A stretch of 64,000 nucleotides of DNA from Centroscyllium fabricii (lineage: Eukaryota), in NCBI GenBank assembly GCA_051313645.2, contig JBNRSN020000018.1, positions 113,212,001 through 113,276,000 on the forward strand, written 5' to 3'. The notes beneath the pieces are model-generated. The model was not told the origin of the DNA and did no database searches. It saw only the letters and a program-made list of their open reading frames with translations. A program made the translations under genes and the position numbers. Of this stretch, positions 1-64,000 are shown piece after piece. Position 1 is the stretch's first letter. Every line of letters begins with the position of its first letter.

Positions 1-1974
1 GTTGCACACTCAGTTATGCACAGTGACACACTCAGTGAAACATTCAGTGACACACTCAGCAACAAACAGTGACATGCTTGGTGACACGCTCGGTGACACA
101 CTCAGTGACACACTCAGTGACACTCAGTGACACATTCAGTGACACACACACCGTAACAAACTGTGACAAACTCCGAGACACACTCACGGTGACACACTCC
201 GAGACACACACATAGTGATACATTCAGTGACACACACAGTTACAAACAGTGGCACCCTCAGTGACACACTCAGTGACACACACACAGTTGCAAACAGTGC
301 ACACTCAGTGACACACTCAGTGACCAGTGACACACATGCAGTGACAAACACACAGTGACTCACTCAGTGACACACACAGTAGCAAACACTGACTCACCCA
401 GTGACACAGACTCAGTGACACACACATAGTAACAGTGACACACTCAGTGACATACTCAGTGACACACTCAGTGACACACACAGTGGCACACACAGTGGCA
501 CACTCAGTGGGACACACACAGTAGCAAACAGTGACTCACTCAGTGACACACACTCAGTGACAAACACAGAATGACACACTCAGTGACTCACACACAGTAA
601 GAGTGACACACTTAGTGACACACTCATGACACTCACACAGTAACACACAGTGACACACTTGCTGACACTCACAGTAACAAACAGTGACACACACAGTGAC
701 GGCACTCAGTGATACACTGGGTGACACAAATGCAGTTACATGCTTAGTAACACACTCAGTTGCACACTCAGTGATGCAGTGACACACTCAGTGAAACATT
801 CAGTGACACACTCAGTAACACTCAGTGACACACTCAGTGACACACTCAGTGACACACACAGTAACAAACAGTGACACACTCAGAGACACGCGCAGGGTGA
901 CACACTACGAGACACACACATAGTGATACACTCAGCGACACACACACACAGTTACAAACAGTGACACACTCAGTGACACACTCAGTAACACACACACAGT
1001 TGCAAACAGTGACACGCTCAGTGACACAGTGACTGATTAAGTGACACAAACAGTGACACACACATAGTAACAAACAGTGACACACTCAGTGGCACACTCA
1101 GTGACACACTCAGTAACACACACACAGTTGCAAACAGTGACACGCTCAGTGACACAGTGACTGATTCAGTGACACAAACAGTGACACACACATAGTAACA
1201 AACAGTGACACACTCAGTGACCAGTGACACACATGCAGTGACACACACTCAGTGACACATTCTCAGTGACACACACTCAGTGACTCTCAGTGACACACTC
1301 AGTGACTCATTCAATGACACACTCAGTGACACACTCAGTGACACACACTCAGTGACACAAACAGTGACTCACTCAGTGACACAGACTCAGTGACACACAT
1401 ATAGTAACAGTGACACACACAGTGACACACTCAGTGACACACTAACTGACAAACATACAATGACATATTCCGTGACACACTAAGTGACACACTCAGTAAG
1501 AGTGACACACTTAGTGACACACTCAGTAAGAGTGACACACTTAGTGACACACTCAGTGACACACACACAGTAACAAACTCAGTGACACACACAGTAACAA
1601 ACAGTGGCACACAGTAACAGTGACACACTTAGTGGCGGACTCAATGACACACACACAGTAACAAATAGTGACACACTTAGTGACACACACAGTGACAGAC
1701 TCAGTGATACACTTGGTGACACACATGCAGTTACACGCTCAGTGACGCACACAGTGACAAACACAGAGTGTCACACACAATGACACAATCAGTGACACAC
1801 ACTGAGACACACTCAGTAACACAGTCAGTGACACACTCAGGCACAGTGACACTCAGTGAAACATTCAGTGGCACACTCAGTGACACACTCAGTGACACAC
1901 ACAGAGTAACAAACAGTAACAAACTCAGAGACACACTCAGTGACTCACACTCAGTGACATAGTCAGTGACAGTT

Positions 1975-2448
1975 TTTTTTTATTATTCATTGATGGGATG
2001 TGGGCGTCGCTGGCTGGCTAGGCCTGCATTTATTGCCCATCCCTAATTGCCCTTGAGAAGATGGTGGTGAGCCGCCTTCTTGAACCGCTGCAGTCTTATT
2101 GTTTGTCACGTTTGTTTACAACTGAGTGGTGTGCTAGGCCATTTCAGAGGGCATTAAGAGTCAACCACATTGCTGTGGGTCTGGAGTCACATGTAGGCCA
2201 GACCAGGTAAGGACGGCAGATTTCCTTCCCTAAAGGACATTAGTGAACCAGATGGGTTTTTGCAACAATCGACAATGGTATCATGGTCGCCATTACTAAG
2301 ACTAACATTTAATTCCAGAATTAAACTGAATTGAATTTAAATTCCACCAGCTGCCGTGGTGGGATTTGAACCCATATCCTCAGAGCATTTGACTGAGCCT
2401 CTGAGCTTACTAGTCTAGTGACATAACCATTATGCCACCACCTCCCCT
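1975..2448 (-). mobile_element. tRNA-derived SINE with LINE-like 3' tail, copy 1
   Basis: Reverse complement of 18927-19395. B-box-like GGTTCAAATCC, A-rich tail, AGTT direct repeats at 1971-1974 and 2449-2452. Confidence 0.9.
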
Positions 2449-4504
2449 AGTTACTCAATGACACACAGTGACACACACTCGGTAACACACACACAGTGAC
2501 AAACACAGTGACACACACTGTGAGACACAGTAACACACACAGTAACACACACTCAATAACACATTCAGTTACACACTCAGTAACACACACAGTGATGCAC
2601 TCAGTGACACACACACATTAACAAACAGTGACACACTCAGTGACACACTCAGTGACACACACAGTGGCACACACAGTGGGACACTCCGTGGGACACACAC
2701 AGTAGCAAACAGTGTCTCACTCAGTGACACACACTCAGTGACACACACACACAGTAACAGTGACACACACTCAGTGGCAAACACAGAATCACATACTCAG
2801 TGACACACTCAGTGACACACACACAGTAAGAGTGACACACTTAGTGACACAGTCAGTGACACTCACACAGTAACAAACAGTGACACACTTGGTGACACTC
2901 ACAGTAACAAACAGTGACACACACAGTGACGGCACTCAGTGATACACTCGGTGACACAAATGCAGTTACATGCTTAGTAACACACTCAGTTGCACACTCA
3001 GTGATGCACAGTGACACACTCAGTGAAACATTCAGTGACACACTCAGTAACACTCAGTGACACACTCAGTGACACACTCAGTGACACACACACAGTAACA
3101 AACAGTGACAAACTCAGAGACACACGCACGGTGACACACTCCGAGACACATACATAGTGATACACTCAGCGACACACACCCAGTTACAAACAGTGGCACA
3201 CTCAGTGACACACTCAGTGACACACACACAGTTGCAAACAGTGACACACTCAGTGACACACACAGTTACAAGCAGTGACACACTCAGTGACACACACAGT
3301 TACAAACAGTGGCACACTCAGTGACACACTCAGTGACACACACACAGTTGCAAACAGTGGCACACTCAGTGACACACACAGTTACAAGCAGTGACACACT
3401 CAGTGACACACACACAATTACAAACAGTGGCACACTCAGTGACACACTCAGTGACACACACACAGTTGCAAACAGTGACACACACAGTTACAAGCAGTGA
3501 CACACTCAGTGACACACACAGTTACAAACAGTGACACACTCAGTGACACACTCAGTGACACAGTGACTAATTCAGTGACACAAACAGTGACACACACATA
3601 GTAACAAACAGTGAAACACTCAGTGACCAGTGACACACACTCAGTGACACATTCTCAGTGACACATTCTCAGTGACACACACTCAGTGACACACTCCGTG
3701 ACTCATTCAATGACACACTCAGTGACACAGTCAGTGACACACACTCAGTGACACACACTCAGTGACACAAACAGTGACTCACTCAGTGACACAGACTCAG
3801 TGACACACTCATAGTAACAGTGACACACACAGTGACACACTCAGTGACCCATTCAATGACACACTCAGTGACACACTCAGTGACACACACTCGGTGACAC
3901 AAACAGTGACTCACTCAGTGACACAGACTCAGTGACACACACATAGTAACAGTGACACACACAGTGACACACTCAGTGACACACTAACTGACAAACATAC
4001 AATGACATATTCCGTGACACACTAAATGACACACTCAGTAAGAGTGACACACTTAGTGACACACTCAGTAAGAGTGACACACTTAGTGACACACTCAGTG
4101 ACACACACAGTAACAATCTCAGTGACACACACAGTAACAAACAGTGGCACACAGTAAGAGTGACACACTTAGTGGCGGACTCAATGACACACACACAGTA
4201 ACAAATAGTGACACACTTAGTGACACACACAGTGACAGACTCAGTGATACACTTGGTGACACACATGCAGTTACACGCTCAGTGACGCACACAGCGACAA
4301 ACACAGAGTGTCACACACAATGACACAATCAGTGACACACACTGAGACACACTCAGTAACACAGTCAGTGACACACTCAGGCACAGTGAAACATTCAGTG
4401 ACACACTCAGTGACACACTCAGTGACTCACACAGAGTAACAAACAGTAACAAACTCAGAGACACACTCAGTGACTCACACTCAGTGACATAGTCAGTGAC
4501 AGTT

Positions 4505-4977
4505 TTTTTTTATTATTCATTGATGGGATGTGGGCGTCGCTGGCTGGCTAGGCCTGCATTTATTGCCCATCCCTAATTGCCCTTGAGAAGATGGTGGTGA
4601 GCCGCCTTCTTGAACCGCTGCAGTCTTATTGTTTGTCACGTTTGTTTACAACTGAGTGGTGTGCTAGACCATTTCAGAGGGCATTAAGAGTCAACCACAT
4701 TGCTGTGGGTCTGGAGTCACATGTAGGCCAGACCAGGTAAGGACGGCAGATTTCCTTCCCTAAAGGACATTAGTGAACCAGATGGGTTTTTGCAACAATC
4801 GACAATGGTATCATGGTCGCCATTACTAAGACTAATATTTAATTCCAGAATTAAACTGAATTGAATTTAAATTCCACCAGCTGCCGTGGTGGGATTTGAA
4901 CCCATATCCTCAGAGCATTTGACTGAGCCTCTGGCTTACTAGTCTAGTGACATAACCACTACGCCACCGCCTCCCCT
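4505..4977 (-). mobile_element. tRNA-derived SINE, copy 2 (duplicated with the satellite)
   Basis: About 6 differences from copy 1, identical flanks, same AGTT TSD, offset 2530 bp. Confidence 0.9.
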
Positions 4978-7900
4978 AGTTACTCAATGACACACAGTGA
5001 CACACACTCAGTAACACACACACAGTGACACACAGTAACACACACAGTAACACACACTCAATAACACATTCAGTTACACACTCAGTAACACACACAATGA
5101 TGCACGCAGTGACACACACACATTAACAAACAGTGACACACTCAGTGACACTCTTCAGTGACACACACAGTGACACACTCTGACATACACAGTAACACAC
5201 TGACACACACAGTAACGCACTCAGTGACACAGAGATGCATTCAGTCACACACACAATGACACACTCAGTCACACACACTCAGTCACACACATTGACAGTG
5301 ACACACACTCAGTGACACGCACTGATTGACACACACTCAGTGACACACACTCAGTGACACACACTCATTGACACACACACAGTGACACACACAGTGACAC
5401 ACACTCAGTGACACACTCAGTGACACACACTCAGTGACACATTCAGTTACACGCTCAGTAACACATACAGTGATGCACTCAGTGACACACACACATTAAC
5501 AAACAGTGAAACACTTAGTGACACTCTTCAGTGACACACAGAGTTCGACACTCAGTGACACACTCCGTGACACACACTCCATGACACACACTCCGTGACA
5601 CACCCAGTGACACACAAATTGACAGTGACACACTCACAGTGACACACACACAGTGACACACACACAGTGATACACTCCCAGTGTCACACACACAGTGACA
5701 CACACACAGTGACACACACAGTGACACACTCACAGTGACACACACACAGTGACACACACACAGTGACACACTCCCAGTGACACACTCCCAGTGACACACA
5801 CATTGACACACTCCCAGTGACACACACACAGTGACACACACTCAGTGACACTCTCAACTCACACTCAGTGACACACCGTGACACACCATGACACACCGTG
5901 ACAGAGTGACACACAGTGACACACACTCTGTGACACACAGTGACTCACACTCAGTGGCACGCTCAGTGACACACTCAGTGACACACACAGTAACACACAC
6001 AGTGACACACTCAGTGACACACTCAGTGACACACACACAGTGATAAACAGTGACACGCTCGGTGACACAGTGGCCCACACACAGTAACAAATAGTCAGTG
6101 ACAGTTACTCAATGACACTCAGTGACACACACTCAGTAATACACACACAGTGACACACTCAGTGACACACTCAGTGACACACACTCAGTAACACACACAG
6201 TGACACACTCAGTGACACACACTCAATAACACACACAGTTACACACTCAGTGACACACACTCAATAACACATTCAGTTACACGCTCAGTAACACACACCT
6301 TGATGCACTCAGTGACACACACACATTAACAGTGAAACACTCAGTGACACACACTCCGTGACACACACTCCGTGACACACAGCCGTGACACACACTCCAT
6401 GACACACACTCCATGACACACACTCCATGACACACACTCCGTGACACACACTCCATGACACACACTCAGTAACACTCAGTGGCTCACACTCAGTGACACA
6501 TTCTCAGTGACATACAATGACACACACTCAGTGACACACTCTCAGTGACACACTCTCAGTGACACACTCTCAGTGACACACTCTCAGAGACACACACTCA
6601 GTAACACTCAGTGGCTCACACTCAGTGACACATTCTCAGTGACACACACAGTAACAAACAGTAACAAACTCAGAGACACACTCACAGTGACACACTCAGA
6701 GACACACTCAGTGACACACACACAGTTACAAACAGTGACACACCCAGTGCCACACACACAGTGACACACACAGTGACACACTCAGTGCCACACACACAGT
6801 GACACACAGTGACACACACAGTAACAAACAGTGACACACTAAGTGTCACACACACAGTAACAAACTGTGACACACTCAGTAACACACTCAGTGACACACA
6901 CTCAGTAACACACACACAGTGTCACACTCAATTTATCATTCAGCGACACACACAGTGACACACTCAGTGTCACACACACAGTAACAAACAGTGACACACT
7001 CAGTAACACACTCAGTGACACACACTCAGTAACACACACACAGTGTCACACTCAATTTACCATTCAGCGACATACACAGTGACACACTCAGTAACATACT
7101 CAATGAAACATTCAGTGACACATAGTGACACACTCGGTGACACACTCTGACACACAGTGATGCAGTCCATGACACACACACATTAACAAACAGTGGTTCA
7201 CTCAGTGACACACACAGTGACACACACAGAGACACATTCAGTGACACACACTCAGTGACACACACACAGTAACACATGCATAGTCACTAACACATAGTGA
7301 CACACTCAGTGACACACACTCAGAGACACATTCAGTGACACACACTCAGTGACACACACAGTGACACATGCATAGTCACTAACAGAGTGACACACTCAGT
7401 GACACATTTAGTGACACACACTCAGTGACACAGAAAATGTGACACACTCAATAACACACTCAGTGACACACACAGAGACACAGTCAGTGACACACACACA
7501 GAAACAGTGATACACTCAGTTGCAGACTCAGTGACACGCACACTAACAGTGACACACACAGAGTAACAAACAGTAACAAACTCAGAGACACACTCACAGT
7601 GACACACACAGTAACACACTCAGTGACACACACAGTAACAGTGACACATTCAGAGAGACACAAAGTTACACATTCAGTGCCACACTCAGAGTCACACTCA
7701 GTGTCACACTCAGTGACACACACTCAGTGACACACACTGAGTTTTTCATTCAGTGACACACACAGTGATACACTCAGTAATATACTCAGTGAAACATTCA
7801 GTGACACATTGTGACACAGTCAGTGACACACTCTGACACACACAGTGATGCAGTCCATGATACACACACATTAACAAACAGTGGTTCATTCAGTGACACT

Positions 7901-10253
7901 CTCAGTGACACACTCTCAGTGACACACAGTGACACACACAGTGACACACACAGTGACACACTCTCAGTGACACACAGTGACACAGTGACACACACAGTGA
8001 CACACACTCAGTGACACACACTGTAACACACACTCAGTGACACACTCAGTGACTCACACTCAGTGACATAGTCCGTGACAGTTACTCAATAACACACAGT
8101 GACATGCACTCAGTAACACACACAGTGACACACACAGTGAGACACAGTAACACATACAGTGACACACTCAATAACACATTCAATTACACGCTCAGTAACA
8201 CACAGTGACACACTCTGACATACACAGTAACACACTCTGACACACAGTAACGCACTCAGTGACACAGAGAAGGACACAGTGACACACACAATGACACACA
8301 CTCAGTCACACACATTGACAGTGACACACACTCAGTCACACACTCATTGACACACACACAGTGACACACTCAGTGACACACACTAAGTGACACATTCAGT
8401 TACACACTCAGTAACACACACAGTGATGCACTCAGTGACACACACACATTAACAAACAGTGACACACTCAGTGACACACTCACTGACACACTCCGTGACA
8501 CACACTCAGTGACACACTCTGTGACACACACTCAGTGACACACACTCAGTGACACACTCAGTGACAGTGACAAACTCACAGTGACACACACACAGTGACA
8601 CACTCCCAGTGACACACAGTGACACACACAGTGACACACACAGTGAGACACAGTGACACACACTCAATAACACATTCATTTACACGCTCAGTAACACACA
8701 GTGACACACTCTGACATACACAGTAACACACTCTGACACACAGTAACGCACTCAGTGACACAGAGAAGGACACAGTGACACACACAATGACACACACTCA
8801 GTCACACACATTGACAGTGACACACACTCAGTCACACACTCAGTGACACACACTAAGTGACACATTTAGTTACACACTCAGTAACACACACAGTGATGCA
8901 CTCAGTGACACACACACATTAACAAACAGTGACACACTCCGTGACACACACTCAGTGACACACTCCGTGACACACACTCAGTGACACACTCCGTGACACA
9001 CACTCAGTGACACACTCAGTGACAGTGACAAACTCACAGTGACACACACACAGTGACACACTCCCAGTGACACACAGTGACTCACACTCAGTGACACTCT
9101 CAACGCACACTCAGTGACACTCTCAGTGACACACCGTGACACAGTGACACACAGTGACACACAATGACACACACTCAGTGACACACTCAGTGACACTCAG
9201 TGACACACTCATTGACACACACACAGCGACACACTCAGTGACACACACTCAGTGACACATTCAGTTACACACTCAGTAACACACACAGTGATGCACTCAG
9301 TGACACACACACATTAACAAACAGTGACACACTCAGTGACACACTCAGTGACATACTCCGTGACACACACTCAGTGACACACTCCGTGACACACACTCAG
9401 TGACACACTCCGTGACACACACTCAGTGACACACTCAGTGACAGTGACAAACTCACAGTGACACTCTCAACTCACACTCAGTGACACTCTCAGTGACACA
9501 CCGTGACACACCATGACACACCGTGACACAGTAACACACAGTGACACACAATGACACACACTCAGTGACACACTCAGTGACACTCAGTGACACACTCATT
9601 GACACACACAGTGACACACTCAGTGACACACACTCAGTGACACATTCAGTTACACACTCAGTAACACACACAGTGATGCACTCAGTGACACACACTCATT
9701 AACAAACAGTGACACACTCAGTGACACACTCACTGACACACTCAGTGACACATTCTGTGACACACACTCAGTGACACACTCCGTGACACACACTCAGTGA
9801 CACACTCAGTGACAGTGACAAACTCACAGTGACACACACACAGTGACACACTCCCAGTGACACACAGTAACTCACACTCAGTGACACTCTCAACTCACAC
9901 TCAGTGACACACTCAGTGACAGTGACAAACTCACAGTGACACACACACAGTGACACACTCCCAGTGACACACAGTGACTCACACTCAGTGACACTCTCAA
10001 CTCACACTCAGTGACACTCTCAGTGACACACCGTGACACACCATGACACAGTGACACACAGTGACACACACTCAGTGACACATTCATTGACACACACACA
10101 GTGACACACTCAGTGACACACACTCAGTGACACATTCAGTTACACACTCAGTAACACACACAGTGATGCACTCAGTGACACACACACATTAATAAACAGT
10201 GACACACTCAGTGACACACTGACTGACACACTCCGTGACACACACTCAGTGAC

Positions 10254-11322
10254 TGATCCTCTCGCCACCCTGGGCCGGTGAATGATCTGCTGCTGCTGCT
10301 GATGTTGCAGGCTGGGAAATGCTGGAAGTGCCTGCGACATGGCCGCTGTCAATTGATGGCTGGAGACTGACAGGAGGCCGGGGGAGGGGAGGGGAGGGGG
10401 GATCAGAGAATCCGGGAGGAGGGGGGAGCACGGTATTCCGGGGCAGGCACTGCCCCCCCCCCTCACTCCCTCCCTCCCCCATCCACCCCACCTCCCCAAG
10501 ACCCTCTTACCTGGGAGTTGGAGAGATAAGGGGTGGAGGGGGGCGGGGAGTTGAGAGGTTGCACAGGGAGAGGCCAAGTGCTCTTTAAAGTGAGTGCAGA
10601 GGGAGGGAGGTGTGAGTGAGTGTGTGAGTGAGGGGGGGCTGTGGTTGTTGAGGTGAGCCAGGGGTGTGCAAGTCTCTCTCTCTCTCACACACACACAGCT
10701 CATTGTCCTCGCTCTATTGTTGCCTTGTGTTGTTTGTCTCCAGCCGCCTTATGACCAGCCCGGGGATCTCACATCGCCCTTGACAGCAGCAGGCAACACA
10801 TCTCTCTCTCTCTCTCTGTATGCGCCACGTCGGAGACGAGAACACCAGCAACACCAGGTACGGTCTCTCCAAACTGCAGGAGACTTTTTTCTTTAACAAA
10901 AAAAAACTCCTGCCTTCCAATTTCTTTTTCCTGCCTTGATTCTCTCTGCAAAACCCCCCTTTGGTCCAGTCACTGGGAAACACACAGACAGACACAGACA
11001 GTTCCCCAGTAATCTCTCCTTTTGACAAGTACCTGCTGTTAAACGAGCACTGAGTCTGTACTCTCTCTGTCTAATTCCCTCTCTCTCTCTCTGGGTGTTT
11101 TAGTGAAAGCTGTTTTTGTTATTTTATTGTTGTTGTTGTTGCTGGAGTCGACCTCCCTCCCTCTCCTCTCCTCCCCTTCCCTTCCCTCCTCCCATTGAGT
11201 TGCCTTTCGCTGGGCGAGCCCGGGATCACCGCGACCGTTCAATCCCTGGTCGAGCGAGGAGCCAAGTCGCCGCTTTCCGCCTGGTCTTCGCGACTTCCAC
11301 CCTAAACAAGACGGAGGTTAGC
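10254..11322. promoter_or_regulatory. CpG/GC-rich promoter and probable non-coding first exon of an unidentified gene
   Basis: Unique sequence with G-tracts, (CT)n/(GT)n microsatellites, raised CpG (11210-11300) and a + strand donor-like GAG|GTTAGC at 11316/11317. No recognisable protein. Confidence 0.45.
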
Positions 11323-12343
11323 AGTCTGTTGTGCAGTTTCCCTGCGGATTGTCTTGGCCCCGGTATCTTAATTGCTTTTTTTAAAGAGTTAAAATGTGTT
11401 ATTTTTGTGGGGGGGGGGGGGCAGATTTCACGTGGGCTGAAGGTTGCTGAGATGGTTCGAGTCCCTCGACACGTGGATATCTTAGAAATCGACAAGAATC
11501 AGGGACGAGTTTATTGCAAGGGTTCGATGGGGCATTTTACAAGACGCTTGATCCTGCTGGTTACTTGGACTGCTGATCTGGAAACGGTGGGGGGGGGGGG
11601 GGTCTCTGCGTTTTTTTTAAAAAAAAGTTGCTTTAAAAAAAAAATCTGGTGCAGACAAAAAACTATTTGCCTCATTCCTGCTTTTGTTTGCGCTTATAAT
11701 GGGAGAGCGCGGAATGAATTGAGGGCTAACAATGGAGCTGAAATAAGCACAAAGCGGCGAAGAAATGAAGTATATAGAAAGAGAATTATCATATAGTGTT
11801 GAGAACGTAATGAAAGGTCAGTCTAGCTGCACACAAGCGCTTATTATGCCAGAGATGTCCTTTCATTTATTCTCTCTCTCTCTCTCTCTCACCCAACTCT
11901 CAGGACTTTTAGTATCATTTGTGAAGTCCTTTTTCTTTCGATGTGAAGTCCTTTTTCTTTTAATCTTTCCTATCACCGGGAATTGGAGCCTGGATTTCAA
12001 AGCCCTGTTTCTGGAGGCGGTGTGGGAATGGGTGCGGGTTGGAGAGGATCGCTCTCTCTCTCTCTCTCTGTAACACTCAGAGCCAGTAAACAAATTCCTA
12101 TCGTGTAGCTACTTGTCCGGGTGACATTTCCATTTGTGTCACTTAAAAAGCATCCAAAGGCAGAAAGAAATGTTGGGCGAAAAATTGACGGGAGGGGAAG
12201 TTCCTCCCGCTCCCCCCTTCCTCCCTCTTTGCATTATTTTTTTTTAAACTCTGAAAATACCCTTCGGGGATTTGCATTAAAAGCAAGTTGTTAAAAGTGG
12301 CAAACGGTGCTGCCTTTTTTTCCGCGATTTCTAACTTTACTGG

Positions 12344-12518
12344 CCATGATGTGGAAGTGCCGGTGTTGGACTGGGGTGGACAAATGCAAGAAGTCTCACA
12401 ACACCAGGTTATAGTCCAAGAGTTTTATTTGAAATCCCTTGGGGCAGACGCTCCGAAAGCTTGTGATTTCAAATAAAACTGTTGGACTATAACCTGGTGT
12501 TGTGTGACTTCTTGCATT
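12344..12518. mobile_element. Penelope-like element terminus (family A), partial inverted pLTR
   Basis: Same sequence as 27748-28245 and 45445-45814. Internal inversion. 12-bp TSD TAACTTTACTGG at 12332-12343 and 12519-12530. The hammerhead CUGA box is truncated. Confidence 0.8.
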
Positions 12519-13007
12519 TAACTTTACTGGAAGCCCCTATCGTTTGCGCCGATCTCTTTGATCGGAGGAGGGGAACCGTTTGAAGCGCAGATGGGGAAAG
12601 TTTTGAATGAGAAAAGTTTCTGAGCGGCGCGTTGATCAGCCGAGTGGTTTGTGCCACCCCACCTTGTCCAAGGCTGTTTGCGATGCTCGCTTTGGCCATT
12701 TCACACCCAGCCTTCTGCCTGACGGGCATCTGATCGCCCCTCCAAATGCTTTCACTTTTAAGATCTCGCCTTTATTATGTAAAAAAAAGGCAATTAGAGT
12801 TGTATCTGTTTGTTTTAAACAAAAATGCCTGTTAATTGGCGTGATCAAAAACCTCTTCCTTGTAGACCTGGGCTGATTGCTTTGTAGCGACTCTGCATGG
12901 CACATATTGTAATTTGATGCCACTTCTGTTTGCAACCCGGCTCCCTCGTTAGAGAAACAAACTGTGCCTTTTATTACTAAAGTTTTCAGGATCAGACCCC
13001 TGGGCGT

Positions 13008-13797
13008 GCGGCACGGTGGCATAGTGGTTAGCACTGTTGCCTTACAGCACTAGAGACCCGGGTTCAAATCCAGCCTCGGGTGACTATCTGTGTGGAGTTT
13101 GCACATTCTCCCCGTGTCTGCGTGGGTTTCCTCCGGGTGCTCCGGTTTCCTCCCACAGTCCAAAGATAGAACATAGATTATACAGCACTGTACAGGCCCT
13201 TGGGCCCTCAATGTAGTCTGTCTCCGATTTTTCCTGTCCCCCCTACTCTTCCTTCCCCTCCATGTACCTGTCTATCATCCTTTTAAAAGCTCCCAGACTG
13301 TCCACATCCACTATTTCAGATGGTAGCCTATTCCACTCCCCGACCACTCTCTGTGTAAAGAACTTGCCCCTGCCATCCCTTCTGAATCTTCCTCCTTGAA
13401 TCTTTTGTTTGTGCCCTCTTGTTGTCGTTCTTCCCTCCCGGGGTAACAGTCTCTGCACGTCTACTCTGTCGATCCCCTTCATCATCTTAAACACCTCTAT
13501 CAAGTCCTCCCTCTTCCTTCTCCGTTCCAGGGAGAAGAGTCCCAGCTCCCTCAACCTCTCCTCGATGTGCGGGTTAGGTTGATTGACCAGGATAAATTGA
13601 CCCTTAGTGTTCGGGGGGATTAAATATGTGGGGTTACGGGGGATAGGGTGGGATGTGTGCCGGTGCAGGCTCGATAGGGATATGGGAAGAGGGCAGGGAC
13701 GGGGTGCTGGGTTTGGATGATCAGCCATGATCTCGTTGAATGGCAGAGCAGGCTCGAAGGGCCGAATGGCCTACTCCTGCTCCTATCTTCTATGTTT
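13008..13797 (+). mobile_element. HE1-like V-SINE, interrupted by a CR1 fragment
   Basis: tRNA head (GGTTCAAATCC), V-domain TCTCCCCGTGTCTGCGTGGGTTTCCTCCGGGTGCTCCGGTTTCCTCCCAC and CR1-type tail GGCCTACTCCTGCTCCTAT. Confidence 0.88.
13168..13563 (-). mobile_element. CR1 LINE 3' fragment nested in the V-SINE
   Basis: EERLRELGLFSLERRR..DLIEVFK..FFTQRVVGEWNRLP is a CR1 ORF2 C-terminus. Confidence 0.9.
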
Positions 13798-14301
13798 CCG
13801 CCCCCTCCAGCATTGCCAGAATGAGAGGCTCACTGGTTCCCGAAGCTGTGATTTTCGAGCCAGCCAGACTTTGGCTCCGTGTTATCACCACCTGAGTCAG
13901 ATGGTGAAGGGTTGGAGCCCCACTGCACACAGCCCCGGTGAGGGAGGGTCCAAGATATTGGGTTGACTTCCCGTGTGTTGCTGACACCTTTTGGATGCTG
14001 TGACCACTGGCAGAGGAGCAACTTTTCCCAGCTCTGGGGCACAAGGTCAGCCGGGTTCCAGCCCCTGCACTCCAGGTAGTCCAGGTGAGTAGAGACTGGA
14101 GTATAATGGCCTCTAAATACTGGGTTGACATCCAATGGGGGAGTCGCGTCTGGCTGGAGTGACCACTGGCTGAGGGGTGGTATTCCCAGCTCTGAGTCAG
14201 AAGTGATAGCAAAATACTGCGGATGCTGGAAATCCGAAACAACAACAGAAAACGCTGGAAAATCTCAGCAGGCCAGGCAGCATCGGTGGAGAGAGAAACA
14301 G

Positions 14302-14338
14302 AGTTAACGTTTCAGGTCGATGACCTTTCTTCAGAACT
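14302..14338 (-). ncRNA. Minimal type I hammerhead ribozyme motif (Penelope family B)
   Basis: AGUU-CUGAAGA-A-AGGUC(AUC)GACCU-GAAA-CGUU-AACU on the minus strand. Confidence 0.7.
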
Positions 14339-14497
14339 GGAGAAGCCAGGAGGGGGGATAGATTTTAAAGCTTGTGGGGGCTGGGGAAAAGGGGAGGGGT
14401 GGGGGGGGCTGAAAGAACAAAGGAAAGATCCGCGACAGGCTCCCCCTTTCCCCAGCCCCTACAAGCTTTAAAATCGATCCCCCTTCCTGGTTCCTCC

Positions 14498-14534
14498 AGT
14501 TCTGAAGAAAGGTCATCGACCTGAAACGTTAACT
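14498..14534 (+). ncRNA. Minimal type I hammerhead ribozyme motif (Penelope family B)
   Basis: AGTT CTGAAGA A AGGTC ATC GACCT GAAA CGTT AACT: 4-bp helix I, 5-bp helix II, loop-less palindromic helix III (AACGUU). Confidence 0.7.
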
Positions 14535-15394
14535 CTGTTTCTCTCTCCACCGATGCTGCCTGGCCTGCTGAGTTTCTCCAGCGTTTTCTGTTGTTATTTC
14601 TGAGTCAGAAGTGTTGGGTTCGAGCCCCACTCCAGACAACCTCAGCGACCAGAGCTTGGCTCTGAATGCTGGCTCGACATCCAGTGGGGGTACTTGGGTC
14701 CGATGGCTGCGCCCCCACCATCCTATCCCTTGGCTGCTGCCCACCTCGGAGAAGGTACTCCGAAGCTAAAAATCACAAGGAAGGCAATGGGAAACTCCTC
14801 AGCTACTTCTCCCCAGTAAGTAGCTCAAACATCTGTGTGTGTGTGTGTGTGTGTGAGCGAGAGACTTGAGTTAGGACCAGCTCTGGGGGGAGCACAACAC
14901 AACGGACTGGCAATATTATTTATCTCCATAAAAAGGGAATCTGAATTAAAATAAGATCAGTTTAAATCAAGTGCACTTTAATAATACAAAGTAGAAATAA
15001 AAGGCTGGAAATGCACTACTGCAGACAGCATCTGTAACCAGAATATATATATATATAACACGTTAATGTATGGACCCTTCCTCAGAAATTGGGTTCTGAG
15101 AAAGGACCTTTTAGCTACAGATGCTGACTGGCGTGTTGTGCGTTTACAGCATTTGTAGTTTTTCTTTAGTACTTTATATTTACTTGATTTTGGCTTTTTC
15201 ACAGTTTATGTAAGTGAAACCCCGAGTCTGATGTTACAGCCAGAGATCTCTGCAAACCTCGGCCCCCCCCCTTCAACCCCACAGATCTGTCCTGTGAAGC
15301 ACGTCCTTCTCTCGATAGAAGCGTGAGGCAGGAGAGATTGCTCTGTGATTCCTGCCGGTCCTTCTCTGGGATTCATTGACATGAATTATGAAAA

Positions 15395-16090
15395 GCCAAT
15401 GAAGTACTATTGAATGGTAATGGTAACTGTTATAATGTAGGCAAAGCGGCAGCCTACTTGAGCACAACAAAGCCCCACAAACAGCGATGACAATGACCAG
15501 ATCACCTGTTTTAGTGATGTTGGTTGAGGGATAAATATTGCCCAAAACTCTGGGGAGAGTTCCTTCTTCAAACTACAGGTTGAGCACCGGTAATCCGGCA
15601 CCCTCAGGACCACTGAAAATTCCAAACCACTAAAGGTTCTGGGGGGAGCGCATGGGTAGAACAGTCCCTGGGAGGGAGCCCAGGGATAGAACACTTACAA
15701 GCCTTAAAAAAAACAGAAATCCAAATGCCCGACGCCTTCGGCGCTCGCCCACCCTTCGCGGGAAACAGTGGCACCGCCGAGTGGCTGCTCCACAAACCAA
15801 AGACCGCCGGTTTCGATTCGTGCCGGACCACTGAAGGTGCCGGACCGTCGAGTGCTGGATTACCGGTGCTCAACCTGTAATTCGGTGAGATCTTTTACGT
15901 CCACCTGTGAGGGCAGACGGATTCCCGGTTTAACATCTCATCTGAAGGATGACACCTCTGACAGTGCAGCACTCCCTCAGTACTGCACTGGAGTGTCAGC
16001 TGACATTTTGTGCTCTGACCTCCTGGAGTGGGACTTGAACCCACGACCTTCTGACTCTGAGGTGAGAGTGCTACCCACTGAGACAAGACT
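15395..16090 (-). mobile_element. Deu-domain tRNA SINE (SacSINE1-like), interrupted by a MITE
   Basis: GCACTCCCTCAGTACTGCACTGGAGTGTCAGC and GGTTGAGGGATAAATATTG motifs shared with many copies in the window. Confidence 0.75.
15576..15877. mobile_element. Tc1/mariner (pogo/Tigger-like) MITE, subfamily A
   Basis: TIR CAGGTTGAGCACCGGTAATCC at both ends, TA target duplication. Confidence 0.9.
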
Positions 16091-16276
16091 GGCCATTTCG
16101 TTCCTCCAGCCTCTGCTCTGGAGGCCCCTCACCTGGTGGCCTGGTCAAGAATTGGTCACACTCTTTCCAGCTGTGACAGAGGACTTCAAAAGACACTGGT
16201 CACTCTAATCTAGATGGGGCAGAACAATGCTTCAGGCTCAGTCACACCGTGTTTAGACTGCCACTGAAGTGAGTGA

Positions 16277-16533
16277 TGTAATAAAGACTTACCAAGCTCT
16301 TAGTGAACATAAAGCAAGGCTTTATTCAACTTATAACATAAAGAGAGAGAACTAGTTTACAGTCACTAGCCTCCTAGTTCTAGAGTGTCTCTGTCTAAAC
16401 TGGGGCTCAGGCCCCAGTATTTATACTCCCTGGTCGGTGCCCTCGGCTGGCCAACCAGTAACTGTTCCTAGGTTGTTTGGAAGTCCAACCAGTAACTCTT
16501 CCTAGGTTATTTAGGAAGTCGTGTTTTACGACA
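16277..16533 (-). mobile_element. Solo LTR (257 bp)
   Basis: TGT...ACA termini, 4-bp TSD GTGA (16273-16276 and 16534-16537), minus-strand TATAAATA and AATAAA. Confidence 0.75.
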
Positions 16534-16704
16534 GTGAGCCTTAGACTTTCATTCTGAATTCAATTGCTCTAATGATCCCAGACCAATCTCCTCATCAGGA
16601 AGAGTATTCTCAGGGAAATGATGCCACAGCATTCTGTTACATGGATGCTGTGAGATCATGAAGGATAGAAGTAAATTTAGCACCCATTGAACTCCAGAGT
16701 GTAA

Positions 16705-18295
16705 GTAAAAGAAAGACTTGCATTCATTCAATTCAATTCAATTTATTGTCATTGTAAAGTGAACAACACAATACAATGAAATGCAAACATGCAATCTCCC
16801 AAAGAAACAATAGATATTAAAATGTCCTCTCCTGTAAGTCCCAGTCTGGTCCATAACGCCCCCCCCCCCCCGCACCAGCCACGATGGTCCCGATGCTCAG
16901 GCCCCGACGGCCCCGATGCTCCTGGCCTCGATGCTCAGGCCACGCAGGCCCGATGCTCCTGGCCCCGACACGCAGGCCCCGATGCTCCTGGCCCCGACGC
17001 TCAGGCCACGCAGGCCCCGATGCTCCTGGCCCCGACGCTCAGGCCACGCAGGCCCCGATGCTCCTGGCCCCGACGCTCAAGCCACGCAGGCCCCGATGCT
17101 CCTGGCCCCGACGCTCAGGCCACACAGGCCCCGATGCTCCTGGCCCCGACGCTCAGGCCACGCAGGCCCCGATGCTCCTGGCCCCGACACTCAGGCCACG
17201 CAGGCCCCGATGCTCCTGGCCCCGACGCTCAGGCCACGCAGGCCCCGATGCTCCTGGCCCCGACGCTCAGGCCACGCAGGCCCCGATGCTCCTGGCCCCG
17301 ATGCTCAGGCCACGCAGGCCCCGATGCTCCTGGCCCCGATGCTCCTGGCCCTGACGCACAGGCCACGCAGGCCCCGAAGCTCCTGGCCCCGATGCTCAGG
17401 CCACGCAGGACCCGATGCTCCTGGCCCCGACGCACAGGCCACGCAGGCCCCGATGCTCCTGGCCCCGATGCTCCGGTCACGACGGACCCGACGCTCAGGC
17501 CACGCAGGCCCCGAAGCTCCTAGCGCCCGGCCACGACGGCCCCGATGCTCCAGCCCCGATGCTCAGGCCACGCAGGCTCCAGCCACGACGGCCTCGATGT
17601 TACCGGTGCCTGGCCACGCTCAGAACCAGTACGGGGACCAGCGGACATCATTTTCTTGGGAGACGCAAAGCCGCTGCGTCTATGCGCGCCGCCATCTTGC
17701 CTCCATCACCATGGAGCCGGCAATCAGTGTCATATAGTGTCTTTCACGACATCGGGGCGTTACAAAGCGCTTCACAGCTAATGAAGTACTTTTTGAAGTG
17801 TAGTCACTGTTGTAATGTAGGAAACACGACAACCAATTTACGCACAGCAAGCTCCCTCAAATAGCAATGAAATAAATGACCAGATAATAGATACATTTTT
17901 GTTAGGTAAGGATTACAGAGCCAAGGCGGGTAAATGAAGTTATGATACAGATCAGCCTTGATCTCATTGAATGGTGAAACAGGCCCGAGGGGCTGAATGG
18001 CCTCCTCCTGTTCCTATGTTCCTACAATCTGTTTTAGTGATGTTGCTTGAGGGATAAATATTGGCCAGGACACCGGGGAGAACTCCCCTGCCCTTCTTCT
18101 AATAGTGCTTTGGGATCTTTTACATCCAACTGACAGGGCAGACTGGGCCTGGGTTTAACGTCTCATCCAAAATCAGCACCTCCAACAGTGCAGCGCTCCC
18201 GCAATACTGAAGGGTCGTTATGTCTCTGGAATGGAACTATGAGCCCACGACCTTCTGACTCGGGGGTGAGAGTGCGACCACTGAGCTACGACTGA
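16705..18295 (-). mobile_element. Deu-domain SINE carrying two nested insertions (16724-17731; CR1 tail 17889-18025)
   Basis: The SINE consensus resumes on either side of each insertion. AAT TSD around the CR1 tail. Confidence 0.75.
16724..17731 (-). mobile_element. Non-autonomous Rex/Babar-tailed retroelement with a 38-bp GC-rich VNTR
   Basis: Minus-strand 5' CAAGATGGCGGCGCGCATAGACGCAGC and 3' TGACAATAAA(TTGAA)n tail. Unit CACGCAGGCCCCGATGCTCCTGGCCCCGACGCTCAGGC at ~16900-17560. Confidence 0.75.
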
Positions 18296-18926
18296 TGGTG
18301 GTAGAAAGCCTTACTGTGGAAAAGTCACTATACTCCTAGCTGACTATATTTCCTCATCTTTAACTAGATCTGATCCTATCCTGACATAGATCGAACTCAG
18401 ACCAACACCCCAAACACTATAACACTCCAAAGTGACATCCAACGCAGGGACTCGAACCTGCGACTGCCTGCTTGGGATCCCGGTGCTCCAGTTGATGCCA
18501 TTTAGTGATGACATATCAATTTTATCTGTTCCATCACTAAAACCTCTTCTCCATACGGTGTGAGGGTTACACTGACTGGTGACTGTCAGCGCCATTTTAC
18601 TGCTTTCTTTCAAGAGATTCCTAAGAGTGCTCTCACTTCAAAATGCACAGCTGTATACTGTCCGTTCCTTTAACTCCAGAGTGAAGTTACATTGTCTGCT
18701 TAAATTCCTGATTCCAGTTCTTTTTTGAGCCCAAGTACATTTTCTTAAAGTAAAGCCAGTCACTCTGGTATCATAGGAACAGGAGGAGGCCATTCAACCC
18801 CTCAAGCCTGTTCTGCCATTCAGTTAGACCATGGCTGCTCTGTACTTCAATTCCATTTACCCGCCTTTGCCCTAACTTCCCGACCAAAGTAACAGATGAC
18901 ACTATTAAAAAAAGTATGAAGTCCTT

Positions 18927-19395
18927 AGGGGAGGCGGTGGTTTAGTGGTTATGTCACTAGACTAGTAAGCCAGAGGCTCAGTCAAATGCTCTGAGGATAT
19001 GGGTTCAAATCCCACCACGGCAGCTGGTGGAATTTAAATTCAATTCAGTTTAATTCTGGAATTAAATGTTAGTCTTAGTAATGGCGACCGTGATACCATT
19101 GTCGATTGTTGCAAAAACCCATCTGGTTCACTAATGTCCTTTAGGGAAGGAAATCTGCCGTCCTTACCTGGTCTGGCCTGCATGTGACTCCAGACCCACA
19201 GCAATGTGGTTGACTCTTAATGCCCTCGGAAATGGCCTAGCAAGCCACTCAGTTGTAAACAACCGCTACGAAAAACAATAAGACTGCAGCGGTTCAAGAA
19301 GGCGGCTCACCACCATCTTCTCAAGGGCAATTAGGGATGGGCACTAAATGCAGGCCGAGCCAGCCAGCCCATCAATGAATAAAAAAAATAAAAAA
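18927..19395 (+). mobile_element. tRNA-derived SINE, copy 3 (family of 1975-2448)
   Basis: Near-identical reverse complement of the satellite-embedded copies, with a poly-A tail. Confidence 0.9.
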
Positions 19396-19869
19396 TCCTG
19401 GGGTAAAGGTTATGTGTGGTGACATTGTAGATACTTTCAGAAAGAATGCAATGCTGCAAGTAGGGAGTAACCTGCGTGATTCTGCCCCCACTTTCAGCCA
19501 TAAAGTGTTGTGTTTGTCTAGATTTCTCTAGCTATATTTCATGTGGGAAATTTTCAGAAAATTATTTCAACAGATGGTGTATGTTAGAAAACGGTGGTGC
19601 AATTTGAAAGGTGTAAAGACATTCTGTACTCGGAGTTGGTTTGCATACGGCTTACCTTTACGTGCTCTGCTCCTGTGGTGTGAATTGAAATGGGACTGGA
19701 CCTCATACACATTGGTTCCCGAAGTAACTCCCATCTGTCTCAATTTGGCTATCACTTGGGTACCGTCTGGATACCGTCTCTGTGGCTGAACTGCAAACGT
19801 CTGAGGCCTGCAGTAGCAAGGGAATGATGGAGCCACTATTTTAGAATTAACTCGGGCAGCTGATCAAGG

Positions 19870-20130
19870 CCAACAACAACAACTTGCATTTATAGAGCGC
19901 CTTTAACGTTGGTAAATGTCCCATGGTGCTTTGCAGGAGTGTAACCAGACAAAGATTGACACCAAGCCAAAGAAGGACATATTAGGTAGAGTGACTAAAA
20001 GCTTGGTCAAAGAGCGAGGTTTTAAGGAGGCTCTTAGAGGCGGAGAGACAAAGGTTTAGGAAGGGAATTCCAGAGCTTTGTGCCTAGACATTTGAAGGCA
20101 CAGCCGCCAATGGTGGAGCGAAGGGAGTGG
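19870..20130 (-). mobile_element. L2-type LINE 3' fragment
   Basis: AACAACAACTTGCATTTATA..GCGCCTTTAAC tail. Related pieces at ~24265, ~31948-32290, ~40090-40300 and ~43805-43955. Confidence 0.6.
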
Positions 20131-20159
20131 GGTCGGGTGAGTTTTTCACTTTGCAAAAA

Positions 20160-20605
20160 ATGAATGAATTTACATTTATATAGCGCCTTTCACAACCTTG
20201 GGAAATCTCAAAGGCCTCCACAGCTAATGAAGTACTTTTTGAAGTGCAGTCGCTGTTGTAATGTAGGAAAGACGGCAGCCAATTTACAGACAGCAAGCTC
20301 CCACAAACAGCAATGAGATAATGACCAGATAATCTGTTTTTTTAGTGATATTGGCTGAGGGATACATATTGGCCAGGACACTTGGAAGAATTCCCCCGCT
20401 CTTCTTCAAAGTAGTGCCATGGGATCTTTTACATCCACCTGAGAGGGCAGACGAGGCCTCTGAAAGATGACAGCTCTGACAATGCCCCACTCCCCTCAGT
20501 ATTGTCCTGAAATGTCAGCAGAGAATATGAGCTCGATTCTGTGGAGTAGTTATTGACCCCATGACCTTTTGAATCAGAAGAAGGAGTGGTACCGCTGAGC
20601 CAGGA
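20160..20605 (-). mobile_element. Deu-domain SINE
   Basis: Same Deu motifs. Further copies at ~22435-23405, ~35145-35450 and ~61520-61790. Confidence 0.75.
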
Positions 20606-21125
20606 CTGCCATGTTCCATTCATGACTGTATTCTGCTGATGGGTAATTTCCAATTTGCATCTTACAATATGCCAGTGAAATTCTGATTCTGCCCTCTGCA
20701 CAGCCTACTTTTCTTAAATCAAATTAGCTTAACTTGAATTATTTCTTAATTTGAATTGAAATTGTACAAAAACACCTACTGAGCTGTTTTATTAAAATTA
20801 CCCAATTTGAACTTCAAATCAACAGGAGTAGATTGTATACAAGTTAAAATCTCATGCTCATGCGACAGTAGTGTTACTGGACGAGTTATCCAGTGGCCTG
20901 GACTAACAATCCAGAGAATGTGAGTTCAAACCCCACTACGCCAGTTTGAGTTTTTGAATTCCGCTGAAAGAATCTGTGACCAGTAAAAGTGGCCACGAAG
21001 CTGTCAGCTTGTTGCAAAACAAAAACCTAACTGGTTCACTAATTTAGGGAAGGGTACCTGCCGTCCTGATCAGAACTGGCCTATATGCAACTCCAGTCCC
21101 ACGCCAACTGTTAACCTGCCTTCTC

Positions 21126-21710
21126 AATTCAATTTAATTCAATTCAATTCAAGTTTTATTGTCATTGCAGAGTACTAGTACAATACAACGAGATGAAGAC
21201 TCGACGCTCCCGAGAGTAGTGCAAATAAATTACATGCAAATTGCATACAGTAAAGTACATTTTCAGGTGTGCAGGTACTGGAGTTTATTTTTAGAGTTCA
21301 GGAGGCTGACAGCCCTGGGGAAGAAGCTGTTCTTAAATCTAGTCGTGCGGGTGCGAATTGATCTGTAGTGTCTCCCGGAGGGCAGGGGGGCGAACAGACT
21401 GTGGCTGGGGTGTGTGGGGTCTTTAATAATGTTCAGAGACCTCCGTAGGCAGCGTTTGAGGTAGATGCTTTCCATTGACGGTAGCTGGGTACCGGTGATT
21501 CGTTGGGCAGTTTTGACTACCCGCTGCAGGGTCTTCCGGTCCGAGATGGTGCGATTTCCATACCAGACTGTGATGCAGCTTGTCAGTATGCTTTCGATTG
21601 TGCAGCGGTAGAAGTTGGAGAGGATGCCGGATGACAGCCTGGCTTTCTTCAGCTTCCTTAGGAAGTACAGGCGCTGTTGGGCCTTCTTAACCAGAGAGGA
21701 GGTGTCTATG
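21126..21710 (-). mobile_element. Rex1/Babar LINE 3' fragment, inserted in an older SINE (20860-21780)
   Basis: KKAQQRLYFLRKLKK..FYRCTIESILTSCITVWYGN..LPSGRHYRSIRTRTTRFKNSFFPRAV and a TGACAATAAA..(TTGAA)n tail. Confidence 0.85.
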
Positions 21711-23736
21711 TAGCCTATGAAAGGGCGACCCACTACCGGCTTCCCAGGGCAACTAGGGATGGGCAATAAATGGTGGCAAGAACAAATTAAAAATAATGTT
21801 AAAAGTTTACCAGGCACGCTTGAAGCATTTAGTCACGGAGATCTCTGAGGTCACGTGACTGTCCAGCACTTAACTTGGCAGCTTCCCTCTCTTCAGATTT
21901 ACACTTCTTTCTCATTTAATTTGATTTACTCCAAAGTGTCAGTTAAATGGCATTGATTAAGCTTCATTGCTGCCGTCGGGATTATAAAAAATGTTAAAGC
22001 GATGGACTGGTGAGTGTTTTGTCTGAGAACCAACGCATGTGTCTTTTGAGAAATGCTGCATCATCGTCAGAAAGCTTTCAAATTAGGATTATCAAGTCTT
22101 AACAAAAATATGTTAAGTTTCTTGCTTTGATCAAGTGAACAATAGCACCTAAGAAGTTCATCCACTGTCCTGCCATCGGATAGCTTAATTTGAAAATAAT
22201 TGAGTTATGGGCCTCCTGGCTGACAGAGTAACTGGTTCGAAAAAGGCACTTAAGAGAAGTAATTTAAAACAAGAGTCGTAGATTTTTGGAGCATTGTTCA
22301 AGAGGATTATGAGCCTATAGGTGAATTTGTAGGGGAGTTTCAGAATGTTCCAACTAACCTCAGTCGTCTTTTGTTGCATTTCTCAATTGTTAAATGCGTT
22401 GACGGTACTGCTGCAGATGTGTGGCGAAACTGGAAGAAAGAAGGAATTTCTCCAGTGCCTTTCACAACCTCAGGATGTCCCAAAGCGCATTACAACCAAT
22501 TAAGTATTTTTGGAAGTGTAGTCGCCGTTGTAATGTAGGAGAACGTGGCAGCCAGTTTGCGTACAGCAAGCTCCCACAAACAGCAATGTGATAATGGCCA
22601 GATAATCTGTCTTTTTTAGTGATATTTGAGGAATAAATATCATAAGAACATAAGAATCATAGAAGATAGGAGCAGGAGTAGGCCAATCGGCCCCTCGAGC
22701 CTGCTCCGCCATTTAACAAGATCATGGCTGATCTGATCCTAACCTCAATTTTATTTTTACTCTCCATCCCGCCCAAACCAGTTCATTAAACATATTCAAG
22801 AGGGAATTGGATATATTTCTTCAAGCTAAAGGGATTAAAGGTTACGGAGAAGAGGCGGGGACGGGGTACTAGCTTGCTAAAGATCAGCCATGATCTCATT
22901 GAATGGCGGAGCAGGCTCGAAGGGCTGAATGGCCTACTCCTGCTCCTATCTTCTATGATTCTATGAAACCCATGTGATCACCCGGGAGAGGCGAAAAACC
23001 AGATAAAAAACCCAGTGGCCAATTTGGGAGAAGAAATCTGGGAAATTCCTCCCCGACCCATCTAGGCGATCGAAAACTGGTCCAGGGGATCACATGGCCG
23101 ATCTGAACCTAGCCTCACGTCCACTTACCTGCCCGCTCACCATAACCCCTAATTCCCTTTACTTCCAGGAAACTGTCAATCTCTGTTTTAAATTTTAAAT
23201 TTTAAATATCGGCGGCACACCGGGGAGAACTAACCTGCTCCTCTTAGAAATAGGGCCGTGGGATCTTTTCCGTCCACCTGAGTGGGCAGACGGGGCCTCG
23301 GGTTAATGCCTCACCTGAAAGACGGCACCTCCGACAGTGTAGCACTCCCTCAGAGCTGCACTGGAGTGTCAGCCTAGATTTTGTGCTCAATTCTCTGGAG
23401 TGGGATGCCTCTATGCAGCGATGGCAAGTTGCTTTATGTTGTTTTCCACAACACGACGCAGGGAGATAAGATGTAAATATCTGAGCGGTTTTTGAAGCAG
23501 GATGCTGAAGCTGCAAAGGGGGAGGCATGGCGACGCATGTCAGCACTAAGTCACATGCCTCGTGATCGCATGTTTGGGGTTTAACCTCCCCCCCCCCCCT
23601 CCCCAATGCTTGTATGACCTGTCTTTATGGAGGTGTCTCTCTTTGTTTAAAACTTTTCATTTGAGAGAGGTGGGGGTGGGGAGGGTGAAAAACACAGTCA
23701 GGTACCATAGCTGTCAGTTTACACTACCAAAAACAG

Positions 23737-24175
23737 AATCAGAGAATCACACAGCACAGAAGGAGACCATTCTGGCCATTGTGTGGGTGCCGGCTCTTTC
23801 AAGGAGCTCTCCAAACAGTCCCACTCCCTGGCTCTTGCCCCCATAGTCCTGCAAATTTTTATCCTCTTCAAGTATATATCCAATTCCCTTTTGAAACTTA
23901 CGGTTGAATTTGCCTCCACCACCCTTTCAGGCAGTGCATTCCAGATCATAACAACTCGCTGCTTTAAAACAATTCTCCTCATCTCCCCTCTGGTTCTCAA
24001 GCCACTTGCCTTCAATCTGTGTCCTCTGGTTACCGAGCCTCCTTCCAGTAGAAACAGTTTCTCCCTATTTACTCCAACAAAACTCCTCATAATGTTGGAA
24101 CACCTCTATTCAATCTCTGCTTAACCTTTGCTGCTGGAAGGAGAAGAATCTCAGTGCCTGTAGTCTCTCTACATA
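23737..24175 (-). mobile_element. CR1 LINE 3' fragment
   Basis: TRGHRLK..QRVVMIWNALPERVVEANS..FKRELDIYL. Confidence 0.85.
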
Positions 24176-24369
24176 GACCAGGTTATTGCAAATCAAGTTT
24201 ACTGCAACTTCGGAAAAAAATCAAAAATTGCAGCATTGGGCATTGATGGTGGCAGTCTCTACTGCAACAACAACTTGCATTTATATAGCACCTTTAACAT
24301 GGGGAAATGTCCCACGGTGCTTGACTGATGCATAGGCTGACAGAAAATTGACACCGAGCTAATGTAGGA

Positions 24370-26040
24370 GCTCTGGGGGCTTTCAATGTCCATGATAAAG
24401 GGTGGCTCAGTAGAACCATCACTGACTGAGCTGGCTGAGTCATTCAGGGCTTAGCTGCCAGACTGGGACTGCAGCAGGTGCTGAGTGAACTAACATGAGG
24501 GAATAACCCACATAGAAACATAGAAGATAGGAGCAGCAGTAGGCCATTCAGCCCCTCGAGCCTGCTCCGCCATTCAATGAGATCATGGCTGATCATCCAA
24601 ATTCAGTACCCTGTTCCTGCTTTCTCCCCATATCCCTTGATCTCTTTAGCCTTAAGAAATATATCTAACTCCTTCTTGAATATATTTAATGAATTGGCCT
24701 CAACTGCCTTCTGTGGTAGAGAATTCCACAGGTTCACCACTCTCTGGGTGAAGAAATTCCTCCTCATCTCTGTCCTAAATGGCTTACCCCTTTTCCTTAG
24801 ACTATGACCCCTGGTTTTGGACTCCCCGGCCATCGGGAACATCCTTCCTGCATCTAGTCTGTCTAGTCTGTTAGAATTTTGTACGTTTCAATGAGATCCC
24901 CTCTCATTCTTCTAAACTCCAGCGAGTATAAGCCCAATCAACCCAATCTCTCCTCATACGTCATTCCTGCCATCCCAGGTATCAGCCTGGTATCAGCTTG
25001 ACCTCATCCTCACCAATCTACCTGCCGCAGATGCATCGGTCCATGACAGCATTGGTAGGAGGTGACCACCGCACAATCCTTGTGGAGACGAAGTCAAGTC
25101 TTCATAATGAGGACACCCTCCATTGTGCCGTGTGGCACTACCACCATGCCAAGTGCGACAGGTTAGTAACAGATCTAGCAGCTCAAAACTGGGCATCCAT
25201 GAGGCGCTGTGGGCCATCAGCAGCAACAGAATTGTATTCTTCTACTATCTGCAACCTCATGGTTCAGCATAATCCTCACTCTACCATTACCAACAAGCCA
25301 GTTGACCAACTGGCTTGGTCAATGAAGAGTGTAGAGGAGCTCAGAGCAACATCCATTGTGCCTGAAAATGAGGTGCCAACCTGGTGAAGTTACAACACAG
25401 GACTGCATGCATGCTAAACAGTGGAAGGAGCATGCTATAGACAGAGCTCAGTGATCCCACAACCAATGGATCAGGTGAAAGCTCTGAAACCCTGCCACAT
25501 CTAGTTGGGAATGGTTGTGGACAATTAACCAACTAATGGGCAGTGGTGGCTCCATGAACATCCCTATCCTCACGTGAGTGCAAAAGACAAGGCTGAAGCA
25601 TTTGCAACCATCTCCAGCCAGAAGTACAGAGTGGATTATCCTTTTCGGCCACCTCCTGAGGTCCCCACTATCACAAGTGCCAATCTTAAGCCAATTTGAT
25701 TCACTCCACAAGATATCAAGAAATGGCTGAGTGCACTGGACACAGTAAAGGTTACGGATCCTGGTAACAACCCAGCTGTAGTGCTGAAGACCTGTGCTGC
25801 AGAACTAGGCGCACCATTAGTTCAAATACAGCTACAACACTGGCATTTTCGCGACAATGTGGAAAACTGCTCAGCTATGTCCTGTCCACAAAACGCAGGA
25901 TAAATCCAATTCAGCCATCTACTGCTCTATCGGCCTACTCTCAATCACCAGCAAAGTGATGGAGTCATCAACAGTGCTATCAAGCAGCACTAACTCACCA
26001 ATAACCTGCTCACCGATGCTCAGTTTGGATTCCGCCAGGA
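24370..26040 (+). mobile_element. Decayed CR1/L2-group LINE ORF2 (endonuclease to RT start), interrupted by a CR1 tail at 24512-24992 (-)
   Basis: LDLILTN and GDH(RT) endonuclease motifs, WKTAQLCPVHK..DKSN..IGLLSITSKVME RT entry, many stops. Confidence 0.7.
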
Positions 26041-26683
26041 CCCCAAGGTTTCTTAATCCAGCACGGTGCGCTGCAGTATGAAACCTGCTGTTTACCTTGG
26101 CGAATGTCATCGACCTCACGCTCTAGCCCAATCACTTGTGAACAGATTGGTCTTCCCCGGACCGTCTTTGCATCATAACTTGAGGAAACTGGCCAAGTAA
26201 CAGGGTCTCTGGCAAACCGCTTTCTGACGTGTCCATCAATTAACATTAGTTCTGAAATGCATGCATCAGTAAATAATTTATGTCAGGCTGCAGTTTCATG
26301 TTTACATCAAACACTTTCCAAGTTGTAAATAACACAGAGTATTGGCTTTTAAGACCCTCTTTTATGTCTTATGGAATCAATATTGTCTGTTGCAGATGGC
26401 AGTCTGGCTGTGATAGATGAAGCGCTCACTAGCCTCCAGTAACTAAGTTGACTTTCATGATTCTTTGTTATTTGACACATTAATATTCTTTTTCAGAAGG
26501 GCTTTTACACTTCTCACCATAATGCTGACGACAGGCCAATTTCTACTTCACGTATACATTCGATGTAATTGCACTTTGCACAAAAGAACCTGGGCAGGGA
26601 GATGAGGAGAACTTTTCTTTTACGTAGCGAGTTGTTGTGATCTGGAACGCACTGCTGAAAGGGCAATGGAAGCCGTTTCAGTG

Positions 26684-27030
26684 CAGGTTGAGCACCGGTA
26701 ATCCGGCACCCGATGGTCCGGCAGCTTCAGTGGTCCGGCACGATTGGAAACCGGCGCTCTTCAGTTTGCGGAGCAGCCGCCCGGTGGCGCCACCATTTCC
26801 CGCGAAGGGTGAGCGAGCGCCAAAGGCGTCGGGCGTTTGGGCTTCTGTTTTTTTAGGCCTTGTAAGTGTTCTATCACCGGGCTCCCTCCCGGGGAGTGTT
26901 CTACCCGCGCGCTCCGGGCCACGGGGAGTGTTCTACTGCCCGCTCCCCCCGAACCTTCAGTGGATTGGAATTTTCAGTGGTCCGGCACCGGCCTGGTCCC
27001 GAGGATGCCGGATTAACGGTGCTCAACCTG
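26684..27030. mobile_element. Tigger-like MITE, subfamily A (opposite orientation), inside a CR1 tail
   Basis: CAGGTTGAGCACCG TIRs. Flanks TG/TA. Carries two copies of the internal 32-bp unit. Confidence 0.88.
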
Positions 27031-27832
27031 TAGTAACTTTCAAAAGAGAATCAGATATATACGTGAAATGGAAAGATTTGCAGGGCTACGGGAAAATAGC
27101 AGGGGGAGAGTGGGACTAATTGGGTAGCTTTTTCAGAGAGCCAGCACAGACACGATGGGCTGAATGGCCTCCTCCTATGCTGTATGAGTCTGTGATGATT
27201 CTATGACTTCTGTTCGCTAATGGCAAAAATACGATAAATTAAGATTTAATTGCAGCCCCCATACATTTGGGAAACAAGTGATTATTTTGAAAAGAATATT
27301 TGAAAGAGTTCAGCAAACCCTACTGTCTTATACACTTCATTTAGCAAAGGCAACACATAAGCATCAGTGCATGTATGATCCCCTTTTCTTATCAGCAGCC
27401 TAGTGAAGCAACATCTGTAATATATCTTACTACAGAGAAACATTGTTGCTGAGAGGATTTTGAGAGGATTAATCTTGGTACATGTGCACATCATGCCACT
27501 GTTGAATAGATGAGTGCTTATGCATATGTGCCATACACAGTGAGGGCTGAATCACATTAGTGCTCCGAAGCATCAGAACTACCCTGAAGGAGGTTTGGAG
27601 GCAAAACACTTTACCAATTAAATCTGTGATTTTCAAAGTGAAGGGCGCATGGATGTGGCCCGTTATTGGGCGCCTGACCAATGTGCGCAGACAGCCTGAA
27701 CCAGGAGGCCCGGGGTTTCCCCTCGAGCCTCATTTGAATATGCCAGATGTGGAGGTGCCGGTGTTGGACTGGGGTGGACAAATGCAAGAAGTCACACAAC
27801 ACCAGGTTATAGTCCAACAGTTTTATTTTAAA

Positions 27833-27870
27833 TCACAAGCTTTCGGAGCGTCTGCCCCTTCGTCAGGTGA
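27833..27870 (-). ncRNA. Minimal hammerhead motif (second tandem copy at 27946-27983)
   Basis: UCAC-CUGACGA-A-GGGGC(AGAC)GCUCC-GAAA-GCUU-GUGA on the minus strand. Confidence 0.72.
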
Positions 27871-28159
27871 AAGAGAAGCTGACTTAAAGAACCCCTGCAA
27901 GAAGTCACACAACACCAGATTATAGTCCAACAGTTTTATGTTAAATCACAAGCTTTCGGAGCGTTCGCCCCTTCGTCAGGTGGAAAGAGAGACTGACCCT
28001 GACGAAGGGGCGAACGCTCCGAAAGCTTGTGATTTAAAATAAAACTGTTGGACTATAATCTGGTGTTGTGTGACTTCTTGCAATTGTCCACCCCAGTCCA
28101 ACACCGGCACCTCCACATTAAAGAACCCCATATGTGCGTTCTTTAAGTCAGCTTCTCTT

Positions 28160-28197
28160 TCACCTGACGAAGGGGCAGAAGCTCCGAAAGCTTGTGA
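28160..28197 (+). ncRNA. Minimal hammerhead motif (upstream tandem copy at ~27995-28032)
   Basis: TCAC CTGACGA A GGGGC AGAA GCTCC GAAA GCTT GTGA: helix I UCAC/GUGA, palindromic AAGCUU helix III. Confidence 0.72.
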
Positions 28198-29282
28198 TTT
28201 AAAATAAAACTGTTGGACTATAACCTGGTGTTGTGTGACTTCTTGCATTTGAATACTCCAGAGGCAGCTTAACCATTTCAAGGATCAATTTTGGGCCCGC
28301 CTGCAGAGGCCCTTGGAGAGGCCCCGGTTGGGGTAAGGACAACAGCAGGGGTGGTGGTGGGCGGGCGGGTGGGGGGACGGTGCGGAGAGGCTGATCACGG
28401 CCTGGCAGAGGCCCTCAGGTGTGCTGTGGTGCCAGGAGGAGCACCCATGCTCATCCTGACTCTACATCGAGCTGTAAAACCATTTTTTGACTTGACTTAT
28501 TGGTAGCGGCAGTGAGGTCATAAAACCTAGGCCCCTCATTGACATATGCAAAAGGCCTAATAGGCGGCTGCCAGTGGCGCCTGAAAAATTGCCTGACCAA
28601 ATATGAGGTTGGACATATTTCAGGCATCCTCGGGCACGGGACATAACTCCGCAAAATTGGTACTTTTTAGCCCTATTTTCTGCCTGGAAAACAGGTACAA
28701 TGAGGACCAATTTCTTCCCCCACATCTTTCACATTCTTCTTTTCTTTCCAGATTTGTTGTGTGCCTTCTTCCCTCTGAAATATACCATTCTGCATCTCTG
28801 ACTAGGAGTGCAGGGAACGATAGGCTCTCAGGCCCATCAATGCCACTGGATACTTGTTGGTACAGGGTGGTTCTCCCACACATCAAGTTGAATCTCCTTT
28901 CCAATCCCCTCCCCCATCCACCAGCAGAAAGGCCTTACCTTTACTCGGCACCTTCTCAGTTGGATTTATTTCATTTGAAACCTCATCTCTGCTTCAAGCC
29001 TGACTCCTATTGCCATAGTGCTGCATATCGCGACTCTCAATTGGTGCAGCTACATTATTTTAGGCTCCTTGACTTAAATATTTCTCAGAAATTTCAAGCA
29101 CCGATATATCACAGTTCAAAGTAGTCATGTAGGATCAGTATTGGGAGATAGTCACGAAAAATTCCAATAAGGAATTCAGGAGAAACTTCTTTACTCAGAG
29201 AGTGGTGAGAATGTGGAACTCGCTACCACAGGGAGTGGTTGAGGTGAACAGCAGAGATACATTTAAGAGGAATCTAGAAATA

Positions 29283-29677
29283 CAGGTTGAGCACCGTTAA
29301 TCCGGACACCGTTTGTCCGGCAACTTCAAACGTCCGGCATGCGCAAAATGGCCACCGCGCTTGGCTGCGTATGCCCAGGCCTCTGCCCGACTGCCCTGTG
29401 CTTGCGCAAAATGGCTGCCGTGCGTGACTGCGCATGCCCAGGCCTCCCCGACTGGTCTGCACATGCGCAATATGGCCGCCGCGCTTTGCTGCGCATGCCC
29501 GGGCCTCTCCCCAAATGATTGATGCTTCGGCGAGCGCATGCGCAGACCATTCAATATTTTGCGGCGGCCATTTTGAATGGTCTGCGCATGCGCTCGCCGA
29601 ACTTCAATCATTCGGAGTTTTCAAAAATTTGGCACGGTCCCGGTCCCGACCGTGCCGGATTAACGGTGCTCTACCTG
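29283..29677. mobile_element. Tigger-like MITE, subfamily B
   Basis: Same TIR and TA flanks. A different interior rich in GCGCATGCGC and AAAATGGCC motifs. Confidence 0.88.
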
Positions 29678-31384
29678 TAGTGAGAATGTGGAACTCGCTA
29701 CCACAGGGAGTGGTTGAGATGAATAGCAGAGATACATTTAAGGGGAATCTAGAAATATACATGAGAGAACGGAATAGAAGGATATGCTGAGAGGGTGAGA
29801 TGAAGAAGGCTGGAGGAGGCTCTTGTGGAGCATAAACTCTAGCACAGACCAGTTGGGCCGAATGGTTTGTTTCTGTGCTGTTAATTCTTTCTGTGCTGTT
29901 AATTCTATGTAATTGGATGACATCAGTCCATGAATGACATCTACTCATGATGCCCAGAGGGTAGAAGGTCAGTTCAGTTAGTTTTTAATCGGTAGTCACT
30001 CTTGACTAGTTGCATCCTGATTTCCATTGTGGTTGGAAATCAAGATTTGTGATGAGAATGGTAAGTGTGGCACAATGCCGTACCAACATGCGGTGCCAAG
30101 GGGTGACAGCATGTAGATTTTCACCCACCATTCACCACAGAACAAGCTGCTTTTTTTGGCTTCGCCATTGGGCAGAGCCACAGAGATGAGGCTCGTTACG
30201 TCCCTATAGGGAGGGATGGAAACCTGGGCCTCCATGGTGTCCTCCTAGCAGTTGGATCAACAGCAGCAATGGAAGAAGTTTGGGAGAGAATGTGGGAGCA
30301 CAGGAAGACCTGAAATGAGGGAAAGAAAATAAACACAATTGTGGAAAAAGAATAAAACATATGAAAACGGCAGACAGGAAAAGACTATCTAGCCGCTCCC
30401 ATATAGTCATGATGCCCTGCACATCATGATACAGATATTCCCCACCCACTCAGAGCCTTGTAATCGCCAGGGAGAGGTGAAAATCTAGGCTAACTTTGTA
30501 ACAAATAGATTTCACTCAGTAGGTGGGAGGAAATGCTCAGTTCTCAGGCAGTCCAAACAGTGGGGCGATGAAATTTAGTTTGCCTCTTGTGGTTCACCAC
30601 CTCAGAACAGCTGAATACAAATCTGTTCATCGTTCATTCACACAAGGAGTGGCTGATTCAGATCTAAGGAGTAATGTGTGCAGCTTGTGTCACTGTGCTG
30701 CATCCCCATGTAGCTCCTTGACTTGCGATTATAATTGCAGCAGAGTATATGGAAGGCATTACCACACAGGCACATTCAAAAGAAGTTAAGAGTGTCTATA
30801 CGGGCTTATTTAGAAATCGTGTGGAAGTCAGTTTGAAGCAGATCATGGTTATAATCATTTATTAAGATTAACTAAATATGCCCTGCACTGCACAGAATAT
30901 TAGATTATGCAACAGAGCTTTATTCACACTGAATCTAAGTTAACAGTCCCCCCCCATCCCAGATAAATGTAGCTCCTACTAGTGATGAAATGGGAAGCTC
31001 TGAGGATGCCAGGTGTACACTGATCGGCTACACTGATTGGCAAGTTTTTGTTCCTGAGGAACTCTGGTGTGGATTATACACCGAGCGTTCTGTGAAACTA
31101 CTCTGTAAACTCCTTTTACTGGAGCCCTTCTGACTTAGAAGCTCACTACTGTGATGTAGGTAATGCAGAGTGACATGAGGTTCTGCCTTTGACTTGTCCT
31201 ACTTGCCTGTGGGCATCTGTCAGTACTGCGTTGGATGGCAAGGCATTCCTGTACTGCCGCCCATCTGGCACCTGTGCAGCTGGATCCTTCGGTCTGAGGC
31301 GTGTAGTATGGTAATGTACCGCAAAGCTCAGACCTGACCTCAGTGGTCCAAGGAATATGCTGTACCTGATTCACATGGGAATCT

Positions 31385-31885
31385 TCTTAGGCAGTCGCTC
31401 GGAACCGAGGATGACTTGCTTCCACATTAAAAATGAGTTCTCAGGTGACTGATGAGTCCAATGAGGGACCTACAGTCTCTGTCACAGGTGGGGCAGACGG
31501 TGGTTGAAGGGGCGGGTGGGTGGGGTGTCTGGGTTGACGTGCGCTCCTTGCGCTGCCTGCGCTTGGCTTCCGCTGGCTCCCGGCGAAGAGACTCGAGGTG
31601 TTCGGCGCCTTCCCGGATGCTTCTCCTCCACTTTGTGCGGTCTTGGGCCAGGGATTCCCAGGTGTCAGTGGGGATGGTAGACTTTTTCAAGGAGGCTTTG
31701 AGGGTGTCCTTGAAGCGTTTCCTCTGCCCACCTGAGGCTCTCTTGCCGTGCCGGAGCTCTGAATAGGGCACTTGTTTTGGGAGTCTCGTCTCGGGCATGC
31801 AGACAAGGTGACCCGTCCATCGGAACTGATTGGGCGTGGTCAAAGCTTTGATGCAGGGGATGTTGGCCTGAGCAAAAACACTGAA
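31385..31885 (-). mobile_element. RTE-clade LINE 3' fragment
   Basis: RWTGHLVCMPETRLPKQV.YSEL..GKRASGGQRKRFKDTLK..WESLAQDR..CPTC..GLISHLRTH. Confidence 0.88.
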
Positions 31886-32559
31886 TGCAGGCTACCTGAA
31901 GACCAGAAGCCTAGCCAGCTGGGAGCGTGCAGAGTTTAACTGTTTCTCCAACAACAACCTGCATTTATATAGCGCCTTTAACATAGTAAAACATCCCAAG
32001 GTGCTTCACAGGAGTGTAATCAGACAAAAATTGACACTGAGCAAAAGAAGACATTAGGACAGATGACCAAACACATGGCCAAAGAGGTAGGGTTTAAGAG
32101 GGGCCTTAAAGGAGGAGAGAGAGGCGGAGAAGTATGGGGAGGAATTTCCAGAGCTTAGGACCAAGATGGCAGAAGGCACGGCCACCAAGAGTTGGAGGAA
32201 CGCACAGATCACGGAGGGTTGTGGGGCTGGAGGAGGTTACAGAGATAGGGAAGGGCGGAGCCATGGAGCGATTCGAACAACAATCCAACATCTGAAGACA
32301 TGCCCCTGCTTGAGGGAAATAACAATTACGCTGCCCTTTTTGGATGTCGGAATAATCCCGGAATCAGCCAAAATCTCACTTTCAAAATGCAGCGTATGTA
32401 GCCCAGTTCATGCCAGAGTGAAAGTAGCTCCTGAGCCTGGTATGGGTCACTTAGGAGCTCCGGCTTTAAACCTGATGCCGGTTCCCTCGATTCTGTCGGC
32501 CACACCTTTTCCTGATCTTGTGTTTGGTTCAGAGCCCTCATCAGGTGCTGACCTGCGCA

Positions 32560-33545
32560 ATACCGTCTTTCAGATGAGACGTTAAACCGAGGCCCCATCT
32601 GCCCTCTCAGGTGGATGTAAAAGATCCCGCGGCGCTATTGGAAGAAGAGCAGGGGGAGTTCTCCCCGGTGTCCTGGCCAATATTTATCCCTCAACCAACA
32701 TCACTAAAATAACAGTTTATAAGATAAGATAAGATAAGATTCAATTTATTGTCATTGTAAAGTGAACATACACAGAACAACGAGATGCAAACATGCAATC
32801 TCCCAAATTATTAAATGGCCTTGGTCCCAGTCTGATCCTTTCCATCCCACCAGGCGCTGCAGCCACGATGCCAGGGGAGTGGACAGAGCAAACCCCTGTT
32901 CCATCTCACCGAGCCCGACGGCACCACGACTCCTCGAGGCCCACGGCTCTCCTGAGGCCCACGGCCCGACGGCTCCTCGAGCCCCACGACTCCTCGAGCC
33001 CCACGGCTCTCCCGAGGCCCACGGCCCGACGGCTCCTCGAGCCCCACGGCTCTCCCGAGGCCCACGGCCTGACGGCTCCTCGAGCCCCACGGCTCTCCCG
33101 AGGCCCACGGCCCGACGGCTCCTCGAGCCCCACGGCTCTCCCGATGCCCACGGCCCCACGAGGCCCGACGACTCTTCGAGCCCGCTCTCAGCACCCCGGC
33201 GCTCCGACGACCGCGACGGCTTGTTCAGCACCGGTGCCCCGATTGAGGAGCACCGGTGCTCCACTCCACCGACCCCGCCGTCCTCTCCAGGAACAGTGCG
33301 GGACCAGGGACACTAAAAAAACGGGAGACGCAAAGCAGCTGCGTCTATGCGCGCCGCCATCTTGCCAAGTGTATCTGGTCACTTATCTCATTGCTGTTTG
33401 TAGGAACTTGCTGTGCTCATATTGGCTGCCCCGTTCCACACATTACAACAGTGACTACACTTCAAAAAGTACTTCATTGGCTGTAAAGTGCTTTAGGACA
33501 TCCTGAGGTTGTGAAAGGAGCTATATGAATGCCAGTTCCTTCCTT
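32560..33545 (+). mobile_element. Deu-domain SINE interrupted at 32721-33370
   Basis: Deu motifs on both sides of the insertion. Confidence 0.75.
32721..33370 (-). mobile_element. Non-autonomous Rex/Babar-tailed retroelement with a 43-bp VNTR
   Basis: Same 5' and 3' ends as 16724-17731, TAT TSD, unit CCACGGCTCTCCCGAGGCCCACGGCCCGACGGCTCCTCGAGCC. Confidence 0.75.
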
Positions 33546-33552
33546 CCCAATA

Positions 33553-34332
33553 CAGGTTGAGCACCGGTAATCGGGCACCCTCGGGACCGGGCTGGTGCCG
33601 GACCACTGAAAATTCAGAACCACTGAAAGTTTGGGGGGAGTGCGCGGTAGAACACTCCCCGGGGCCCGGAGCGCATGGTAGAACACTCCCCGGGGCCCAG
33701 AGCGCACAGGTAGATCACTCCCTGGGGCCCGGAGCGTGCAGGTAGAACACTCCCCAGGGCCCGGAGCGCGCAGGTAGATCACTCCCCGGGGCCCGGAGCG
33801 CGCAGGTAGAACACTCCCCGGGGCCCGGAGCGCGCGGGTAGAACACTCCCCAGGGCCCAGAGCGCGCGGGTAGATCACTCCCCGGGGCCCGGAGCGCGCA
33901 GGTAGAACACTCCCCAGGGCCCAGAGCGTGCGGATAGAACACTCCCCGGGGCCCGGAGCTCGCGGGTAGAACACTCGCCGGGGCCCGGAGCGCGCGGGTA
34001 GAACACTCCCCAGGGCCCGGAGCGCGCAGGTAGAACACTCCCCGGGGCCCGGAGTGCGCGGGTAGAACACTCCCCGGGGCCCAGAGCGCGCGGGTAGAAC
34101 ACTCCCCGATGCCCAGAGCGCGCGGGTAGAACACTCCCCGGGAGGGAGCCCAGGGATAGAACACTTGCAAGCCCTAAAAAAATCAGAAACCCAAACGCCC
34201 GACGCCTTCGGCGCTCGCCAAGCCTTCGCGGGAAACGGTAGCGCCGCCGAGCGGCTGCTCCACAAACTGAAGACCGCCGGTTTCAATTCGTGCCGGACCA
34301 CTGAAGGTGCCGGATTACCGGTGCTCAACCTG
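33553..34332. mobile_element. Tigger-like MITE, subfamily A, with an expanded 32-bp minisatellite
   Basis: TIRs plus TA TSD. About 15-16 copies of GGTAGAACACTCCCCGGGGCCCGGAGCGCGCG at ~33646-34140. Confidence 0.9.
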
Positions 34333-36304
34333 TACTGAAAAAAATGGCATTTGCCACTGTGGGTCTACATGCAATAGGAAAAGAACATCGTCTCACTGGG
34401 CAGCTGGACTAACCCATCTGCTCGCACACAATATTCTCAGTTTAGGTTAGGGCGCTAGGTCTCAGCAAATCTGAATAGATTATTAAAAAATGGACTGTTA
34501 ACTGAAACATGAATATATTAGTTGAGTCATATTACATTCTGCACACTTCCAACCTTACCTGAAGCTCACTGAACAGAGTTAGGGAACATTGAAAGTGTCC
34601 ATGTACGGTGCACATAATGTAGAATATACGATGTTGTCAGCACACATAATGTCTAATTTCTTGCATTGTTAATTGAAGTAGGCAATTGAGCTGCCAAATT
34701 AAATATTCATATAATTTAATTTAACCATTTGTTTGAGGCCATTAAAACTGTCATGTTTAACGATTTACTGATGTTGATAAACTTACACTGTCGTATTTTT
34801 CAATGAACCGCCCAGGGAACTGAGCCCTGGTTATACTTATAACATTTAGCGACCAACCAGACATGCTCCACACTGCGGCCATGATGTGAGTGTTTGGTTT
34901 CACACTCACTGCCAGTTGTTAGTGACCATGGATACAGTTGTATCATTAGTCAAAAGAAATGGATGATGTCGAACACTGTAAGAACAACACAGCTGTTCTT
35001 TGTTTATGCTGAGAATATAGTAAAATGGCACAAAGTGTGCTTTGTTGCAGATCCATTTACCTTCATTTCTGTCTTGAGCAGCACGCTTCATTTGCTAACT
35101 TGCAGATTGAAAAGTTTTGCAGACAGAAAGAAAGGCTTGCATTTATTTAGCAACTTTCACATCCTCAGGATGTCCCAAAGCGCTTTACAGCCAATGAAGT
35201 ACATTTTTTTGAAGTGCAGTCACTGTTATATTGTAGGGAAGCACAGCAGCCAATTTACGCACTGCAAGGTACCACAAACAGCAAGGAGATTAATGGCCAG
35301 ATAATCTGTTTTAGTGATGTCGATTGAGGGATAAATGTTGGCCAGGACACCAGGGATAACTCGCCTGCTCTTCTTCGAAATAGTGCCGTGGGATCTCTTA
35401 CGTGCACCTGAGAGAGCAGACGGGGCCTCGGTTTAACGTCTCATCTGAAATTGAGAGCAAACTATTAAGTAAAATGGGACATTTAAAACTCAATCCTTTT
35501 TTTACACCCCAACACTTATGGCCCATGGGTAAAATCGTGCTGTGTGATATTATTGCACAAACATTGAACAGGTTTGTACAAAATTCTTTTGTCTGCTCCG
35601 TTAACAGAGGTGTTACCCACATCATTTTAAACATGTTAAAATAGCAGACAATGGAATTTCGTACAAAGCTATTAAAAATTTATATACTGATGTCGTAGTG
35701 CAGTTCATCCCACTAGTTTTTAAAACCCCAGCCTTTGAAAATCCTCCCACTCCAGTGTCTCATTATGTCAGATTCTTAGTCTGATTTTAAACCTGGCTAT
35801 GTTACCATCTGTCTAGTATGCATTTAATATACACATAGCCCACACTCTGAAGTATTCAAACATTAAGCTTTAATTCACTTTTAAACAAAAACAATTTTAA
35901 GAAAACATTGACGAGACACAGTTCATACTTCACAGTTCATACTTGACAGGAAGTCAGAAGAAAACTTGTTATGAATCAATACCTGAGGGAGCTTGGTGCA
36001 GCACTGGATTAACACATTGTCCTTTCCTTTGGGACCTGGCTTTGCTTCCAGACCAGACTGACTTGATAATAGAGTCTTTGTTATTAAGGCTCCTAAGTGG
36101 GCAGTTATAATCCAGTTCCCAGCAATGTACAACTGCCCATACATCTGCACTAAAGCGGCAGATACGTTTTGATTCATTTGTGCTGAGATGAATCGAGCAA
36201 CGAACTAACAAACTTAGGACATAAGGAATAGAACTGTATTGGCACATGGAGACGTGGAAAGGGACCTGGAAGTAACAGTCGACAGGCATTTGAACAGCGC
36301 CTTT

Positions 36305-37327
36305 CAATTCAATTCAATTCAAATTGCTTTATTGGCATGACAAGATACATCCTATGTTGCCAAAGCACAGAAAAAGAACATATACAGTTGGACATACAAA
36401 TGCATAACCAGACGTATTGAATGAATAACTATGCATACACATACACATAAAAACCCGCATATAGATCTAAAAAGAACATATACAATAGGACATACAAATG
36501 CATAACCAGACGTATTGAATGAATAGCTACGCAAACACATACATTTATACCAGCATATAGATCTTGTATGCTCTTCCTAGCTTCAATGGTCACTGGTTGT
36601 CCCTCTGCTTATGGCAAGCTGTGACGTAGTTTGCCGCTAATTTTATACAGTCCCTCTGTTCCCCCAATAGATATGGGAGTTTTTGGTGGTCGTTCAAATT
36701 TTTGAATTCAGGGCATGTTGTTGCAAATTTTGGGAAGAAATTTCCCCTTATTCCCTGATAGTTTTTGCAAGTTGTGAGGAAGTGCAGCTCTGTCTCCACC
36801 ACTCCCTGACTGCAGTGGGAGCACAGCCTTTCCTCTCTGGGCAGCCAAGTCTTTCTGTGTCTGCCTTTTTCGATGGCTAGGCTGTGCTCGCTAAGTCTGT
36901 ACATTGTCAGGGTTTTTCTCAGTTTGCTATCTTTCACCATGGTCAGGTAATCAGCCATGGTATACTGTCTGTTTAGGGCCAAATAACAATCTAGTTTGTT
37001 TTGGGTTTTTGTCATTTCTGTCCAGTAATTCAAGTATTTTTCTTTTTGTTTAGTAATAATTGTGTTGGGTTGGATTCTGAGTGCTAGGACGTCACTGTCC
37101 TGGGGCTGGTTGTTACCAGTAGTGTTAGTAGTTACTCCACTAAATTGGTTGTTACCAGTAGTGTTACTAGTTACTTCGCTAAGTCCCAGAACGAGTTGGC
37201 TGAGGGGACTTCTCTTTATGTTCGCTTCTTGGCATTTCAGGGCTTTGTAGTGATAGCTGTGGGGGTTGCTCAGTTTTAGATGTTTCCAGAATTTGATTGC
37301 TCTTTTTTGGATATTAATTATTAATTC
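36305..37327 (-). mobile_element. RTEX-like non-LTR retrotransposon 3' fragment with a CCHC finger
   Basis: YRLSEHSLAIEKGRHRKTWLPREERLCSHC..ETELHFLTTC and a CATGCCAATAAAGC..(TTGAA)n tail. Nested in a Deu SINE (36285-38550). Confidence 0.75.
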
Positions 37328-37482
37328 CTTTCACTACCTCCGGATGTCCCAAAGTGTTTTACTGCCAGTGAAGTAGTTTTGAAGTGTAGTCACTGTTGTA
37401 ATGTAGGAAACTTGGCAATTTGCACACAGCAAGATCCCACAAACGGCAATGAGATAAATGATCTGATAATCTGTTTTAGCGA

Positions 37483-37692
37483 AATAACAACAGAAAACGC
37501 TGGAAAAACTCCGCAGTTCAGGCAACATCCGTAAGAGAGACATAGGAGTCAACGTTTCGGGTCGTTTCCTTTATCAACCCGAAACGTTGACTCCTATTTC
37601 TCTCTTACGGATGTTGCCTGGCCTGCTGAGTTTTTCCAGCATTTTCTGTTGTTATTTCAGATTTCCAGCATCTGCCGTATTTTGTTATCATC
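37483..37692. mobile_element. Penelope family B inverted terminus
   Basis: Inverted arms. 14-bp TSD ATCTGTTTTAGCGA at 37469-37482 and 37693-37706. Confidence 0.8.
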
Positions 37693-37858
37693 ATCTGTTT
37701 TAGCGATGTTGGTCGAGGGATTAAATTGGCCAGGACACGGGACAACTGGTACTCTTCTACAAAATAGTGCGCGGGATCTTTTACGTCCACCTGACGGGGC
37801 AGAAAGGGCTTGGGTTTAACGTCCCATCTGAAAGACAGCACCTCCGACTAGCATCTGA

Positions 37859-38456
37859 AGGCCCTGTCACACCTAGACGTTTTAGCCAGCGTATGCAAAT
37901 TTGGCTAAAACGCTGAACTTTTGACTTTTTTTCAGTTTTGGGCGTATAATAGCGTATTCATAACGTATGCATAACGTATTAGTAACGTACACAGAACGTA
38001 TCGATAACTTACAGATAACTTATACCAACGAATGCTTAGTGTGTTGTCGGCGTTCTCAACTTATGCCCAACGATAGTCTAACGTATGCATAGCGCGCGGC
38101 AGCGTATCGCCGACGTTTTAGATAAATGTTGATACGTTGGCATACCAAATCGTCAAGGTGTGACAGGGCATGACAGGGGCACAGGTAAGGTGTGTTGAAC
38201 GATCGCCTAACGTGCCTACAACGTATGGCCAGCGTATGCGGAACGTGTGAATCATACGCTAGATACGTCGAGATTTTTTGTGCATGCTCAAAAATTCTCG
38301 ACTTACTCGAAGTACAACGACGTATGCAACTTATGGCCAGCGTATGCCAGCGTTCTCGTAACGTATGTATAACGTACCCATAACGTATCCGACGTAACCC
38401 AGCGTTTTAGCCAAATTTGCATACGCTGGCTAAAACGTCTAGGTGTGACAGGGCCT
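37859..38456. mobile_element. PIF/Harbinger-type MITE
   Basis: Perfect 57-bp TIRs (AGGCCCTGTCACACCTAGACG...), 3-bp TSD TGA, internal (A/G)CGTAT repeats. Confidence 0.85.
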
Positions 38457-38847
38457 TGACATCAGCCTAGATTAAATGCTCAAGACCCTGGAGTAGGTTT
38501 AAACCCACAGCCTTGTGACTCATGGCAAGAGTGCGACCATTGATCCAAGGCTAAGTTGTTATAGCGGTAGTAAAACTTAAGCTTCTCTAATCTTTCCTGA
38601 CAGCTCACCTCCTTTGCGCTTGGGATCAGTGCTGTTGCAATTTTCTGTACACTTTCTAATGCATGTATATTTTTTGTGGCACGGTGACTAAAGCTGAACA
38701 GTTGTCTAAGTGTAAGTTCTGGAGACTTACTCTACGGTTTTGGCTGTTGATGCCAGCAGTCTATTAGCCCTATTAATTGTCTAGTCTTTTACTACCGCTA
38801 TAACAACTTAGCACTTTTAACACAGAAAAATGACACACAAAGGGTAA

Positions 38848-40089
38848 AACAAATTTGATTGAATTCTTTGAGGAGGTAACTAAGTGTGTAGATGAAGATA
38901 AGGCAGTTGATGTCGTATACATGGATTTTAGTAAGGCGTTTGATAAGGTTCCCCATGGTCAGCTCATGATGAAAGTAAGGAGTTGTGGGATAGAGGGAAA
39001 TTTGGCCGATTGGATAAGTAACTGGCTATCTCATAGAAGGCAGAGGGTGGTGGTGGATGGAAAATATTCGGGCTGGAGACCAGTCACCAGCGGTGTGCCG
39101 TAAGGGTCGGTGCTGGGTCCTCTGCTATTTGTGATTTTTATCAATGACTTGGAGGAGGGGGCTGAAGGGTGGGTCAGTAAATTTGCGGATGACACCAAGA
39201 TTGGTGGAGTAGTGGATGAGGTGGAAGGATGTTGTAGGCTGCAGAGAGACATTGACAGGATGCAGAGCTGGGCCGAAAAGTGGCAGATGGAGTTTAACCC
39301 TGACAAGTGTGAGGTGATTCATTTTGGTAGGACAGATATGAATATGGAGTACAGGGTCAACAGCAAGGTTCTGAAGAATGTGGAGGAACAAAGGGATCTT
39401 GGGGTTCATATCCATAAATCGCTGAAGGTTGCCACTCAGTGGATAGAGCTGTAAAGAAGGCCTACAGTGTGTTGGCGCTTGTTAACAAGGGGTTTGAGTT
39501 TCGGAACCGTGAGGTTATGCTGCAACTGTACAGGTCCCTGGTGAGACCACACTTGGAATATTGTGTGCAGTTCTGGTCACCTCACTATAGGAAGGACGTG
39601 GAGGCATTGGAAAGAGTGCAGAGGAGATTTACCAGGATGCTGCCTGGTTTGGGGGGAAGGTCTTATGAGGAGAGGTTGAGGGAGCTGGGGCTCTAATCTT
39701 TGGAGCGAAGGAGGATGAGAGGCGACTTAATAGAGGTTTATAAGATGATGAGGGGGATAGATAGAGTGGACGTACAGAGACTATTTCCTAGGGTAGGTAT
39801 AGCAGTTACAAGAGGGCATAACTATAAGGTACATGGTGGGAGATATAGGAAGGATGTCCGAGGTAGATTCTTTACTCAGAGAGTGGTCGGGGTGTGGAAT
39901 GCACTGCCTGCTGAAATAGTGGAATCGGACAATTTGGGAACCTTCAAAAGGTTACTGGATAGACACATGGAGTACAAAGAATGTTAGGGGGTGGGATAGC
40001 TAGATCTTCGTATCGGGCAGTGCTCGGCACAACATTGAGGGCCGAAGGGCCTGTACTGTGCTGCACTGTTCTATGTTCTATATGTTCTA
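38848..40089 (+). mobile_element. 5'-truncated CR1 LINE (RT plus tail), with stops and a frameshift
   Basis: YMDFSKAFDKVPH, SGVP*GSVLGP, KFADDTK, RPHLEYCVQFWSP and a (TTCTATG)n tail. Confidence 0.93.
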
Positions 40090-40554
40090 AAGCTTCACAA
40101 GCGGGGTAATAAAAGAAAAATGGTGTCAGGCAAAAGAAGGAGATATTTATTGGGAGGGGTGGTCCAAACTTTGGTTAAAGAGGTGGAGATTAATAAGGGT
40201 CAAAGGAGGACAGAGGTGGATAGGTAGATGGGTTCAAGGGAAGGCATTGCAGAGCATGTTGCAACGTGGCTGAAGGCACGGCCACCAGTGGTGGGGTGGA
40301 GGCAGTCTAGAATGAAGGCAATTAAGAAGAATATAAAATAATATTAGCTATAGATCACAGGATGACACGAGACAGCAATATAACAAAGCAAATGGGGCAT
40401 TGGGTTATATTATTAAATCGATTGAGCTGAAATCATGCTGAACTATACAGTGCTGTGGTTAGGCTGCACCTAGAATATTGTGTATAGCCCTGGCTGTTGT
40501 GACAAGGGGCCATCCAGGCCCAAGGGTTAAAGCGCAAAGGACAGCAACATGCTT

Positions 40555-40940
40555 GGAGACTTGAGCACCTAATCTAGGCCTGCACTCCAATGCAGTACTG
40601 AGGGAGTGCTGCACTGTTGGAGGTGCCGTCTTTTGGATGAGATGATAAACCGAGGCCCTGTCTGCCCCCTCGGGTGGATGCGAAAGATCCCGTGGCACTA
40701 TTTAGAAGAGCAGGCGATTTATCCCCGGTGTCCTGGCCAATATTTTGCCCTCAATCAACATCGCTGAAACAGGTTATCTGGTCATTTTCACATTGCTGTC
40801 TGTGGGAGCATGCTGTGCACAAATTGGCTGCTGTGTTTCCTACATTACAACAGTGACTACATTTAAAAAGTACTTCATTGGCTGTAAACCACTTTGGGAT
40901 GTCCCGAGGTTGTGAAAGGCACTGTATAATTGCAAGTATT
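40555..40940 (+). mobile_element. Deu-domain SINE
   Basis: Uninterrupted Deu domain with its tail. Confidence 0.78.
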
Positions 40941-41629
40941 TTTTTTATTTAAACAGTAAAATAGATTTGTGCTGTTGTAAGTAAACAAGTTTAATTATGG
41001 ATTAATGCACAAATACTTGGTAGGGAACAGAGCTGCTGTAATTACTGCAGCGTTGGGCCTATTGCTTTATTACACCTTTGGACTGTGTCTGCCAGTGATC
41101 TGAGCTCTCCAGTTAGTGCTTCAGTGCAGGTGTCTGGTAGAGAAGTGCTCAGAGCCTGAGTATCACCAAACCAGCTGTTTAGTGCAGGCGAGGCATCTGT
41201 GAAATTGCCTGGGCTAACAGATCGAATGAGGTGGCTGTGGAAGACTGTGTTTGAGGTCTCCAGCACAGGCACTTTGCGATCTATGCTTTGCGTTACTCCA
41301 GGGGCAGGCCTGAATCCAGTTCAGGATGTTTACTGAGGACAAGTAAACAGCTTCCTGTTGAATCCAAGCAAAAAACCAGACCATTAAATGTACAATTTCC
41401 TCCTGCAGTTCAAGGGTAACGTGAAAGCATGGCTCAGCTCCAAGTTTCCATTTCTTCATTGGTAAACATAGTCCAGCTCAACTGAAGTGAGTGCGGTTAC
41501 AAACCTGGACTTGGGACTCCAGTTGGTGCCAAATCCAATTCGAACACAAATAGATGATGAGTCGTGTCCATTTGCATTAGCTGTTCAACAGGACATGGGC
41601 ATCCTAACGTAGCGGATAAAGGTGCACGC

Positions 41630-42004
41630 CGGCATGGTGGCACAGTAGTTAGCAATGTTGTCTCACAGCACTGGAGACCCGGGTTCAAATCCAGCCTCGG
41701 GTACTATCTGTGTGGAGTTTGCACATTCTCCCCGTGTCTGCGTGGGTTTCCTCCGGGTGCTCCGGTTTCCTCCCACAGTCCAAAGATGTGCGGGTTAGGT
41801 TGATTGGCCAGGATAAATTGACCCTTAGTGTTAGGGGGATTAAATGTGTGGGGTTACAGAGATAGGGTGGGATATGCAGGTTCGATAGCGATCGAGGGGT
41901 ATGGGGACGGGGTACTGGGTTTGGATGATCAGCCATGATTTCATTGAATGGCGGAGCAGGCTCGAAGGGCCGAATGGCCTACTCCTGCTCCTAGTTTCTA
42001 TGTT
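41630..42004 (+). mobile_element. HE1-like V-SINE (intact)
   Basis: tRNA head, V domain and CR1-type tail. Matches 13008-13797 without the insert. Confidence 0.88.
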
Positions 42005-42382
42005 TAATTCTTCGCCGCCGCTGCTCTCAGCGACTGGTGAGGACCGTGTGCTTGTACCAAGAGTGTAGAGGTGGACAGCGATGAAAAGAGCAATGCACAA
42101 TAAAAGAAAGGGAAGGAAATGGGCAAAAGATTACATCGATTTTAAGAAAGAAAAACATCTGGACTCAACAGAATGCCATCTCAGTAAAAGTGCGGGGTCC
42201 CTGCTGTCCTCGATCTGCAGCAGGCACTTCACATGCTCATCTCCAGGCCTGGGTTGCAGTATAAGAGATTCAATGTGAATCTCACTCAATTTGCCTCTGT
42301 AAAATCAGCTCGATTAAAAATAGCAGCATATTAACTTTTTACACACCCAGGACTAATTAGGAGGAAAATGTTTTTTTTATAT

Positions 42383-43030
42383 AGAGTCATAGAGTTTTAC
42401 AGCATGGAAAGAGGCCCTTTGGCCCATCGCGTCCGGGCCGGCCACCAAGCCCTGTCTATTCTAATCCCATTTTCCAGCACTTGGTCCGCAGCCTTGTATG
42501 TTATGGCATCTGAAGCGCTCATCCAAATGCCTCTTGAATGTTGTGAGTGAGGGTTCCTGCCTCCACCACCCTTTCAGGCAGTGAGTTCCAGATTCCAACC
42601 GCCTTCTGGGTGAAAAAGTTCCTGCTCAAATCCCCTCTAAATCTCCTGACCCTAACCTTGAAACTATGCCCTCTGGTTATTGACCCTCTACTAAGGGAAA
42701 AAGTTCCTTTCTATTTACCCTATCTATGCCCCTCATAATTTTGTACACCTCAATCAGGTCCCCCCTCAGCCTTCTCTGCTCCAAGGAAAACAACCCCAGC
42801 CTGTCCAGTCTTTCTTCATAGCTGAAGCGCTCCAGCCCAGGTAACATCCTGGTGAAACTCCTCTGCACCCTCTCTAAAGCAATCTCATCCTTCCTATAGT
42901 GTGGCGACCAGAACTGCACACAGTACTCCAGCTGTGGCCTTACCAGCATTTTGTACAGCTCCATCATAACCTCCCTGCTCTTATATTCTATGCCTCGGCT
43001 AATGAAGGCAAGTATCCCATTAATCGTCTT
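42383..43030 (-). mobile_element. CR1 LINE 3' fragment
   Basis: GILAFISRGIEYKSREV..RPQLEYCVQFWSP..LGLFSLEQRRLRGDLIEVYK. Confidence 0.9.
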
Positions 43031-43081
43031 TAACATTTCTGAATAAATTCATAATGAAATAAACAACAGCAGCAACAACAA

Positions 43082-43803
43082 ATTGGATTGGATTGGATTG
43101 GATTGGATTCGCTTTATTGTCATTGCACAGTACAAGTAAAATGCAACGAAATTAGGTGTGTCCAACCAGAGTGCAAACAGCAGTTATATGCATATATATA
43201 ATAATAATATACAGTAAAAGAGTATATACAATAAGTGCAGTAGGTTAAAATGCCTTTAAAAATACACTATATAAAAGTTATATTCGCTATGGTCTTATGT
43301 ACAAACAGGTTATGAACATAATAGCATCTCATGAACTTCAAGGGCTAGGCAGTATGAGACGGGGTGGAGTTCTTTGTCAACAGTCTGACAGCTGAGGGGA
43401 AGAAGCTGTTAATAGTCCTGTTGGTTCTGCCCGGGAGGCTGCGATAGCGTGACCCAGTGCGAGTGCCACGTTGGGCGATAAACAGTCCATGGTTGGGATG
43501 AGAGGCGTCTCCGATGATGTTACGTGCCCTCCGTAAGCACCGCCTCTCATAGACTGAAGTGATGGATGGGAGCGAGGTCTTGGTGATGCGTTGGGCGATT
43601 TTCACCACCTTCTGCAATGATTTTCGGTCGCTGATGGTACAGTTGCCGTACCAGACTGAGATGCAGGTGGTAAGGATGCTCTCAATGGTACAGCGGTAGA
43701 AGTTCATCAGCACCTGAGAGGATAGGCGAAGTTTAGCCAGTTTCCTCAAGAAAAAGAGGCGCTTGTGGGCCTTCTTGACCAGAGTTGAGGTATTGGTGGT
43801 CCA
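43082..43803 (-). mobile_element. Rex1/Babar LINE 3' fragment
   Basis: WTTNTSTLVKKAHKRLFFLRKL..FYRCTIESILTTCISVWYGN and a TGACAATAAA..(CCAAT)n tail. Confidence 0.85.
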
Positions 43804-45204
43804 GGATTGCATTTATATAGCACCTTTAACGTAGTAAAACATCCCACGGTGCTTCAGAGCAATCACATGAGGAGATATTAGGACAGGCGACCAAAAGCTT
43901 GGTCAAAGTGGTAGATTTTAAGGAGCGTCTTAAAGGAGGAGCGAGAGGCAGAGATACGATCATAAATGTCATTAATTTATACTTTTTAGAGGCCCACCCA
44001 CCCCAATTCCGAACCATCCAATCATTTTTTTTTTAAAGAATTAGAGCAAAGCAGAAAGAAACAGGCAACAATCTCAAACATAATTGCCCGACTTTCAAAA
44101 AGTCTGTGATTGTTAAAATGTTTGGAATGAGAAGCGATGAGAATTATGGTTCTGCTGTCGAAGCTGAAAGACAATCACCGCCATAACACAGAAATGCTCT
44201 TAAAAAGCAAAGATTGAACCAGTCAGTAATATAGATATGAATGTCATTGCAATGAATCAGTTTGTTAGTGAAACACTGCTTATTTCATTTCGTTGCAGCA
44301 AAAATGCCTAAAAGCTTTCTTGTGCGAGTGGATGGGGGGGGGGGGGGGCGGGGGGGGATATTCAGGGTGAGTGGAGGGAGGTATCTGCTTAGATGTGGGA
44401 TGATGGGTGTGATGTGCTGTTAAAGTGAAGTTGAAATGATTGAGGCTATTTGAAGACATGAAGAGTTCCATCCTTCTGTGGGCAGGGAGTAATTTACAGA
44501 GCTAAAAGTGGGAGTGAAATATCTCCTCAATATCTGTGTTTGGCAGCAGAGATGAATGCATACATCAGGAAACAATGTTTACGTGTTTTATTTCCTTATT
44601 CCAGCCTGTCAAGCTGTCAAGAGTAAGCTAATGGCCGCCGAGATGGCAAAAGCATGAATGCAAGAATGGAAGCTTGTGAAAGGACTTTGAAGAGAAGGGG
44701 CTGTTGTGGTGGCCGCTTAATTTGAAAGGAGCTGAAATTACGCAGTTTATTAAATTAGATATCTGCTTAGATGTGGGACTGGGAGCGGGAGACAGGGGCA
44801 GACACACAGAAGCACGGTGCACTGACACAAGGAACTGTTTAAACTGACCAAACATATGGTGAAGGCATGGTCCTTTTTGAAATGCTCTGAAATCATTTCT
44901 ATCCGATTCAAATTGTGCGGCACGTTCTGTCTCTTTGCCTTAAATAGAGAAAACACCTTTTAAAAATGTACTTCCCAGTAATTGTCCCCTCCTGAGCTGT
45001 TCCTTCATCCTTTGCGGGGTTGTTCTAGGGAGCGACACGTTTTAATTTTAAACACTGAAATGCAAGTAAAAGGCTGCAGAAATGTTGAAGACAAATACTG
45101 TTACACAGCTGTCACGAATGTGGTATGTTCTCATTGTAAAGCAATGGTGATGTAAAGCAATGGTGAGCAGCACAAATTACAACGTGGGTTTCAATCATCT
45201 TTAA

Positions 45205-45440
45205 TAACAACAGAAAACGCTGGAAAAACTCAGCAGGCCAGGCAGCATCGGTGGAGAGAAATTTTAGAGTTGACATTTCGGGTTCGGACCCTTTATCAAA
45301 ACTAAAGTTGGGGAATGAAACACAAGCAGGAAGGGGGGGAGGGGGAAAGGATCAAAGAGAAGACAGCACAAAGAGAAAAGACTGAGAGGAGATTCTGTGG
45401 ACAGGAGACAGTAGTTGATTAGCTGTGAAAACGCTGGCAG
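45205..45440 (-). mobile_element. Penelope family B terminus
   Basis: AATAACAACAGAAAACGCTGGAAAAACTCAGCAGGCCAGGCAGCATC, as at 14206 and 37483. Confidence 0.7.
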
Positions 45441-45444
45441 AGCA

Positions 45445-45814
45445 AGAAGTCACACAACACCAGGTTATAGTCCAACAGCTTTATTTGAAATCACAAGCTT
45501 TCGGAGCGCTGCTCCTTCCTCAGGTGAAGTGAAGAGATGCACATCGGCACAGCATATATAGTCAAAGTCCTTTCGGGATCTTGTCTGCTTTCTTGCATCT
45601 CTGTAGAAACTTGATGTCTGTGTCGATGTGCACGATCTTCTTGGAGATCCTCTCCACTCGGAGCCGGCAGTTTGTGGTGTCGATAGTAGACATGATGTGG
45701 AGGTGCCGGTGTTGCACTGGGGTGGACAAATGTAAGAAGTCACACAACACCAGGTTACAGTCCAACAGTTTTATTTGAAATCACAAGCTTTCGGAGCGCT
45801 GCTCCTTCATCAGG
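45445..45814 (-). mobile_element. Penelope family A tandem pLTRs with the ORF start
   Basis: Hammerhead motifs at 45491-45527 and 45781-45814. MSTIDTT..IKFLQRCKKADKIPKGL resembles a Penelope ORF N-terminus. Confidence 0.8.
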
Positions 45815-45831
45815 CAAAAGAGAAGTTCATC

Positions 45832-46031
45832 NNNNNNNNNNNNNNNNNNNNNNNNNNNNNNNNNNNNNNNNNNNNNNNNNNNNNNNNNNNNNNNNNNNNN
45901 NNNNNNNNNNNNNNNNNNNNNNNNNNNNNNNNNNNNNNNNNNNNNNNNNNNNNNNNNNNNNNNNNNNNNNNNNNNNNNNNNNNNNNNNNNNNNNNNNNNN
46001 NNNNNNNNNNNNNNNNNNNNNNNNNNNNNNN
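45832..46031. other. Assembly gap (200 N)
   Basis: Run of N. The round size suggests a scaffold join of unknown true length. Confidence 0.99.
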
Positions 46032-46363
46032 CCCGTCGGGTGACGCACGGACGTCGCCGGCACCCCCGGACGTCGCCGGCACCCCCGACGTGATGACGTC
46101 ACCAGGCGGCCAACCGGCAGTGACGTCAGCAGCCGCGGGACCTTTAAATAACTGAGCGCCAGGTGGCTCTCTCTCTCTTCCACCTGGCCCTAGCTGTAAC
46201 AGCAATAAAAGTTAATCTTCCGAATCCTCTGTGTCCAGCGTGGTCCTTCGGCCCTGTATGCCTCTACAGTGGTGACCTCGATACTTGGGACGATTCCCAA
46301 GGGAACAATGAAGCAGTCGCTGCAGGACTGAGGGCCAAGCTGCCTCAGTGAATCGCTGTCACC

Positions 46364-47060
46364 ATGCCAGCAGTGAACAACCCAGCACACCGAGGCAGAC
46401 GGGACAACCTCTACCTCCAGATCCCAGCCCTACCGCAGTTCTGGGAGCTCCGTCCAGTGGCTTGGTTTCTCAACACGGAGAACACCTTCCGCATCTATGG
46501 CGTGCAGGGAGACGACCGCTACAGCCTGCTCTTCGCAGCCCTTGCACAGTCCACCATCGACAGAATGTGGGACACCATCGAGCAAGATACTACTGCTGGC
46601 AGGTACGAATCGCTAAAGGCCGCGCTGCTTGAAAAATTTACCCCAACCATTTTCGAGCGCGATTGCCAGGTCATTAACCTCCCCGACCTGGGAGACTTAG
46701 ACCCACCGACTGTGGGCCCAGTTCGAGGCGCTCAATCGCGACCCGGCCACCCTTAAGCGCGCCCTCTACCTCCTTAAGCTGCCCCCCTCCATCAGACCGA
46801 CACTGACGGTCTTGGAGCACCTCTCAAATAGGCAGTTAGCTCAAGAGGCAGACAAGCTTATTAAGGCCGAGCGCACCCGCGCCACCATGCACCGTAACGC
46901 TGCCGCTCAACAACAGCAGCACTATGCGCAACCCCGGCCCCAACTCAGAGCTGTGCGGAACCCACAAGAAGCCGCGCGCCACGGGACCCGGCTGGTGCTA
47001 CTACCACACCAGGTTTGAGGCCAAAGCGCAGCGCTGCGTCCAGCCCTGCACCTTCAAACC
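46364..47060 (+). pseudogene. gag: gag (frameshifted) with a CHCC zinc motif
   Basis: LPQFWELRPVAWF..YESLKAALLEKF. CYYHTRFEAKAQRCVQPC = Cx2Hx9Cx3C at 46996-47049. Confidence 0.85.
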
Positions 47061-50000
47061 CCAAACCAGCCCAGGCTCCACCATGTGCGTCGGCCGCTCC
47101 GGAGCGCTGCTCTTCGTCACAGACAGTGTCTCAGGCCTCCGCTTCCTCTGCGACACAGGCGCGCAGCACAACATCGTGCCAGCTCCCCCGCAGAATCCAA
47201 GCAGGGCACCCAAGGCCCACCACTCGAAGCCGCAAACGGCTCCAAGATACTCACGTTCGGTACCCGCCAGCTTACCATCAAACTAGCAGGCCACAGGTAC
47301 ACGTGGGACTTCATTACCGCGCAGGTTAGCATACCCCTACTCGGGGCCGACTTTGTGCACCCACGTGCTCCTAGTCGACGTTACCCGGCGCCGTCTGGTC
47401 GACATCCACCTCATGTCGACCATCCCTTGCTCCGCAGGCCCAGCACACCAGACCCACGCAGCAGTCCACTGCCGAGCCCGGAACTCCGACACGTACGCCA
47501 CGCTGCTCGCTGAGTTCCCGGCCCTAACCAACCCCACCTTCACAGCCCGCTCCGCCAAACACGGCGTTGAGCACCACATCACCACCACAGGCCACCCGGT
47601 CCATGCCCACGCACGCAGGCTGGACCCAGCCAAGCTGGAGATCGCGCGCGCCGAGTTCCACATCATGGAACAGCTCGGCATAATCCGCCGCTCCAGCAGC
47701 CCCTGGGCTTCCCCCCTCCACATCGCCCCCAAACCCGACGGCGGCTGGCGCCCCTGCGGAGACTACCGCCGCCTCAACAACGCCACCACCCCAGACAGGT
47801 ACCCCGTCCCCCACATCCAAGATTTTTCAGCAAGGCTAGCCGGCTGCACGATCTTTTCGAAGATCGACCTGGTATGGGGCTACCACCAAGTTCCAGTGCA
47901 CCCGGCGGACGTCCCTAAGACAGCCGTCATCACCCCATTCGGCCTGTTCGAATTCCTCCGAATGCCCTTCGGACTTAAAAATGCGGCCCAGGCCTTCCAG
48001 CGCCTCATGGACTCAGTCCTCCGGGACCTGCAGTTCACATTCGTCTATCTGGACGACATCCTGGTGGCCAGCACCTCCCCCCAGGAACACCTCACCCACC
48101 TCAGGACCCTTTTCAACCGCCTGGCCGAACACGGCCTTATCCTAAGCCCCTCCAAGTGTCGATTCGGCCTCGAGGCTATCGACTTCCTCGGCCACCACAT
48201 CTCCCAGACCGGGGCCATACCCCTGCCCTCCAAGGTGCAGGCGGTCCAGGAATTCCCCTGCCCGCACTCCATCAAGGGGCTGCAGGAATTCCTCGGGATA
48301 GTCAATTTTTACAATCGATTCATCCCCGGAGCAGCCGCTCTCATGGCCCCCCTCTATCAGGCCACCCGCGGGCAGTCTAACAAGGCTCCAGTCGAGTGGA
48401 CGGCCGAAGCCGCCACTGCCTTCACCGCAACCAAAACAGCCCTGGCCAACGCCACGCTCCTCAGCCACCCTAGGCCCAACGCCAGAGTAGCCCTCACCAC
48501 CGACCGCGCTGTCGGAGCAGTCTTTGAGCAGTGGACGGGCGACTCCTGGCAGCCACTGGCCTTTTTCAGCCGACAACTCCGGCCCCCAGAGGTCAAGTAC
48601 AGCGCCTTCGATAGGGAGCTACTCGCTCTCTACCTCGCGGTGCGCCACTTTCGCTTCCTCCTGGAGGACCGCCACTTCACAGCCTTCGTAGATCACAAGC
48701 CACTGGTATCCGCAATGGCTAAGATCTCCGAACCCTGGTCGGCCAGGCAGCAGCGCCAGCTCGCGGCCGTGTCCGAGTTCACGACCGACATCCAGCACAT
48801 TGCCGGCCGCGACAACGTGGTCGCTGACTGCCTCTCACGCCCCGCCATCGGCACAACAGCCCCCGACCACCCCCCACCGGCGGCAACCCAGCCACCGGCC
48901 ATCCCCTGCACCCCGCCGTCACAGCGCGGGCCCCACCGGCACACAAACCGTCGACCACCCCCCACGACCCACCATCGACAGCGCGGTCGCCGACAAACCC
49001 CCACCACCAGCCACCGACCACGCCTGCGCGCACTGCCTCTCGTACCCAGCCACCAACTCCGTCCAGACGGCCGTCGACTACGTCAAAATGGCGGCCGACC
49101 AACTGACCGACCCCGACCTCCTCAACCCCGCCACCAACCTCCCCGGCCTGCTCCTAGCCACCGTGGCACACGGACCCACAGCCACGGGGGTCCGCTGCGA
49201 CGTCACCCTGCCCCAACCCAGACCCGTCGTCCCCCACACATGGAGGCAACACATCTTCCAGACCCTCCATGGCCTCTCCCACCCCGGTGTCCGCGCATCT
49301 ACCAAGCTCATCTCTGCGCGATTCGTTTGGCGCGGCCTACGTAAAGATGTCCGCGCCTGGACCACCGCGTGCAATGCCTGCCAGCGCGCCAAGGTGCACA
49401 ACCACATCAAGGCACCGCTCGAACCAATCGTCGTCCCGGCCAGACGTTTCAGCCACGTTCACATTGACCTGGTCGGACCACTACCCCCATCACGTGGACA
49501 CTCATATCTGTTAACAATGGTCGACTGCACCACCCGCTGGCCCGAAGCGGTCCCCCTCAGCACGACCACCACCGCCGAACTGGCCAGGGCCTTCATCGCC
49601 ACCTGGGTCGCCCGGTTCGGCGTCCCCACCGACATCACTTCAGACAGGGGCCCCCAATTCACTTCAACCCTATGGTCAACCATCGCTCACGACCTCGGGG
49701 CAACCCTGCACCGAACCACCGCCTACCACCCACAGGCCAACGGTTCCACCGATCTTTCAAGGCCTCCCTGCGGGCCAGCCTCCAGGACGCAACCTGGACG
49801 GACCGCCTGCCCTGGGTAATGCTCGGCCTCCGCTCGGCGGCCAAAGAAGACCTACACGCCTCGGCAGCCGAGCTGGTTTATGGCCAACCACTGACTGTAC
49901 CAGGCGAGTTCGTGGCAGAAACAAACGAACTCTGGTCAGCCGAGCGCTGCCTCAGAGACTTTAACAACCAGGCAGCAGCATTCAAACCACTTCCGGTGGC

Positions 50001-50310
50001 CCGGCACGGACAGCCGGCAACACGTGTTCCCAAGGGCATCCAAGACGCCAAGTATGTGTTTGTCCGCCATGACGCACACCGAACACCGCTGCAGCCACCA
50101 TACGACAGACCATTTAGAGTGCTTCGGGCGGGACCCAAAACGTTTGACATTCAAATGGGCAACAGAACTGAGACCGTATCCATTGACCGGCTCAAACCAG
50201 CGCACGTAATGGCGGGCGAGACAACAGTCCCCGCACAACCACCAAAGCGCGACGCCCTACCGCACCAAAACCCGCCCACACTCCCACGCAGAACAAGAAG
50301 CAGCGCATGA
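47061..50310 (+). pseudogene. pol: pol: protease, RT, RNase H, integrase (several frameshifts and deletions)
   Basis: FLCDTGA; YLDD at 48046-48057; YSAFDRELLA/DHKPL/ADCLSR; HGLSH..CNAC; HIDLVGP..SDRGPQF..YHPQANG; PPYDRPF..VSIDRLKP. Confidence 0.92.
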
Positions 50311-50841
50311 CACGTGCCGGTCGCATCATCAGGCCACCTCAGCGCCTCGCCTGAGACGACACGTGCGGGCCACACCAGCAGGCCGCCTCAACACCATTTT
50401 TCGAACCACGGAACAGCACACACCTGCCCGCCACAACATCAGGCCATTGCGGCAAACTGTCGGACATTGTGTGTGATATCGAAATGTGTGTTTGCTCTCT
50501 TTTACGTCTCCCTCTCCTCTAGGCTCAACTACGCTTTCCCTCACGGATTCTGGGGGGGGAGCTGTGTGGCGACACGCCCACCGGCAGCTACGAACCCGCT
50601 CCTGGAAAGCTGCAAGACGGCCCCGCCCGTCGGGTGACGCACGGACGTCGCCGGCACCCCCGACGTGATGACGTCACCAGGCGGCCAACCGGCAGTGACG
50701 TCAGCAGCCGCGGGACCTTTAAATACCTGAGCGCCAGGTGGCTCTCTCTCTTCCACCTGGCCCTAGCTGTAACAGCAATAAAAGTTAATCTTCCGAATCC
50801 TCTGTGTCCAGCGTGGTCCTTCGGCCCTGTATGCCTCTACA

Positions 50842-52260
50842 CTATCATATTATGATCGCTCCGCCCCAAGGGGCCTCGCACAACAAGATTGCTAATTAAT
50901 TCTCTCTCCTTACATAATACCCAGTCTAAGATGGCCTGATCTCGAGTTGGTTCCTCGACATATTGGTCCTGGAAACCATCCCATATACACTCCATGAATT
51001 CCTCCTCCACAGTATTGTTACTAATTTGGTTAGCCCAATCTATATGTAGATTAAAGTCACTCATGATAACTGCTGTGCCCTTATTGCACACATCTCTAAT
51101 TTCCTGTTTAATGCCATCCCCAACCTCTGCATTACTGTTTGGGGGTCTGTATACAACTCCCACTAACGTTTTCTGCCCCTTGGTATTTCTCAGCTCTACC
51201 CATACAGATTCCACATCATCAGAGCTAATATCCTTCCTTATTATTGTGTTAATCTCCTCTTTAACCAGCAATGCTACCCGACCTCCTTTTCCTTTTTGCC
51301 TGTCCTTCCTGAATATTGAATACCCCAGATAATGAATTCCCAGCCTTGGTCACCCTGGAGCCATATCTCTATAATCCCAATTATATCATATTCGTTTACA
51401 TCTGTTTTTGCAGCTAATTTATCCACCTTATTATGAATGCTCCTCACATTAAGACACAACGCCTTCAGGCTTGTTTTTTTTTTTTTTTTTTTAAACACTC
51501 TTAGACCGTAGAATTATTGTTTACTGCAGCCATATTTGATTTCACCCTTGATTTCTCAGACTTCCATTTTTGCTTTTCTCCTTCTGGTCTTTTGTTTCTA
51601 TCCTTGCTTCCCTTTCCTCTGTCTCCCTGCACAGGTACCCAACCCCTTGCCATTTTAGTTTAAACCCTCCCCAACAGCACAAGCAAAAACTCCCCCTAGG
51701 ACATTGGTCCCAGTCCTGCCCAGGTGCAAACCGTGCAGTTTGTACTGGTCCCATCTCCCCCAGAACTGGTTCCAATGTCCCAGGAATTTGAATCCCTCCC
51801 CCTTGCACCATTCCTCTAGCCATGTATTCATCTGAAATATCCCTCTATTTCTACTCTGACTAGCATGTGGCACTGGTACCAATCCTGAGGTTACTACCTT
51901 TGAGGTCCTGTGTTTTTAATTTACCTCCCAACTCCCTATATTCAGCTTTTAGGACCTTATCCCTTTTTTTCCACCTATATCGTTGTTACCTATATGCACG
52001 ACAACTGGTTGTTCACCCTCCCCCTCCAGAATGCCCTGCAGCCGCTCCGAGACATCTTTGACCCTTGCACCAGGGAGGCAACATACCATCCTGGAGTCTC
52101 GTTTGCGGCCGCAGAAATGCCTATCGATTCCCCTTACAATAGAATCCCCTATCACTATAGCTCTCCTGCTCTTTTTCCTCCTGTCCCATGCAGCAGAACC
52201 ACCCATGGTGCCAGGAAGTTAGTTGCTGCTGCCCGATAAGCCATCCTCCAAAGCGGTATA
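50842..52260 (-). mobile_element. CR1 LINE 5' part: ORF1 SGNH-esterase and ORF2 endonuclease remnants
   Basis: AIVIGDSIVRG..CCLPGARV..VVHIGNND; VESVWVEL..GVVYRPPN..DFN..EPTRDQAILD..SDH, cut off by the gypsy 3' LTR. Confidence 0.9.
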
Positions 52261-52262
52261 TT

Positions 52263-52745
52263 AGAGACCGAATCCAGGGACACTGGCACCCAGAGACCGA
52301 ATCCAGGGACACTGGCACCCAGAGACCGAATCCAGGGACACTGGCACCCGGAGACCGAATCCAGGGACACTGGCACCCGGAGACCGAATCCAGGGACACT
52401 GGCACCCGGAGACCGAATCCAGGGACACTGGCACCCGGAGACCGAATCCAGGGACACTGGCACCCAGAGACCGAATCCAGGGACACTGGCACCCAGAGAC
52501 CGAATCCAGGGACACTGGCACCCAGAGACCGAATCCAGGGACACTGGCACCCAGAGACCGAATCCAGGGACACTGGCACCCAGAGACCGAATCCAGGGAC
52601 ACTGGCACCCAGAGACCGAATCCAGGGACACTGGCACCCAGAGACCAAATCCAGGGACACTGGCACCCAGAGACCGAATCCAGGGACACTGGCACCCAGA
52701 GACCGAATCCAGGGACACTGGCACCCAGAGACAGAGTCCAGGGCA
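52263..52745. repeat. 29-bp minisatellite, ~16.5 near-identical copies
   Basis: Unit GAGACCGAATCCAGGGACACTGGCACCC(A/G). Confidence 0.95.
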
Positions 52746-53439
52746 CGACAAAACCGCTTGCCCGCTCGATGACGAGGCCACGGGCACGGGTGGGTGGACC
52801 CCGCCCTGGAGGCAGGTGCGGAATGGCCAGGAGGGCCGGGCGGTGCGGCGGGGATTGGAGGCGGCGGCGTGTCAGTCAGGGGACGGGGCAGCAGTCGGGT
52901 TAGGTGGAGCAGGCTGGTGGCGCGCGGCAAGAGTGGGACGGTGCTGTCAACCCGCTGAGGGCGAGAGAAAAAACTGGAGCGGCTGCTGGACGAAGGTAGG
53001 CGGGGGGAGAGAGAGTGAGGGAACCCGCGGCCTGCGGAGGCTTCACAAAGTTTGGTAAATGAGGGAAGAATGTTCAGAGTAGACACACCCTGGCAGAGAG
53101 GGGCAATGCAACTAAAGGCACAATCACAATCTATGGCTTTATATTGAAGCATTTTAATAAAAATGTAAAATCTTTATTTCTTTTTAAAAAATTCAGATAA
53201 GTTAAATGTGTGATGGGGCAAGTGTTTTAGAAAAAAAAAATTTGTAGCACCCTGCCATCTAAGTACTGGATGCTCAAATTTGGTTGGTGAAACCATCTTG
53301 CACCATGTCCAGATTACATTAACATTTACACTACTAACCACCAATTCGAATACATATAAACCACAGTGAATGAGTTAGTCTCTTCTTGCTACAGTCAGGC
53401 CATGAAATAATCTTGGTCAACACACTTAGGATACTAAAT

Positions 53440-54325
53440 CAAAATACTGCTGAAAATTTGAAATAAAAACAGAACATGCTGGAACTACTCAGGTTAGGCA
53501 GCATCTGTGGAGAAAGTCAACATTTCAGGTCAATGATCATTCATCAGAACTGGAAAATGTTGCAACAGGTTTTAAGCATGTCCAGAGGCGGGAAGGGGGC
53601 GATGGGGAAGGGAGGGGAGGAAAGAACGAAAGAGAAGACAGGAGAGATTAAATGACAAAAAGGGATGATGGTGCAAGGCAAAAGGGAATGGTAATGGAAC
53701 AAGAAACAAGAGATGGATCTAGGTGTAAATGGCAATTACAGAATCACTACCAACAGCTGCAGTCTGGAGGAAAAAATGGGAGTGGTGGTCATGATCTGAA
53801 ATTGTTGAACTCAATGCGGAGTCTGGAAGGCTGTAAAATGCCTCATCAAAAGAGGTGCTGTTCAGAGCTTCTGTCGAGCGTCATAGAACAGTGTAGGAGG
53901 CCAAGGACAGAGACAGCATCGAGTCAAGTGGAGAATTAAAATGACAGGCGACCCGAAGCTCAGGGTCATGTTTGTGGACTGAATGGAGCAATGCGATCAG
54001 TGCGTTTAGTCTCCCCACGGTAGAGGGGACCGCATCGTGAGCAGTGAATACAGTATACTAAATTGAAAGTACAAGTCAATTGCTGTTTCACCTGGAAGGA
54101 GTGTGAGGCCCTGGACAGTGGGAAAAGGTCAGTTGTTGCATCTCCTGCAGTTCCATGGGAAGGTGCTGTGGGAAGGGGAGGGGGTGGTGCTGTGGGGGAG
54201 CGATTGAAGAGTGGACCAGGGGGTCATAGAGGGAACTGTCCCTTTGGAATGCTGAAGGGGGGGGGGGGGGGGGAACGATATGTTTGGTGGTACAATCACG
54301 CCGGAGGCGGCGGAAGATAATCCGT
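53440..54325 (-). mobile_element. Decayed Penelope element 3' end with a GIY-YIG endonuclease remnant
   Basis: Minus strand ~54000-54100 reads FQVKQQLTCTFNLVYCIHCSRCGPLYRGETKR. Family B terminus at ~53440-53550. Confidence 0.8.
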
Positions 54326-55597
54326 TGTATGTGGAATGGAAGATGAGGAAAGGGGTAAAAGATAGTATTAGGATGCTATTAATTGCATGAGTACATAGAA
54401 TTGAAGAATAGTACAGCACAGAACTAGGCTATTCGGCCCATTGAGTTGTTCCAGCAAGATGTCTGAAAGAGACATCAATGTCAGAATTCCACTAACTTTT
54501 TAATGCTGTCCTATTACAGGGATTCTGGTGACGGGCAGAGCTGGATCAAGTACCTGAGGCGACAAAGTGCACTGCTCACAATTTTCTGTGTGATGGACCA
54601 CCTCATTGCCCTTCAGCTCCTGGGAGGGGAACTTGACAGGATGGCATCTCCACCTGGTGCCCATACCTTCAGAGTCACAGAATATTGAACATTAACTGTT
54701 CAAGTTGGTTAAGTTCATTGTTCTTTGCATCTGAACATTATACAAAATATCTTCAATCAGTTCTGTACCTTGGCCTGCATCTGGGTAACATCTTACTGCC
54801 TACTACAGCCAATCCATGTTCAGTGCTGCTGGTAAAATGTTTCAGAGTTCATTACTGTTACAACGCAATGCCTCCAAGTGATCCAAGTTATTGCTTGATG
54901 AATGATATGTCTTTTACCCGAGTGCAGGTGTACAGATTTCAGATTAGTGCACACCAAGGCACTGAAACACAGCGTTAATAAGAAAGTGAAGCACAAGATC
55001 TAAAAAGGTGTTTCGAGGTCCCTGGGTAGAATGTGATCTCTGCGGCTCATTTTCTATAATAACGGCAAATTCTGTCAGTTAATATCAACTCAGATTACAA
55101 AAGGCAATTCAAGTGCATCACTAACTTCGATTTAATTGTGATAATTAACCAGTAACTGGTGTTAGCAGAAAGAGGTGAGCAGAGTCTGTGACAGGGACAG
55201 AACAAGACATCAGGAGGAAAAGTTAGCAAAATGATAAAGGAATTGAACAGGAAAAGTAGTGAAAACTGTAAATGAGACACCCAAGGAACTTTCAGATTTT
55301 TTTTGCCAAGTGTCCCTTATTTTCAAAATGATCATTGTATGTACAATAAACTGGATGAGCCAATTATCCCAGGATTGGCTGTATTGCCAGCAGAGATCGA
55401 ATGCTCGCTCACCTGAGATTGTGCTCAATTCTGGCGCCCTGCCAGCAGGATGGGGATTCCAGTTCATTGGGTTTCCCAGTTCACTGCCATACCAGGTCCT
55501 TTTCCATTGAGCAAGGGATGCCGTGATCCACTACATTGGCAATCTGGACAATGCAAGGTGGTTAGTGTAGGGACGGAGTGCCTGGGAGATCCCAGCC

Positions 55598-56726
55598 AAA
55601 TTGACATGGATAGAGAACTGGCTGGCAGATAGAAAACAGAGAGTTGGAATAAACGGCTCGTTTTCTGAGTGGCAGGCGGTGACTAGTGGGGTGCCGCAGG
55701 GATCTGTCCTGGACCCCAGCTGTTCACAATATATATTAATGACCTGGACCAGGGAATTGGATGCAACATCTCCAAATTTGCAGATGACACTAAACTAGAG
55801 GGGGGGTGGGCTCTGAAGAGGAGGTCAGGAAGCTCCAGTGCGATTTGGACAAGTTGGGGGAATGGGCGGATACATGGCAAATGCACTATAATGTGGATAA
55901 ATGTGAGGTTATCCACTTTGGGGGCAAAAACAGGAGGGCAGATTATTATTTAAATGGCAATAGATTGGGAGATGGGGAAGTGGAGAGAGACCTGGGTGTT
56001 CTTGTGCACCAGTCACTGAGGGCGAGCATGCAGGTGCAACAGGCGGTTAAGAAGGCAAATGGTATGTTGGCCTTCATATCGAGAGGGTTTGAGTACAGGA
56101 ATACGGATACTGTACTACAGTTGTACAAGGCACTGGTGAGACCACACCTTGAGTATTGTGTACAGTTTTGGTCGCCTCATCTGAGGAAGGATGTTCTTGC
56201 CATGAAAGGAGTGCAGCGGCAATTCACCAGGATGATACCTGGAATGGCAGGAATGACCTACGAAGAGAGAGATTGTGTAGTTTGGGCTTGTACTCGCTGG
56301 AGTTTAGAAGATTGAGAGGGGATCTCATCGAAACATATAAAATTCTGACAGGTCTGGACAGGTTAAATTCAAAAAGAATGTTTCCAATGGCGGGGGAGTC
56401 CAGAACCATAGGCCACAGTCTAAGGATAAGGGGTAAACCATTTAGGACCGATATGAGGAAGAATTTCTTCACCCAGAGAGTGGTGAGCCTGTGGAATTCC
56501 TTGCCACAGAGGGCAGTGGAGGCCAGTTCATTAAATATATTGAAGAGGGAATTGGATATATTTCTTCAGGCTAAAAGGATTAAGGGTTACGGAGAGAAGG
56601 TGGGGACGGGGTACTGAACTGGAAAGATCAGCCATGATCTCAACCAAAGATCAGCCATGATCTCATTAAATGGCGGAGCAGGCTCCCAAAGGCCGAATGG
56701 CCTACTCCTGCTCCTATGTTTCTATG
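55598..56726 (+). mobile_element. 5'-truncated CR1 LINE
   Basis: WIENWLADRKQRVGING..SGVPQGSVL, RPHLEYCVQFWSP, FFTQRVVSLWNSLP and tail. Confidence 0.92.
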
Positions 56727-58208
56727 ATATTGCTGTTTATACTAGGATAGATTAAACTGGTAAGAAAATAGCAAACACTATCCTATGAATTGTGTCCTCA
56801 ATTTCGACAAAGGAACTTGCTGAAAAATTGCAAATGAAGGTAGTGTATATGCATTTTTCATATTTTGGTTCAAATGTCAAGGTCTCCATGAAGTGGTAAG
56901 CTATAGCAATTTGCAGCAATTACATCCGTTTGTCTTATCTGCCAATTTATGATGCCACCCAATATAAAATAGGAGTGGCTTCACAAACTGTAAAGAACAC
57001 AAATCCAACATCTATAAAAATACCAAAGCAGCTCCTTTCCTCCGCCATCCAATCTGCTCTTATCGATTTAAGTGAATAAGTTACAACATGCACAACAGAC
57101 TTACTTAGTGGATTTTGCAAACTTTGGTAGAGTCCTTAACTGGTAATCAGAGCCAGGTAATCAGGAGTAAACACTTATTTGAATATCTCCTTGCAATTTG
57201 AAAAGGAAATAAGTAAAAAGGATAATGCACTTTTGGTTTTCTGAGGAAGTGACCACTAAAAAAAGTGGTATTTTTTTCTTCTTCACTGGAGTTTCCCAGA
57301 TCAGGTAATGCTCTCCTGTGCATTCATGTCACTTAAACTAGTCACCAACAGGTGCACAAAAGCAGCCCAGGGCAATTTAGCCACTCACTCGTTCCCCCTC
57401 CGAGGGTGTGCTTGGTTTCCATTGGATACATTTACACCATCAGTGAGTAACCTCTAGAAAACGGCTACTCTTACCCTTGCTTGCCTTGGGAGCTGAAACA
57501 CATTGTATGACAGTCAAGATTTACATTACTTTTCAGAAAAATTATGCTAGAAATTTTCACTGTCTCCTGTTATCAAAGATCCTAAAAGTTGCAATGAGAG
57601 ATTGAGGCTTTGTCACAAACACTCCTGCAACCTTAATCTTCCAATGTTGAAGAAATCAGCCAGTTTGCAAGTGCAGCATATATTGATTGAGCTTTCTGGA
57701 CAAACACTTTGCTTCTGTTGGATTGATGCATCTAACTCAACTCACCTATGACAAACTATATTAAAAATGATCATGAGGCAGATACAATAATTTTGAAAAA
57801 TGAGCTGTAAAACCCATCCATGACAATGAAGTGAAAATTTCTGTAATTTAATTAACAGCATCATATAATGACAAAGTAACTACTTTTACAGAGCAAGTAA
57901 AAATATTGAATGTTTAAAAAAATTCCAAGATAACTATCAAGTTTTATTTTGGCCTTTGCTTTTGAAGTGTTCAAACATCAGTTTCTAATAGACGTTAAAC
58001 ATAATACACATTGAACCATATATATTGAAATCCTGAGAATTGTCAATTATACAACACTGAAATAAAACAAAAGTCATGTAAACATTGTGCGTGTTTCCAT
58101 CCATGGCAAAGTTGCTGAACTCCTCTTAGTAGTATTTGATTCAAGATCAAAACTAAAATAATTTATTTCACTAACTCGTGGCTCTTTTGGTCGGTCTTCT
58201 GGTGGCTG

Positions 58209-58262
58209 TCAAGCAGATTCCAAATTTACATCAACCCTGCAGATTGGGCAACTTGAATTTCG
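58209..58262 (-). CDS. RING-H2 protein, last coding exon ([17 protein letters not shown])
   Basis: Acceptor ..cctgcAG, phase 0, TGA at 58211-58209. Completes the RING with CPICR. Confidence 0.9.
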   Translation of the reverse strand, partial: [17 protein letters not shown]

Positions 58263-59688
58263 CTGCAGGATAGAAGTTGCAATTAACCATCTCATCACTG
58301 AATTTCTTCATCTATACAATTCACTGTTCCACCAAATATTGGTGCCAATAAGCTGCAGAAAACACACACATTTTAAGGCAATCAGTTTCAATGCCGATAT
58401 TCCTTGCCCGATTTTCTGAATTCAACGCCAGAATCGATCTGTACCAACGTTGAACATGAATGCACATTCATCCCTGGAACCCATTTCCAACAGGAATGGA
58501 AACAATGGCTGTGGGTGCTGCTACTATTGAGCTAGGACAGTAGTGCACTGAGTTACGGATCAGGACCCATGTACACGCATACATCACGTGTTTTAAGTTC
58601 AAAATAAACTCCCGATTTTCTCAAATTACCCAGGCTGTGTTCAATTTTACCCCGCTGATTTTTTTCCAGACTATAAATGAAACCTTAAATCAAATGTTTT
58701 TAAATTGGCAGTAACCGACTAATAATCCTTCTAGATCTGCAAGTATCAATGTAAAACAAATCAAAATGCTCTTTGTAGATACTGTATCCTATAGACTTAG
58801 CATTTATGTTATAGTACAAATGTTTATTCTTCTAGTCACTATTTTGCACTGGATATCCCAGTCTCTACCCAGCCATCAGTAACACAGGAGCAGGAGACCA
58901 TTCAGCCCCGAGCCTGCTCCGTCATTAAAATGGGATCATGGCTGATCTGCCCTAACTCCATATACCCACCTTTGGCCCACATCCCTTAATACCTTTGGTT
59001 AACAAAAAGCCATCAATCTCAGATTTAAAATTAACAAATTGATCTTGCATCAATTGCCGTTTGTGGAAGAGAGTTCCAAACTTCTATCACCCTTTGTGTA
59101 GAAGCGTTTCCTAATTTCACTCCCGAGGGGTCTGGCTTTAATTTTTAGACTGTGCCCCCCTAGTCCTAGAATCCATAATCAGTCGAAACAGTTTCTCTCT
59201 ATCTACCCTACCTATTCCCCTTAATATTTTGAAAACTTCGATCAAATCACCCCTTAACCTTCTAAGTTCTAGGGAATACAACCCTGGTTCGTGCAATCTC
59301 TCCTCATAACTTAACCTTTGAATTCAGAGTACAATTCTGGTAAATCTGCTCTGCACTCCCTCCAAGGCCAATCTATCCTTCCTAAGGTGTGGTGTCGGAA
59401 TTGCTCCCAGTACTCCAGGTGTGGTCTAACCAGGGCTTTGTACAGCTGCAGCATAACCTCTACCCCCGGGTATTCTAGTCCTCTAGATATAAAGGCCAGC
59501 ATCCCATTAACCTTTGATTATTTTCTGTACCTGTTGATAATGATCTATATATCTGGACAACGCCCCACCCCCACAAAGTCTATTTGGACCTCCACAGTTT
59601 TTAGCCTTTCACCATTTTGAAAATACCCTGTTCTTTCCTTTAGGTCCAAAATGGATGACCTCATTATTTGCCTACATTGAAATCTGTT

Positions 59689-59969
59689 CCTGGGACTAGG
59701 GACAGGGTCACTGGCAATGCTTAGATGCTAAGCAGGGCCAGGCCTGGTTAGTACTTGGAAGGGTGACCGCCAGGGAATACCAGGTGCAGAAGGTCACGAA
59801 AGGAGCCCCAGGGAGGGGCGGTTGTCTGAACATTGTCGGAATGATGGAATGGCGGCGCGCACAGACACAGCGGCTTTGCTGGACTCTTGGGAGCTTGCAA
59901 GATCGCATTTCGTTGTTCATGCACTTGTACATTGTATAATGACAATAAAGTTGAATTATTATTATTATT
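59689..59969 (+). mobile_element. 5S rRNA-headed SINE-like element with Rex/Babar-type body and tail
   Basis: 59727-59793 GCTAAGCAGGGCCAGGCCTGGTTAGTACTTGGA..GACCGCCAGGGAATACCAGGTGC resembles the 3' half of 5S rRNA, then ATGGCGGCGCGCACAGACACAGCGGCTTTG and TGACAATAAAGTTGAA(TTA)n. Confidence 0.7.
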
Positions 59970-60110
59970 AGCCACAGTTTTGACCATTCATTTAAATCTG
60001 CTGACATCCCATTGTAATTTGACACTTCCATCTACACTGCCACCCATCTTTGTCAATTGCAAATTTGGATATATGCATTTCTATGCCATCATCTCAGTAG
60101 TTAATAAATA

Positions 60111-60524
60111 CAGGTTGTGCACCATTAATCCGTTACCCGATAAGCTGGCAACTTCAGTCTTCCAGAACAAATTGCCCCGACTGCCCTGCACATGCACAAA
60201 ATGGCCACCGCGATTGATGCTTCAGTTAATGATCTGCGCATGCGCTGCCGAATGATCCCGGACCGGGCCTTCCCGAGCCTCCCCAAGCCAGGCCTCGCCG
60301 AGCCCGGCCTCGCCGGGGCTCCCCGAGCCGGCCTGGGATTTACCGAGCCTGGCCTTACTGAATGACAAGCGCATACGCAGACCACTCAAAATGGCCGCCG
60401 GCCTTTCGTAGTGGCCATTTTGAATGGTCTGCGCTTGCGTTCGCCGAAGCTTCAATCGTTCGGGATTTTCACTTTCCCGGCACGGGCCTGGTCTGCCCGT
60501 GCCGGATTAACGGTGCTCAACCTG
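60111..60524. mobile_element. Tigger-like MITE, subfamily B-related
   Basis: TIRs CAGGTTG(T/A)GCACC, TA TSD, interior partly shared with 29283-29677. Confidence 0.85.
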
Positions 60525-61078
60525 TACTGTGAATAGTTGAGGCCCCAACACAGATCCCGGTGGGACAACACTAGTCACATCCTGCCAATTACGAGAACCT
60601 GCCCATTATCCCTACTCTGTCTCCTGCTGCGCAGCCAATTTTCTAACCGGGTCAATAATTTGCCCTCAATCTGTGGGCTTCTACCTTAGTTAACAGTCGC
60701 TTATGTGGGTCTGATCTAATGCCTTCTGGAAGCCCATATAAATAACATCGAGAGACATTCCCCTGTCCAATACTTCAATCACCTCTTCAAAAAAAAAATT
60801 TCAATCGGGTTATCAGGCATGACCAACCTTTCACAAATCCATGGTGGCTCTAGCTGAACAACTGAAAATTTGCAAGGTGTTCAGTCACCCTATCCTTAAA
60901 TTATAGACTCCAGCAATTTCCTGACAACAGATGTTAGGCTAACTGGTCTATAATTCCCTGGTTTCCATCTCCATTTTAAAAGAGCGCAATTTTCTAATCT
61001 AAAGTAACGGTTCCCGAATCAAAATAAATAAATACTTTAGCAGAACATGTAAAACACATTGCCTTTGCCAATGAATAC

Positions 61079-61178
61079 CTTTAACCAGCGGTCAATACAC
61101 TGACTGTGATAGTCATGAAGGCATGGCAAGATCCTCAACTTTTCGCTTGGCGAGTAGTCATTGAAGCAGATGTGACAC
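61079..61178 (-). CDS. RING-H2 protein exon ([33 protein letters not shown])
   Basis: AG acceptor and GT donor, 100 bp, phase 2 in and 0 out. C-x2-C...C-x-H-x2-H-x2-C RING-H2 ligands. Confidence 0.95.
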
Positions 61179-63233
61179 CTGAGGAGATTAAAATAGAGCC
61201 ACACGAGAGCCAGACAACATGCATTAGTAAAACAATTGCTAATTTAGGAAGAAAAATTGCATTTATATATTCTCACATCTCAGAACACATGCAACTAATT
61301 ACGCTGAAGTAGAATTAATTATTTATGCAGGCAAAAGCAACAGCCATCAACCCAACAGAATATCCCACAAATAAATTAGGTGAACGGCCAATGGAATTGT
61401 TGGACGGTGGAGGAACAATGGACACGACAGAGGGAAACCCCTTAAAATATTGCCATGTAAATGTAAGTTTATTTGATGACCGTAGGATTTGGAAGGGTGT
61501 TCACTGATTTAATAAAGAGAAATACAGCTGCCAATTTGCACACAGCAAGATCCCACAAAGAGATAAATGATCCGAGTGTTTCGATTGAGGGATAAATGTT
61601 GGCCATAACACGGAGAAGTCCCCTGCGTCTCTTCAAATAGTGCCATGGGATCTTTTACGTACACTTGAAAGGGCATCTAAAAGATGGCACCTGACAGTAC
61701 AGAACTCAGTACCAAGTGTCAGCCTAGATTATGTGCTCAAGTCTCTGGAGTGGGGCTTGAAACCATGACCTTCTGTGACTAGTACCATCAACTACACCAT
61801 TGGGATCTTTAACATCCACCCGAGACACTGGAAGAGGCAAATAAGCCCCAAGTTTAACATCTCGTTTGAAGGACAGCATCTTCGTCAGAAGGCATGTGCC
61901 CAGGCTGGGAAAAAGGTGACAGGTCAAAGATGGTGACAGCAGTGGGAGATACTTGGAAGAGTATGGTACAGGGTAAATACATTCCACTAGGAATAAGAGG
62001 GGCATGAAAAATGTTTTTTTTTAAATTAGCAAAGAAAAAGTGCAAAAAGACCAAATATAGAAACATAGAAGATAGGAGGAGGCGGCCATTCGGCCTCTCG
62101 AGCCTGCTCCGCCATTCTCCCCATATCCATTGATACCTTTAGCTCTAAGAACTATATCAAACTCCTTCTTGAATATTTAAAAGTGAAAGACAATTGTTGG
62201 TCAAATGAAAACTGGAAAGATTAATCACAACACAGGTGTGGAACCATTTAGAGACTAAGGAAGCCAGCTTGCATGAAAGTTAGGGAATGGCAAATGTGTT
62301 CGGTAAAAATTTCTGCCTCAGTTTTTAGAGAAAGATAAAAGTGGGATTGTAAGAGAACCTGGAGAGAAAGTCATTATGGGACGATACAAATTCAAGAGAT
62401 TGTTTTTTAAATAGTGTTAATCTGACAAAGTAGAGAAGTTCCAAATGTGACACATCCTACATTAATTAAGGCGGTCAGGAAGGAAACACCAACTATATTT
62501 TTCCAAAAAAATCATCAGAAAGAGGAAGTGCCCCAAAACAACTCAGTGGCTACAAATTTTCAAGCAAGGGGAAAGTATAAACCACAAGATCGTCGTCAAG
62601 TTAGTTTTACTGGTAAATAGGTAAACTTCTAGAATCCATAAAACAAATGAAACGATCAAACACTCAAGGCACAGGCTGATCTGGGACAGTGTGTGGATTT
62701 GTAAAGGGCCAGGTATGCTTGACGAATTTTATTGAATTCTTGGCAAATTAAATGCAACTGTTTATGTATCTAGGCACATTAAGTACAGAATTGGTGAATA
62801 AATTACATAATTTGTTCCTGGATGTGCACCTTCACCTTAGGGAGTCTGAGAGGGCATCAAGAGTCAGCCATTTAACGTGGAACCGGAGTCATGTGCTTAG
62901 CTTAGATTGGTGCTTCTTTCATGGCTGATGCACATCTGCAACGGGTGTGCCTTGTCCAAGCTTCATTTACGGGTGGGTAAATGACTATTTAGTCCCAGTA
63001 ACATCAGTATCAGCATCATTCATTTCATTTCAGGTCTAAAGCCTGAGTGAAAACCAGATACATGCCAGCTGCTGCCATCCACACTTCTCTTCCACCTAGT
63101 TTGTTTCCCATCCAAATTGCAATGTTTGACAACTAATTCACCAAAAATAAATTTAAATTCTCCACCCCCCCCAATTCTATGTGCCAGTATAACCCAGAAG
63201 TTTAAGTAAAAAAAATCCACAGGTTTTACTCAC

Positions 63234-63355
63234 TGGGTCTTTTCTGCAGCATGTTTTGGATCGAATAACTTGGTGGGTAAACAGTTAATGTCAGCATTGC
63301 TGAGTTTTTTCTGTGTTCCAGCTGAACCCTGTCTTTCTTCAAAAGCCAAGAGATC
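63234..63355 (-). CDS. RING-H2 protein exon ([41 protein letters not shown])
   Basis: Polypyrimidine tract plus AG, GTGAGT donor, 122 bp, phases match both neighbours. Confidence 0.92.
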
Positions 63356-63546
63356 CTGGGAAAGAAAAGGCAGTTTTTCCTGAAGGCAGCTATTCAAATT
63401 GGGCAAAAACTGACAGGTTTAAGTATATTTATTCAACCATGCTGGAAGCCCTGTTCTTAGTGTTTCTGATGTAGAGAAATTAACACCAGCATCAATAATT
63501 CTCCAACATTTCACAACAGTTCAATGGACAAAATATATCTACTCAC

Positions 63547-63638
63547 CTCATAGTCATTACCATCATTTGCCCCTTCATGTAAATATATGGAGGTAGCCCG
63601 GTGCCGGCTGTGTCTTCTGGTTCTCTGACCTCTTCTGC
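63547..63638 (-). CDS. RING-H2 protein exon ([30 protein letters not shown]); gene continues beyond the window
   Basis: TTTAG acceptor, GTGAGT donor, 92 bp. Joins in frame to give [14 protein letters not shown]. Confidence 0.88.
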
Positions 63639-64000
63639 CTAAACATAAATCAATTAAATAGGATTTAGTTGACTGGATTGAAAAGGGACAATTTCATTAT
63701 GGTAATTTGCACTTTTTTTTAGAAAAAACTAGATACTTAAAATAAGTTTTTGCTTCTGCACAGTTTTGGTTAAGTTAAGCCAACAGGTTTTGTTAGAGGT
63801 TCAGGGGATGTACAATGCTCTGCACAGACCACACCTCGACTATTATGTCTGGCCCAGGTCACCAGGACAGCAAGTGACCGAGGCAGTCCAGTGAAGAGCT
63901 GCCCGGCTGATCCCTAGTGTCAGTTATGAGGGAGACTTTGGGCTGTTCTGCCTTAAAATGCAATAATAGAGATGCAAGATTGTTAAGGGTATAGAACACA

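What the first reader, a model, noticed from the sequence alone, without database searches (positions are those of the whole stretch)
27731..28262. 500-bp Penelope-derived cassette with four hammerhead ribozymes, two in tandem on each strand
Seen: motifs at 27833-27870 and 27946-27983 (minus, 113 nt apart) and at ~27995-28032 and 28160-28197 (plus, 165 nt apart), bounded by a ~17-bp TSD and non-coding. Helix II keeps GGGGC/GCUCC while its loop varies (AGAC, GAAC, AGAA). The 45-kb copies have GGAGC/GCUCC, a pairing-consistent change. Helix I is weak in the 27995 copy. Established: minimal Penelope hammerheads with palindromic helix III need tandem dimers, and tandem hammerheads in retrozymes release small RNAs that circularise. 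Inference: transcription in either direction could excise a 113- or 165-nt unit, a retrozyme-like RNA system in a shark genome.
Basis: partly seen in the sequence, partly recalled or inferred. Interest (0 to 1): 0.7.

Follow-up and report, generated by a model that had tools for sequence, protein, structure and literature searches.

The report
Penelope stub inserted inside another stub
This cassette is one short mirror-image leftover of a very common jumping gene (a Penelope-like element) sitting in the middle of a second, likely older one, so its four self-cutting-RNA motifs are real but likely line up as a by-product and are predicted to be folded shut: ordinary, not a new circular-RNA system.

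Summary
The four minimal hammerheads, their spacings and the outer duplication are real. The cassette is not one unit. An inner two-arm stub (27896-28118) has its own exact 12-bp target duplication and sits in the centre joint of an outer two-arm stub. Each same-strand 'tandem' therefore pairs one inner with one outer arm; inner arms differ from outer arms at 3 shared positions. The arms are pLTR ends of a Neptune-type Penelope-like retrotransposon (RT, CX4CxxC linker, GIY-YIG), about 41 arm fragments per Mb. The inverted-arm-plus-36-nt-tail layout is published. A read-through RNA is predicted to fold as one hairpin; the double hammerhead costs 168-212 kcal/mol more, and one plus-strand core keeps only 1 bp of helix I. 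Neither unit junction was found amplified. The one lead: six loci genome-wide share this short-end/pLTR joint, five with a duplication at the same nucleotide, each giving a lone 109-114-nt hammerhead pair. The scan already noted two-arm stubs of this kind many times elsewhere in this genome. Retrozyme reading not supported; no RNA evidence either way.

The parts
27731..27747 (.). Outer target-site duplication, left copy (17 bp, 2 mismatches to the right copy)
   Evidence: random-pair control gave 9 bp or more in 1 of 300
27747..27892 (-). Outer element, tail-bearing pLTR arm (arm positions 1-146; 36-nt tail at 27747-27782)
27833..27870 (-). Minimal type-I hammerhead, helix I 4 bp, helix II 5 bp, palindromic AGCU helix III; predicted cut after 27837
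27884..27895 (.). Inner target-site duplication, left copy (exact 12 bp; includes the CCC filler of the outer element's own inversion joint)
   Evidence: pLTR context from L027, L102, L198
27896..27997 (-). Inner element, short arm (arm positions 10-110, no tail)
27946..27983 (-). Minimal hammerhead, helix I 3 bp; predicted cut after 27950
27995..28032 (+). Minimal hammerhead truncated at the inversion joint, helix I 1 bp; predicted cut site after 28028
27998..28118 (+). Inner element, tail-bearing arm (arm positions 26-146; tail 28083-28118)
28118..28129 (.). Inner target-site duplication, right copy (exact 12 bp)
28130..28251 (+). Outer element, short arm (upstream pLTR bases plus arm positions 1-114, no tail)
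28160..28197 (+). Minimal hammerhead, helix I 4 bp; predicted cut after 28193
28246..28262 (.). Outer target-site duplication, right copy

Best explanation
The cassette is a 223-bp two-arm Penelope-like stub with its own 12-bp target duplication lying inside the centre joint of a second two-arm stub, most likely from two successive insertions, and its hammerheads are predicted to be inactive passengers. Shown: nesting, both duplications, arm kinship (inner with inner, outer with outer), family membership and abundance. Inferred from the anole PLE biochemistry: the element's RT-endonuclease nicks both strands ~12 bp apart, starts cDNA at two sites 36 nt apart (giving one short and one tailed arm), both cDNAs stop early near the ribozyme and are joined head to head. 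A later copy from a different source locus did the same at an AT-rich site in the first stub's own pLTR, which automatically puts a hammerhead 113 nt from its neighbour on one strand and 165 nt on the other. Predicted: any read-through transcript is a ~220-bp double-stranded hairpin, not a double hammerhead.
For: Exact 12-bp inner duplication, the modal length for the family (26 of 29 inverted pairs have 9-17 bp; control 1 of 300), and it contains the outer joint's filler bases. Over 84 nt: inner-inner 1 difference, outer-outer 1, inner-outer 3-5 with three shared diagnostic sites; elsewhere sister arms differ by 1.4 on average against 3.5 across loci (24 pairs). The inner unit alone (query 161-173 to 388-395) is what 35 of 39 non-self scored loci match; none matches the whole cassette (40 of 2518 candidates scored). 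Unselected 1 Mb: 41 arm fragments, 32 clusters, 9 compact inverted pairs, 0 clusters with 3 or more arms. A near-full copy with the inner-type arm carries an 836-aa frame with RVT_1 (E 3e-9), CX4CxxC and GIY-YIG/CCHH residues. Same nesting site at other loci with inner elements of other lengths. Folding: full RNA -393/-391 kcal/mol, helix II probability 0.0, forced double hammerhead +212 (plus) and +168 (minus). Layout published: PMC8557442, PMC3846280 (passages); two RT starts and both-strand nicking: PMC11167929 (main text); insertion into or next to earlier copies: PMC6765202 (passage).
Against: No empty-site allele (outer stub without the inner one, or locus without either) was seen: the listed joints are a small part of all, and inner junctions were not resolved in contigs. 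Order of events rests on the duplication alone. If a minus-strand transcript began inside the 17-nt inner joint (about 27997), both helices II form (0.97, 0.91) and the double hammerhead costs only about 14 kcal/mol, so cleavage of the 113-nt pair is not excluded. The insertion mechanism comes from a Poseidon-clade protein, not this family.
Confidence: 0.88

Rival explanations
1. Retrozyme-like system: transcription either way lets tandem hammerheads dimerise, excise 113- or 165-nt units and circularise them.
For: Two same-strand pairs with complete cores and the AGCU dimer palindrome; half-transcripts reach the dimer fold at +14 to +16 kcal/mol. The minus pair meets the loose 'two consecutive units with a hammerhead' criterion of bioRxiv 10.64898/2026.07.22.740005.
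Against: Units are chimeras of two source elements; unit junctions unique or dimer-only genome-wide; plus pair lacks helix I for one cut; read-through RNA folds shut, a start only 13 nt earlier drops the first helix II to 0.003; minimal PLE hammerheads cleave poorly even as dimers (PMC4209133), need protein (PMC11167929), and 8 of 9 frog dimers did not cleave (bioRxiv above). Units fold weakly as circles (-18.9 and -31.5 kcal/mol).
Confidence: 0.04
2. Single complex event: one integration with template switches among several PLE RNAs built all four arms at once.
For: PLEs are known for complex tandem/inverted insertions (PMC8557442); the same four-arm order recurs at L203, L206 and L207.
Against: A clean 12-bp inner duplication implies a staggered cut in finished double-stranded DNA; inner and outer arms are different subtypes; the same site is hit in a lone pLTR with a long upstream part (L198/L205).
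Confidence: 0.06
3. Assembly artefact from collapsed repeats.
For: Near-identical inverted arms are hard to assemble; inner junctions were not bridged in contigs.
Against: Both outer junctions are exact in two samples; two nested duplications and subtype-consistent arms would not arise from mis-assembly.
Confidence: 0.02

Closest known systems
Complex insertions of EN+ Penelope-like elements: 5'-truncated copy, adjacent inverted pLTR, one-sided 30-40 bp tail (PMC8557442, PMC3846280; passages read)
   Same: Head-to-head arms, 36-nt tail on one arm only, short target duplication, no coding sequence left.
   Different: Extreme truncation to pLTR only, and one such stub nested in another at a recurring nucleotide.
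Minimal type-I hammerheads of metazoan PLE pLTRs (PMC4209133; results and discussion read)
   Same: CUGANGA, extra base between 9 and 10.1, G10.1-C11.1, GAAA, palindromic 15.2-16.2 with no loop 3, helix I of about 4 bp; that paper already notes dual motifs 100-700 bp apart on opposite strands.
   Different: Four motifs in 365 bp; one has lost helix I.
Neptune-type PLE (features from PMC8557442 passages)
   Same: C-terminal GIY-YIG with two cysteines between the motifs and downstream histidines, CX4CxxC linker, RT.
   Different: Clade not placed on a tree; Nematis and Naiad also carry linker cysteines (Naiad has the EN at the N-terminus, not seen here).
Metazoan non-LTR retrozymes (PMC7229834 passages; bioRxiv 10.64898/2026.07.22.740005 parts 1-3 of 5)
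   Same: Same-strand hammerheads a short distance apart, PLE-pLTR origin, GC under 50%.
   Different: Minimal not canonical motifs, non-identical units, dimers only, flanked by full antisense copies, no expression shown.

Membership tests
EN+ Penelope-like element (remnant) | Arm is the terminal repeat of an RT plus GIY-YIG open frame | tested here: met
   L236: arm 96% identical, 3' of an 836-aa frame with RVT_1 E 3e-9; L102 frame matches Pfam GIY-YIG at E 7e-4, below the curated cut-off, 1 of 4 frames scanned
EN+ Penelope-like element (remnant) | Inverted 5'-truncated arm and one-sided 30-40 bp tail | tested here: met
   Both stubs have one arm ending near position 110-114 and one at 146; same in the other loci
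EN+ Penelope-like element (remnant) | Target-site duplication | tested here: met
   12 bp exact (inner), 17 bp with 2 mismatches (outer); 26 of 29 other pairs
Neptune clade | CX2-5CxxC linker plus CCHH in a C-terminal EN | tested here: met
   Linker reads C-x4-C-x2-C in most fetched copies, degenerate in L224, L230 and one L235 copy
Neptune clade | RT phylogeny groups with Neptune | not tested
   No reference set fetched, no tree built
Minimal type-I hammerhead | Conserved core, paired helix II, palindromic 15.2-16.2 | tested here: met
   All four motifs
Minimal type-I hammerhead | Helix I of 4-5 bp | tested here: inconclusive
   4, 3, 1, 4 bp: met by two, marginal in one, not met by the 27999 copy
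Minimal type-I hammerhead | Self-cleavage as a dimer | not testable with these tools
   Needs in vitro transcription; folding predicts it is blocked in read-through RNA
Non-LTR retrozyme | Tandem repeat of one unit, dimers to multimers | tested here: not met
   Units are chimeric and of two lengths; 6 exact joint matches genome-wide, none extended beyond a pair in the fetched 3-kb loci; 0 of 32 clusters with 3 or more arms in 1 Mb
Non-LTR retrozyme | Canonical type-I hammerhead with stem III and loop 1-loop 2 contacts | tested here: not met
   No stem-loop III; no Rfam hammerhead match
Non-LTR retrozyme | Unit moves as a unit (same unit at new sites) | tested here: not met
   Only the window covers both junction queries end to end at high identity (40 of 276 and 40 of 506 candidates scored); one other locus aligns across at 83% and is an independent nest
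Non-LTR retrozyme | Abundant unit-length linear and circular RNA | not testable with these tools
   No raw RNA reads of this organism were available (see Tried and rejected)

The most novel reading that the evidence does not exclude
This Penelope family re-inserts at one fixed nucleotide in its own pLTR, about 20 nt upstream of the hammerhead, and so repeatedly manufactures 109-114-nt same-strand hammerhead pairs. If such a pair is transcribed from inside the inversion joint it could fold as a double hammerhead and release a 113-nt RNA: a caught-in-the-act route from PLE stubs to non-LTR retrozymes. The fixed-site nesting has support (5 loci); the RNA step has none.
Probability: 0.07. Interest if true: 0.6.

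Novelty: new member of a known kind. Interest (0 to 1): 0.2.

Why it matters
As a functional RNA system it most likely does not matter. Its value is as a fossil of the poorly understood PLE integration cycle: 12-bp duplications, two fixed arm ends 36 nt apart, sister arms from one source, and repeated self-insertion at one pLTR site give in vivo counterparts to the anole in vitro results and a concrete way in which tandem hammerheads, the raw material proposed for animal retrozymes, arise without selection. It is also a warning for pipelines that call any two adjacent hammerhead units an active retrozyme.

Tried and rejected
(1) Expression: no RNA holder listed; two runs guessed as RNA, from another organism code, cover only the repeat arms and none of the flanks. 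No evidence either way. (2) Empty site: flank search found no paralogue spanning the insertion point (32 weak matches); no relatives held; joints listed are the top 15 of hundreds and come from other copies; inner junctions unresolved. (3) Idea that arms begin at the ribozyme cut (position 57): 3 of 41 arms in the 1-Mb sample did, but of the first 50 of 1366 compact joints none joined cut end to cut end, and 23 were centred on the AAGCTT palindrome (counted by eye); not supported. (4) Idea that the bases after the inner tail are template-derived: rejected, they are part of the duplication at other loci. (5) Excess of insertions at this target word: 7 of 448 tail-TAAAG joints continue with AAC, about chance; only the share that falls in pLTRs is enriched (4 of 7 against 1 of 33 background sites, Fisher p 0.002, post hoc and small). 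(6) A 66-nt tail query returned nothing because common words are skipped. (7) Rfam and Pfam on 14 of the window's 36 long frames showed no host gene near the cassette; intron status unknown. (8) The paper on dimer cleavage of PLE hammerheads (PMC5785218) is not held; only its title was seen. (9) Literature search for nested or self-insertion of Penelope pLTRs returned 0 papers; other searches. Supplements were not read; the retrozyme tables of the bioRxiv preprint (one cartilaginous fish) may list this family.

Full report
Observation. Each reads: helix I 5' strand, CUGACGA, one extra A, a 5-bp helix II, GAAA, GC, UU, cut, GUGA. This is the minimal type-I hammerhead of PMC4209133 (results and discussion read). 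A strict descriptor finds six motifs in the window and none in 40 shuffles. Helix I is 4, 3, 1 and 4 bp; the 27999 copy has lost its 5' strand at the inversion joint. Rfam has no matching model. Both outer junctions are reproduced exactly by contigs of two samples.

Anatomy. Using the left outer arm (146 nt) as a ruler, the cassette holds four arms: minus 1-146, minus 10-110, plus 26-146, plus 1-114. The middle two are bracketed by an exact 12-bp duplication (27884-27895, 28118-28129); the outer two by the 17-bp, 2-mismatch duplication. The inner duplication contains nine bases of the outer left arm plus the CCC filler that is not in the pLTR upstream sequence seen at other loci, so it was most likely cut from the finished outer joint. 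Over the 84 nt that all arms share, the inner arms differ from each other at 1 site and the outer arms at 1 site, while inner and outer differ at 3-5 sites, three of them shared. At 24 other pairs sister arms differ by 1.4 sites on average, against 3.5 across loci. The 113- and 165-nt 'units' are therefore each half inner, half outer.

Family. A search with the whole cassette scored 40 of 2518 candidates: only the window matches end to end, and 35 of the 39 other loci match just the inner 223-bp unit. Of 29 inverted pairs in those loci, 26 have a 9-17 bp duplication, mostly 12 bp; random pairs gave 9 bp or more in 1 of 300. In 100 unselected 10-kb stretches from large contigs there were 41 arm fragments in 32 clusters, 9 compact inverted pairs (5 with a duplication found) and no cluster of three or more arms; scaled to 7.2 Gb that is roughly 3 x 10^5 fragments. 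Longer pairs carry the end of a GIY-YIG frame, and L236 holds an 836-aa frame with RT (RVT_1, E 3e-9), a CX4CxxC linker and the GIY-YIG domain, followed by an arm of the inner subtype and preceded by an inverted arm. By the features in PMC8557442 (passages) this is Neptune-type; no tree was built. Inverted truncated copy, one-sided tail and short duplication are the standard PLE layout. In the anole element both target strands are nicked and extended and cDNA starts at two sites that define the tail (PMC11167929 main text); that explains the two fixed arm ends, by inference.

Does the nesting recur? An exact pattern for a short arm end joined to the start of another arm has 6 matches genome-wide: the window, L203, L205, L206, L207, L208. 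Five have a 12-13 bp duplication starting at the same nucleotide, around inner elements of about 200 to 1100 bp and of several subtypes; L208 was not resolved. Where both cores match, the same-strand spacing is 109-114 nt (5 of 6), and never more than a pair. From the tail side, 7 of 448 tail-TAAAG joints continue with AAC, no more than chance, but 4 of those 7 lie in a pLTR (a fifth is consistent, two are not) against 1 of 33 such words in the unselected sample (p 0.002). Numbers are small and the test was post hoc. Nesting at a second site (arm 78-90) appears in L002 and L003. That PLEs insert into or beside earlier copies is stated in PMC6765202 (passage); a fixed nucleotide was not found in my searches.

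Could it work as a retrozyme? A read-through RNA folds to -393 (plus) or -391 (minus) kcal/mol as one long hairpin; helix II probability is 0.0 for all four motifs, also at the moment each motif is completed, since its antisense arm is made first. Forcing the double hammerhead costs 212 and 168 kcal/mol. Half-transcripts cost only 15.6 and 14.0, but in a double hammerhead the upstream core cuts the downstream site, and on the plus strand that helix I is 1 bp, so the 165-nt unit would not be released. The minus pair (3 and 4 bp) could fold if transcription began within the 17-nt inner joint: starting at 27997 gives 0.97 and 0.91, starting at 28010 gives 0.003 for the first motif. No promoter is evident there and none was tested. 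Published minimal PLE hammerheads cleave poorly as dimers, need protein in the anole case, and 8 of 9 frog dimers did not cleave (bioRxiv 10.64898/2026.07.22.740005, parts 1-3 of 5). Expressed retrozymes carry canonical motifs in true tandem repeats (PMC7229834 passages). Junction queries found no second copy of either unit.

Earlier notes. The scan has 17 notes on Penelope hammerheads in this genome (8 shown), all calling two-arm stubs ordinary; none near this window and none on nesting. They are unchecked AI notes; one supplied the paper PMC3846280.

Verdict. Observation confirmed, interpretation partly supported. A nested pair of dead PLE stubs (confidence 0.88): new member of a known kind, interest 0.2. 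The recurring self-target is the only lead worth keeping.

Noticed in passing
G000 genome-wide (L209-L223): 1366 compact inverted joints near the cut site; 23 of the first 50 listed are perfect palindromes centred on the AAGCTT helix-III palindrome, none joins cut end to cut end. Simple annealing of two converging cDNAs at a self-complementary hexamer would explain it; an RNA-dimer role is not excluded.
   Followed up: partly
window 12343-12519: Third stub of the family: inverted pair truncated inside the hammerheads, exact 12-bp duplication.
   Followed up: yes
window 45442-45831: Two minus-strand arms of the GGAGC subtype about 290 nt apart (short, then tailed), running into a 200-N gap, so the layout cannot be resolved.
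   Followed up: partly
L002:1590-1877 and L003:1595-1936: Five-arm clusters with an inner stub at arm position 78-90; L003 has a 13-bp duplication, L002 none found. Possible second self-target.
   Followed up: partly
L004-L030: Many arms begin at arm position 17 or 22-29, just upstream of the core; these loci were selected by similarity, so the clustering may be biased.
   Followed up: no
L057:2877-4083: Several short tandem copies of the endonuclease C-terminal coding stretch inside one long inverted pair.
   Followed up: no
window 26684-27030 and from 29281: About 350-bp element with 28-bp terminal inverted repeats, with a second copy starting 2.6 kb away; MITE-like.
   Followed up: no
window 47287-49819: LTR-retrotransposon-type pol in overlapping frames: RT, RNase H, integrase. 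A similar gag-pol-like frame lies beside the PLE in L236.
   Followed up: no
window 1-10260: Degenerate C/A-rich satellite with strong strand skew, interrupted by a 480-bp repeat also found inverted at 18926-19392.
   Followed up: no
L069:2877: A different minimal hammerhead (GAAACGUU type), a second family not related to these arms.
   Followed up: no
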